Positions 1-64,000 of a stretch of DNA of 64,000 bases are shown here, piece after piece (the stretch's first letter is position 1; each line of letters opens with the position of its first letter). The DNA is taken from NCBI GenBank assembly GCA_035084275.1, contig CM068750.1:10478001-10542000 (forward strand), written 5' to 3'. This DNA comes from Hydrolagus colliei. Its lineage: Eukaryota. The position numbers were made by a program, and so were the translations under genes. The notes under the pieces are model-generated. The model made no database searches, was not told the origin of the DNA, and was given only the letters and a program-made list of their open reading frames with translations.

Positions 1-443
1 TGTCTGCTAATCTCACTATGCTACTTACCTATAAAACATGTCGACAGGTTAGAGATTACCTCTCTCCAACCTTTTCCAATTTACCCCTGCACTGCAAATG
101 GATTATTAACATACTGATGTGAATGTTAATCACTGCTACTCTTAAAAACAAATGCTATTTATCCCAGAATAATGAATCCAGAGTCAGTACAAACTCAGAG
201 CCAGCACAGTTTGCTCATTGCGCCATTATGCCACAAGAACAAACGCATTTTCCTTTCAAAAAAACAGAAGTAATGAGTATCCACCATTCTCCCATACCTG
301 GCTGGAATTCATTGGCAAATTCATTGACCAGTGACAAGCTTTTATTAACACTAATACCAAGTGGAGCAATTTTAAGACTTAAAAGAAAATGTTAGAGAAC
401 AGAAAGCTGGAACAGTGCTAATATCATGTACATTTGCGCATTC

Positions 444-490
444 AACAACAACAACAACAACAACAACAAAATTACATTTGTATGGTGCCA
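444..490 (-). repeat. (CAA)n microsatellite that is an orphan L2 tail; similar stubs occur at about 29242-29300 (-) and 49250-49320 (+)
   Basis: (CAA)8 followed by aattacatttgtat, the same junction seen in the longer L2 copies. Confidence 0.75.
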
Positions 491-629
491 TTATTCATTC
501 AATACTGATTGAAAGCTGCTGCGTTTATTATGCAATGTAGATCTCCATAAGCTATAGAAAACTAAGGCCCCACCATTTGTATTCTGACGCAAACAAAAAA
601 ATGTTGCATTAAATTATGACATTTTAAAC

Positions 630-1757
630 ATCTGCCTTCTTGTCCTCCTTAACCTCTCTGCTGCCTTTGACACTGTCGACCATTCCATCTTCCTACATTG
701 CCTCTCCTCCCAGCTCAATCTTCATGGACCTGCCCTCGACCTGGTTCGATTCTTACCTTTCTCACTGTCTCCACTTTGTTGCCAACAATAGCTTCTCTTC
801 CAGCTCCCGCACTGTCACCTGTGGCATCCCCTAGGGTTCTTTTCTTGGCTCCCTACTTTTCAATATATACAAGCTCCCCATTGGCAATATCATCTACAGA
901 CATGCGGTCAACTTCTACATGTATGCGGATGACACCAAATTCTTATCTTTCTGCTTCTACCCATAATTCCAAAACCATTGCTGTCCTGACAGACTGCCCG
1001 TCAGACATCCAGTTCTGGATGAGAGCTAACTTTCTACAGTTGTAAGTCAACAAGACCGAGGCCCTCTTGATTGGCTTGCGCCAGCGCCTTCACATATCAG
1101 GCATTGACAGCATCAACCTCCATGGTTGCACACTCCAAGTCACCAAGCCAGCCAGGAACCTAGGTGCATAGTTCAATCCTCAACTGCCTTTCCACTCCCA
1201 CATCCAAGCCATGACTGGCTCTATCTTCTCTCACCTCCGCAATATTGCCTGACTCTGCCACTACATCACCCTCAATCAGGCCTTCATCACAACCATGCTC
1301 GATTACGCCAATGCCCTGCTTGTTGGCCTTACCAATTCCTCCCTCCATAGGCTGCAGATAATCTAGAACTCTGCGGCCCATGTCCTCTACCGCTCCAAGC
1401 TCTCTGACACCATCTCACCCGTTCTCGCCAAACTCCATTGGCTCCCGATCACTCAGAGGATTTAATTCAAAATCCTGGTCCTCACCTTCAAAGCCCTCCA
1501 TAGCCTCGCCTAATCCTACCACTGCAACCTCCTAACTATCTACCAACCTGCTCTCTGTTAAGCGGGCTCTAGCCTACTCCATGTCCTGCCTCAAGACCCT
1601 CCTCTCCGATGGTCCCATCAGTCACCCCAAATCCCTTCCTTTCCCTCCACCCTCCCCCTTCCTGACCCCAGCTCAGGTCTGAAACATTGACGCCCCTTGG
1701 GATGTCCTCCTTATGTGAAAGGCATTATACAAGTATAATTTTGTTGTTGTTGTTATT
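630..1757 (+). mobile_element. L2-clade LINE, 5'-truncated and degenerate (RT domain to 3' tail)
   Basis: Remnant motifs LSAAFDTVDH, GIP*GS and YADDT, plus HWLP...IQFKILVLTFKAL-like DNA. Ends in gtgaaaggcattataca followed by (TTG)n. Contains frameshifts and stops. Confidence 0.9.
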
Positions 1758-2459
1758 ATAATGCAACATTGAAAAAGTATTCATGATCAGAATGTACGGT
1801 ATGTCATAATTTCACTTGTGCTGAGCAAATAAATAACCTTCTTGTGCCTGCAGCACTTACTTCAATTTACATTTACAGTATTTTGGTGCAATCCGTATAG
1901 AGGAGAAATTATTAGCAAATAAATCACAGCTTGTCACTGATCAAATAATTTGCTAATGAAGTCTAACCATGTATGGGAGTATAGCGGCCTTGTCCGTATG
2001 TGAAATTTAGGAAGAATATTGGAAATATTGTGCCACACTTCCATGTCTATTAGGCAAATTGTGTTTTTATTTCTTTGCGATAAATGGAAGGAATAACAGT
2101 GTATCACAAGAAATCAAATTAAGTTTTTAGGCAGGTTCATTTTGAAATCACAAATAGAAAATGTATGATGTATTTGGGTAATTGTACTACTATATTAATA
2201 TTGTAGGTACTTTGAAATCTGTTCATGCCCAACTGTCATCTTACAAATAGTGGACAATTTCCTATTTATCTAATTTACTGGAATGTCATCAGTACTAATG
2301 ATAAGAGACTAAAAAACCATCAACATAGTACTAACATTAAGCACTGCAATTTTTATTTTGCTCAAAGCATATGCTGCGAAATATTACATTACTTGGAGAC
2401 CAGGGAATGAAAGCAATTATATATATTGAACATGACTTTTAAGGCCAATGTGTTTTGGC

Positions 2460-2830
2460 CATCCATGGCCTTGCCCCACCCTATTCTGCAACCTCCTAAC
2501 TCCCTACTAAACTGCCCGCCCCCTCTGCTCAGCAGGCTCCGGCCTGTTTATAGAGTCCCCTGACCCACATGACGCACCATTGGCAGGCAAGCCTTCAGCC
2601 ACTCTTCCCTCAACCTCTCAAAGTCCATCCCGCTGTCCCTCCACCTCATCCTCTCCCTAGCCTCCTTCAAGTCCCACCTCAAAACCGTTCTCTTCAACGG
2701 ACCCATTGGTCATCCCAGCTTTCCCTCCACCCTCCCCATCCCTGACCCCAGCTCTGATCTGAAACAATGACTATCTGTTCTCCCAATGTGAAAGGGTCTC
2801 TACAAATATAATTTTGTTGCTGTCGTTGTT
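2460..2830 (+). mobile_element. L2 LINE 3' fragment
   Basis: Similar to the 3' end of the 630-1757 copy; ends aatgtgaaagggtctctacaaatataattttgttgctgtcgttg. Confidence 0.85.
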
Positions 2831-3446
2831 TATTCCAGGGGAAGCCGCACAATACATATTGGATTACACTCTGAACAATCATAACACACGGTGAGAGATA
2901 AACAGGAAATGGAATGTTCCCTTTCATTTTAAAATAATGTCTGATTCAGCACACATCAAATCTGCTACTGTTTGACCAGATATAATGTGAAATTCTGGTT
3001 ACACCAATTACCAATGACACACCAACTGCACCACTCTGGATAAAATCAACAGTATCTTGTATCTGGTGTGTACATTGGGACAGTATGAGTTACATAGTGT
3101 TACACATTAGTCATTTAACCAATGAATTCACCTTCGCTCTATGTTTGGCTGAACAGACAGACTTTGGACAAAAGAGAGGAAGGTTACTGATGGGAACTCC
3201 GGGATCAGAAAAGCAATAAAGACAATATATTTTCCATTCTTACAAAACCAATTTTATCAATAAAAACAAACAGGAGTCCATGACGTACAGGATATTCCAG
3301 GTTAAGGTTAGTGCTTTCAGATTTCCACTGTAGAACAAGCGCACTTGTCTAAACTAGATCTAGTTATCAACTAAGGTACCTGTTACAAAACAGTCAAGTT
3401 CAGCAAGGGCCTCCATCCCAGTGCGGCTGCAAAACGTTCTCTATAC

Positions 3447-3556
3447 CTGTGAAAGTATGGTGTAGATGGTAGATGATACTGTACCTGATTGGCTCTGGTG
3501 GTGGTCATGGGGTCAGATGGAGAGGACTTGGTGGTAGTTGGGGAAGATGGCAATGT
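3447..3556 (-). promoter_or_regulatory. YCAY cluster (NOVA binding element) spanning exon 4 and the start of intron 4
   Basis: Six YCAY motifs lie in the 72-nt exon and four more in the first 38 intronic nt (gtacagtaTCATctaCCATctacaCCATacttTCACag). NOVA1 autoregulation of exon 4 through YCAY elements is established in mammals. Confidence 0.85.
3485..3556 (-). CDS. NOVA1: NOVA1 alternative cassette exon 4 (72 nt): TLPSSPTTTKSSPSDPMTTTRANQ
   Basis: Absent from the ORF track; read by hand as tgctttattcccag|ACATTGCCATCT...GCCAATCAG|gtacag. Encodes 24 in-frame codons matching the Ser/Thr/Pro-rich NOVA1 exon 4 peptide. Confidence 0.96.
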
Positions 3557-6500
3557 CTGGGAATAAAGCAGTTCAGGAGGAAATCACCAACCTAAACAAA
3601 CCTTATACTAAACAATCCCAATCATCAACTTGTAAACAATCCAACTTACTTTGTCTATTACTCAATGAACAATTTCCACATTTACTCATCTTACAGGCAG
3701 GGCATGTCAATGTAGAAAGGGCGGAGATTACAATGAGTAGCTGGTGTCCAGAGCAATGCTGTATTTTAGGCCAACTTGTACATTGATGAAGCCTTTATTA
3801 AAATGTAAGATGTTCCAATGCCAGCAGTTCCAATAGGCATTGCAATTGCTTCTTACATTTACAATTGCAGAATGGAATAAATCGGCATTGTGGTTTTAGT
3901 GCATAACTAAATCAAGAAAACTTTAAGGAAACTATTGGCTGAAATTTTAACATTCCTCTGCACACACATTCCTGGTAAAAAATGATTTTCTGAATCTCCC
4001 CCCAATGAATTGAGGTCACAACCACAGCAAAACACTCATCGTTTCAGACACAAAGTAAGTACAATTTATACCATGCTTGGAATCCATGGAGTAATAAGAT
4101 AAGATCACATCCAGGACTATTTAATAGTCATTGTAGGAGGCTAAAGCGAGTAACCATTTATTATTAATTATCAGATGTGACAGCCATGAATGAAGCAGCA
4201 CAACTAACAAACAAGATTTAAAATAAAATGTCAATGCATTAATGCATGGTATAAACAGAACATACTGTGCATCAGGGTGCATGGTAGATGGGAATATATC
4301 CCAGCCTGCCTTCTTAACTTCTCTGGCTCTGGAGGTACATAAAATTTGAAATAAGATTGAGAAAGTAAACCCAGCATAATACTTTCAGATTCATCAAGGC
4401 ACCAGAAGAGGGCATAGGTTCAGCTTCAAACTATAAAGGACAATTAATTTCAGGACAGAAACCAGGAAGTATTTGTTTACACACAGGGTAATTAATGAGT
4501 GGATTACTGGGGTGGGTGGGTGGATGAGATCAGAATGTTGGATTCATTTAAGGGACAGCATCATTGCTCGATGCTGCAAAGGGAAAATGGTAAAGTGGGT
4601 ATTTTGGAAGGAAGGGTAACATCAAATGGCTGAGGGGCTTCTTCATCCAAACCTCTCTTGTGCTCTTATGACTTCTGAGGAGAGGAACACTGGTGCATTT
4701 TCCTATACCAGTAAACTGGGGTATAATGTTAGTAAAATTCCTCAGTTATCATTTTCAAACAAAGTTCCAACAGCTTATTACATGTTCAGTAGGGTTCGTG
4801 TCAACTCTCAGAGCAAATAATGACATTTTAATACAATAAAAATGTGCACATATCATCATCAATAAATTGGAAATCATTGTAAACCTTCGAATGTTTAAAG
4901 AACTAATTTCAGAAATCTGCAATTAGGGTCAATTTACTTCATAGCTTTTCTTTTACACAACCTTATTCGTAATTTATTTTCCCATATATCTGTGTGCAAA
5001 AATATTAATCAAAAGGTTTAAAAGAAAGACTGTCTGCAACACATAGTCATTTTAAAAAGAAACATCAGGATCTCTTTATGTCACTTTAAACTACAACACA
5101 TATCTGCACAGCCCACGACAAAATGTTTATCGTCCCATTATATGATAGCAGTGGCATAAGAAGATTGAATTGATGATAGTGCCAACTATTACAGTGGGAG
5201 TATTGTGGTGGGTAAGATGCTAGACAAAAATAAAAGTCACAAGTTTCATGACTGAGGCATATAGTTTAAATCAGTCCAGTTCAGAGATCAGGAATCCAAA
5301 GTACGGGGCTCACTCTGTTCCTGACCCAGCTGACGGATTCTCCCCCTGGGAGTATAGATTAATCATCAGTTGCCCCAGCAGGAACTTATCCTTTGCTTTA
5401 GAAGCCATTATTTTGCCAGAAAAATCTTTTTTTTAAAATTAATTTTAGTTGTCAAAGTTCATACTGCTGTCACTCTATGAAATGCTGTCATCATTACCGC
5501 ACCTCCTGTGTGCAAGCCGAGTCTCTCTGCTAGCAACTAACGTGGATACGGAATGCAGTCGGGGTTTGTTGCAGTGGCACAGAATTCTGAGGCTGTAGAT
5601 AAAGGTCTGGAATTGCCGTGAACGACTCAGCCAATTTGATTTCAACAAAATGGTCAGTCAGTTCAAAGCTTGGAGCAGCTCAATTGCAAGCTGTGACATT
5701 GTCAAATCTGACTCAAATATGTGCTAAATTTGTGGAGGGGGACAGCCTTTCTGCATCTCCAGAATGAAAGAAAAATGGCATTTACAAATCGTGAAAAGAA
5801 AGGAAGTTAAACTCAGGAGACGAGTGTGTGTTGGGGGCAAAGCCAAAGCCAAACTGCAGTACGTTGCTTCTATTTTGGGGATACCCGATACTGTGCCACA
5901 TCTCGCTGAGGGACTGAGGCCTGCTCCCAGATCTCGACCATTCCATCAGAAGTTGCACGAAAATAGCTCACGGTGACTCACCCTTAAATATTTCCTCTCT
6001 CGTGGTCTCTGCTTGGCTGAGACTGAAAAGGAGCTGTGCAAAAGATGCTGTACGCGTTCTGTTTGTGTCACCATTGGATCAAATAGGAAATGTAGGGATT
6101 ATTGGAAATTTCATTTTATCAGCCACGTATATTTTGATTGAAATTCTCAATTCTGACATTTTTAAGATGCTGTGTTGAATTGGTGGACTTTTTTTTAAAA
6201 AAAGACCACACCATACCATAAATGTCAATTTGCAAAATTGACGCATTTGCTCTTAAGAGTAGTAACCAGTTCACCGATGAGAAATGTTGCATCAGTCAAC
6301 GTGTTTTAACACATTCATGGCCAATAACTACCTGGCAGATGAATGCTGCAGCGACACAAAAAAATTATTGGGGAAGGGGATAATATCTGCTTATACAAGG
6401 TATACATAACCTTCAACACCATTCACTTGATAGCTGCTTGTGGACAAATCATCTGTCATGAATAATCACTGCAATTCATAGCAAAATCCTGTGAGTTGTT

Positions 6501-7407
6501 TTCAGATATTTTGATGACCAAATTAAGTACTGTACAAGGATTGTGAATTATTATCATAATATTTCGGAGGTATTCTGAGTATGACACTAGAATGCAATTA
6601 ATCTTTCCTGGTTTAAGATATGAGAATAATTGTATAGGACTAGCCTTCTCATGTTCCAACAGAGGCCTATTGTTGTCTTTGTGAAGTGATTTTAAGCTCA
6701 ACAAAGTGCAATGGATGTATTTGTGCCATTAACTAGCCACTGCCACGCTTGCCACTGTATCTTTCTATCTATCCATGGGCTGTGCATGAATAAAACTGTG
6801 CTTATATTTTAGACATTAAAAAAATGATGCTTTCTTCTCTTTTCATTGTTGCAGTTACCTAAAAATAGAAAATATCAGAACACATCACAATTGCAGACAA
6901 TTTTCCTTTAATATATTTAAGTGAACATATCATCACCAGAATCTTGTAGGACACAAACAAATATGTTAGTTCAACAAGCAGCAATACAAAAATTTACTCA
7001 TCTCATAAGAGCACATTCCTAGTTTCATTCTATTTTTTCAAAGAACAGAATCTATCGGATTCAGATAACCAGTACAATATGGGTCAGGAAGGTAGGCTTG
7101 TGTCAATCCACAACTGCCCACCCAAATGTCTTGCAGCCAAACCATTTTATGAACGTGCATGTTTATTTTTCTTATTTTCAGAGGAGGAGGAATCATTTTT
7201 AACAGTTTATTGAATAATCCTTACAGCTGCTAGCTTGTCTTCGAATTTTATTTTAAGCTAGACAGTTATTTTAAGGTTTCCATTGGCTGCCGAGCAAGCA
7301 GATTGATTACTTCATCAACCCCTTCCCCACTCCCCCATCCCATATTATGCTGGCAAATCCCAGTATCAAACACATTCCAATAAAAATTAAGGAGGACTTG
7401 AGCTCAC
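3557..7407 (-). other. NOVA1: NOVA1 intron 3 (3851 nt, GT-AG)
   Basis: Bounded by the exon 3 donor and the exon 4 acceptor. Confidence 0.93.
4390..4660 (+). mobile_element. Highly degenerate CR1-like LINE 3' fragment
   Basis: accagaagagggcatagg...ttcaggacagaaaccaggaagtatttgtttacacacagggtaattaatgagtgga resembles the CR1 ORF2 C-terminal TRGH..L..FR...RK.FF..RV...WN region. Confidence 0.5.
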
Positions 7408-7574
7408 TTGTTTGATGCGGTCCGGGTTCACTGTGGTCTGTGGCTGCAGGATACTGACTGGTTCTGTCTTTGCCATGTTCTGAGGCATTTCTCGGATCTT
7501 CTCTGCGATGAAGCTGTGGACTGCATTCAGAGCTTCCACTGTTCCCTGGATCAGGCATACCCGCTCTGTTGTTC
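7408..7574 (-). CDS. NOVA1: NOVA1 coding exon 3 (167 nt): end of KH1 domain plus linker, (G)[55 protein letters not shown]
   Basis: Translation is nearly identical to vertebrate NOVA1 as I recall it. Acceptor ttttctacag|GA (AG at plus 7575-7576) and donor CAA|gtgagc (GT at plus 7406-7407). Starts in phase 1 and ends in phase 0. The [20 protein letters not shown] linker and the downstream 72-nt exon indicate NOVA1 rather than NOVA2. Confidence 0.97.
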
Positions 7575-8529
7575 CTGTAGAAAATAATTTTTTAAAAATC
7601 CTTGAAAAACAAAGACTGGAAGCTTGAAGTGCAAGAAATAACTCCACTCCAATCAAAACCCATTATGAACCGTGGGTTTCTCGAGTAAACCAAAAATGAC
7701 AATGGTGTGTTTTATATTCAAAGAATGTACGTTCAAAAACAATTGCTGTAAATATTTTGTACTTCATTATGTTCAGTGTCTGACATTAATTTTTTGACAC
7801 AAAGTGTGGACATATTAAAAGCACTTCCTGTCCTTGAAGGCACTGTTTCAATACAACACTCTGAACATTGCACTGCACATGTTGGCAAATATTATGTACA
7901 GTTTAAGTAGGTCGGGTTAGTTCTTTCTGAGGAAGGGAGAAAGTGACAGGAGGCAAGAAAATAGCTTGCTGCTATTTTTAAAAAGGATGACTTTCATCGG
8001 TCAGAATTTAAAATACCTAAAACATTTAATGCACCAAGAATAGACATTTAATGACTCCATGAGTTTGATATAAAATTATTTAAAATAAGTAACAAATATA
8101 TTATTATAAGAGCCAAAAATGCAGTTTATGGCAACTTCTGTTGTATGAATGAAATTATGAAACCGGTTATGGACAGAGCTAGAAAACTGATGGCCAATGT
8201 TAAGGTATCTGTGAACGAGCAGAGAAGAGATATTGGACTAAGAAATTTGGACACTCATTACCTATTAATGGCAAAAGCATTAAAAGAAATAAAATTAGTA
8301 TAATAAATCACATAAAACATGAATCATTTAGAAAGCAAATCTAACATTCTCCTTATAACACCTAGAGATTTCAGCCCGAATAACTGAGATAATAGAACAT
8401 CCACCCAATGGTGATGTCAGGAATTGGAATATTCAATCGTTTTAAGAATGTAGCTATGACTAAATCCCCTCGATTTTCCATATTGCAATGAAGGAATATT
8501 TCATCACATTGGTTCAAATGTAAAGTGTA

Positions 8530-8762
8530 ATAACAACAGCAACAACAAAATTACATTTATAGAGCACCTTTCACGTTGGCAGGTCGTCCCAAGGCACTGA
8601 ACAGTCAGGTCGGGACCCGAGCGAGGGAGGGGGGCAGGGTAGAGGGGAGGGGCAGGAGAGAGTTAGGAGGGAAGGGAGAGAATTGGGAGGGCAGCAGAAG
8701 GCATGACTGAAGAGGAGGGATTTGAGACCGGCCTTGAAGGAGGCAAAGGAGGATGTGAGGCA
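8530..8762 (-). mobile_element. L2 LINE 3' end fragment
   Basis: (CAA)n followed by aattacatttatagagcacctttcacg is the reverse complement of the L2 tail; matches the copies at 26050 and 43973. Confidence 0.85.
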
Positions 8763-10784
8763 AAGCTACATACAACACTTCGCAACTATAATCAGTGTTT
8801 GAGCTCCACAATATTTGTGGTAGTATTGCCTGTATATTGCAAAAACCATAAAACATGGTCAGTGGTGTCAGCTTGCGAAATTACTTACGTAAGCAATATT
8901 ACAGCAATTAGTGCTCTTCAGTAGATAGATACTCATCAATTCTTCAAAGAAACGACATATCTCAGGGATTTCAACTGCAGTTTATTCAAATACATTTAAA
9001 TCTTTGAACGACAGAAACACTAAAAGAGAACTCCATTATGTGAACCCAACATATGCAGCTGCTAACCTCACTGTGCTCTCAGATAAAATAAAACATTGTC
9101 ATCTCAACCCTGGTGAAGCCTTGGAGATCTGCGTACGTGAAGGCAGCTATTGAAAATATACAGATCTCCCACTTAGTCATTCATTCAATGTCCTCGCTCC
9201 TGTTACCAGCTCTGAGTTGGATTCATGCCTCCTGCTGTCATTATGGACAGCTACAACCTTCTGACATACCTCCTGGGAAAGGAGAGCACAATTTCCTAAT
9301 TTTTAATATATCATATGCAACCTATTTTCACTGGGACACTGGATACTGGGTCACTGCAACAACGACAACATCATTATCTTATTCAATGCTTTTTCTCAGT
9401 TGTTAAATACATCAATCTTGCAGTTCATCACATTGCATGCATTGTTCCAAATGAAAGTGCATGGCAAACTTCCACATACCAAGGCTGCATTCATACTGCA
9501 CATTTGGTTGTGAATCGCAAAATAATTTTTGGTTGAAACAGCCCAAGTTATACTGGAGCCCCATTCCTAACACCACTACGAGGTATTAGGAGATGCCCAT
9601 TTTCTGTCAGGAACATGTGAGTGCAAACTGCATTGGGTTTGTCTGCTAAAAGCCTTTTATGGTATTAAATATATGTTTATGTGACTAGTACTTTGACTGC
9701 ATTAATGGAAAAACCGACTTCCTTTACAGAATTCCAAAATGTGGAAGTTTCCTTATCAGGGCCCAATGCAATGTGCAGTGGAAAATATAACCTACATTAG
9801 TAGAAGAGCAAAAACAACTGGTGTTCCAGCCATACCTATCACATTACTGCATTATCAACTTTACCAGCAATGTCCTCCCTGTTTTCACTACTCACCAGGC
9901 TTTTTATTTTCCCTCAGGTCTACTTTAAGAAAGACAATGATCTTTTGCTAAAAGACTCAGGGGACTCTTCAGACTGAAAACATTAATTGTTCTTCAAATG
10001 ATAGGATGTGATGTAGATTGATCAGTGTAGCTATCGCAAAGCGTTCTTCCAAAGGTCAGCAAGCAACACGTGAAAACAAAACTAAGATCATGTTACATTC
10101 CCAGTACGGAGCACAGACTAAAAAGCCAGTGGATTGTAATAGGAAGAGGGGATAATGTAAGCAGTTGACACACTTTTCCTTCTCCAAGATGGTGTCAATG
10201 AAGAAAAATCATTCAAAAGTAGACAACTGTCTAGGGAAGAAAGTACTGTGCACGCAGAGCAGATAATGATTTTGTTGAATAAATGACAAGTATTAAAAAG
10301 GATATTGTTTTTGAAACACAATCTAACTTTACATGTCATTTCACATTAGGAAATCTCTACCAGCACAGAGCAACCTGCCTACCAAGATATAAGGACATGA
10401 GAATGAAGCACAATAAACAAGAGATTTTTAGTGCATCATCTCCATATGTTTAAATTATTGAACAGTGGAACATGAGAAATCGTGTGCAAATGTGAAATAG
10501 TTTAGAACGACTAATACAAGAGAGATTTAACAAGTGCATAGCATTTGGAAGGAAGCAGTGGGTGAATTGTATAACATTATTAATGCAATGCGTTTAGGAC
10601 TTAGTCATACTGAAGACTGTTGAAGAATGTCAATGCTTTGTGAAAATGCATTGAAAGTCACGGCTTACAACACAACTTTAAAAAAAAACTGAGGAAATGG
10701 AAATTTTCTCTTGCTCTACATTAAATCAGATAGTTTTCAATAGATACTTGCATGAAGAAAATTTCACACATTAAGTTAATACAT

Positions 10785-11079
10785 AGTCCTGTAGCTCAGT
10801 GGTTTGAGCACTCGCCTTGCAAGCAAGAAACCTGGGTTCAATTCCAGGCAGAGTGAAACTTTGGGCAAATTTCCTTAATCCCTCGAAAAACGCAATAATA
10901 AAATTGGTCATTTCAATCGACTGTTTGTAGGACACTGCTGTGCACAACTGGCTGCCGAGTTTCGCTACAAATATGCAGTCAATTCACTTTACAGTATATT
11001 CTGTGAAGTGCTTTGAGACATTAGAAGATGTGAAAAGCGCTATATCAAATGCAAGGATTATTATTATTAATATTATTAT
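10785..11079 (+). mobile_element. Near full-length tRNA-derived SINE with L2-type 3' tail and (ATT)n end
   Basis: A box TAGCTCAGTGG and B box GGTTCAATTCC. The body and tail (gtgaagtgctttgagac...gtgaaaagcgctatatcaaatgcaaggattattatt) recur many times in the window. Confidence 0.9.
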
Positions 11080-14000
11080 AGGTCATTTGTCGATTGGACA
11101 ACTTAAGGAAGATTTTAAATTCAGCACTTGGTGTACCAGCTTCCACCTTTGTAGATTTGCTTAAGTAAAATACACAGAAACAACATGTTACAGTATATCC
11201 TGCAAAGCGCTTTGAGACTTCCTTCCAACAAGCAAGACCAGTACTATGCTAACTGTAAGGGTTATTAAAATTACATCAATTGAGTTTAATGGATCAACAA
11301 CTGGTTTATTGGGGCATTGACTCACACTCTGCTCAGTTCTAATATACAGTGCACTAGAGTCTCACAGCAGGGAGGGAAGGGAAATAATTATCAAGAAGAA
11401 TCAAGTCTGGGCAGGCTAGTGCTTCCGAATGGGCAGATGGTGGGAAGCAACAGCCTACATACAGTATTGTGATTGCCCTCCTGGCAAAAGTATTTGAGTA
11501 ATCATTTACCTCACGCCTCACTAATACTTTCCGCATCTCTATAGCTAAGTTGTGTACACTAATGACTAGCAGCACTTTCGGAATAACTGTGCCTCACCAA
11601 AGAAACTGGCATGTTATAATGACATTTTATATTTGTATCAAGCTGGTCAAAGCTTGCAGCTCAGAACTGAACTGAAATATTTCAGAAGCAGTACTGGACA
11701 GCAATTTTATTGTGGTAATGCCACAACCCAGCAAGCCTACTGTCAATCTGGAAACTGTGCAAATACTGAGCACCATGATGCCGACTGTACTTCTAATATT
11801 GAAAGAAAAATGAAATACAGCATTACAATGTTCCCAATGCTCCTACTTCAGCCGCAAGGCAGCACTTTCTACATGAAGGTGCACATTTTCTAAATAGCTT
11901 GCACTTGGTGGCTTTAGGAGGTGCTGAGCTTGGGAGACACAGCCGGTATGGGTACATTCATGATTCTACCACTTTCAACTGAAAATGATTTTAATTAAAT
12001 ATTGAAAGTGATATAGAGTTACAGAGCTAGAACGATAATTGAGACCTGGGACAAAACTGCTCAAACGTAGCAGCATAGTATTTTAACTGCTCTTTGTTGT
12101 TTGAAGAAAAATTCAAAGAGGTAAGAGTCGTGGACTTAGACTTAAGGCAGATAAACCAATTACTATATAATGTCATTGGTGCTGTGCTTCTCTCTAATAT
12201 TTTCTTAAATTTTCTCTCTACCATTTTAAAAGATGATAGTGGGTTAGTCACCAAGCTGGAGAAAAGAGATGATCCAATTGGAGTCGTTAAAAATGCTTCA
12301 CACTCATCTGCTTCAATTCCCATCAAAATTGGAAAAGAAATGTTTGAAATGTCTTTTTAGGAAGAATACTTCTATGGCGTTGGCTGAGATATGATGAATG
12401 TCTCCATTCACAACACTGTCCATAGCTCACTGGCATCTTGTGAGTTTGGCTATCTATGCACCCTCACTTACAAAGCTATTCATCATGTCCTTGCCAGCCA
12501 CATTGATGCATTGTCTATTTATACATTGGCCTGTATTGCTGCTTTATGGCGCAATGATGTCTGTATGGAATTATATTGGGTTGTAAGCCATTGTGTGAAG
12601 GAAGGGAGGTGCCATTTACTTCCTTTGTAGATCCAAATGTGAACTGATATAAACAATTACTAATTTCAGAATCACAAGGAAGCAGTGACAGATGAGGACC
12701 TTAGTTTCTTTTAAGGCTGTCAACTCGAATGCACAGATGCTTCAATTTCAGCACAAAATCATAAGCTGATAGCCATGATGAACTACATATCAAATATATC
12801 TACTGTATTAATTGTAATTCACTTTGGATTATAGTATGAAGCCAGTTTTAATGAACAAAATCAACAAACTTTTCAAAGAACTTGTATTGGAAATACCATT
12901 CACTTCAATGCGAAACAGGCACAATCACAAAGATTAAACAAACCATACAAATATTACATTGGAATGATGTACATATCCAGAGCTCATGGAAAGCCATCAA
13001 GCTGTACAATTGATATTGGTAATATAAGTGCATCGATATTTCATGGATTCATGCTTTGTGAACAGCAGATTTCCGAGACCTGATTCCTGGACATATTGCT
13101 GATCAAAGTTACCTTATTAGAACTGTGAATGCCCCCTGGGTTTTTTTTTCCCCGTTACTCAGCCAATTTTCCAATTGAAAACATTCTAAATTCCAAGAAT
13201 GTTTACTTGAATGAGTTTCCTGTGAAGTACCTTCTTTTACCTTGAGCTTTCAACCTGTCATCTGATACCTTTCACTTTCGGTTACAAATATATTGGCCCA
13301 TGTTTCATCGATTCACATTAGCTTGAAAGTTTTTTTTTCACAAAAATGTTCTTGAATTGCATATTTTGTGAAACTCCAATGTTTTTCCTTCTATGTTTTT
13401 CCGACAGTCCTATTATTTTTGGGACACCGTGTCTGTGCTTTTTCAAAATTGGAACGTGAACTATTTTCCAATCCCCTGGTGTCATCCATATACAGTATTT
13501 AAAAACGTAGAGAAATTCCAGCCGCAGTTCCTCTTACCGGTGCCTTACTTTCTTTAAGTGAGCAGCCAAGAGGATTGCAGTAGCATTTTCCAGCCCTGCA
13601 CATTCCTATGATATTTGACCATTTTGCTTGCAATGATAGTTATTGATCTCCATTTACACCTTTAAGTTTAAATTCTTCTACCTCCCAACTACAAATAAGA
13701 GTAATCTCCTTTTTCATTCAATGTATTCTTTCTAGGTTCTGGATTTCAAGCACGTTTCTGCAAGGCTAATTCCATTCACTTTCTCAATCCCCGCATAAGG
13801 ATCAAGTTCCACTTCTCACTCTCGTTACATTAAAGTGAAATCCCACATGGAAATGGTTTGTCAGTGATGAGCAGGATAACACAGAAGTTGATGAGTTAAG
13901 ATACAATTAGTCATTCACTTCATGTTTGTTGTGGGACACTGCGGCCTCGTTCACATACAAAATACGCAGAAAGGCTCATGAAAAAGGACTGATGAAGTTG

Positions 14001-16699
14001 CTATATATTTAGAATCTTTGACCTTGAACTGTGTAATTATGGCCTTTAAAGCAATGGTAAATCGGTCAGATCAATGAATAAATCAGAATTTTCCTTCAGG
14101 AAGATCCGAGATGTCTGAGGATTGAAGAATTTATGTAACCAAATCAGGACTAAGGAATTTTGAATATGAAGTTGGTCTTTAATGGTCTAAAATCTATGTC
14201 AATTCCTAACAGGATTTCTTAATTTAGACCACAAATAAGCAAAACCTGATAATATTGTACATGTGTCACAGTGAGCAATGGGAACCTGGAATCTACTTCA
14301 GGGCACATTCAACCATGTTTTCTACGAGCTTGAGTGACGCAGTTCTAGTTGTGCATTTTCTAACATTATTGATTTCCCAGAATCAATTAAATGCCTTAAT
14401 TGCTATTTTCAAATCGCTATTTGCCATGTGTAACATGAAGATAAAAATTTAAGTTTCTATTTTAAACAGATGGCATGTAATGCATGGTTGAAACATCCAA
14501 TTTTACTTCTGTTGCTATTCATGCATAAATGTTACAAACAGGCTAAATAATTGTCCCACTGTGACTTCCAATAGTTAAGATTCAATGTCTTAAATATATA
14601 AACATGATAGTTTTAAGAATTGTTACCAATAGCAGGATGTGGGTTTATTCAGATTCCTTACGTTGGGAGTCACAGATTTCAACTGTGCCATTATAAGCAA
14701 AGTTGTGGACATTTGAAATATTGAAAGCTTGGTGGATCAGATGTTTCTTTTGCTGATTTTACATTCAACGTTCAAATAATAAACATTTCCTAAGATACAC
14801 ATGTGAAATATTCTGAAAACATTCTTTCATCCCGAGGGCTCATTCATAATATTTTTATATCACTTTTTATTCTATACTTTGGCGGATAGTGGTTTAGCAT
14901 GCAATACATCACAGGGAGGAAACAAAACAGAAATCAATTGTAGAGCTACCTCAGACTGTGGACATACTTCTACTGACTGGTTGAAGAACGAATTTACCAG
15001 AAGCTTGGCAGAAAATTATCTGCTTAGTGATGGTACAGAGAAGATGAGAAAATACCTTTATAAGAAAAAGGCTCGTCAGTGAGTTCATCCAGGTTGTAGA
15101 TTAAATGCACAGACTGGACGGTTCTGATTATGTTGATCTCAGCCAGTTGTGGTGCTACCACTTGCTTTAATCACCCCCAGGTTACAGTGCAGAAGAAAAA
15201 CATTGCTCACGGTGACCACCAATTGGAGTTGTACCTGTTTGGGACCGTAATGTCCTTTGTAGCCAAATACCCTCTACTATCAAGACCATGTGAGCAACAA
15301 TAATCCTTGCATTTGTTTGTATGATACTTAGTTGAGTGGGGTACTTGAAGATTCCTAAGGAACTATACCCCACTGGAAGAAATTTTGAATCAATCACCTC
15401 CCGAAGCTGAAATAATGGTGAGAAGGAAAACCAGCCACTAAAATTGGGACTTCCAAAGATACTGCAGGTAAAATACAATCTTAATTCACTTACATACCGT
15501 AATGTATTTGCCTGTGTAGGGAAGGCAGGCTTCAGAGGGTTTCTTTTTAAGCTAAATGATTGTATGTTAAAATATTACAAAACATTTGTCCATCTTTTTT
15601 GCGCCATATCAAGTACTCAGTAACTCCTTGTACTGTAGCACAGTGTGATGAATCCATAAATTTCAAAGTGAATTAGAGCGCTTTTAGGCTCCATTAGAGC
15701 TTAACTGCACTGCAGTGATTTTTTTTCTACGATTGAAAGCACCATTTCATTTTATCATAGAATTAACAAAAAGCAATTTGCCTGGCATCTCTTCTGCAAG
15801 TCTACATTTCATTAAAGAAACATTATTCATCTGCAACTTTTCATTCTTCTTTTGCTGAAAGCTTCTTAAAATAAAACACACATTAAATGACACGAAGGCA
15901 AGCTCATTCAGGACTGTTCTGTTGGTGCTGCATGTGTGTGTGTTTGAAAGCCTGTTCAATATCATTAGGCTAGTCGGCGCTTGGCTGTAAGGTTCATTTG
16001 CAGTTGCATTTGTCCATCAACCTGAAATTTCATAAAAAATGGATAACCTATGAATAACTAATAAATCTGGCAGGCACGGTAGCTGTACTAACCATATCAC
16101 CTCTAGCCATACATGTATTGTAGGGCAGGTATATACATCTGGTCTGCATAGATTTTTCTAACCTGTCAAAATATATGTAGCAATGAGTTGCATTATTTAC
16201 TTAACATGGTTTCTTTATCACTACAGTCCACACAGAAATTTTCCTGAACCAGAATTTTTGTTCAAATGGGAGATTCTGGACTGTTGTTGCATGGCAGAGC
16301 TTGAAAATGAATGATTTGTGAGATGCAAAAAAGTGACAGCTCAATATTTTAAACCCTTCAAAACAGTATTAACCAAATACATTTGTTACTGCAAGGTGGT
16401 GATTTTTTTGAATAAAATAATACCTTTTCCTGATTTATTCTGGATTTGCTGGATTTTACAGCGTCATTTGTTACTACTGCATTTCATGTTACATATTGCA
16501 AATTTATTACGCAACTTCACTGGTCTCGTTCAATGGCTTCTCCTCTGCCCCAGGACAGCCACAGCGTTCCTTCGTCTTTATCCTTAGGGTCCACTTCCAC
16601 ATGCACACAGATGATAGGGAAGTCTAAGTCACTACTTCTCTTCTCAATTCCAGGACCTGTTGTTTTGACCGATGTGAGACACCAAATCCTGAATGAATT

Positions 16700-17060
16700 C
16701 TACGTTTCTATAGTTCAATGCCAACATGGACAAAGTTCTTCTGCTAATACTCCCATCAGGGCCTTCTCATCGCAGGCACTGACCCCATTGACCTTCATGG
16801 GTGCTCACGTAACCTTACAGGGCAGAATGTTTTCTGTTCAACTACCATGCAAAACTTGTGTTCTTACTCGCTCTGCTCTCCCTCGCCTCTGCAACATTGC
16901 CTGTCTCTGCCACCAGCTCTCTCCTCAACTGGCTGAAATCTTCATCCATGTTTCTATTAAGTCAAGGTTTGATTACTCTGTTTTATGAAGTGCTTTGAGA
17001 TGTTCACATGATGTGAAAGGAGCTATAGAAATGTAAATTATTGTTGTTGGTTATTATTAT
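16700..17060 (+). mobile_element. Degenerate L2-like fragment with L2/SINE-type tail
   Basis: RLCNIA...LSPQLAEIFIHV..SRFDYS resembles L2 ORF2 (LRNIA...AETLIHA..SRLDY). Ends gtgaaaggagctatagaaatgtaaattattgttgttg. Confidence 0.65.
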
Positions 17061-20000
17061 TCATTTTCAGATCATGACACTATTCTTTTGATTGGTATTA
17101 ATTTAGGGTCTATCAATCTGGTAATTCATGTGGATGATACTGCTGTCACCATTTCAAAGAAACATGGCTTCTTTCTCTGTTTTGCCATCTTATATTCTCC
17201 TCCTAAACCTAACTATATCATGGAATTCCAATGAATTGGGTGTTCATTTGTTTGCTTTTCATGGAATGTTACTGGTGCAGATTAGTTGCTGTGTTGCCTA
17301 TATAAATTTGTTCACTTTCATTTCCAATCTACTACATTTTCCAAAGGAATTTGAGATGGTCATCTTTTACATGGAAAGTCCTACACAAATGCAAGCTGCT
17401 ATTTTTATTATTATAACATGTACACATACAGAAAGTGACCTATGTAAAGACAAAGTTTCAATTTAATACTCATCTATTTTCTACAGAAAATTGTGATCAC
17501 GAATATGCAATACTGTGTCTTGTTTATACTGCCTGGTTCAAATGGAAGTTGCTTACTTTAAATTGCATCAATTGGAAACATTGTAAATCCTTTAAATCAC
17601 TATTGTCCCACTGAAAGGTAGAGCACCTTGTATGTTGGTATACAAAACCATATAAATACTCTGCATAGTAGCCAACGTAAAAAACTGCTTTAAAATAGTG
17701 TAGATTGTGTAATTAACACTTGCTTCATAAATCGGTAATGATCTTGAAGTGGAACAAAGCATGAACAATAAGGGACAGCTGTGATACAACTATTTAATTA
17801 GTTACTATGACTTACCACATCAGAGATAGAGAATTAACACTTCATTTATAAACAGATTCAAGATCCATCGGTGCCTTGTGTGGAGATCAAGTGCAATTGT
17901 TTCGGAAGTTCATGTTTAGGTTACCACAGAGATTTATTAAATGTCTAAATACATAGATAATATATAAACTGTACTATTTTCAAAGAAGACTGTTTATATT
18001 ATGTCTTCACTTTGTTTCATTAAAATAACAGTCAAAATGCAGCTCGGGATTCCATTTGACTGCAGGGGAGGAGTTCTGGACATCCTGAGATTAATTAAAC
18101 CCTTTAATAATGAACATCCATTGTCATTTTCATAAAGAGCACATATATTTGATCAAAGATTTTCAAACCAATGCTTATCTGCAAATTTCTATCCAGAATT
18201 TTAGAAGCGTTAAGACAAGAGAAATCTGACTTCTATATGTACCGTACAGTTCTTAATAAGCTAAAGAATAATTCAATTGTAAAATCTAATTTGTTCCCAT
18301 GAATTTGGGAACCACTTCATGTCAATCACCTTATGTAATTCTTGTTTTATTTCTCCAGGTCAAAAAGTAGGCCAATCTGCAGCCAACAGCTCCACTGGAA
18401 CTGTGTTCTTCATCAGCTACTTGACACAGACCAGTACAATTTTCCAGCATAAAAACATTGTCTGGAACACCACTGCCACATCACTGGATAGTGTTCAAAT
18501 TTATCTTTAGTCCTTTTCACTTTTCATTGCAGCAATTAGAATGTAATTTTATCTCCCGGGTGATCCAGGGATTTTGTTGCAGAATTGGTAACCTGACCAG
18601 CTCTGACAATGACTGGGATACCAGACGGATCACCTCACCACAGCACAGTGGTCCATCTCCAGCATAAACTGCATGCAGATAGTCTTGCCCCAGCCATGAC
18701 CAGCTCCGCAGCAAATTGCAAAGTGTTTGATAGTAAACTTCAGCTCCACCAGGTGAAGTGTGTCAATGAAGAAGCCAGCGGTATAATGGGGAGGGGTGCA
18801 AGATGAATCTGAATTTTTCAAAGCACGGGAACCGCAATGCAGCATAAAGTCTGAATGATACTAATTAAACCAAATAGAAAAGACGATTCTCTTAGCAAAC
18901 CTAGACTCCCAGATCAGGTGATGCCTTCAATTCAACATTGATCTTAAAACATAGACACTCCACTGTCTCTAGGAACCAGACAACCACAATAGTTGGATCT
19001 AGGCTCCAGGTTCCTGTTTACACATATAGACAAGAAAGTAAACTATTGGGGCATGTTTAAAGATAGGTTGATTTAGCAATGAAAGCTGGAATAACTTTTT
19101 TTTTAAAAATTAAAGTATTGAAATAACTTTCTAAAATGTTTTACAGCACTTTTGTTTAGAAAAATATCCATCAACCCGAGGAATTTGGCAAAAGGGGAGA
19201 CCTATGGCACCAATCCAGGTGTATGTTAAATATTACAGTTTATAAAAATGTGTATTTGTTGAGTAACCTAAAGAGAACTTTTTTCATATGTTAAGAAATG
19301 CAGAAAAGTCATTCAGCAGCTTACTTTAAAGCTTCTAAATTGTACGAAGAAAAGATGGTTTCAATTTAATGCATTTGTTGGGCTGCCTTGGAAGCACTTT
19401 ATATGTTTTTTCTATTAACAAAGTATGTTTAACTAATCAAGACACATTGGTGAGGTCCAGAGGATTCCCTGTAGAAGACTATTTTTTATTTGTGGAAGAT
19501 GCAAGTTCCTTTGGCATTCACACCTGTCACACACCAGTGATCAAAAATATATCAAGACCAACAATAAATGCAAGTAATACATTATTTTTAATAAAATGAT
19601 TATTGGTGGGAAATATTTTTTGAACAATGTTTTTGTCAGTCACTTAACTGAATGATTTTTTTAATGAATCTAGGCAAAAATAAATTATTGCTTGTGACAT
19701 TGAGTGCATGTTTGAGGTTTCTGTGGTACAAGTGAGTGCATCACACATCACATAACCAGTAATAAAGGTTTATTGCAGCGATACATGAACTTATACATTA
19801 TGCTCTGTACATGATCATTATCAAAAATAATGAATAGCTGAGAGTTACAAGGCTGGAATATAAACAGATACATTGTAAAAATGATATACAATTTGAAACT
19901 AAGCACATCCACAGAATTCCAGAAACCATCATTAATTTTTAATGTTTTTCATATCAAAGACTCAGTCGAGCAACATTAAAATGTTATTGGGCTTGGATCT

Positions 20001-22714
20001 TTAAAGAGACTGTTTTCAATATAGACGGCAAAAAGATTTGCTCACAAAAGGAAATTTTCATGCATAAGTGGCATACATATGTCGAAATCTCAGTTTGGTT
20101 TAGGTGCAGTAAAGCACGAAGATGGGTTAATATAACTGTCAAGACATCCAGCTGACCAAAAACAAAACAATTGTGAGATGTGTTCTTTCACTTGACACAA
20201 AAACAATCACTTTGTGGCATACTACAGGACAATTGTAATTCTAGAATCTAATCTCAGTGTTTTATTGTCTTCAACTTCATTTGATGTATGGCCTCAGGAA
20301 TTGTCAGTTGTCGGGAACAACTCTGGAGGTACTTGTCACTATTGAATCACCATGAGCTGCAAAACTCTATTTTTTTGTACTCTGACCCAAACTCATGGAG
20401 CTAGATGTTTGCAAAGTTACACATTGGGCATCTTGCCAGTGAAAGTGTCTACCTGTGTTTTAGATATGGAATAGACAGTTCCCAGCACATCCACACAAAT
20501 GCCAACAAATGAGAGGAAGAAATTGATTCCTTATTTGGTTACAATTTACTAAGGGGATGCAACACCACCCCGAGCCACCACCCCGTAACCTTTTTTGAAC
20601 TATAAGAGATTAATAAAATACTTTCAGTTGTGGATTTACCCACTTGTTTTCAGCAAGCCTTCTTAGAAAGAAAACTGATGAGATTGCTGATGAGATTGAA
20701 TCATCTATTAAGTTTGGTGAGAATCTCATAATATTGGTGAAGCATCTGAGTGGAACTCCCTTGTTTGGTTCAGCTGATAAAACCACATTGAAATGCGAAT
20801 CGAAGACAAACAGGATGAATCAACTGATCTCACCTATAGCAGCAATGAAGAACTACAAAAAGTCTCAGTGTCCCCAGGCTAAAATCAACTATGTTTCTTG
20901 CCCTCCAGTCATTGTTGCTGGGAAGTGCATTAGAAACGGTTTTGTTGACACTCCCTGTATACGTTTATATTTAAAGGTTGATTTACATGAGCTGAGTATC
21001 AAAGGATAGCCAATATTCATGGAAAAAAATCCAACCATTTGACTGCAGCTTCAGGAGATGAGAAGAGGGTCAAAAATTAGAAAGGGAATTCTTCAATTAT
21101 TTTTAAACACTGTAATAACCTGTAATTCCAGTAAATGTTTCAAAGATATTATTAAAGTTTTTCTTGGAGCATAAAATATCTGCAGCCTCCCTTAGATATT
21201 GTTCTGGAGATCACCATATGTTGAATTTGTATGAGGGGCAATTTATACCCTTTCTTGTTCTCCATTGGACATTCTTGCAGATCTCAGCATTCAGCATGAA
21301 TTATTAAAATATTTGCCTTGCTGCTGAGTGTAGGAAGCAACAGAGTTGCTGGAAGCAGAACACCAACTGCTTCACTTTATCAACAGATGTTCAAGAAAAA
21401 CAATGTTTGGAACTATTGATATTATCACATACTCATTAGGAAGCTCTGCTTCATCACACATGGATGTGCTTTTCTTCAGGAATCTTAATACTTCGCAGTA
21501 TCCACTTGACAGGAAAGCCATCACCAAGGTGACTGATAGGATACTGAATGAGACATATCCTTTAGTACAGTCCCTACTGCACCTCACAACCTTGTGCAAG
21601 TGATAAAATTATCAAATCGCCTACAAAGGAATGCTTTGTAATTTGAAGGAACTTGCCAAATTTAATGCCAAGAAATTTGCCTGTACACTGGCATCAACCT
21701 TAAATTACAATATAGCCAACATTTGGTTTTGTGCCAGAGATTTAAAATTCACATTCCTGCTTCACAGTCTGATAGGAATTGTCATTTCTCTGTTGAGTTT
21801 CCTTCTTCCAAGGTGCACTTCTGCACTAGAGGGACCTCATTTAAAGGGAAGCAGTACAAGCCCAGGGAAATTGAGGGTGAGAAAATGTGAATGAAATGAG
21901 TGGAAGCACTATGTCTATGCACTGGTCACAGAGTTTCACATGCACATTAAAGCACTGGATTCCTTGGAGCATGTATGCAAGAACATCTTACCAACGTTGG
22001 CAATGTGGTGACCCATTGCAACATCAAAGCGGGATGAGGGTTTCTCACACAGATTACTACATAAATTAATCTAACTAGCCCTTTCAACTACCAGTGAAGA
22101 TTCCACTATGGTGGATACAGTGTATGTATAATTGATCCGTGACTATGTAGATATGGCACAACGCATTTTCAGTAAATCATATATGGGGTAAGATATAATA
22201 ATCTTTGTATTTGATATTATGCTTATCACATTGTTGAGTTGTCTCAAAGTGCTTCACAGAATACATTTTAAAGTGCACAAAATAATGTTTTACACAAGAG
22301 GTCTGGGGGGCCTATTGGAATTGCACACCACTGATCTGATTCCTTATGTGTAAGAGTTACTAAGGAACATGCACAAAAGAATACTGTATCAACGTTAGGA
22401 AGTAACAGCTTTACATTGCCTCTGCCACCCTGCTATATGCACAATAAATGTTTTAAAATATAGTGCAAAATACCAACGTGGAGAATTTTGTTTTTATTCA
22501 AAGCACACATATCATTCTCAATAAACCAGAATGCTGCACTGCCACTAGGGATGAGTGGCAGAGATAAAATTAAAGAATACAATATAATGCAATTTGCAAT
22601 CGAACTGTGACTTTCATATTTGGAGGATGATTTAAAGAGGTTGATGCCTCTGACAAACACCAAATTGGACAAGTTCGGAGTAATGTGCACCAATTCAGAT
22701 GCTTGTAATAATAA

Positions 22715-22975
22715 TAATATTTGTATCTGAAATAGCACCTTACCATGTCATCAAGATATCTCAAAGAGATAATGGAAAGATTTTAATGGAAAGTGCAGTG
22801 ATTGTACTTGCAAGAAAACTTTGTGCACTGTAATATCCCACAAACAGCCCATTTTATCCAGGGGGGATTGTTGGCCAGAACTCCTTTCTCTTTTTCAAAA
22901 TTGGCGTGGGATTTCTAATATCTACCTAAATAGGCAGATGGAGCCTCAGTTTAAAGTGTCATCTGAAAGACAATA
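22715..22975 (-). mobile_element. Degenerate Deu-domain-type SINE remnant
   Basis: Reverse-complement tail plus atcccacaaacagc, ttggccagaactcc and aggcagatggagcctcagtttaaagtgtcatctgaaaga, as in shark DeuSINE (SacSINE1-like) sequence recalled from memory. Confidence 0.55.
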
Positions 22976-24203
22976 TGGTTAATCACACCTGTCCTGTTTT
23001 TTTTACAGTCTCTCGTGGGATCACCTGTGCAGAGGTACCTTGAGGAACCTTCTCGCACGATTGGCATCGCAAATGACTGGCAGCTGCTCGCTTGCTCCCT
23101 GTGGCTGGAGCTACAGTGTTACAGGAATATATTTAAAATAATGCAACCCTGCCTGGGGCAATGTGGATGACAGCTTGCAACACCACAGAGGGACACGGGC
23201 TCCTCTGTACCACTGGGTGCCCTCACCTCAGCTGTGTTGCCCGGGGATGGGGAAGGGGAGTAACATTTCAGCTTGCATCTTTTTGGCCAGCCAGGAGTGA
23301 GTGAAGGCACTTATTTCTCCATGACAAGGTGCATAGTCTGGTGGGGCTAAAAAAAATTGCATTTTTCAGTATCTATTTAATCCTTGATTGCAAGGCAATA
23401 GATCTATGAAAAGATATCCCGTAAAAAACACTCTTTATTCACAAAGCTCCCCTGTGGTGATTTAGCCACGGGGGGGGGGAGGGGGGGGAGGATATAATAG
23501 GGAGTTTTCATTAGATTTTCTGGTGCTACACTCTACATTTCCTTCAACTCACCTCTGTTATTTGTGCGGGGGTGGGAGGGATGAAATAGAAAGACGTTAT
23601 GTGTGTTCTACATGGACCAGGTGGGAGAATCCAACGTGGCTGAGGCTGATGAATATCTCAAGTTCAGAATTTCTCCCAAACATACCCAGGAAACAAAAGC
23701 AACACAAATACACATATACACACATACACATATTTTCATCCATATGCTATACAATAATATATCATCAAGCATTAGACACTACTGCAGCCATTATTTACCC
23801 ACATTATTGGAAATTAATTGTTCTCAGCGACTGCCTCAGAAGTTCTGTGTATCAAATCGATAATTTTGTGTGAAAATTAAAACATTTACAGCAGCAGTAG
23901 CATTGGAAACTGAAAATGGGTTGTGTCTAGACAAAGAAACATTAAATAAATCAAGTTGTGCTTAGTAATAAGGAGCTGTTGAGTAACATGAATGGAGGTA
24001 ATCCACTGAGACTGGGCAAGAGACTTCAACCTATTGTTGGAGAGGAACAGTTCTGTTATTTCATTTCAATAGCCGATAAAATCCAGGCAAAAACACTGAC
24101 CTAATAGAATAATAAAATGATAGCCATTTGTCCCAAATCAAATAAAAAATGTTTTGCATTTGAGCATAGGTACAAAGTGATAGGAACGTATGTGTATGTG
24201 TCA

Positions 24204-24223
24204 ATGATGATGGTGTGAGGTGG
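24204..24223 (-). promoter_or_regulatory. Dense intronic YCAY cluster (5 motifs in 20 nt), putative NOVA binding site
   Basis: Minus strand reads CCACCTCACACCATCATCAT, 48-67 nt downstream of a TGG|GTGAGG donor-like site. Confidence 0.55.
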
Positions 24224-25817
24224 GGGATTCTTCTCTGGAGTGTATGCAATGTGTATCAGGAGAACCTCACCCATGGATTTGGGACCACTGCACTCTTTTA
24301 CGAGCAAATGGGAAACTGAAGTAAAACCGAGAGTGAGCTTTTTTTTCTCCCTTAATCATGGGACAAAAGCCAAATGAATATATCTAGCCAGGATTTTTAA
24401 ATTCTTCACAAATCATTTTTTTTCAGGATCTGCATGACCATTTTTTTCCCCCTGCAGTTCAGTTTAGCAGTTCAGTTTACAAAAAAAATAATTCAGGCAT
24501 ACATAGCACTGCACTCAAGCAAGGTTGTCTAGGGAACCAGTAGTCTAAAAAAGGATGAACGCATCCTATTGGACAGCAATGGTCCATACAGTACATGTGC
24601 AGCATTGTTACACACACAGGACAGAAGAGAACAAGCTGGATGCAGAATGGCTGCCCGCTGAGCAGAATTACATTGATATAACATTCTCCAGCACAATGTG
24701 ACAATTGTTCCATGCCGCATATTTTCCAGTCTGAAAATTCTAACAGGCAAATATAATGCACTCGTTTCAGGATGTGTGGCAGTGTCATTCAAACTGAGTT
24801 CCTAGTTTCACAAAATAACATTTTGTTTTGCTTTAGCCTAAATGCCACTGTGATTTAAAAGATCTTTGCAACCTCTCAATGTAATCTGTTCTACAAAACA
24901 TTTTTGTTTCTTCCGGTCCCGCACCTTGCATTAATGCATCAGTCATTTTACACTTAAGGCCTCAAAGCAATCGCAGTCCACGGATGAAAGACCAATTCCT
25001 TCATAGAACTCCCCCTGTAATATATCAATGAAAACAAATATCCCACACTGTAGATATCCTGTCATGTTGCACTTGCAGTGTCTGCATTTCTGAAGTAACA
25101 TATGCCCGCACAAATCTTAACAAGATTGTCTTTGTGTTAACAGGCAGGTTTGAAGAAATTACTGTAACTAATTCAGGTTACTGTGACCATACGGTGTAGG
25201 TCAATAATTCTTGAAATGGAATGTGATTTCAGTGAACTTCTCTATGCTCCATAATTTGCGAATTTCTGTGACCACCAGAAGTACCCTGATGATTTAAATT
25301 CATCAGTGGATGCCAGAGTGGAAATGGCAATCGTCCACAGCTTGTCCCCTTTTTTTACCTCCAAATTATAGCTATTCTGATATTTAAAGGGCATCCTGAT
25401 TTTGATCAGACTGAAGCTGATCCTTTCAAATGAATTAGCTTTTCTTCTTAAAGACTGCATTTTTAGTCTCATCTTCTTTTTCGGTCACTTATTGAATTTA
25501 ATGCTGTAATCACTCCACCTAGGATACGCTTATCTCCTTGGGATTTCACGCATACGATTAAGTGAAGGTCTATGAGTCTGTTCTTTGCAGTAAACAAAAA
25601 TGGGTATCTCTTCTGCCACTGCAATAACAACTTCTTGCATTTATATAGTGCCTTTCATGAAACAAATTTTCACAAAGCTCTTCAGAGATGGAACAGAAAT
25701 AAACCTCACTATTTGGAGTGAACCAAAGGAAGCTGCTCATTCTCCAATTAGCCAACATTTCTATAAGATATATAGCAACATCACTCTCTTGTCAGAGAAA
25801 TGTGGTCAGGATCACTG

Positions 25818-27978
25818 TAACAACAGCAAAATTACATTTATATAACACCTTTCACATTGGGAGGACAGTCAGTATTTCAGACAGAAGCTGGGATGGAGGG
25901 GGGTGGAGGGAAGGGAGGGAAAGTGGGTGACCAATGGCATGGTCGAAGAGGAGGGACTTGAAGGAGGCTAGGGAAGGGGCAGGGTAGAGGAATTGCAGGA
26001 TGGAATTCCAAAGGTTGGGGGTAGAATGACTGAAGGCTAGCCCACTGATAACAACAACAAATTAACAACAACAAATTACATTTATAGAGCACCTTTCACG
26101 TCGGGAGGACGTCCCAAGGCGCTGCACAGGAGGCGTGTGACCCGAGCTGAGAGGGGAGTGTGTGGGAAGGGGTGAAACAAGAAGAGGAGGTCGAAGAGTT
26201 CGGGGTGGAACAAAAGGCACGGTAGAAGAGGAAAGTCTTCAAACTGGCCTTGAAAGAGGAAAGGGAAGAAACGAAATGGAGGGATTGAGGGATGGCATTC
26301 CATAGGGTGGGAGCGGAGAAACTGAAGGCCCGGCCTCTGATGGTGGGGCGGTTCGGGTGGGGGGCTTGGAGCAGGCCAAGTCCTGTTGAACGGAGGGTCC
26401 GGGTGGGCTTGTAGGGGGAAAGTAGATCGGTTAAATAGGGCGGGGCAAGGCCGTGTAAGGCCTTGTAGGTGAGGACGAGGATCTTGAACTCGATCCTCTG
26501 GAGAATGGGGAGCCAATGGAGATGGGCGAGGGTGGGGGTTATGTGGTCGCGGAGGCGGGTGCGGGATAGTACACGGGCTGCAGAGTTTTGGATGACCTGC
26601 AGCCTGTGAATGGAGGAACTGGGGAGGCCGACGAGGAGAGAGTTTCCGTAGTCCAGCCTCGAGGTGATGTATGCGTGCACGAGTGTTTCGGCAGCGCGGG
26701 GGGTAAGATAGTTAACCTGGCAATATTGCGCAGGTGGAAATAAGCCCCACTGATGGTGGGTCGGGTGAGTCACAGGGAGCTGGCTGGATCCCACTGAGCA
26801 GAGGGAGCAGACAGGTTGGTAGAGGGTTAGGGAGTCACAGCAGTAGGGTGGAGCAAGGCTGTGGAGGGCTTTAAAGATGAGGACCAGGATCTTGAATTGA
26901 ATTCTCTGAATGATGGGAAGCCAATTAAGTCAGGTGAGAATGGGGAGCTGGGGTAGTGGAGATTGGTGCAGTAGAGGACATGGGCTGCAGAGTTCTGGAT
27001 GATCTGCAGCCGATGGAGGGAGAAAATTGGGAAGGCTGACAAGCAGGGCGTTGGCATGGTCGAGCCTGGATGTGATAAAGGTATGAAGAGTTTCAGTGGC
27101 CTGAGGAGTGAGGTAGTGGCGGAGTCGGGCAATGTTGCGGAGGTGAGGTGGAATATGCAACCATGGAGGTTGATGATGCCAGTGCCTGAGGTGCAGAGGC
27201 ATTGCCATGAGCCAATCGGGAGAGCTTTGGTCTTGGTGACGTTCAACTGTAGAAAGCTGGCTCTCATCCAGGACTTGATGTCCGACAGGCAGTCTGTCAG
27301 GACAGTAGTGGTCCTGGAATCGAGGCAGAAGAGTTGGGTGTCATCCAAATACATGTAAGTTGACCCCATGTTTGCTGATGATGTCACCAAGGGGGAGCAT
27401 ATAGATATTAAAAAGGAGAGGGACAACAACAGAGCCCTGGGGGATGCCACACATGACAGTGCAGGGGCTGGAGGAGAAGCCATTAGTGGTGATAAAGTGG
27501 AGATGGTCGAAGCTGTAAGATTCGAACCAGGCAAGGGCAGGTCCAAAAATATTGAGCTGAGAGGAGAGACGGTGTAGGAGGATAGAGTGGTCGACATTGT
27601 CGAAGACGGCAGAGGGGTCGAGGAGGACAAGAAAGCAGAGTGCCTGATCACAGATGTTTAAAATGTTGTTAGAGACTTTGGGCAGCATGGATGCCAGATT
27701 GGAGTGGTTCAAAGAGGGAATGGTCAGACTCAACGACTCATTCCAGGGAGAGGAATGGGAGGTTGGAGATGGGGCAATAACTGGAGAGTAGGGATGGGTC
27801 CAGGGAAGAAATGATAGTGGTGAAGTAGGAGGGAAAGAAGGTGTATGGGGGTGGGTGGGTGGGGAGGTGGGTCATGAGGGAGATGTAATAGACAGGGGGT
27901 TGCAATAGACAGGGTGGACAGGTGGCTGAACAGATCCTCTCGATTATGAATTTGAGGAGGTCCAGCATCTCCTTGCAT
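25818..27978 (-). mobile_element. Older L2 LINE (about 1.45 kb, RT domain to tail), split by a nested younger L2 at 26050-26745
   Basis: RT motifs LLDPSAVFDNVDH, GIPQGS..PLLFNIYM, YLDDTQL and SRLDHANALL are scattered over several frames. The tail is at about 25818-25875. Confidence 0.9.
26050..26745 (-). mobile_element. Young 5'-truncated L2 LINE with open ORF2 C-terminus and 9-bp target-site duplication
   Basis: Uninterrupted frame AAETLVHAYITSRLDYGNSLLVGLP...HWLPILQRIEFKILVLTYKALHGLAPPYL. CpG-rich, with a (CAA)n tail. CCCACTGAT occurs at 26041-26049 and 26746-26754. Confidence 0.92.
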
Positions 27979-28704
27979 TTGTACTTTTCCTTTTGCAGGG
28001 AAATAGGCTAATAAACTGACAAGTTAATTATTTTTTGGACCTTTCTGTATGCCTGTGACTTTTCTACCCACTGCACAGCAAGCTGGTGCATGGCAAATAT
28101 GCCAAACAATACAAGATTATGAGATTGAGTGTTACAAATGGAATGTACTTCTGCAAAGCACCGTAACTAAGAATTTGCAATTGGTTAAATAGAATGTAGT
28201 TGGATAATGAAGCATTTGGATAAGGTGATGTTGGACATAATGAGGTTAAACAATAATATATACTCACACAGCATACAGGGACCCAAATGCAGTGCTGTAT
28301 TAAAAAGACTAATACAGTATCACCACATGCAAAAATAGCTCTTGTTTATTACAAGCAAATTTGAATATTCAAAGGCAGCAATGCTCTGGAGCAAGGAGGA
28401 GAATTGTTCATTTTTTCTCTTTTGAGATATTTTCTATTGATCAAAATATAACTCCTGCTCAGGACTAAGGTTTTGAATGGAATCCTGTCTTTAGTGAGGT
28501 ATTGAATGCATGCCTGTCTAAACTGAGGTTTTGAATGGACTTCTGGTTAGTAATGAGGCTTTGAGTGGAGCTTTTGGGAACAAGGATTGGCATTCCAAAA
28601 CATGAGGGATGCCACTTTGTGCTCAGCTCATTGGCAGCCCACCAGAAAGGGATCTGGATGTCATCCAGACGAGTGGCTCGTCTCAAGAGAGCAGACAGGT
28701 CTGA

Positions 28705-28836
28705 TAGGTCTCAATTGGGCTGTATTTTAACCAGAAAAGTGGACAATCTCTTAATTTCAGATAGTTGAACTAGGTCTCAATCGGGCTGTATTTTAACCAG
28801 AAAAGTGGACAATCTCTTAATTTCAGATAGTGGAAC
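28705..28836. repeat. Tandem duplication, 2 x 66 bp
   Basis: taggtctcaa[t/c]...ttcagatagt[t/g]gaac at 28705-28770 and 28771-28836, with two mismatches. Confidence 0.95.
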
Positions 28837-30319
28837 TCTCAATAATGCTTCTTACTCTTGCTTACTTTGCTTGTGTTGAGTGGGGGAATTCTCAACATTA
28901 ATTTTGGACTCGATCAAACGACTGATACAATCAGAATTATTGTTTGGTCAACCTAGAATCTGGTGCTAAAAGCTTAATTCCTTGCTTAAGAGTCTCCAAA
29001 TGAAGCTGCTGAGAGTTCGACATGTGTGTGGTCTGGAGTGGAGATCGCACTCTCTCCCCAGAGGGGCACACCATTATTACCTAATCCTGGAGAGATTAAA
29101 TGCAGGTTGACAAGAGGCAAGATTTGGAAATGCCAATGTATATTTTAATGTACTGCTACAGTTTAACCATCCAAAACTGCCCAAGTTGCCATTGGAAACA
29201 CCATCTAAGTTCCATCCTATTTCTCCAGTTAGAACAACTTTACAACAACAACAAAATTACATTTATAGAGCGCCTTTCATGTCGGGAGGATGTCCAAGAC
29301 ACTATGATTAGATTAGCATTATGCTGTGTGCTTTCAGCACCCAAATAATTATTACCATGCAAAAAATGCCTTCCAACTTTAAAAGTTGTTATTGAATTTG
29401 TTCTTTTCTATTTATGGGTACAGATTATTGTTAATTTTCAGAGAGAATCGGACAGGAAAATAAACTCTTGCTGGATAGTGTGATCGTATCATGGTATCAA
29501 ATGCTCTGGAATGCTACCGTGTATGAGGTTTATAAATGCAAGTTGTTGTTGTTGATCCTAGTTAAATGGCATTTCTGACTATAGTTGCTGCATGGATACC
29601 ATGAGTAATCTATGAGTTTCTATATTGATGGATTCATATTTTTTCCACATATGAGTGGCAAAGTGTAAAACATAAGCAATAGCTTAAATCCAACCAGCAA
29701 ATAAGATGCTACAACTGTCAAAAACGGTCATGTAACATGATACAAGTAAAAGTATAATTTGCATTCCTGGTTTTGATGACAACACTGCAATAAGAAAGGT
29801 AGAAACCTCTTTGTAACTATACACATAGAGAGATGGTAAATACATCTAGAGTAAATGTTGCACTGGGCATTATGATGGTCTAACTAATATTGAAAATTTC
29901 TACAGCTCTTTAAAACTTTTCTCTCTGTAGGGTATCACACGTTGAGTACATTATTATTCAGCTGTACTTCAGAACACAGATACAATAGTATCAAGCTTCC
30001 CAACCTGACCATCATTGGTATCTAAAATTATAATGTAAAATGTTTCTGATAAAAGATAGCTCTATTTATAAGGTTGATCTTCAAAACAAAGTGCACTGAA
30101 AAAGTTTGCCAGACACCCCTGACACCACAGTTTACATTTTAATGAACTACAGACAACCTCCAATATAACACAATATCTCATTTCTTCTAAATTTGCTAAA
30201 TTGAGCCTGATGAACACTCAATTTCTGTTCTTATGGTTTATGGATGTTCAGAACTGTTGGTTTCATATTTGAACATAAAACATGCTGCAGTTAACTTCCT
30301 TGCATGTAACCCATCGATG

Positions 30320-30618
30320 ATAATAATAATCCTCGCATTTGATATAGTGCTTTACATGTCTTCTAGATGTCACAAAGTGCTTCACAAAATATACTGTAAA
30401 GTGAATTGACTGTATATTTGTGGGTGAAACTCAGCAGCCAATTACCCACAGTAGGATCCCACAAACAGTCATGGACTGAGTAACCAATTTATTATTGTTT
30501 ATTTTTCTTGAGTGATTATTATCAGGCATTTGGAGTAAGCAACCTTGCCCAAGGTTTTGCCCTGCTGGGAATCGAACCCAGATGCAAGGCAAGTGCTCTC
30601 CCATGAGCTACAGGACTC
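30320..30618 (-). mobile_element. Near full-length tRNA-derived SINE (same family as 10785)
   Basis: (AAT)n tail and shared body. Reverse-complement B box ggaatcgaacc and head gagctacaggact. Confidence 0.88.
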
Positions 30619-33600
30619 CAGTGCGCTCCATTACATATTATTAAAGCTGAAACAGAGAGTACCTGCCAATTCATATCACAATTGTGTTGCATTTTACAAT
30701 AGCTATGAATGTAGTAACTACTGTTGGACTGTCACAGTACAACATGTACAAGCCAGAACTGTCTACCAACTGGACACATTGGTTACTTATCTTTGTAATA
30801 CTCATTCTTCATTCTTATAAGATTCTTCCACATAGATAAGGGTAACCAAAACAAGACAGAACCAGAGCATAGCTCTGAAGACATTAAAGTTAAAAAAACT
30901 TATGATTAAATCTTATAAATGCATCATAAAATAGCGTATTAAGTTCTATGAACCCTTTGTATGTAAAAAAAACAGTCTCCCTTATCTCTCCCTTTGTGTT
31001 TATTTGGTAATGATGTTCACTGTTTAGCAACTCACCAACCATAAATATGTTGTCAAAGTCCACCATTCATGGTATCAGATTCCTGAATGGCTTGGCTATG
31101 TTTGGACCAAATGGACCTTTTAAAATATAGTTTGGGGATGAATGCTTATGAGATTAAATCTAGGGAAGGGAGCAGTTGGGATTTCTCAGTTTAATAGTAT
31201 ATTCAAGTTATGGATTAGATCCAACACCATAATGAGCTACATCTTTGGCGAATGCTTTTAGGAGTCATTTATCCAGACACAAAAAAAAGGCCCCATAGTC
31301 TGCAATATGCTACTATCGAGATATCATTTGAACAATGTTGTACTTTATTCAAAATGAGAATAGGTAAGACAAGAATTGTGGTATTTATTTTATTCAATTT
31401 GGGGTAGGAAGAATTGTTCTTTCACATTCTGAAATGTTACTTACAGAACATTAAAATCGATAATGATGCAAAAACAAAATCACTCATACACTGCAAGACA
31501 TTTGCTATTTTTCTCTATTCTTTACAGTTTAAACGTTCCTGCAATTTGAATGGGATTTTTTAATTTGTGCTGGGAAAATGAGTATTCTACCAATTGAAAT
31601 TGTCTTAATTTTATAGTTAAAGTAATGACAAATTTGACAATCTGTTGCTTGAACTACATGATTTTTTAAATTCTAGGTGTACACACAATTTATATATATA
31701 CAGTATTCTATATATCTTAAAAGTATACTTTTAATACATATTTACACAACAAACATTGTGATTAAAACATACACTAGCAGAAATTAATTGCAAAATGTGC
31801 ATTTAGATTGAAGAAATGTCACTTCTTCCCTTGGCCCCAAATAAGCCATGCAAACTTCCGTTTTGATGCATGAATTTTGGGGTGAAGGCCAGGAACTGGA
31901 TTCTAAATTCCCTCAAAGCCCCTATAAAAAGAAGGTCCTGTTACCATAAGCAGATGTACTATCTCTGCTTACACAGATAGCCTAGCAGCTTATAGTGGCG
32001 TGGAATTCAAAAATTGCCTTTATGACATTCTCGCTCTGTTAGATAATAGAGCAACTCTTCCACTTTGTCCCTAAGGGGCTTCTGGTTGTTAAAATGCAAG
32101 CCAGACGTAGCATTTTAAATGTCAAGATAGGAATCCTCGACATTTTGAGCTAGACATGGTGGATGCAATCCAGCAAGCTTTTGATACACCTAAAATGTAC
32201 AAATAAGCATCATTGAAAGCACTCAACCTCCATCAAGTAATATCTTTGCTAGAATTACAATCTTCCAGAGGATACAATCCAAAGTAGGAGCTACCATAAC
32301 TTTGTTTACTATACTACCCCAATAGTTTTTTCTAAAGGGTGCTGGGTTGTACAACTGGCAAGATTTTGGCATTCCCGATTTGCCCGATATCAATTCATAG
32401 GCATAGTAGTAATGAGTTGACTGTCAATGTTTTCTTTTAGGGGGCTGGGACAGTAATTGGTACAAATGAAAGAGGTCCAGATTCTAGGAACCTGTCAATT
32501 CAAATAGTTTGGTGATTAGATATTTGCTGAGCGCACCTGATTTGCAATTGATTCCGACATAGAACAGTAATTTTTAGCATTGATTTACAAGCTCCATCAA
32601 TAATGTTCAGGAGAGTATACAAATTATTTTCAGTTAATTTTTCCAGCTGCTGATATGAAGCATAAGCAACCATAATTTGAAGCCTGAGGCCTCGATTATT
32701 CTGGGGGAGGCTCAAAATGAAAGACAAAGATAGAGAAACTCAAACCCCATCAAACAAACAGATGCAAATAGTGCAGTGTGTAGAACTCAGTATAATGCTT
32801 CTTTTAGAGGGTAAATAGTGAACAGAAGTAAATGAAAAATCGAATGTGTCATGTTTAGTAGAGATTTATCTGCCCTTAACAGGGAGGAAAATTAACAAGA
32901 TGTGCTTCAGAAACCTTGCCCTTGTTCTAAAATAGTGGGAAAAATATTCAGAGAGAAACCTACCTATATACAGTAAAACATATACACTAAAACTATTCAA
33001 TTGGGACAAAAATGACAGTCCATGATAGATGTCTTGTGAAGGGGATATCAATCTAATTGACACACTGATAACATCTGTCGATTCCGTTCACATGAAACGA
33101 ATTTTCACGATAAAATTAGATTTTAGTGCTATTTAAGAGAATTCAGTTCAAGCTCCCCTGGGAATGTTTAATAAAGATACTCTGAACCTCCATACATGTG
33201 AAGATCACCTCTGTGTAATGCATGTATCAGTTAGGTGTATGGTGGACAATGCATCTCCTGCCTACATTGTCATAGGTTTCCTTCCATTTCCACCTGTCAC
33301 TCACATCTACTTATCTTATTTAGGTCTGCAATTTATGCCTGTTCTCAGGTGGCATGGTGTGCTATCATATACATTCACAGGGAGAAGGGAAAAGGGAGAA
33401 AAAGAAAGATCTACTTTTACCCTTTGTCCCCTCACCTGTAGGTTTTGCTTATTCTTATGCTTATTCTGTGAATGAGATGTATGCGTGTGTTCATCTTATT
33501 GTGCTCTCCAGGAGTTACAACCAGATTAGCGAATTCATGGGTGGCAGGCATCAAAGATAGCTGAGAAAAACATTTTTGCAGACATTCAACCAAATTTCAG

Positions 33601-34449
33601 TGAAGCCTCCCACTTGGTGAAGGAAAGACGTATTTTGGGCACTCATCATGTTTTTTTTTCAAGTTCGTACTGATGTCTACAAAGATTGGTCTGCAGAGAA
33701 TCTTGTTAACCTCTGTCCAAACCATTAAACAAAAGCAGTTAATTAGAGTGAAAAATCCAGTACATATACAACAGAACACACACAAATCTAGCCCCATGAC
33801 AACCACCTGCTTAACAGTGAGATTCCTCAATAGATAGCATTACAAAAGGATAACTTCAGAACCTACTATTAGTCTTTAAGTGTAAATTTCATTTACAAGG
33901 ACTTAAATAAATGCAAGTTACTATTAATAATGATCACTATAAATAATAATACCTATGTGGTAGAATTAGAATAAAAATTAAAAAACAGCAAAAACTGTAT
34001 TTCTGGGAGCACATTAATCCTGCAGTTGAACTCCACATATGGCACCAATTTGGTGCCAAGTTAGCAGTCTAAAGGATATCTCAGGCAGCGCAATACTGTA
34101 TCTAGTCATGCAAGAAGAAGCCAGGACATGATATTGTGTCAAACGCTCTGGAACTGTACAGGGCCAGTGTGTGTGGGAGCCTCAACTTGCTGGCTTTCAT
34201 CCATCTGATTTTTCCCACATTTTCTTTTCCACTCACACTTTGTTTCCAATCATCCTTTTAAAGCAGGGTTGTCACGGATTGCGCAGAACTCCAGTCTGAT
34301 GCAATACTTTTTAAAATTAGTATTTATTTTAACCCTGCAGCTTGACAAGTTAAGTTAGTACCTCTAAAATCTAGGTTGGTCACACATTGTTCAGATGTGC
34401 TGCCAGAGTCAACTATGAAAGTTTTTAATTCTTGCAGTTTGTTCCAGCT

Positions 34450-35055
34450 TATCTCCTTACTGGGACGTTCTCTCAACGTGAAAGGTGGGGCAGGATGAAG
34501 CCTGCACAAGATGGATGGGTTACACCTAAACAGGACTGGGACCAATGTCCTTGCAGGGAGGTTATCTTGTGCTGTAGGGGAGGGTGTAAACTAATTTTGA
34601 GGGGGGAAGGGAATGCAAAATGCAGTGGTCCAGAAAAAGGAGGGATAAGGAAGGGGGGAAATGCAGAACAGGCTAAGTCGGACTTGGAGTGCATGTGCCT
34701 AAATGTATGGAGTGTGACAAACAAGATTGGTGAGCTGCAGGCTCAAGTTGCCACAAGGGGATTATGATGTAGTAGCAGTAACAGCGACTTGACTCAAACA
34801 AGGACAGGAATGGGGGCTGAATATTCCTTGGTGTAATGTATTCAGGAGGGATAGGGAAGGAACAAAAGGAGGTGGGGTGGCAGTGTTAATTAAAGACACA
34901 GTTACAGCCTTGGAAAGGGACGAAGTGCTAGAGGGCCTATAAACAATGTTAAGAGTTAAGAAACAAAAAAAGGAGCTGTTAGGGGTATACTATAAACCAC
35001 CAAATAGTGGGAAGGAGATAGACGATAGACGAGCAAATCTGCAAGCAGATTTAAG
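34450..35055 (+). mobile_element. CR1-clade LINE internal fragment (ORF1 end, spacer, ORF2 endonuclease start)
   Basis: gatgggttacacctaaac (DGLHLN, ORF1 esterase-like). This is followed by LECMCLNVWSVTNKIGEL, YDVVAVTAT*L, FRRDREG.KGGGVAVLIK and GVYYKPPNS apurinic-endonuclease motifs. Purine-rich. Confidence 0.85.
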
Positions 35056-36869
35056 CCTGAAGAATGGTCTTAAAATGTCGCAGACATAGGATGTAATGTA
35101 TAAAGCCTGGGTAACATTATTTAGTGAGTAAACCAAACAAAGTTTAAACTACAATTTCTCATATCAGTAACATTTCAGTATTTCACTTTCATTTATTCAG
35201 CCTTTGGTTTGTGCCACATTAACACTTTAAAATTATTTTGTAGAAAGTTCCCATTGCACCATCAATGAAACTCAATGCATTTGGTGTAAGGAAAAGGAAA
35301 ACACCCTCTTTATTCACATCGAGAACCCATTGATGCTCACTGCTTTCAGGCCAAACATTGTGTGCTGTGAAACAAACACTGTTTTACCAAGGACCATTAA
35401 AATCTAAGAGTTCAATGTGTTTCAGGTTCTTCTTTCACAGTCCTTTCACAGTCGCTTTTCATCGCATCTGTTATGTCCTTATGGTGCATCTAACCAACAC
35501 TAAAATTATTACTAATCATTTGGACAAGGGAGAAGGGAACGATCATTATCATTCATCCGACTAGATAATGTGGTGGCATGTTTGTGAGCATGTATGTAAT
35601 GCAATTAATATATAAAATACTAAATAATAAAATATTGTTAATATATACACCAGTTATTTCAAATCCACCCTACAGTAGTCCATGTCATGGAGAAGTTTCC
35701 AGGTTTTGTTGCATTGTCTGGCACAGGCACTTAAAATACCCATTCACAAAGACAATGGTGTGAACCCACTAAACTTCCAAACGTTTTGTTCTTGACCAAA
35801 AAATGACCTTTGTAGACACACAATGGTTTTATTCCTTCACAATCTGTTATTTTGAAGACATTCGGTGGGTGGGGAAAGGGAAGGAAAGTTAAATATATTT
35901 TTCTCCATCCTCCCCCACCCCACCCAACTACTGACTTAAAATTAACAGATTGTCAAGGAAAAAATTTCCTTTTTGTCCTATCAAAAATTGTCTTGTGAAG
36001 GCTTGTGTGGAAGCCACACAAGTACAGTTTTAGTTCAGCTGAACCTCTTATTTTCTAAATTGAAATAGTTAAAATATTTGTTCCCTCTAGACCTGTGGTT
36101 AAGGAAATACGTAAGTAAGAGTAGGAGCTTGGGAAGACAGTGGGGAGGTGGGAAAAGAAAATTAAATGTGAATCAACATAAGATCAGCTTATTTAAGGAA
36201 CAGCTTGATAGTGGAATGGGAGGGAGGCCGGTACAGTAGATGTGGAAGTGTGAAAGATCAAATAACCCTTTGCAGCTGCCAAAATATCCAGGAGTGACAG
36301 CAAAGGACCACAACAACAATGTTCTCATGGAAAGTATCATGCTGGATTTCAAGTATATTTGTACGACCGAGAGTCTGTTGATTGTATGATTTAAGCAAAA
36401 GATTTGCACTGGAACCATAATACTGTAATACGACAATAATAATGATTCTTGCATTTGGTATAGTGCCTTATCATGTGATTAAGGTGTCTTAAAGCACTTC
36501 ACAGAAGATACTGTAAAGTTAATTAAAATTTTGTGTGAGAAATGCAAAATGAGGGGTGAGGGCACAGCAATCTGTCAAACTGTTTCCGAGTGAGTTTCTT
36601 CCCCAAGCAGAATCTCAGCAATACCTTGTCATATCATTTAAACCTACTTCTCCTTACATAAAACCCTACACTGAGCTCCAACACCCTTGCCACTGTACTG
36701 GTATTCCTCTCTACTGTGACGAATAGGATAACATACGAGTTGAAACCTGGACAAAAGCAGCAATATAACAAAGGGTTTAAATAGCAATATTTAAATCCAT
36801 GTGTTTACTAGCCTTGTGCTTTACTGAATAATATGCATCAAATACATTCTTAAAGCCGTTTTATTTTGG

Positions 36870-37250
36870 CATACGCCTCTGCTCCCGGTCACGAGCCTCC
36901 TTGGTGCAGTCCACAGGCACTGATTTCCCTCCAAAACTCCACTCAAGTGGCCATTCTTCATGTATGAACCTTGACAACGTGCAATCAGTAGGCTACTGAA
37001 TTGCAGAGTGTGTCACAGTCGAGCCTAACCTCTGCTCACCTGGCTGCCACACGCCCATTACTGGTGATGGCTATTATAGTAGGAAACCAAGGAGTAGGAA
37101 ACCTGGCTGTATTCCCTTTCCTCACCCTGGGAAGACCAGGTCCAATTTAGCTTCCTCATGCAGCCCAGGTTGAAGCTATGAATTTTAGCATGGATTGGGA
37201 TTTGGAACACACCTTATCCTGCAGCTACTTCCACTGCACCATCAACCCTG
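36870..37250 (-). mobile_element. Old SINE-like repeat, family uncertain
   Basis: tcaagtggccattcttcatgt and ggaaacctggctg resemble a common shark interspersed repeat, recalled from memory. A related piece appears on the opposite strand near 15080-15185. Confidence 0.35.
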
Positions 37251-40200
37251 CCCAAATAACTGATATTTCTGTTTCATTACGCTGCATGTTATAGGGGAAA
37301 AAGTCTCAGGTCTTACCTCCGAAACTCATTGCTCTTCCAAACAAAATCATCAGAAAGCATGAATAGTTTTCAATACATTTAACCCAGTTTGGACCCGGTA
37401 TGATGAGAAGTCTTTCACAGCAAAAACGTTATATAGCAAGAGATTTGATTCTGGATGGACAGACAGATGGCTAGTGTTAACACAACACAACTCACTTGTT
37501 CTTTTAGCACCTAGAAGAATTACCCCAAAAAAACAAAAATGTTAAAAACAAAAATTGGGTCTCATCCAGAGTTTAAGCTCGGGTGAGGAATTTCTTTCCA
37601 GATCCAGTAGAAGAGGCAGGTGCAGCCTTTTGAACTGTTTCAATGCTTGATGGGATGGCCATCTGTTCTTTCATTTCTGGAAACATTCAAAATTCAGCAT
37701 CTATGTCCCAGTTCAGGCTTGAATCGTCGCCACTGTTTCTCTCCTCGATTCCAGGCACTGGTAAAAGTATTCCAGGTTCTAGACACCAAAAAAGTCACCA
37801 CTCTCATTGCGCTGCAACCCCAAACTTGGTACACAGCCTGTTCCTGGATAAATATTTACATTCCAGAGGTAATAGATAGCTTGTGTCATACGCTCATCAA
37901 CATAGTTAGCGACACTTGACATATGAAGCCAAATTTAGGGTGACAACAGGCTATGACCCAGGAAACATTCACATGCAGCGCATGTCTAATCACGCTAAAC
38001 CTTCTGCAGTTGACATGCAATACAAATGCATGAAAGTGTGCAAGAAGCTAGCTCTATTTTTAAACATGATCATCGAGACGTTCTTTAATTGCTCAAAACT
38101 TGCAATGCATTTCAAAAACAAAATAGATATTTCCTTTTGGAGAGTAACTCCTGTAAGTCTCCTATCCTAAACTGGGAATGAGAGAAGGGGGTGGGGGGGA
38201 AGAGGGGAGGGGATGAAATCGCATTGCAATGTGACCTCAACTTATTCACTCGTAAACATATGCAGAAAAGGAGAAAGGCCTTTTACTCTTTGATTCAATT
38301 ATGCTACATGCCAAATTATCACTTTAACTTTGCAATATGAAACATTTGTTAATGCTACTATGTATTTGTAATAAAACAATAAAGGGCTGTGTTGGGCTAA
38401 AAAGCCCATGTTAAACATTTGCTTTGATGCGGTGATGAAGTCCACTTGGTACATAGGCTGCTGACGTTTTACACCATTTAAATTTTTCTTTCAACAAGGC
38501 TGTCATTCTTTATCGTGACACACAGTTTATTTCCGCTAAGTTTCAGTACAACATCTCTGCATTCCTCACCTAAACTGGAGCCTTTTAGCATCTAATCCTA
38601 AAAGGATGCAAACAGTCTCTTGACCTTTTCACTGGTACATGTTTTGACATTAAGAAATAAAATGTTGCAAGGCAGGTTACAGAACAATAACTATTTTAAC
38701 TGGAGATGGGATGACTTAATGTGCATCAAGTACTACAAGTAATAAGAACTCTGGTAAAGAAATATAATTTATGAGGGCACCGGTGCACAGAACAGTGGGA
38801 AGAGAGGGATGTTAAAAATTATGTTAAATATTAAAATGATATCCAAGTAACTGGATCCTAATTACAAGCCCTTAACTGAAGCACCTATCCAATGTCATAG
38901 TGAAAGGTCCTGCTTAGGATTTTTAATGATTAACTTTCAGAAACATCTTAAGTGTCCCACTCCCTTTGTAACTTGTCCATTTCCCAAGCAAGAACTGGCA
39001 ATACGCGCACAACTTAAAGCCAGAGCATTAGCTAATTTCAGTACTTTTGCACACTTTTGCCATCTGTTGGCTGTGTACATTGAGGTCTGATGTCTGACAC
39101 TCTTCCGCCCTGCCTGATAACAATGACCAGCTCAGACGAGGTCTCCAGAGCAGAGAACAGCTGCAGGAGCTCAACAGCGAGAAGTAATGAACCACTGCTT
39201 TACAATAGTTGAGTGCCTCTCAGCACTAATGCTAGTGTTTCACTTGTATTCCCAATTCTATGGTGTTGCTTCTATATCATTACTTTCAACATTTTGGAAG
39301 TTACAGTCAAGTAGTAACCAGAAGGTCAGTGCTTGTTCTTGAAAAAACTCCTAAAACAATAATCTGGCTTGAAAATGTTTTTAGTTAAGATTTTGAGGAC
39401 AGAACTTCCACCCAACTTTAGGGCTTTGTATAATCCAAATCTGTAATATCCAATTCATGTTCCCTCTAGCCTCTAGAATCTCCAGCTCTTTACTTGCTCC
39501 TTCATGACCACTTTCATTGTACTGTACTTAGAATAGTTTGATCAGCCACAGAAGCACAGCATTCTGAACTCCCAGCAGTGTGATCACGGATATGTGCAGC
39601 AAGCAGGTGCAAGATGGAAGAGCTTGCTTGACAAATATGCAGATTTCTGAAAAATATCAGTAACACAGGCTGGTGGGTTTTCAGATTTCTAATGAGCAAA
39701 ATAATAGTTTAGAAATAGTAATCTGCCTTGACAAAACATACTTAACATTTGTTATTTTGCGGCACTCCCTTCCTTCCCACAGCTTGTTACTGTGGGAGAG
39801 GTCCTGAAGGAGAGGAAATCGAGCTGTGTACGATACTGCAGTCTGCACTGATTGTGCCTCAACATGGTATGATCATTATAAGTAAGTACTGATAGTCTCA
39901 ATCGTAGGCTTGTTTTGGACAACTTGTTGTTTGCCACAAACAAAACCTGTCCTCATTACGAGTATCCAAACCAGACATCCACATATGTATGTGGATATTA
40001 AGTGCCAGAGGACACTACCCTGCACGAAGGGTGCCATATAAATACAAGTTGCTATTGTAGACATTAAAATTTCCCTGAGTCTGGGATAGAATGCACACTC
40101 ACTTTCTGGAGGGACTGTCCCTTCTTTACCAATTCCAGAGAGCATTAAGCACAGACTGTCGAGAGCCAATGGTTGGGGACCACAGGACTCAATGGTAGAC

Positions 40201-43200
40201 ACAGCCCTGATTTCAATGTGTAGGTTAATATAGTACCAACTATGAAGCTCACAGTCCTTTCATTAGTTTAGCTGAGAAGGGTACATGCTCCTCACATTCA
40301 CAGCAGCAAGTGAGAGAAATGAATGCTGAATTTGTTGTTATGAATGATACATACGTAAACACACTAAATAAACATAGCTTTTCACCACTTCCTTGCCTCC
40401 AGAATCTTGTCATGTAATCAAAGTGCTCCCAATTGCCGAACTTCCCTTGACCACCTGCTTGTCTGCGGTGTATGGAACATTTAGCAGCAAACCCTGGATT
40501 CTCCAAATAGAGCTTTAAAAGATTTTGCAAGGACCATTTTTACAATGTGTGTACCCAGACTATTTTTTCATTCCCCAAAATACTACTTTTTCTTTAGTTC
40601 CCCAATCATTAGATTTAAATACAACTAGTTACTTAAACCACTGCCCTTGCTCTAAAGGTAGCAGTGGGAGGGTGTAACCCTGGAGGAAGAAGTGAGGCTG
40701 GCAGTGAGCAATGTAAACAATGTATCAGAGCCAAAGAGCAGTAAGATGTGCGTTTGCAAGTAGCACTGGAGAACACAGACTTAATGCCAGAAAATTTGCT
40801 TCCACAGTTTTATTACTCAACCAACATTTTGTAGTTCAAGGGCTTGGGAGGCAGTTGTGAAAAGGCACCTGCAAACAGTGGAATGTACCTCACAGAATTT
40901 ACACAATCAAAACAACAGCCTTTAGGATCACTAATATGCTGCTATAACCAAGTGTGAGTGCACAGACCACCGAAAATATTTATACTATTCAACAGTCTCT
41001 CATTTGCCTAAATGCATTAATCTACTGGGGCTCTTGGATTACTTTCTGATAATCCCTAGAGTTTCTACAGCAAGATTCCAGCTCCAGGAATAGCACCAAT
41101 TATTTTTTTTGTCACTGATCTGGTTTACTTCATAATGCCAAAGAGTTACAGAGATAGACATTTGCGATAAGACAAAAGTAGGAATAAAATCCCAATCCCG
41201 AGTACTGGCAAGTAAGAAGCGCTCCTCAGTCATGTTGGGTAAATCAGTAAAAGGAGGTGAATGTGAGAAAGCACTTGCTTTTAATAGTGGTTAGCCCTCA
41301 ATGCCTGGGCCACATTAAATACTTTCATACATATTTGACAATGTTAATGAAGCATGACTTGGATATGCAAATAAAATCAGAGTCTCAGACATAAAATGCA
41401 GTCTCAGACATGGCTACGTGGGATTTGATTTTGAACGTGACAGCCAAACACCTCTGGACTGAGATGAGAGTTGTCTCACAAAGTTACAGAAAGCATGAAA
41501 GCATTCTCTGTCTTTTGAACAGTGCCAATTAAGATCCTATTACTATCCAACTTCATACTGCACTTGTGACATGCAGAGAATACTTAGCAGTAAATCACTG
41601 AGTGTGGAACTTATTTGTGGGATTGATTACACATTGATTCAATGTCTTACTGTCACATCTTCTGAGTATAATGTTTGCCAAAGTCAACAATACCGTGTAT
41701 TGATTTCAGACATGCCTTTCCCTTCCTATTTTGGTATCCCTGTAAGAATTCTAAAACTGGACACTTTGCTACCATGACAGGCTCCCTTTATCTGCACTGA
41801 AGCTATCACATTGTACACCGACACGCTACACTAGAAGAACTTTCTGCTACTGAGTACACCACGATGTACACCAGGCTTTTTAAAAAAAAATAAACAAAAA
41901 TAAATAAAAATGTTCCTGTTTTATTGGCCTACTCGCTGTTGCTATTAATTAGGTCAGCACTCCAAAAATTGGCATCTGGCATTTGCTGGCTGACAGAAAG
42001 CTGGCAGCAGGAGCCACATGTCTTTCTCTCAAATGAAGCAATTTATTTACCCATCACTGCCAAATGCATGCTGACTGGTCTCACAGGCAGACACGTGTAT
42101 TCTCCACAGCTAAGGCCTGTGCTTGCTCTTCACACTTCAGACACAATCTCCTAGAGATTCACTGATGCTCAACTTCAATTGCCGACATTCCGTAACCTGA
42201 AAAATATAATCCATGCTGCAAACAGTTCAAATGGGTCTTCTAACCCACCACTGAATGTCGTATTTCAAAACAAGTGTTTCCAGAGGGATTTGCCCAGCAC
42301 TGGAGTTGAGACAGAAACTTTCGGGAGGATAAGGAATTCTTGGAAACATGGAAATAACTTGGCTGATATCAAGAACACTTGCTCAATCTTTCTCTTGTGA
42401 ATTCATCAAAAACATTTTAATATGATAGATTTTGGTCAACAGTATGGCAAAATTTGTATTAACCAATATGGGGCAAAATTGTCAGATGGTGTTACATAGG
42501 AGTAATTCAGACTTGAACATCCCATCACAAGATGGTGGTTTTTGGTAGCGAATAGCATTGCGTATTTTGAGCTTTGCACTTAAAAACCTTTGTTTCAAGG
42601 ATGTTCTGACCCATTGCAGTAAAGCAATAGTAATTGCATTTATTGCTCTGGTATGAACCTGAGAGATGAGAAAGGCTACCCCTACCTAATGAACTGTGTT
42701 CCAATCTGATTTAAAAATGCCACCTACTATTATTGTATTGTTACAGGGTTGGAAGACAGTATGTATTTAGTATTTATACTGTGTTGCTACATAGGAATTC
42801 GAATGTGACAGCCAAACATCTCTGGAGTCAGGTGAGAGTTGGGTCACAAAGTTGCAGGAAGTATGAACCATTTAGTCACAACTCAAGGCTCAACACTTGC
42901 CTGGGTCTATGTCCCAGTTATAGTGTGCCAAGAGGGGAAGTGTTGATGTTTTATAAAAGGGATGTATGTAGACAGCAGAGTTGTCCTGCCTGCTAGCATT
43001 GTAGTTAAGTGGAAAGCAGAGCTCCTTCTATACGTACTCAAAATACATGCCCAGAATACTGACTACTGGCGTCTGATTGGATGTTTACTCAAACATAGAG
43101 CTGTGCTAATGGTGTGAGACATGCTCTTCCAGGTGATTTGGGTGCTGGAAATTGGCATGACTCATACTACGCCTGAAACCCAAAGTGATTTAAGAAGGAT

Positions 43201-43972
43201 CCAAAGCATTTCTTTCATTCCCCTTTAGAACATTCAGTTGTGATTAGTTGCAAAATGGCATTTTCATACGAGTTCCAAGAAAGTAAAACAGGCAAAGGAA
43301 CTGTGCTATTTACAACTCACATTGGGTTTTAATGACCTCATAGCAAAGCAATAATTTGTGAATGAATGTGAACCATATTTTAACTGGAATAGAAACCTTG
43401 AAACTGATTAGCCAATTATGCAGCTGATTTAATGAGGACAATTATTTAACTGTGAAAAGTCTCACTTTGCAAAAAGGTTCACATTCTGCCTCTATTTCAC
43501 TTTGTTCTGCACCCGGCACATACATTGTAAGCACTCTGAAAACTTTCCTACCCATTTTCTAAAGCAAGTTGTTATTGGTTGCACACTTACAAAAGCTTTG
43601 GACAGAAGACACTGAATTTTTCTAGTGATAACCTGAACATGGTTTTAGGGCATGTCATGTAATCGCGCTTGAGTCAATTTGTTCTGTGGCTCCACAGAAT
43701 TAAAGGACAGCAGATTTGAGCAGATTAATTAGGTGAAGATTTTCAGACAGTTTGCAGTACCCGGAGGATTTCTCCATAGTAGAGTAGGCAAAATTTTAAA
43801 CGCAGTTGTCAGGATCATATCGTGTGGATAACTGTAAATCTTATATTGTTAATGACAATAACCATCTTTACATTTGGTATAGTGTCTTTCACATGGGTAC
43901 GACATCCCAAAGTGTTTCATTCATTTATGATGAAGTGACTGTGTATTGCTAAAACTGACCAAACTAAAAAGT

Positions 43973-44630
43973 AACAACAACAACAAAATTACATTTGTAT
44001 AGTGCCTTTCACGTCGGGAGGACGTCCCAAGGTGCTGGACAGTCAATCTTTTCAAACCCGAGGAGGGCTCGAGATTAGGGAGGGTGGTGGGAAAGGAGGG
44101 GATTTGGGGTGACCGATGGGATCCTTGAAGAGGAGGATCTGGAGGTGGTACTTGAAAGAGGCTAGGGAGGGACTGCGGAATGGTGAGGCTGGTGGGTCAG
44201 GGGACATGAGCAGATCGGAGCCCGCTGTGCAGAGGAAGCTGGCAGCTTGGTAGGGGGTTAGGAGGTCGCAGAGGTAGGGTGGGGCAAGGCCATGGGGATG
44301 TTGAAGGTGAGGACCAGGATCTTGAATTGATTCGTCTGGTTGATGGGGAGCCAATGGAGTCGAGTGAGAATGAAGGAGATGGGGTCGCGGAGCTTGGAGT
44401 TGTAGAGGACATGGGCCACAGAGTTCTGGAAGATCTGCACCCTATGGAGGGAGCAGAAAGATAAGAGTTGGGTGGAAGTTGACCCTATGTCTGTGGATGA
44501 TGTCACCAAGGGGGAGCATGTAGCTGGTGAAAAGTACGGAGCCACGGACAGAGCTCTGCAGGACGCCACAGGTGACAGTGCGGGGGCTGGAAGTGAAGCC
44601 TTTGGTGATGACAAAGTGGAAACAGGCATA
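43973..44630 (-). mobile_element. L2 LINE 3' fragment with internal deletion
   Basis: (CAA)n tail, LHWLPINQTNQFKILVLTF and GVLQSSVRGSVLFTSYMLPLGDII. The segment from YADD to SRLDY is missing. Confidence 0.88.
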
Positions 44631-44879
44631 TTTTTTCAAATTATATGCTGCTAAACTAAATTGAAATGAGAGAAAGATCAGATTACAAAACAGTTTTATT
44701 AGTTAGTGTATTTGAAAATACTCACATGTCTGTTCCGAAGGCAATTCTATTTATCTTTCCCAATCAGGATAACCATATTATGCCTGACAAAAACATCTCA
44801 TCGCCCACCTTGTGTGGACAATAATGCACTTTGCATCAGCAACCAACATTTGCCTACAGAATATAGACACTACACTTTA

Positions 44880-45012
44880 CATAATAATAATCTTTGCATT
44901 TGATATAGCGCTTTTCACGTCTTCTAAACATCTCAAAGCACTTCACAGAATATACTGTAAAGTGAATTGACTTGTATGTGGGTGAAATGCAGCAGCCAAT
45001 TGTGCACAGCAA
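44880..45012 (-). mobile_element. SINE 3' half (10785 family), followed by an oppositely oriented SINE tail at about 45030-45087
   Basis: ataataataatctttgcatttgatatagcgcttttcac...; then tgtgaagcgtatttgagaca...actatatcaaatgcatg on the plus strand. Confidence 0.8.
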
Positions 45013-45089
45013 TTATATCCTGATTATAATCTGTGAAGCGTATTTGAGACATGCTCCTGACATGAAAGACACTATATCAAATGCATGTA

Positions 45090-45832
45090 CAGTAGAAGCT
45101 TGTTTTTCCAGCACCCGCGGGACCTGGCCAATGCCGATTAAAACGCCTGCCGGATATTTGGGCGGCCTGTAGCCGAAAACCCACCACAAAAAAATGTGAG
45201 TTATTTTAATACACACCATACACACTAGACTAAGTAATAACACATAATAACAGAATATCATATTGGTACTTATTGTTAAAACTACTCTCTTGCACTTCTC
45301 ACCTTTACTGATTGAGGTTTACAGTCCAGCAATTCTTTTTTAAATGGAGGACACCAAGCAGGTGAAAAAAACAGCAGCGCCATTTTTAAGTGGCGCGACT
45401 TTACTAGCTGCAAGCTGAAGCCCTAGACTCTACTAACGGCAAACCGAAATACTGCACCTGCACCACAATGTGGGTTATCGGCTAGCGTTATTGGCTTGCC
45501 GCTAGTATGATTTTAAAGTCATATGTGCTCAGTTTTTATCACCCACTTGGCGTGCTCCATTTTAAAAAGAATCGCTGGACTGTAAACCTCAACCGCAGCA
45601 TCATGGCTTCAAGCGCAGCATCTATCAGCAAAGGTAAAAAGCACAAGAGAGTAGTTTTAACAATAAGTACAATACAATATTCTGTTATTATGTTATTATT
45701 TATGCATTTACAACTGCTCCACTGCTATTGTTCCGGATAAGTTCCAGTTTATCGAATGGGGACTTTTTTGTTTGCGTGCCGGTTATACGGAAGTGCCGAT
45801 GCATCGAGTCACTGATAAACGGGCTTCCACTG
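45090..45832. mobile_element. Non-autonomous pogo/Tigger-like DNA transposon (743 bp) with TA target-site duplication
   Basis: TA|CAGTAGAAGCTTGTTTTTC...GATAAACGGGCTTCCACTG|TA. The internal peptide MASSAASISKGKKHKRVVLTI resembles the pogo/TIGD N-terminal KRKRVVLTI. Ends are shared with 51704-51914. Confidence 0.85.
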
Positions 45833-47119
45833 TATTACTATTATGTTTAATTCTCTCAAATATTAAGTACAAATACTAAGAGTGCTTTACTCAGTCATGC
45901 CACTGTTTTGTAAGTTTTTTTTTCTTAAACCATTAAGAATACATAAGGTCAGATTCAAGAATAAAAATGAATCCAAATTTAGTGCTAGCATTCTTAACTG
46001 TGTAGTAACAGAACATTTTGCTTAACAGGCAAACTTGAAAACAATAAGATATATGCACATGAACATATTAATGCAAAGAAAGCAAAAGAGACTGAAATGT
46101 GAAGGGAAAAACAACCCAACATATAAATGCCTGAAAGCTCTGAATGTTCCCACTCCAGGATGTTGTCCTTTGAAGTCCATTCCAGTAATTCTCCCTTTAT
46201 TTATACTGGTCAAGCAATCTCAAACGATTATTTTTGATCCTTCAAATAAAATTTAAAAAAACAATCACCTACAGTAGAATTCTCAAGAACGAGCAATAGT
46301 AATTGAATCCTTCTCAGCTCCTGAAAATGGGAGCTCAAAAGGAGCGGTTTCCATGGTAACCAATGCACAGCAATGAAACCTTGTGTCATTACCTTTGAAT
46401 TGCCTGAAAACTGGAAAGGATGGCTTAAAAGCCTGCCATTTTCTCTGAACAGAAAACCAAAATGCCGGCTTAAAGCACCAATAACATACCCAATGCACAT
46501 CTGACCAAATGCAGTCACATCTCAAGTGCTATCCATTTTGTTGTGAGATTCCCCCATTTCCTGCAGGACTATTGTTCTGTCCCTCTCCACAATACCAATA
46601 AATCTTTACACTGTTTCCATGAGAATTTCTCCTTCTCCCCGGTTGCCTTTCCAAAATGGTGGTTTCAGTTTGTTTTAAATCCGATTCTTTAATTTTTCCT
46701 TTTGTAATTCCATGTGCCCTCCTCACTCTTCTTTGTTTTAATCACACAGTGTGAATCGCCTCCAAATGAGCAAAGTCTTTCTTTTTGCACACAAATAATG
46801 AATGTGTACAATAATTGTAAATAAAAGATAGCATACAATTTATATCACGGTCTGTATACTGGAGTCTAATTTGCAAATTGGATTCGTAATCCATGTAAGA
46901 TATTTGCAGGTTGGGTCAACCATGTACTAATTGATGTGAGCAGCATCTGAATGTAAGGCAACTTGGCCCCTGGGCTTTTACCTGCTTCTGTTATGGTTAC
47001 TTAGCTGGCAGATCAGTCAGGTAAGGGGGCCAAGCTAACAGACATGTGAGGAACATCAACTCATTATCTCTATGATTATGTTTGTACACGTGCAGTGTTG
47101 TCCTAGTTGTAAAAGTAAA

Positions 47120-47330
47120 TAAATAATAATAATCCTTTCATTTGATACATCACCTTTTACATCAGGAGGTTTCTCAAAGTGGTTCTACTGCAAAGTATAG
47201 TCACTAATTTGTGCACAGCAATATACCCATGAAGTGATTGACCAATTTTATTTGGGAGATTGTCGGCCAGGACACCAGGAAAAATTCCTTTCTTCTTTTA
47301 AACAGTGGAATGGGATCTTAAATGTTTATC
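47120..47330 (-). mobile_element. Degenerate Deu-domain-type SINE remnant
   Basis: Reverse tail, tttgtgcacagcaata, ggccaggacaccagga and tgggatctt. Confidence 0.6.
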
Positions 47331-49556
47331 AGAAAAAAAACATGGCTAAGTGCAAATTGGCTGTCTCTTTTGCCTAAAATGCACAGTAAAATCCTATGAA
47401 GCATTTTGAGGTTCCAACAATATAAGGTGCTATATCAAATACAATGATTCTCATCAATTATTATTGTTACTATTATTGTATCTCGTGCTGGTACATAAAT
47501 CTGCTGCACCATCTCCTTCAACACATTCACTCCCACTCTTGTTTGTTTTGTATTTCTAAGTCATGATTTCAATAAATTCAAGATAGCATTATTGCAAAAT
47601 TATTATAATTAAATTCTCATCTGCAGTGCTCTATGATGTCTAAGACTCCAAATACAAATCAGCATTCAGACAGTAAGTGTTTAAATTTAAATAAATTATA
47701 CACCAATCTGATCCACAGAAACCCAGATTTATGCATTGCTACTTTTAAAGTACACCTTCCCTATTAATTACTCAGGTCATTTAAGATATAAATTTGAACA
47801 GGCTTCGCCCAGTTCCCATTACGTATTGACTCTTAGTAATGAACTGCTTTTAATTTAGCATTCAAATATTGCTCAGAAAAGCTACAGAATGACTGCTGTC
47901 AGAAATGGAAAGTTAGGAGTGATTTTCTGTGGTTGTCCCTGAAGCACATTGTTATATCTGAATGAAGGAAATTTGACATCCAACAGTGCTTGTATGCTTG
48001 ATCACTGCTTGATAGTGTGCTGGGCACTTTGAATGGGTCAAAGAATTCAATTTCCAAACTATTTTCATTCACTTTGATCAGCCAAAGCTCACAACGGAAA
48101 GAGTTTTTAAAAGTTTACAGGGAAGTTGATAAATTTGGTCCCTTTGTGCCAGAGAGAAAAAAAAACCGTTTAAAGAAAATTGTCCTGCAAAGCTCTGGTA
48201 AAGCAGGTGATTTCACATTATTAGACAGAAGTAACTAATTTGCTTTGATATGTAGTAGTAATTAGAGCCATGTAACATGAAATAATTATTTTAATTGAAC
48301 AAACATGCATAAACTGGACTAAGCAACTTCTGACAAACAGTTATACAATTACATGTGCTTTTCATTACCAAATGTTTTGCAACATGGGGGCGGAGGATTT
48401 GTAGAGCTCGAGAACTTCCTCATTTGAACCTTAGAGATGTCTTGTGAACACTCTCCTGCCTTGTAACCTTCACCAGTGGGATTTCTCCTCCTCTTCAAAT
48501 TTACAGATACATACCAGATTGCATCTATGAGTGTGCAGGCTATGAAAACGCAAACATCCCAACTTTCTGCTGGAATGGGGAATGGAAAAACCACAGCCGT
48601 CCTGATCCATTGCCAAGCTAAGCAATAAATCAGTATCTTGGGTCAAACCACACTTCAGAGAGTTTTAATTTACACCATAAACAGTATCTGCACCTATTCA
48701 TTGTTGGCCATACCCTCTTTAATTCCTCTTGCAATGTTGGGCTTTGAAGTCACACACCAGGTGCACAACAATTCACCCAAAGTAATTTTTTAAATGGCAT
48801 AAAATAGTCTCAACCCATTAACTTCAAACTGAAAACAAATCTGAATAAACATTTTTCCTCGAGTTGCATCAATGTCATTAAAAGAGACTGTGTATTTTAG
48901 TATCAACCAATAAAACTGAACCTAGAAGAGACTAGATAACAAAGGCATCTTTACAATGATAATGAATTTTATATACTGTATTTATTTATTGGACAGACAC
49001 TAGCAGTATCTTAATGCAAACACTCTCTGGGTATCAAAACCACTGTTGAAATTTCCACAGTCGTTTTGTGTCATCATGGTTTCCTTTAATTTTCCGTCAA
49101 GTTATTTTGATGCAAAATTCCTGGGTGTGGACCAAAACTAATTTTATTCCTTTTTAATAAAAAATAGGAAATCCTGGAAATGCATCATATCAATTCTAAT
49201 GAAAGCTCACGCCCAAACCTCACGGAAAACCTTGTTTTCCCTCTCAGATGTTCTCCCAACGTGAAAGGCGCTATATAAATGTAATGTTGTTGTTGTAATT
49301 TTGTTGTTATTTTGTTGTTATTCTCATTCAAGCTGCCATGTATTGCAGCATTTTTTATTTGTTTCTGACTCACATCATATGCAGCAATTTTATATTCCAG
49401 TTTTCATATTTTCATACTCCTCCCCAATATCCCAATACTGCCCCCAATATGAAAGTTGCTATATAAATGTAAATTTGCATTATATTGTCTCACAATCTCT
49501 CTTGTGTACAAACTCTCACATTTGATATACTGCCCTATAGGTTCACAGCATTTACA

Positions 49557-49720
49557 ATAATAACAATAATCCTTGCATTTAGTATAGCACCTTATCATAT
49601 CTTTGAGACTCGAAAGTCCTTCACAGAATATATTATAAAGTGAATCGAATGTATATTTTGTAGGTGAAATGCGGCAGCCCATTGAGCACAGCAATATCCC
49701 ACAAACAGTCTTGGAATGAA
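49557..49720 (-). mobile_element. SINE 3' half (10785 family)
   Basis: aataatccttgcattt...aaagtgaat...gcagcc...atcccacaaacagtc. Confidence 0.75.
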
Positions 49721-50504
49721 CAAAAGTTGCAGTAGAGTTTATATTTCTGGACTAAATGGAAGTATTAGAAGGTTTTAAACATCTTAGTTCAGCTCAGTAC
49801 ATATTACCATACTCTATATTTGCATTTTTATGCTTGGCTCTGGATTGTGCAGGAAATATGCAGAGTCTCCCAGCTAGCATAGAAATTCTTAGAGACCGAT
49901 AGGGAGAGCTTCCAGCTCAGTGACAGCATAGCTGAAAGGGAGAATGAAGTGAGTTGTTCTCTATGCTTTCTGAATGAATATCCCACTGTGTGCTGAAGAC
50001 ACACTCACATTTTCACTTCCAGTTATGTCATTTCTTGGCTAGAGTTATACGAATCACAAAAGCAAACCAGAGCATACGTATGTAAGACTGGCTATTGATA
50101 TTTTGAGGCAAGATGGACCTCAGTGAAGGTGCTGTTTGGAGTCTTATTGACAGAGTGAGTATAACCTCCACATTGAGATGTGAAATAGTCTGAGCACCTT
50201 GAATGAGTAAATGACATGTCATATTTATGTGTCTATGAAACTGCACAATCCCTGTGGTAAGCAAAAAATGGTATGCGATATTACAGATATATTATCACTT
50301 AATCCACATGAAGACACTAAACTCTTAAACTTGGTTATGCTAATTTCTAAACACTGGAACCAATATCAACCAAATGAATATTCCAAATTGATCATATCTT
50401 TGTCCATAAAATGAATACAGTGAGAGTGTATATCCACTGCAATCAATTTTTATATAATGTTAAGCTAGCACAGAACATATTTTATGAATTGGGTCATTGT
50501 GAAA

Positions 50505-50924
50505 TATAAACCAATGCACCTAATACAAATTGCATTAAGTATGGTGCTTTTAATGATAACTTCAAAAGCATTTCGCACAAGGAGTTAAATTGAACTATTG
50601 CATATCGATCCAATTCTGATGAAACATTAAGCCGACGTTCTATCTGCCAGTTCAAATCAACATAAAAAATCCCATGGCACTATTTCAAAGAGGAACACGG
50701 AATTATAATAACATCTTCGCCAATATTCTTCCCTCATTCAAAAGCACCAAAGAAAGATTAATTAGCCATTCATCTCGTTGGTGTATGTCAGTCATTCCTG
50801 CTGCATTTGCCTGTATAACAACAATTTCTACAGTTCAATTTAACTCCTTGTGCGAAATGCTTTTCAAGGCATCATTAAAAGCACCATACTTAATGCAATT
50901 TGTAGTAAGTGCATTTGGTTTATA
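50505..50924. repeat. Inverted repeat with about 92-bp arms around a 235-bp SINE-like spacer
   Basis: 50505-50596 is the reverse complement of 50832-50924 with few mismatches. The spacer contains atcccatggcactatttcaaagagga, a DeuSINE-like core. Confidence 0.9.
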
Positions 50925-51703
50925 AACAACATTTTTATTATTTAACACAATTTTATTAAATTTACCACAAACAGCATGCATAACACAGAACTATTATTAT
51001 TGTATAAACCAGTTAAACCTATTTCCTTGGTGAACTACGAATTGTATGCCACATTTTCTGTTTCATCAGCATGAAAGGAGTATTAGAACAGTCAAACTGC
51101 ATTGGTTCCCTTGCTCAATCTCCAATGACATTTGCAGAATGGCTGGACTGGACCAGGAGCCCAGAAATCAGCATGTGTCACGCCACGTTTCTTCATTGTG
51201 AACTTCCTCCCCAAAACTGCTCACAGGCACAAACTCATGCCAAACCTCGCCTGCTTTGGCCTGGTAAATTCACACCTGTAAGCCGATTTGGGCGTGTTTG
51301 GGAATGTGAAATGGGTTGCACATACTGGGCCTTTTTAGTTCCAAAATCTCAGAACGCTAATATGCAAACGCAGTGATGCTCTGAATTTCAGAACAAACAG
51401 TGTGCCACTCGGTGCCAGATAGTATTACCACCACAAGTGAGTCAGCATTATTCAATGACCCTCACTAATCCCATCATGAATTTAAACAAGAGCATTATAG
51501 GGTTTTACCCAAATGAACATAATGGTCCTGAAACCAATTTATGATCCAGATTTATAATTGCCACTAATGGTTGTATTACTGTAATAATTCACACCACTGA
51601 GGGTTTAGTGCTGAGTAACTGATTTAACAGTGCAGCACAATGGGTCTTCTCCTTTGTTGGCCTTTGCGGTTTTACAATGCAATCCAAGCTCTTATTCAAC
51701 ATA

Positions 51704-51914
51704 TAGTAAAAGCCCGTTTATCCGGCACCCTCGGGACCTGGCCAATGCCGGTTAAAGCGTGTGCTGGATATTCGGCCGAAAACACACAAAAGTAATTTTT
51801 TTTAATGAAGTTTTCTGGATAAATTCCGGTTAATAGAATGCGGACTTTTTTTTGGATAGGCTGGTTATATGGAAGTTACGGTTGATCGGGTCACGGATAA
51901 ACAGGCTTTTACTG
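51704..51914. mobile_element. MITE (211 bp) from the same pogo/Tigger-like family as 45090-45832
   Basis: TA|tAGTAAAAGCCCGTTTATCCG...CGGATAAACAGGCTTTTACTG|TA. Shares cgggacctggccaatgccg with the longer copy. Confidence 0.88.
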
Positions 51915-53574
51915 TATTACATTATCTCGTCAAGAAAGCACAAGAAGAAAATATTGTGTGAATTGTTCATTAGATTAACCAGAATATTGTGTTGATGGAC
52001 AACAACAGAGATACAAGGGCAGCAAGTCCTGTTGACATTCCTACAGATAACATTACTCAGAGTGATCCATAAGACTGTAGCAGCTAATGACGGTTCTTAA
52101 ATTTTGGCAGAAAAGTGCAGTTAATATACAGTACAGAATCAGATAAATGAGAAGTTCCAGTACACAAACATATTTCAAAATTTTATTATGTTGGTTCCAC
52201 AACTATGTTTTTAATCTAAGTTAAATTGGAGAATTTGTTTAAAGAAAAATTCTAATGCTGTTTCCTTCGCATCTAATTTATTCATGCTGCTCGTGTTTGA
52301 TATGAACCTTCAAAAAGATTTTGTGTAAAACATTCATCATTCCAGGGTAACAAATGTGGTCTTGCTTTACATTATAGAGTTGTTATATATTGTAAATGGT
52401 GAACCATTGCTTCAGTTATTTGTTTGACAATACTTATACTGGGTGTTAATATGTGACCTAAATAATGCAATGCAACATCTCATGGGATCTTCCACCAAAA
52501 GACATTTCATACTTTGTGCCACCCTGAGAAAAAATACTGAGCAGATTAAAGTCAAATATATGATGAGAAACCTTCAATACAGTTATAGTCTTTGGTGGAA
52601 AGAAAATGGTCATCCCTGCTCAAATTGTTAAATGAAGCTACTAACTATTTGCAGACTGCACCAAATAAATTAAGTCAGGTCATTCTGTCTCCGATCAAAT
52701 TGTGCACACCTGAAGCAAAAATCAAAAGCAAATTGATCTTTTGAGAATGACCACAAAAGCGAGTCTGAAATAAGAATTAAGAATTATAGAAAAGGGATTG
52801 ATTTTGAACACTGTCTATCAGTTTAATTTTGGTGTGCACAACCAGAACCTTTTCAAATTGATTTTATTTAAGTCTATTTGACGTCAACGTAGATAACTGT
52901 GGACGCGGCATGCCTACTGAGTAGCTTTCGATGAGCTGCTGGTGGAATCAGTTTAGGTCTGCAGAATCAAGTTTTGACTGCATAGTGCACCAGCTCAATT
53001 GTTTCAAGGACAAATATTTTTCTTTAAACCCCCAAAAGATCTTTGCTGGTGTGCAACCACTTGCATAGGACAAAATGTTTGTTTTGCATCAAGGATCCGC
53101 GCCTGTAGATCGTTCGATAAAATGAATAGCCGTCTAGAATGTTAGCCCTTGGCTTCTATGAGTCCACTAAATATAATGCAAATGACACTGCGGCACACTG
53201 TAATACTGCTGTAGAGATTAGGCTTCGTCATTGACAATGTACAAATAGAGTTTAGTGAAGCCGTAGATTTGGCAATGCAGCAAAGTTAATGAATTCTGTG
53301 TGTATGTGGGCGGAGTAGGGAATTAATATTTTGCAAACACTCAAGAGTGACAGGAAGATAAATGACTCGATAACAAATGTGTGATTGCCTGGAAAAATAG
53401 GTTTCCTCCTTTCACAAAAACAGACCCTAGTATTCAAAATGAGAACAGAAATTATCTTGATACTTTCTTGAATGAAATGAAGAAATGAGCAGTATGCTAA
53501 GAATGCAGATAAGGATAGTTTTCTGCAACGGGAATTCCCAAGCCATTAACCTGGCACATCGTGTCTGCTGTTGA

Positions 53575-53960
53575 ATTGAAAATCTTACATTTGGTATAGC
53601 ACCTTTCATGTCGGAAGGTTGTCTCAAAACGCTTCGTAGGATACTCTGTAAACTGTAGTGATTCTATTTTGTAAGTGGACAAAGCAACAGATTTGTGCAC
53701 AGCAATGTCCACAAAGAATATGAAGTGAATGATCAATTTTGAATGACTTTTAGCCAGGGCATCAAGTAAAACTCCCCTTTTGAATGGTACCATAGGATCT
53801 TTTAACATCCAGCTGAACAAGCCATCTGAAGGACAGAACCTCCAACAATGCAGCATAGCTCCAGTGCTCAATGTGGGGGTGGAGGCTCGCTAAGACTATA
53901 CAAATTCAAAGGGTCAACATGGGGCTTGAACCCAAAACCTTGTGTTACCAACTGAGCCAG
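53575..53960 (-). mobile_element. Degenerate Deu-domain-type SINE
   Basis: Reverse tail atttggtatagcacctttcatg, tttgtgcacagcaa and ccataggatcttttaacatcca. A possible tRNA-like head ggcttgaaccc...ccaactgagcc lies at about 53920-53958. Confidence 0.65.
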
Positions 53961-54556
53961 TCTGACACACTTTGAGATAAATCCTTTTCAGTGCTGCTAT
54001 TTATAAACAGAATAAGGATAGTTCTCTAATGTTGCTCACAGTCTGTTCACCAGACTCCAACTGTAGACTGTAATCCAAGTTTAAAATAAAATAAATTCTA
54101 TTGGTTAGAATAGTAATTGTTTAATAAAAAGAAAACAGAAAAGCAAACTTAACATTCAACATCAAGAGCTGCAGACAACCCATCATATACTGTACATGGT
54201 CATTCTTCAATAGCTTTGCAGATCAGGTATCAGCAATCACCAGAAAATATGAACTGCTGGCTGGTGAATTTAACCCTTAAAGTGTTTTACCAATAATCTA
54301 ATCAGTATTATGCTGCCCCATTTCAAAAACTGCAAACAAATCAATTTCACTGAGGACAAACCTTGAACCATAAATAACACTGAATACTTAAGAAAGGGTA
54401 GAATAGCTGGCTGTCAGCTGTCACTTAAACCTGGATTCAATTGATTTTAAGCATCAGTTTGTTACAAGCTGGCAACACCCTTGCGTCTGGGTCACAAGGT
54501 TATAGGTTCAACCCCCACATGTTGGGACTTGAATTCATAGTTTTACCTGACACTTC

Positions 54557-55371
54557 AACAACAACAACAACAAAATTGGATTTGTATAGCACCTTTCACT
54601 TCGGGAGGATGTCCTAAGGCACTGGACAGTCAGTGTTTTGGACCAGAGCTGGGTTTGAGATCAAGGAGGGAGGAGGGAAGAGGTGGGTGAATGATGGGAC
54701 TGTCGAAGAGGAGGGTCTTAAGGTAGTGTTTGAAGGAGGCTAGGGAGGGGGCTACGAGGAGGGATTATGGGATGGAATTCCAAAGATTGGAGGCAGAGTG
54801 GCTGAAGGTTCACCTGCCGATGGTGGGGCGCCATCGGCAGGTGAGCCTTCAGCCACTCTGCCTCCAATCTTTGGAATTCCATCCCATAATCCCTCCTCCT
54901 AGCCCCCTCCCTAGCCTCCTTCAAACACTACCTTAAGACCCTCCTCTTTGACAGTCCCATCATAGGGGGTTGATAGGGGGTTAGATGGTCGTAGAAGTGG
55001 GGAGTGGAGGGCTTTGAAGGTGAGGACCAGGATCTTGAGTTGAATTCTCCGTGTGATGGGAAGCCAGGGAGTCAGGAGAGAATGGAGGTGATAGGGTCGC
55101 GGAGTCTGATGTAGGAGAGGACACATGCTGCAAATTTCTGGATGATCTGCAGCCTATGGAGGGAGGAATTGGGGTAGCCGAAAAGCAGGGCATTGGCATT
55201 GTCAAGTGTTGATGTGATGAAGGCATGAATGAGAGTTTCAGTGGCCTGAGGGCTGAAATAGTGTGGAGTAGAACAATGTTGCAATTGAGGGAAGGCAGAG
55301 CAGGTCATGACTTGGATGTGGGGGAGAATACAGTCGACAATCAAACAAGACACTTAGGTTCCTAACTTTGG
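54557..55371 (-). mobile_element. L2 LINE 3' fragment carrying an internal inverted duplication
   Basis: (CAA)n tail; QATETLIHAFITSTLDNANALL and WLPITRRIQLKILVLTFKALH. Confidence 0.9.
54691..54963. repeat. Near-perfect palindrome/hairpin: 133-bp arms with a 7-nt centre
   Basis: 54691-54823 versus 54831-54963 shows about three mismatches by eye. This explains the mirror-image 68-aa ORFs on both strands. Confidence 0.97.
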
Positions 55372-56645
55372 TACAGAAGTGAGGGAGCAATGCATTGTTT
55401 AAGGTTTTGTCATTTGGATGTACCATCCGCCTTGTGTTTTTAGGTTAATTAAAAATTCTGTAACACTATTTAAAAAGAGAAGGAAGATTATATTCTGGCC
55501 AGCAATCCAGATTTCATTGAACTCAAGACAGTTTATGGGACCGACTATTGCAAATGGCAGCCATGGTTTACCTATGAAAATAGGAGCTACATATGATAGT
55601 TAATCTATACTATTAGAGGATTTGCTGATGAAACTTATAGTCAACCTGAAGAGGCAGGGATTGCCCTAAAATGATGTGCATTCTTTTACACATTAACTGT
55701 AAATTCACCTATGTACAACACATCTTGTAACCAAATGTTCTGCCTAAAACAGTTTACCAACACAGGTTCTGTCTATATAGGAAACCAAGGCTCTGTAAAC
55801 AGCAACAAATTAAATCATTTCTCCAGAGAGAAAGCATGCAGAGATAGATTAAACACAAAACACAATTTAGCCATTTAATCATCTGAAACAGATGAAACCC
55901 AAAACAATTGAGGGCAAAAACTTCAGCTGTGCTCTTGGGACTGCCCTGAGTGCCAAACACAACTGGGTAATTCAACCACTAAGGAATATATCACACTTGC
56001 TCTACTTGTGGAGATAAGCTAGCTTTCAAAGTGGGACAGTCAACATCACATTAAAAAAAAGATTCTGAGTGAGCTGATACAAGTTTCTGGAACAAGGTTC
56101 AAATACTGGACAAGTAATATAGGACAAGTAAAAGCAAAACAAGATTTTCATAAACTGAGAAACCAAAAGTTTCTCTTATACTCAGTCATGATGGACTTGT
56201 GGTGTTGAGACTCCTTTAATGTTTTGGAGGTCATCTAAACACATGTTTCCCCTCATTTATTTTCTACATGGAGGTGCTGAGGGCAGTTGTCACACATAAA
56301 AGGTGAGATACAACATCAACCATTTGCATGCCATATTTTCATAATATAAAAGGAAGGAATTAAAATGGTTTTTATCAGGAATGCACTCCAGTCACACAGC
56401 TGGAAGTTGTTTATGATCTCTGGAATGGGAATAAAAAACAAGATGCAAAAACATTTTTCCTGGAATGACTGTTGGAAGTATTCCCAAATGAATCACTAGT
56501 GTGACATGAATGATGCCAGCAATGGAATAGGAAAATGTTGGTAGCTTAATATTGCAGTACTAACAACTATATGAAGCTTTATGAATCTCAATGTGTCCAC
56601 AAAAAGCTTTAACGCAATCAGTTGACAGCTGATTTTATACTACCA

Positions 56646-56673
56646 CCCCCCCCCCCCCCCCCCCCCACCCCCC
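56646..56673. repeat. Poly-C tract (poly-G in the NOVA1 pre-mRNA)
   Basis: A run of about 21 C, then a, then cccccc. Confidence 0.9.
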
Positions 56674-59600
56674 ACAACCTCACACTCTCATATTGTAATA
56701 TGACAGACAGTTTGAGCTCCACAATACCAGCCCCATTCAAAAAAACCTACAAAAGTGGGAAACAAAATGTTAATCAGTGAAAAAATGAAACATGGACCAA
56801 GAGGTTTTGACAACTTCCATTCAAAAAAGTGTTCCAACACAAAACAGGTGGAGAGAGATCAAGAGTTTCTTTGAATTTTGTTATCATTAATGCAAGGTAC
56901 CTCAACACTGGCTAATGCAACACTCTCCTATTACCTGTGTCAACATCAATCAACAGGGATCAAACAATCTCTGCTATTTTCAGGTTTCAGTTATTAAAAC
57001 AAGAAATGGGTGACTGCGGTTGGCAGCACCTTTAACTTGTCCACGAGTGAACTGCACCATGTAATCAATAATCAAACATATCTTTGTGCAGTAGGCAGAG
57101 AACAAATAGTATAAATATTTTACACACACAAGATGGAGTTTTGTGTACAGTTTATGCACACTTGATATGAAATATAAGGATCAAGGAAAATTCAAGGAAT
57201 TTCTTTGTATAGAAATTGAGTACTTCCTGCTGTTCTAAAAATTCCAAACTTTGCTAGTGGAATGCTTTCTGGGATTTAAGGTTGGATATACGTAATCTAT
57301 CAGCACTTGCAGATTGCATGAAAATGGAGCTGGAATGCTGACAGGTGCATTTTTATAAGTATCTGATGACAAACAGCTCTGGTGTGAAGAAAAATATGTT
57401 GGTGACAAAAGGAGGGAGGAGATAGAAGGTGCATTCTGCTTTGTGTTTGCCAGTTTGTTTTACATATGTGTACAACAGGGAGTTGTAACAATTGTTTCAC
57501 ACTCACTGTAGGAAACAATAATAGGACCATGAAAGCATAAAACAGATGGAAATACATGTACATACTCTATACAATGTACATTAACACGTATAAACTCCTG
57601 TCACCAACTGTCTATATTGTTCCCTGGGCTGTGGATCTCCTATACTTTATAACTAAATGTTGCAGTGCAATCCATTTAGGAGAAAAGTGACAGAAATACT
57701 TCTTCAGTAGCCATTGGAAATCTTATGTTTGCATAAATTGTTTGCACAAATTGCATAAAACTGAGGAAAAAGTGGGCTTTATTCTTTCAAACTAAATATA
57801 TTGTAAATCGTAGATGAGGTGGTAGAAGAAATCCAAGAAGCTACAAAAATGTTATGATTTAAAAATGTCCAGCACTAAATCTGAAACACAACAAATGGAT
57901 GCAAATTGGACATTAAAAACATCAAAAGAATATATGCCCAGTAGTTAACGACGATAACTTGCATTTATATAGGGCTCTTCATGTGGAGTAACATCTCAGA
58001 GCACTTAAGGAATTAAGATACATATGCTGCAACATACCATGTCCTCAATTCATTACCAATTCTAAAACAGAGGTCAATAAAGGTTTTCTAAATGAGACAT
58101 CATCTTAAGATGCCCGAGTTAATCAGTTAATGTAAACAGAATAGGGGAGTGTGTAGCAGATAGAGGTGCCACTAACACTATTTGAAGCTGGCTGCTACAC
58201 ACACTCCCATTCTGCAAATAAGACCAATATGATGGTTTTAGTACAATTATGGATCAGAAGAGCTACATTATCAGTTAAATCTTATTGACTTCACAATAAG
58301 AATTTATTGAAGAAGACCTCAACTGAAGAATTTCACAGGAAGGAAGTCATCCATTGACACTCTTTCGCTGATTTAATTTAGTTGTCAGTTGGGAGCTTTG
58401 CCTCAAACTATTGCTTCAGACAAAAAAGTTCTCAGAAAAAATGGACTAGTGCAAATCCAAGCTCCCCCAGCTCGGCGGGCACCGGTCTGCTCCATATCCT
58501 CCACCCTGCCATTGGTGGTCTGGCCTTCATTATTCAGTTGCATGTCGCTGAAGGCAATGATCTATGATCTCAAAGACTTTCTTTTAAGTTTTCTCTCATT
58601 ACTAACCATCTAATTTAGACAATTGTCTAAAAACATTATGCCATAACATCACATGGATTATTTTGAAATGCAGGTCACTCCTACTGAAGTGGTTGATTAA
58701 TATTTATCATTTTGCTTAATCAATGAAGTCCCTTGAAAACATCCTAGAATAACATAATCAGTAGCAGAAATTGAGTAAACAACCCAACAGAGGTGTACCC
58801 AGAGGGATAATGCAGAAAAGGGGGAAGAAAGTCCAAGGGCAACAAGGAGGTCAGGATGGTGCTGAATTAAAATCTATATATTTAAAATTGTTTAATGAAC
58901 ATATGTGGCAGGCTTATATTTTGAGTCCCGTGATTGGTCTGCAACTCAAAGGAATCTGGATTTGTAAGCATCGCATGCATAAAATCCTTACCCAGGGCAA
59001 GTCTTTCTAATTAAAAGCATCTTATTATCTGTGACTAACATTGGGCTCGATTTCCAGCTGTGACATTACAGCACGTTGGAGCTGATATATATACACAGAG
59101 CTTCAGTATGCTGCGAGACCAAATACTGTATAATGCAGGTGAACCTCCATAAACTTGGTACAATTCTAGCTTCTGGCCCACAGCACCCAAGCACAGAAGA
59201 CTTCCTGGCATCCCAGCAACAATTACCTGCCTAACTAGTTCTCAAAAGAACTTTCTAGCCTCAAAATTGAGGTTGTGTTTTAAAAATGGTAAAGTTATGC
59301 ATGCTCTGCAATCCTAGAAAATGGAAGTAAATTTAGGCCCCGGTGTAATTTCTACCCTGTGGTTGGTTACTACAACCCACATGCTTGTACAGTTAATCCA
59401 ATGTGACTTAAGGTAGTGTTGTTTAGACATCCTGATTCTCCTGTATGAGATGAATTGTGCTGAGAGGGGATAGGAAAGCTGCATAAAGTTACACAATGTA
59501 TGCAAGTCTGAAGCTTGGTGATATTTTCAGCACTTATGGACATCATATCATTTTAGTTAATTTTATTCTCAGCATTACCTCCGCCATCAGCTGCATTTTA

Positions 59601-60148
59601 CCTAGGTATGACCTTTTAAAATTCAGCTTGTTGCGATCAGTGGGCAAAGTGGCTGTAGAAGGAACCAGAGTTTTACTTAAACCCCATTGTTAGAATTTTA
59701 ATACTTGTGTGAAACTGGACAAACCTGCACATGTAATAATTCTCCAAGGTAAACTAACAACTATTTAATTTCCACAAAACATGTACAGTCTTCAAAGGCG
59801 TCAAGCTTAATGAACCTTTTTCCATCGCAGGAATAAATACTGTAGCATATAACAGAGTACATATGTTAAATGTAATTTATCACAGACTCCTGATGTTCAC
59901 ATATGGAGGGAGAAACTAGAAAATTAGAAATATAGCAACAATGCAGAAAAATGATGTGTTATGTGGATAACTGAGAAAAAAGCAGCAACATTGTTTTGTC
60001 CACAAAAGATATAGTCAATTCACTTTACTGTATATACTGTGAAGTGCTTTGAGGCATATCGAATACATGATGTCACTGCATCAAATGCAAGGATATAACA
60101 TGTAGGCTGCACTATGTTTGATATTAAACACCTCAGAATTCGGTGGTA

Positions 60149-60443
60149 AATAATAATAAATAATAATCCTTGCATTCGATAGAGGGCATTTCACATCTTC
60201 TAGATGTCTTAAAGCCGTTCACCTAATACAGTATACTGTAAAGTGAATTGACTGTATATTTGTGAGCGAAATACAGCAGCCAGTTGCACACAGCAGTGTT
60301 CCACAAACAGCTGTAGATTGAACTGACCAGTTTATAATTTTTTTTAGGAATTATTATCAGCTGTGTGGAGTGAGGTAACTTGCTCAGGATTTCAGCTTGT
60401 CTGGAATTGAACACTGGGCTCTCCCTTGCAAGCTGCAGGACTC
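60149..60443 (-). mobile_element. Near full-length tRNA-derived SINE (10785 family)
   Basis: (AAT)n tail, shared body, ggaattgaac reverse B box and agctgcaggactcc head. Confidence 0.85.
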
Positions 60444-62049
60444 CACAAAAATGTAAAGGATTCCAGTTTTCTACATCATTTGTATTTTTTGAGTACTGTT
60501 ATTTGCCCTCAAATGCAACCCAAAGAATGTTTCACAAACAGATTTTCACTCCAGAGCTATTGCCTGAGTATTATGCTGATGCACATTGTTAGAATTGACG
60601 GGTCAGTATTTTAATATAACCATTACCTTTATGAACCATTGATGATCGAAATAGAGGCAATTTCAAGCAGGTTTAAATCATCGGTCATCCAGCCTATGCA
60701 TCCAATTTCTCCACATGGTTCATGGGTATTTATCTATTATCAGTAAAATAATTCCAAGCTTTGACTTTTGAAACCAGAAAAGTAGTTAGTTTTTCAGTTA
60801 GCAAGTTGCCTTCGCTGCACTTATCCATGCTTGACGAATGTACTCCATAAATAGTGCCTAGACACTCTAATGTGGTTGACTCAAAATACAATATTTGTTA
60901 ATTAGCTGTCAAGTGCTAAAAAGGACACCCACTGTGTTATCTACTTGAAATACAATATTGAACTTCAAACCAATCTTGTTTGTGGGTACATATAGATATG
61001 TCACTTCACAAAGTAATACTACTACACCAACAGCAATGATGGGCAGAGGTTGAAAATCTCCCAGATTGAAACAAAGCCACAATACTATGTGAAGCTTAGG
61101 CCAAGAATTGTCCCCGTAAAACATGGATGGGGTGTGAGGGTGGAGAAATGCATCAAAACTGAACAGTAAAGCAATTCACCTTTGAGCATGAATCCTTATA
61201 CAGTAGTATCTAATTAGTGACCTCAAAAAAGTCACATTTCTTTCAAAATATAATTTATTAAAAAAAACAATATAAACCATTAATAAAACGAGCTTTCAAA
61301 ATTCAGTTTATTCCAGGCGTTAACCTTGGCACTTTTGCATAAATTGAAAAACAGTCATTAGACTCTTTCATTTAAAGTACCTTTCACATTTAACATATGT
61401 TCTGTATTAAAGAAGCAGCGCAGATGCCCAAATCTAACAGTATGAAATTCAATGATCAGTATCACAAAATCCTGTGAAGTGGGAGCAGTACAGAAAACAC
61501 TGTGGAAAATGTCACTCTACATTTAACATACACTTTGCTCCCAGTTTGATGTACTGTTGCTCCTATCTGAAAGTCGGCACTGTCCATCTGATTTTCACAT
61601 AATTTGGGATTAAAACACTCAAAATATAAATATTTTCAGTGAAGAATGATTTCCCTGTATCGAAGAGAGTAACACAAACATCCTGTTGAAAATATGAAAC
61701 TATTGAAAACCTTTCCTCCTCCGTCCCCTGTAAATCAGAACAGAATACTATTTGCTGACATAGAGGACAGGCAGGTAAGATGCTTTTGGACCTTCGATGT
61801 GGTTATTATCCTACAGTTTTTAAATATGTACCATACCTAAACTTCCCTCTGATTACATTTCTAGAGCCGCAGAACATAATTGGCCTGACCTACTTTAGCA
61901 ATCTCATCAAGGCCACCTTCAAGAGATGAAGCACAATTGTAGTGAATGATGCCCCATTGTTGTCACCTATTTTCCTCTGATTGAAACCAGCTGACTGTCT
62001 TATCATCAAAAAACAAAACACACAACAGCATTATTCGCCCACAAATATC

Positions 62050-62150
62050 GGTCAATTCACTTTACAGTATATCCTGTGAAGCGCTTTGAGACTTCTAGAA
62101 GATGTGAAAAGAGCTATATCAAATGCAAGGATTATTATTATTATTATTAT
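62050..62150 (+). mobile_element. SINE 3' fragment with (ATT)n tail; similar short tails occur near 22200, 36440, 43860, 47400, 57955, 60010, 62825 and 63090
   Basis: gtcaattcactttacagtatatcctgtgaagcgctttgagac...atatcaaatgcaaggattattattattattattat. Confidence 0.85.
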
Positions 62151-64000
62151 AGGATGGGGTGCGTATGGACAGAGTTTCCAATAGTGGTGCAAACTCCCAG
62201 TGTAAGACAGCACTCGCTGCTCACACCTAAACAACAAGAACAACACAAGAATTAGAAGCCCATGCTGAAGCAGCCATTAAACAGTAAATATGAGAGCCCA
62301 AGTTAACAAACCAACTAATTCCTTTTCCTTCATTGAGTTGAAGTGCCTTGGCTCTACCAACAGCTCAATCCACTGCCTGATTGAAAACCTGACAGATTCG
62401 GGACGAGCAGTGGGAGAAAATAAATGTCCTTATTGCAGTCCAATGCTGTGCAAATGCTCCCTCTGCACAGCAAAAGGAACCCAGTTTGACTTTTAAAAAC
62501 ACACTGAGTCAGTCATAGGGTGATTTATACATGTATGAATCCATAATTAGTAGAAATTATAAACACAGTAACCAGGGTCCTTTTTATTAAGTCTACGGTG
62601 TGCTATTAAGTTATTGAATTACACCACTGAAAATTCAATTTAAGAGTCTCCAATTTAAAATTACTGCCCATGACTTTGAATGCAATTACTACTAATAATG
62701 ATTATTGACCAGTTTGGTAGATTAGATTACACATTTTAGTTTCTCCATCCCAAATATCCATCCAAGTATAACGATTCTGGATTTAAAAAAATCATAATCC
62801 TTTTAAATAGATGATAAGCAATAAATAACAATCTTCACATTTGATGTAGAGAAGACGTCTCAAAGTGCTTCACAGGATTTACTGTAAAGTGTAGTGACTA
62901 TTTTTTAAAAAATGTAATGGATTGTTTGGAAATGATGCACGCAGAATGTATTAATTTTTAGAATATCCATGGTTTCTATTAGTAACTAAGTAGACACTTA
63001 GTAGACACTTTGGAGCTTGCTGCCTGGCAGATGCACCTTTGTACTACTTTGCGTGACTGAACTAAGGCTGCAACAAAACACGCAATCATTCACTTTTAAT
63101 ATATCCTGTGATTCATTTTGGGATGTCCTCCCAAGATGAAAGGCGCTGTATCAAATGTAAGGATTGTTATTATTGTTACTAATATGAAATAGCAAAAGAA
63201 TAGTGTTGCATGCCACATGCCCCAGTGGTCAGTTAAGCCTCTGTTACAGCAAACGTCCTTGTCATGTACCCCTCATCGTACGTCCATGGTCCATCCATAC
63301 AACATGTTATCAGAGTTAAGATTTAGTAAAATTGATGCTATTGTCTGATTATAGCATCGAAAGAGCAAGTGAAACTAATATATTTATCTTAATATCATCA
63401 TTACATTAAATTCCCCCATCCTGTTGCACCCCCCACCCACCCAACCTACACATACATACATTTCCGATGGTGAAATAAAGTGTGTGCTCACTTGATAACT
63501 ATCCATAGCTATACACTGAAAGCTAGAGTCACCAAGCAGGGAGTGCCAGGTAAACACTTCTCATCCCTTTCTAGTTGGGGATTTTCAGAGATTCCTTAAC
63601 ATGGCATTGGTTAGAATTGCAGGCGGTCACACAAACTTAGTGAGTTAACGCTGAAATAGCTCCATGTTTTCAATTAAACGCTTGATGGAACAGAAATTGA
63701 AGCCAATCTTTTGAACATATTCGAAAGGAAAGGTGTTACGATTGCAGAAAATCTAATTCAGACATTAGATTGAACACTCTCCGTTTTCCTTGCAAACTCA
63801 CTGGAAAAAATAATTGATCTGCACACACAACAAAAGAAAGCTTTCACGATTGTTAGAAAGCCTCTCCAGCTGGAAGACACAAAGGCTTGCAAACAAATGT
63901 GTCAGCCTCGTGCTAAGACGATCCATTATTATTATTATTAATAATAAACCATTTAAACTATTTAAAATACACAAATATGTTTTTCTGATCATATGTATAA

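Follow-up and report, generated by a model that had tools for sequence, protein, structure and literature searches.

The stretch of DNA analysed here, referred to as the window, comprises 64,000 nt of the 1.0-Gb genome of Hydrolagus colliei, and its minus strand carries exons 3 and 4 of NOVA1. Exons 1 and 2 lie outside the window, past its end, and the last exon lies before its start. Exon 2, which terminates DFYP|G, is 31 kb beyond the window end, and intron 2 is 87,570 nt long. An earlier note on this DNA had assigned the gene, the intron, and the phase correctly. The last exon is 96 to 98% identical to that of NOVA1 in sharks, bony fishes, and tetrapods, and the gene agrees with shark and ray NOVA1 proteins in its HSF residues (exon 3) and in the TTTRANQ with which exon 4 ends. 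A whole-genome search with a shark NOVA2-type query matched the four NOVA1 exons only and no second NOVA gene. NOVA2 may have been lost from the genome or be absent from the assembly. The relevant features, in window coordinates, are as follows.

3485-3556, minus strand: NOVA1 exon 4 (72 nt), known to be autoregulated, with six YCAY motifs inside and four within 36 nt downstream
7408-7574, minus strand: NOVA1 exon 3 (167 nt), encoding the second half of KH1 and starting at 7574 in phase 1
23227-23346, minus strand: 120-nt segment of intron 2, termed a poison exon in the earlier note
24187-24200, minus strand: short CA-rich tract, under the TRF threshold, at whose edge the alignment with the related species X1 breaks
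24204-24223, minus strand: YCAY cluster, five motifs in 20 nt, of which 24220-24210 is the 3′ arm of a predicted helix
24265-24274, minus strand: donor ATGG|GTGAGG, also the 5′ arm of the predicted helix
24271-24315, minus strand: candidate exon, 45 nt, phase 1, stop-free in the H. colliei window
24316-24332, minus strand: pyrimidine tract and acceptor, AG at 24317-24316
24333-24338, minus strand: gCTCAC, a putative branch point from its sequence, A at 24334 (-19)

The earlier note proposed that the gCTCAC, the tract, the AG, the 45-nt segment, the GTGAGG, and the YCAY motifs together form a cassette exon whose inclusion is promoted by NOVA. All of these are found on the minus strand at the positions it gave, and the segment, stop-free in phase 1, would join the DFYP|G end of exon 2 to the phase-1 start of exon 3. 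Its translation in that phase is (V)SHLLVKECSGPKSM(G). The acceptor tract has 12 pyrimidines in 15, and the real NOVA1 exons 2 to 4 have fewer (8 to 11 of 15). The YCAY motifs start at +48, +53, +58, +61, and +64 relative to the donor (cluster span, +48 to +67). A NOVA-enhanced exon is expected to have at least three such motifs in the downstream intron near the donor, and here there are five in 20 nt. The reasoning from the RNA map is also sound, in that downstream YCAY clusters promote inclusion (PMC3737533, in part). Being in frame and stop-free, the candidate would not introduce in H. colliei the premature stop expected of a poison exon. An origin from a repeat was rejected, because the exon is single copy in a search of the genome and no tandem repeat spans the cluster, and so was a recursive splice site, the segment beginning AG|TT rather than AG|GT. 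With the KH topology (PMC2722981, in part) placed on the 2ANN sequence by eye, the exon 2/3 junction putatively falls after the second strand of KH1 and before the third.

The layout is rare. Intron 2 contains one five-in-20 YCAY cluster on the sense strand, that of the candidate, and one on the antisense strand, against a Markov expectation of 0.03 to 0.13 per intron, and the candidate's cluster is the densest on the sense strand across 224 kb of the locus. A strict splice-site rule, which demands 12 of 15 pyrimidines, a branch motif, and G|GTRAG, leaves the intron with a single in-frame, stop-free pair, namely the candidate (one of two sense pairs; none of the single antisense pair). Control sequence amounted to 624 kb, made up of 400 kb of control strands and the 224-kb antisense strand of the locus. 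There, a strict in-frame exon lay upstream of 0 of 294 three-in-20 clusters, a loose in-frame exon upstream of 1, and a loose exon in any frame upstream of 26; since the strict rule was fitted to the candidate itself, these rates overstate significance and express rarity, not a P value. Looser rules give 7 to 15 in-frame pseudo-exons on the sense strand of intron 2 versus 11 to 16 on the antisense strand, and the 400 kb of control hold one five-in-20 cluster. Two more sense-strand clusters in the intron have five YCAY motifs in 30 nt (21874-21903 and 27848-27877, minus strand).

The earlier note overlooked that the donor and the YCAY cluster are predicted to pair. AUGG|GUGAGG is complementary to CCUCAC-A-CCAU within the cluster, and folding predicts a 10-bp helix in the minimum-energy and centroid structures alike, with a probability of 0.98 to 0.99 at 37°C in all four segments folded and similar values at 15°C. 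The duplex, at -14.1 kcal/mol, is the strongest among the 96 GGTGAG sites of the locus; 254 of 7,028 donor-by-cluster pairs (3.6%) reach its energy, and the overall folding z-scores are unremarkable (+0.60 and -0.78). Predicted unpaired fractions of the five motifs are, in order, 0.55, 0.01, 0.06 to 0.11, 0.52 to 0.62, and 0.70 to 0.98, so that three of the five are at most 55% unpaired and the last UCAU is mostly unpaired. NOVA is described as favouring accessible, conserved YCAY motifs (PMC3737533, in part). Forcing the motifs open in the prediction leaves donor positions +2 to +6 between 0.74 and 0.85 unpaired in an 81-nt segment; over 501 nt this release falls to 0.05 to 0.51, and the G residues at -2, -1, and +1 remain paired. 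Stem-loops hide the 5′ splice sites of MAPT exon 10 and SMN2 exon 7 (PMC7404189, in part), and the candidate donor is likewise predicted to be paired, with less access for U1, but it differs in that its partner would be the YCAY cluster itself, in a helix that is a prediction. This pairing cuts both ways. It would supply a mechanism for a switch, and it means that donor and cluster no longer count as independent features: two of the five YCAY motifs are the reverse complement of the donor, and a single small inverted repeat can explain why they occur together.

We compared the region with X1, one related species, about 90% identical in intron 2 and represented by contigs of a sequencing run tentatively taken to be of RNA. 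The intronic background is 210 substitutions in 2,165 aligned nt (9.7%). At the candidate, an X1 contig aligns at 24084-24185 and 24309-24650, with 256 other letters replacing the intervening 123; between 24186 and 24279, X1 is longer by about 132 letters. The 30 X1 letters adjoining 24309 are clearly homologous to 24280-24308 (22 matches in a hand alignment), and in these 29 exon bases the same alignment has seven substitutions and a 1-nt insertion (P = 0.019 against background; 0.055 with the seven aligned edge bases as matches), the last nine exon bases lying outside the compared letters. The candidate exon is thus no better kept than the intron, whereas a poison exon and its flanks should be more conserved; the comparison covers one relative, one X1 contig, and 30 loose letters, and the change may have occurred in either lineage. 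Translated by hand in phase 1, starting at the corresponding AG, X1 runs into a TGA at the 11th codon whatever follows, and nothing on the acceptor side compensates for the extra base, since the 20 gap letters of the aligned X1 part all lie elsewhere. Neither the length nor the frame expected of a coding cassette is therefore kept, and inclusion in X1 would bring a premature stop if its AG is used. In the window's frame, six of the six changed codons alter the residue, contrary to what purifying selection on the peptide would leave.

The flanks of the exon differ from each other in this comparison. The acceptor stretch (24316-24332) aligns gap-free in X1, with 22 substitutions falling in the 106 nt upstream of it; as 4 of 32 X1 substitutions near alignment ends are unlisted, the acceptor AG is not proven intact. 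The donor and YCAY region has no X1 alignment at 85% or 80% likeness, its X1 letters being unseen, whereas other X1 records of 54 to 62 nt with seven to nine mismatches were placed. We lean towards counting this non-alignment against conservation of the donor and cluster. A second run, X2, is identical to the window over 24188-24700 and may be the window's own source, and so is not an independent comparison. Both runs consist of contigs and hence are uninformative on splicing. Upstream of the candidate, six X1 substitutions are listed for the roughly 150 nt of 24470-24620, where the surrounding sequence has about 10%; this block is possibly a conserved non-coding element. Elsewhere in the intron, 22705-22766 and 22914-22970 are short high-copy repeat fragments on which many X1 and X2 contigs pile up.

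The earlier note suggested that the candidate might lead into the 120-nt segment at 23227-23346. In X1 the acceptor AG of that segment reads GG (position 23348), its tract carries a 10-nt deletion, and the segment itself has at least 13 substitutions. With the AG lost and 10 nt of the tract gone, it is probably not a conserved poison exon, and the proposed link from the candidate is weakened accordingly.

To place the candidate peptide among known isoforms, we sampled NOVA proteins by taking the top 120 of 387, the top 120 of 448, and at most 15 members from each of 10 clusters; of the 284 so obtained, 217 span DFYP to TTERV. The junction is plain in 198 and carries an insert in 19: a shared 10-aa insert in 11 (bowfin, sturgeon, and paddlefish), 19 aa in 2 from paddlefish, 22 aa in 2 from caecilians, 16 aa in a python, 30 aa in a finch, and 2 apparent mis-predictions. 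The comparison with NOVA1 isoforms proposed in the earlier note came out negative, in that none of the 217 carries the candidate peptide. All 29 shark- and ray-type NOVA1 proteins in the sample are plain at the junction, with no chimaera among the names shown. A search with the open frame, itself a weak one, gave 0 hits among three candidates, and 32 queries of the candidate against the annotated inserts and other sequences preceding TTERV returned nothing convincing. The best null fractions were 0.019 (for an apparent mis-prediction), 0.043, and 0.056, the last for the python insert, which has LLVK in common with the candidate.

The annotated inserts of bowfin, sturgeon, paddlefish, caecilian, python, and finch are gene models that share the junction and phase of the candidate; they have no sequence similarity to it or to its intron. 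In-frame inserts at this junction are therefore not new as a class, and that of the candidate is unrecorded in the proteins sampled. Local exonisation may have happened repeatedly, to judge from the unrelated inserts in the models of paddlefish, caecilian, python, and finch. The 10-aa insert in the NOVA1 models of bowfin, sturgeon, and paddlefish (P0023, P0025 to P0027, P0029 to P0031, P0272, P0276, P0279, P0282, and P0283) is kept across two fish groups and appears to stem from an alternative acceptor lying 30 nt ahead of exon 3; as a candidate for a real KH1-loop isoform it is better than the 45-nt exon. A homologue of this insert sought in intron 2 of H. colliei was rejected, since the best scores were 26 of 44 to 45 and came without splice sites.

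Several known systems bear on the candidate. The known feedback of NOVA1 is autoregulation of exon 4 through YCAY motifs on its own pre-mRNA (PMC1877881 and PMC3737533, in part). The candidate resembles exon 4 in lying in the same gene with a YCAY cluster on NOVA1 pre-mRNA, but exon 4 is repressed through exonic YCAY motifs and has a peptide near-invariant from sharks to mammals, whereas activation of the candidate would come from downstream, and the candidate exon itself is not conserved. The NOVA-regulated cryptic nonsense-mediated decay (NMD) exons of Dlg3 and Scn9a are likewise unannotated intronic exons near a NOVA site, and the X1 version of the candidate would be a poison exon as they are. 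CLIP and RT-PCR back both of those exons, and that of Scn9a is described as conserved, whereas the candidate is in frame here and predicted from sequence (PMC3552424, in part). FMR1 exons 11 and 12, like the candidate, are lineage-restricted and lengthen a KH variable loop (that of KH2), and the alternative exon 12 lowers affinity (Kd from 110 to 310 nM); they differ in being expressed, kept across mammals, and without a link to self-binding (PMC2722981, in part). Our literature search, with most subscription papers outside its coverage, returned no account of a cassette exon in intron 2 of NOVA1 or of a donor paired with a YCAY arm.

We favour, with a probability of roughly one half, the reading that the candidate is a young, lineage-restricted, mostly silent cryptic exon, its peptide under no selection and its donor predicted to be masked by pairing with the YCAY cluster. 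The 10-bp helix is predicted to hide the donor from U1, and with the donor so paired the exon would be skipped by default. At high NOVA1 levels the protein may bind the UCAU motifs left free on the 3′ side, using the last UCAU as a toehold, and such binding may loosen the helix enough for low-level inclusion. The product would have 15 additional residues in the KH1 variable loop, probably to little consequence, as KH domains appear to tolerate such a length; FMR1 exons 11 and 12 show that a longer loop is bearable (PMC2722981, in part). If correct, this would be an example of the introns of a splicing factor yielding exon candidates. Against a cryptic exon stand the rarity of the layout (the densest sense cluster of the locus beside the only strict in-frame pseudo-exon, and nothing comparable upstream of the control clusters), the strength of the duplex among the GGTGAG sites, the gap-free X1 acceptor beside a diverged upstream stretch, and the fact that NOVA1 is a known autoregulator, which raises the prior for a regulated exon.

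Alternatively, the exon may be a NOVA-gated cassette that inactivates its message: NOVA would melt the helix, and the included exon would trigger NMD in X1 and weaken KH1 in H. colliei. The target of selection would then be inclusion and not the peptide. The rare layout and specific helix, the freeing of donor positions +2 to +6 in the 81-nt prediction, and the gap-free acceptor in X1 all fit, and there is precedent in the NOVA-included cryptic NMD exon of Scn9a (PMC3552424, in part), in a poison exon reported, without its position, for human NOVA1 (10.1101/2025.06.26.661736, in part), in the rise of NOVA1 by about 40% ‘by unknown means’ in Nova2-null cortex (PMC4930328, in part), and in the reduced KH2 affinity brought by FMR1 exon 12 (PMC2722981, in part). 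We nevertheless consider such a cassette unlikely. It needs a conserved donor/YCAY block, which is unalignable in X1; the predicted release of the donor is partial, shrinks in longer segments, and leaves three G residues paired; the folding z-scores are ordinary; and a poison exon that has come into frame in one lineage suggests weak selection. The inclusion of the human poison exon drops as neurons mature, the opposite of the trend of a NOVA-activated exon (10.1101/2025.06.26.661736, in part). A full second feedback exon, in which a YCAY-locked donor is opened by NOVA and the message is disabled through NMD in X1 or a longer KH1 loop here, would be an RNA switch, and we hold this to be a little less probable again; given the frame-breaking insertion and the stop in the relative, the candidate is in any case likely not a conserved feedback switch. 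Such a switch would matter most where, as here, one NOVA gene is found in the genome. It would offer a structural route for the downstream enhancer effect of NOVA, the freeing of a paired donor, and would form a dose-limiting loop bearing on the NOVA1 rise in Nova2-null cortex (PMC4930328, in part).

A pure pseudo-exon that is never spliced, its splice-like ends falling by chance beside a CA/CAT-rich tract and a small inverted repeat, is as doubtful as the inactivating cassette. It would account for the equal yield of in-frame pseudo-exons on the antisense strand under looser rules, for the five-in-20 clusters found antisense and in the control, for a donor predicted almost wholly paired, and for the lack of conservation in X1; it fits less well with the absence of the joint layout from controls and with the low-level inserts annotated at the same junction in other vertebrates. 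The version in the earlier note, in which NOVA activates a functional isoform with 15 more residues in the KH1 loop, perhaps linked on to the 120-nt exon, fares considerably worse and is now improbable. The segment is in frame and stop-free at a junction tolerant of inserts, and bowfin, sturgeon, and paddlefish models have an insert there. Against this, conservation, which the earlier note had itself set as a way of refuting its proposal, is unfavourable: X1 has the 1-nt insertion with its frameshift, the in-frame TGA, residue-changing codon differences only, and an unalignable donor/YCAY region; the peptide is found neither in the 217 junction-spanning proteins nor by the weak open-frame search; and the AG of the 120-nt exon is lost in X1. 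As a shared feature the isoform is largely refuted. Finally, splicing might use the acceptor but not the masked donor, which would yield a terminal exon whose frame runs for 70 codons to a TAG (24103-24101) and truncates NOVA1 within KH1. The frame is open for 55 codons past the donor (24101-24270, minus strand), and an AATAAA lies at 23439-23434 (minus strand), about 660 nt beyond the open frame. AATAAA is common in AT-rich introns, and the open-frame search, weak as it was, gave no protein hit; we regard a terminal exon as very improbable.

Apart from the exon 2/3 junction, many annotated NOVA1 isoforms begin at the exon 3 methionine (P0230, P0214, P0236, P0244, P0248, P0274, and P0280, the first of them found on 317 contigs). 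This is a hint that a non-coding, poison, or alternative first exon lying upstream, perhaps within intron 2, may be widespread.
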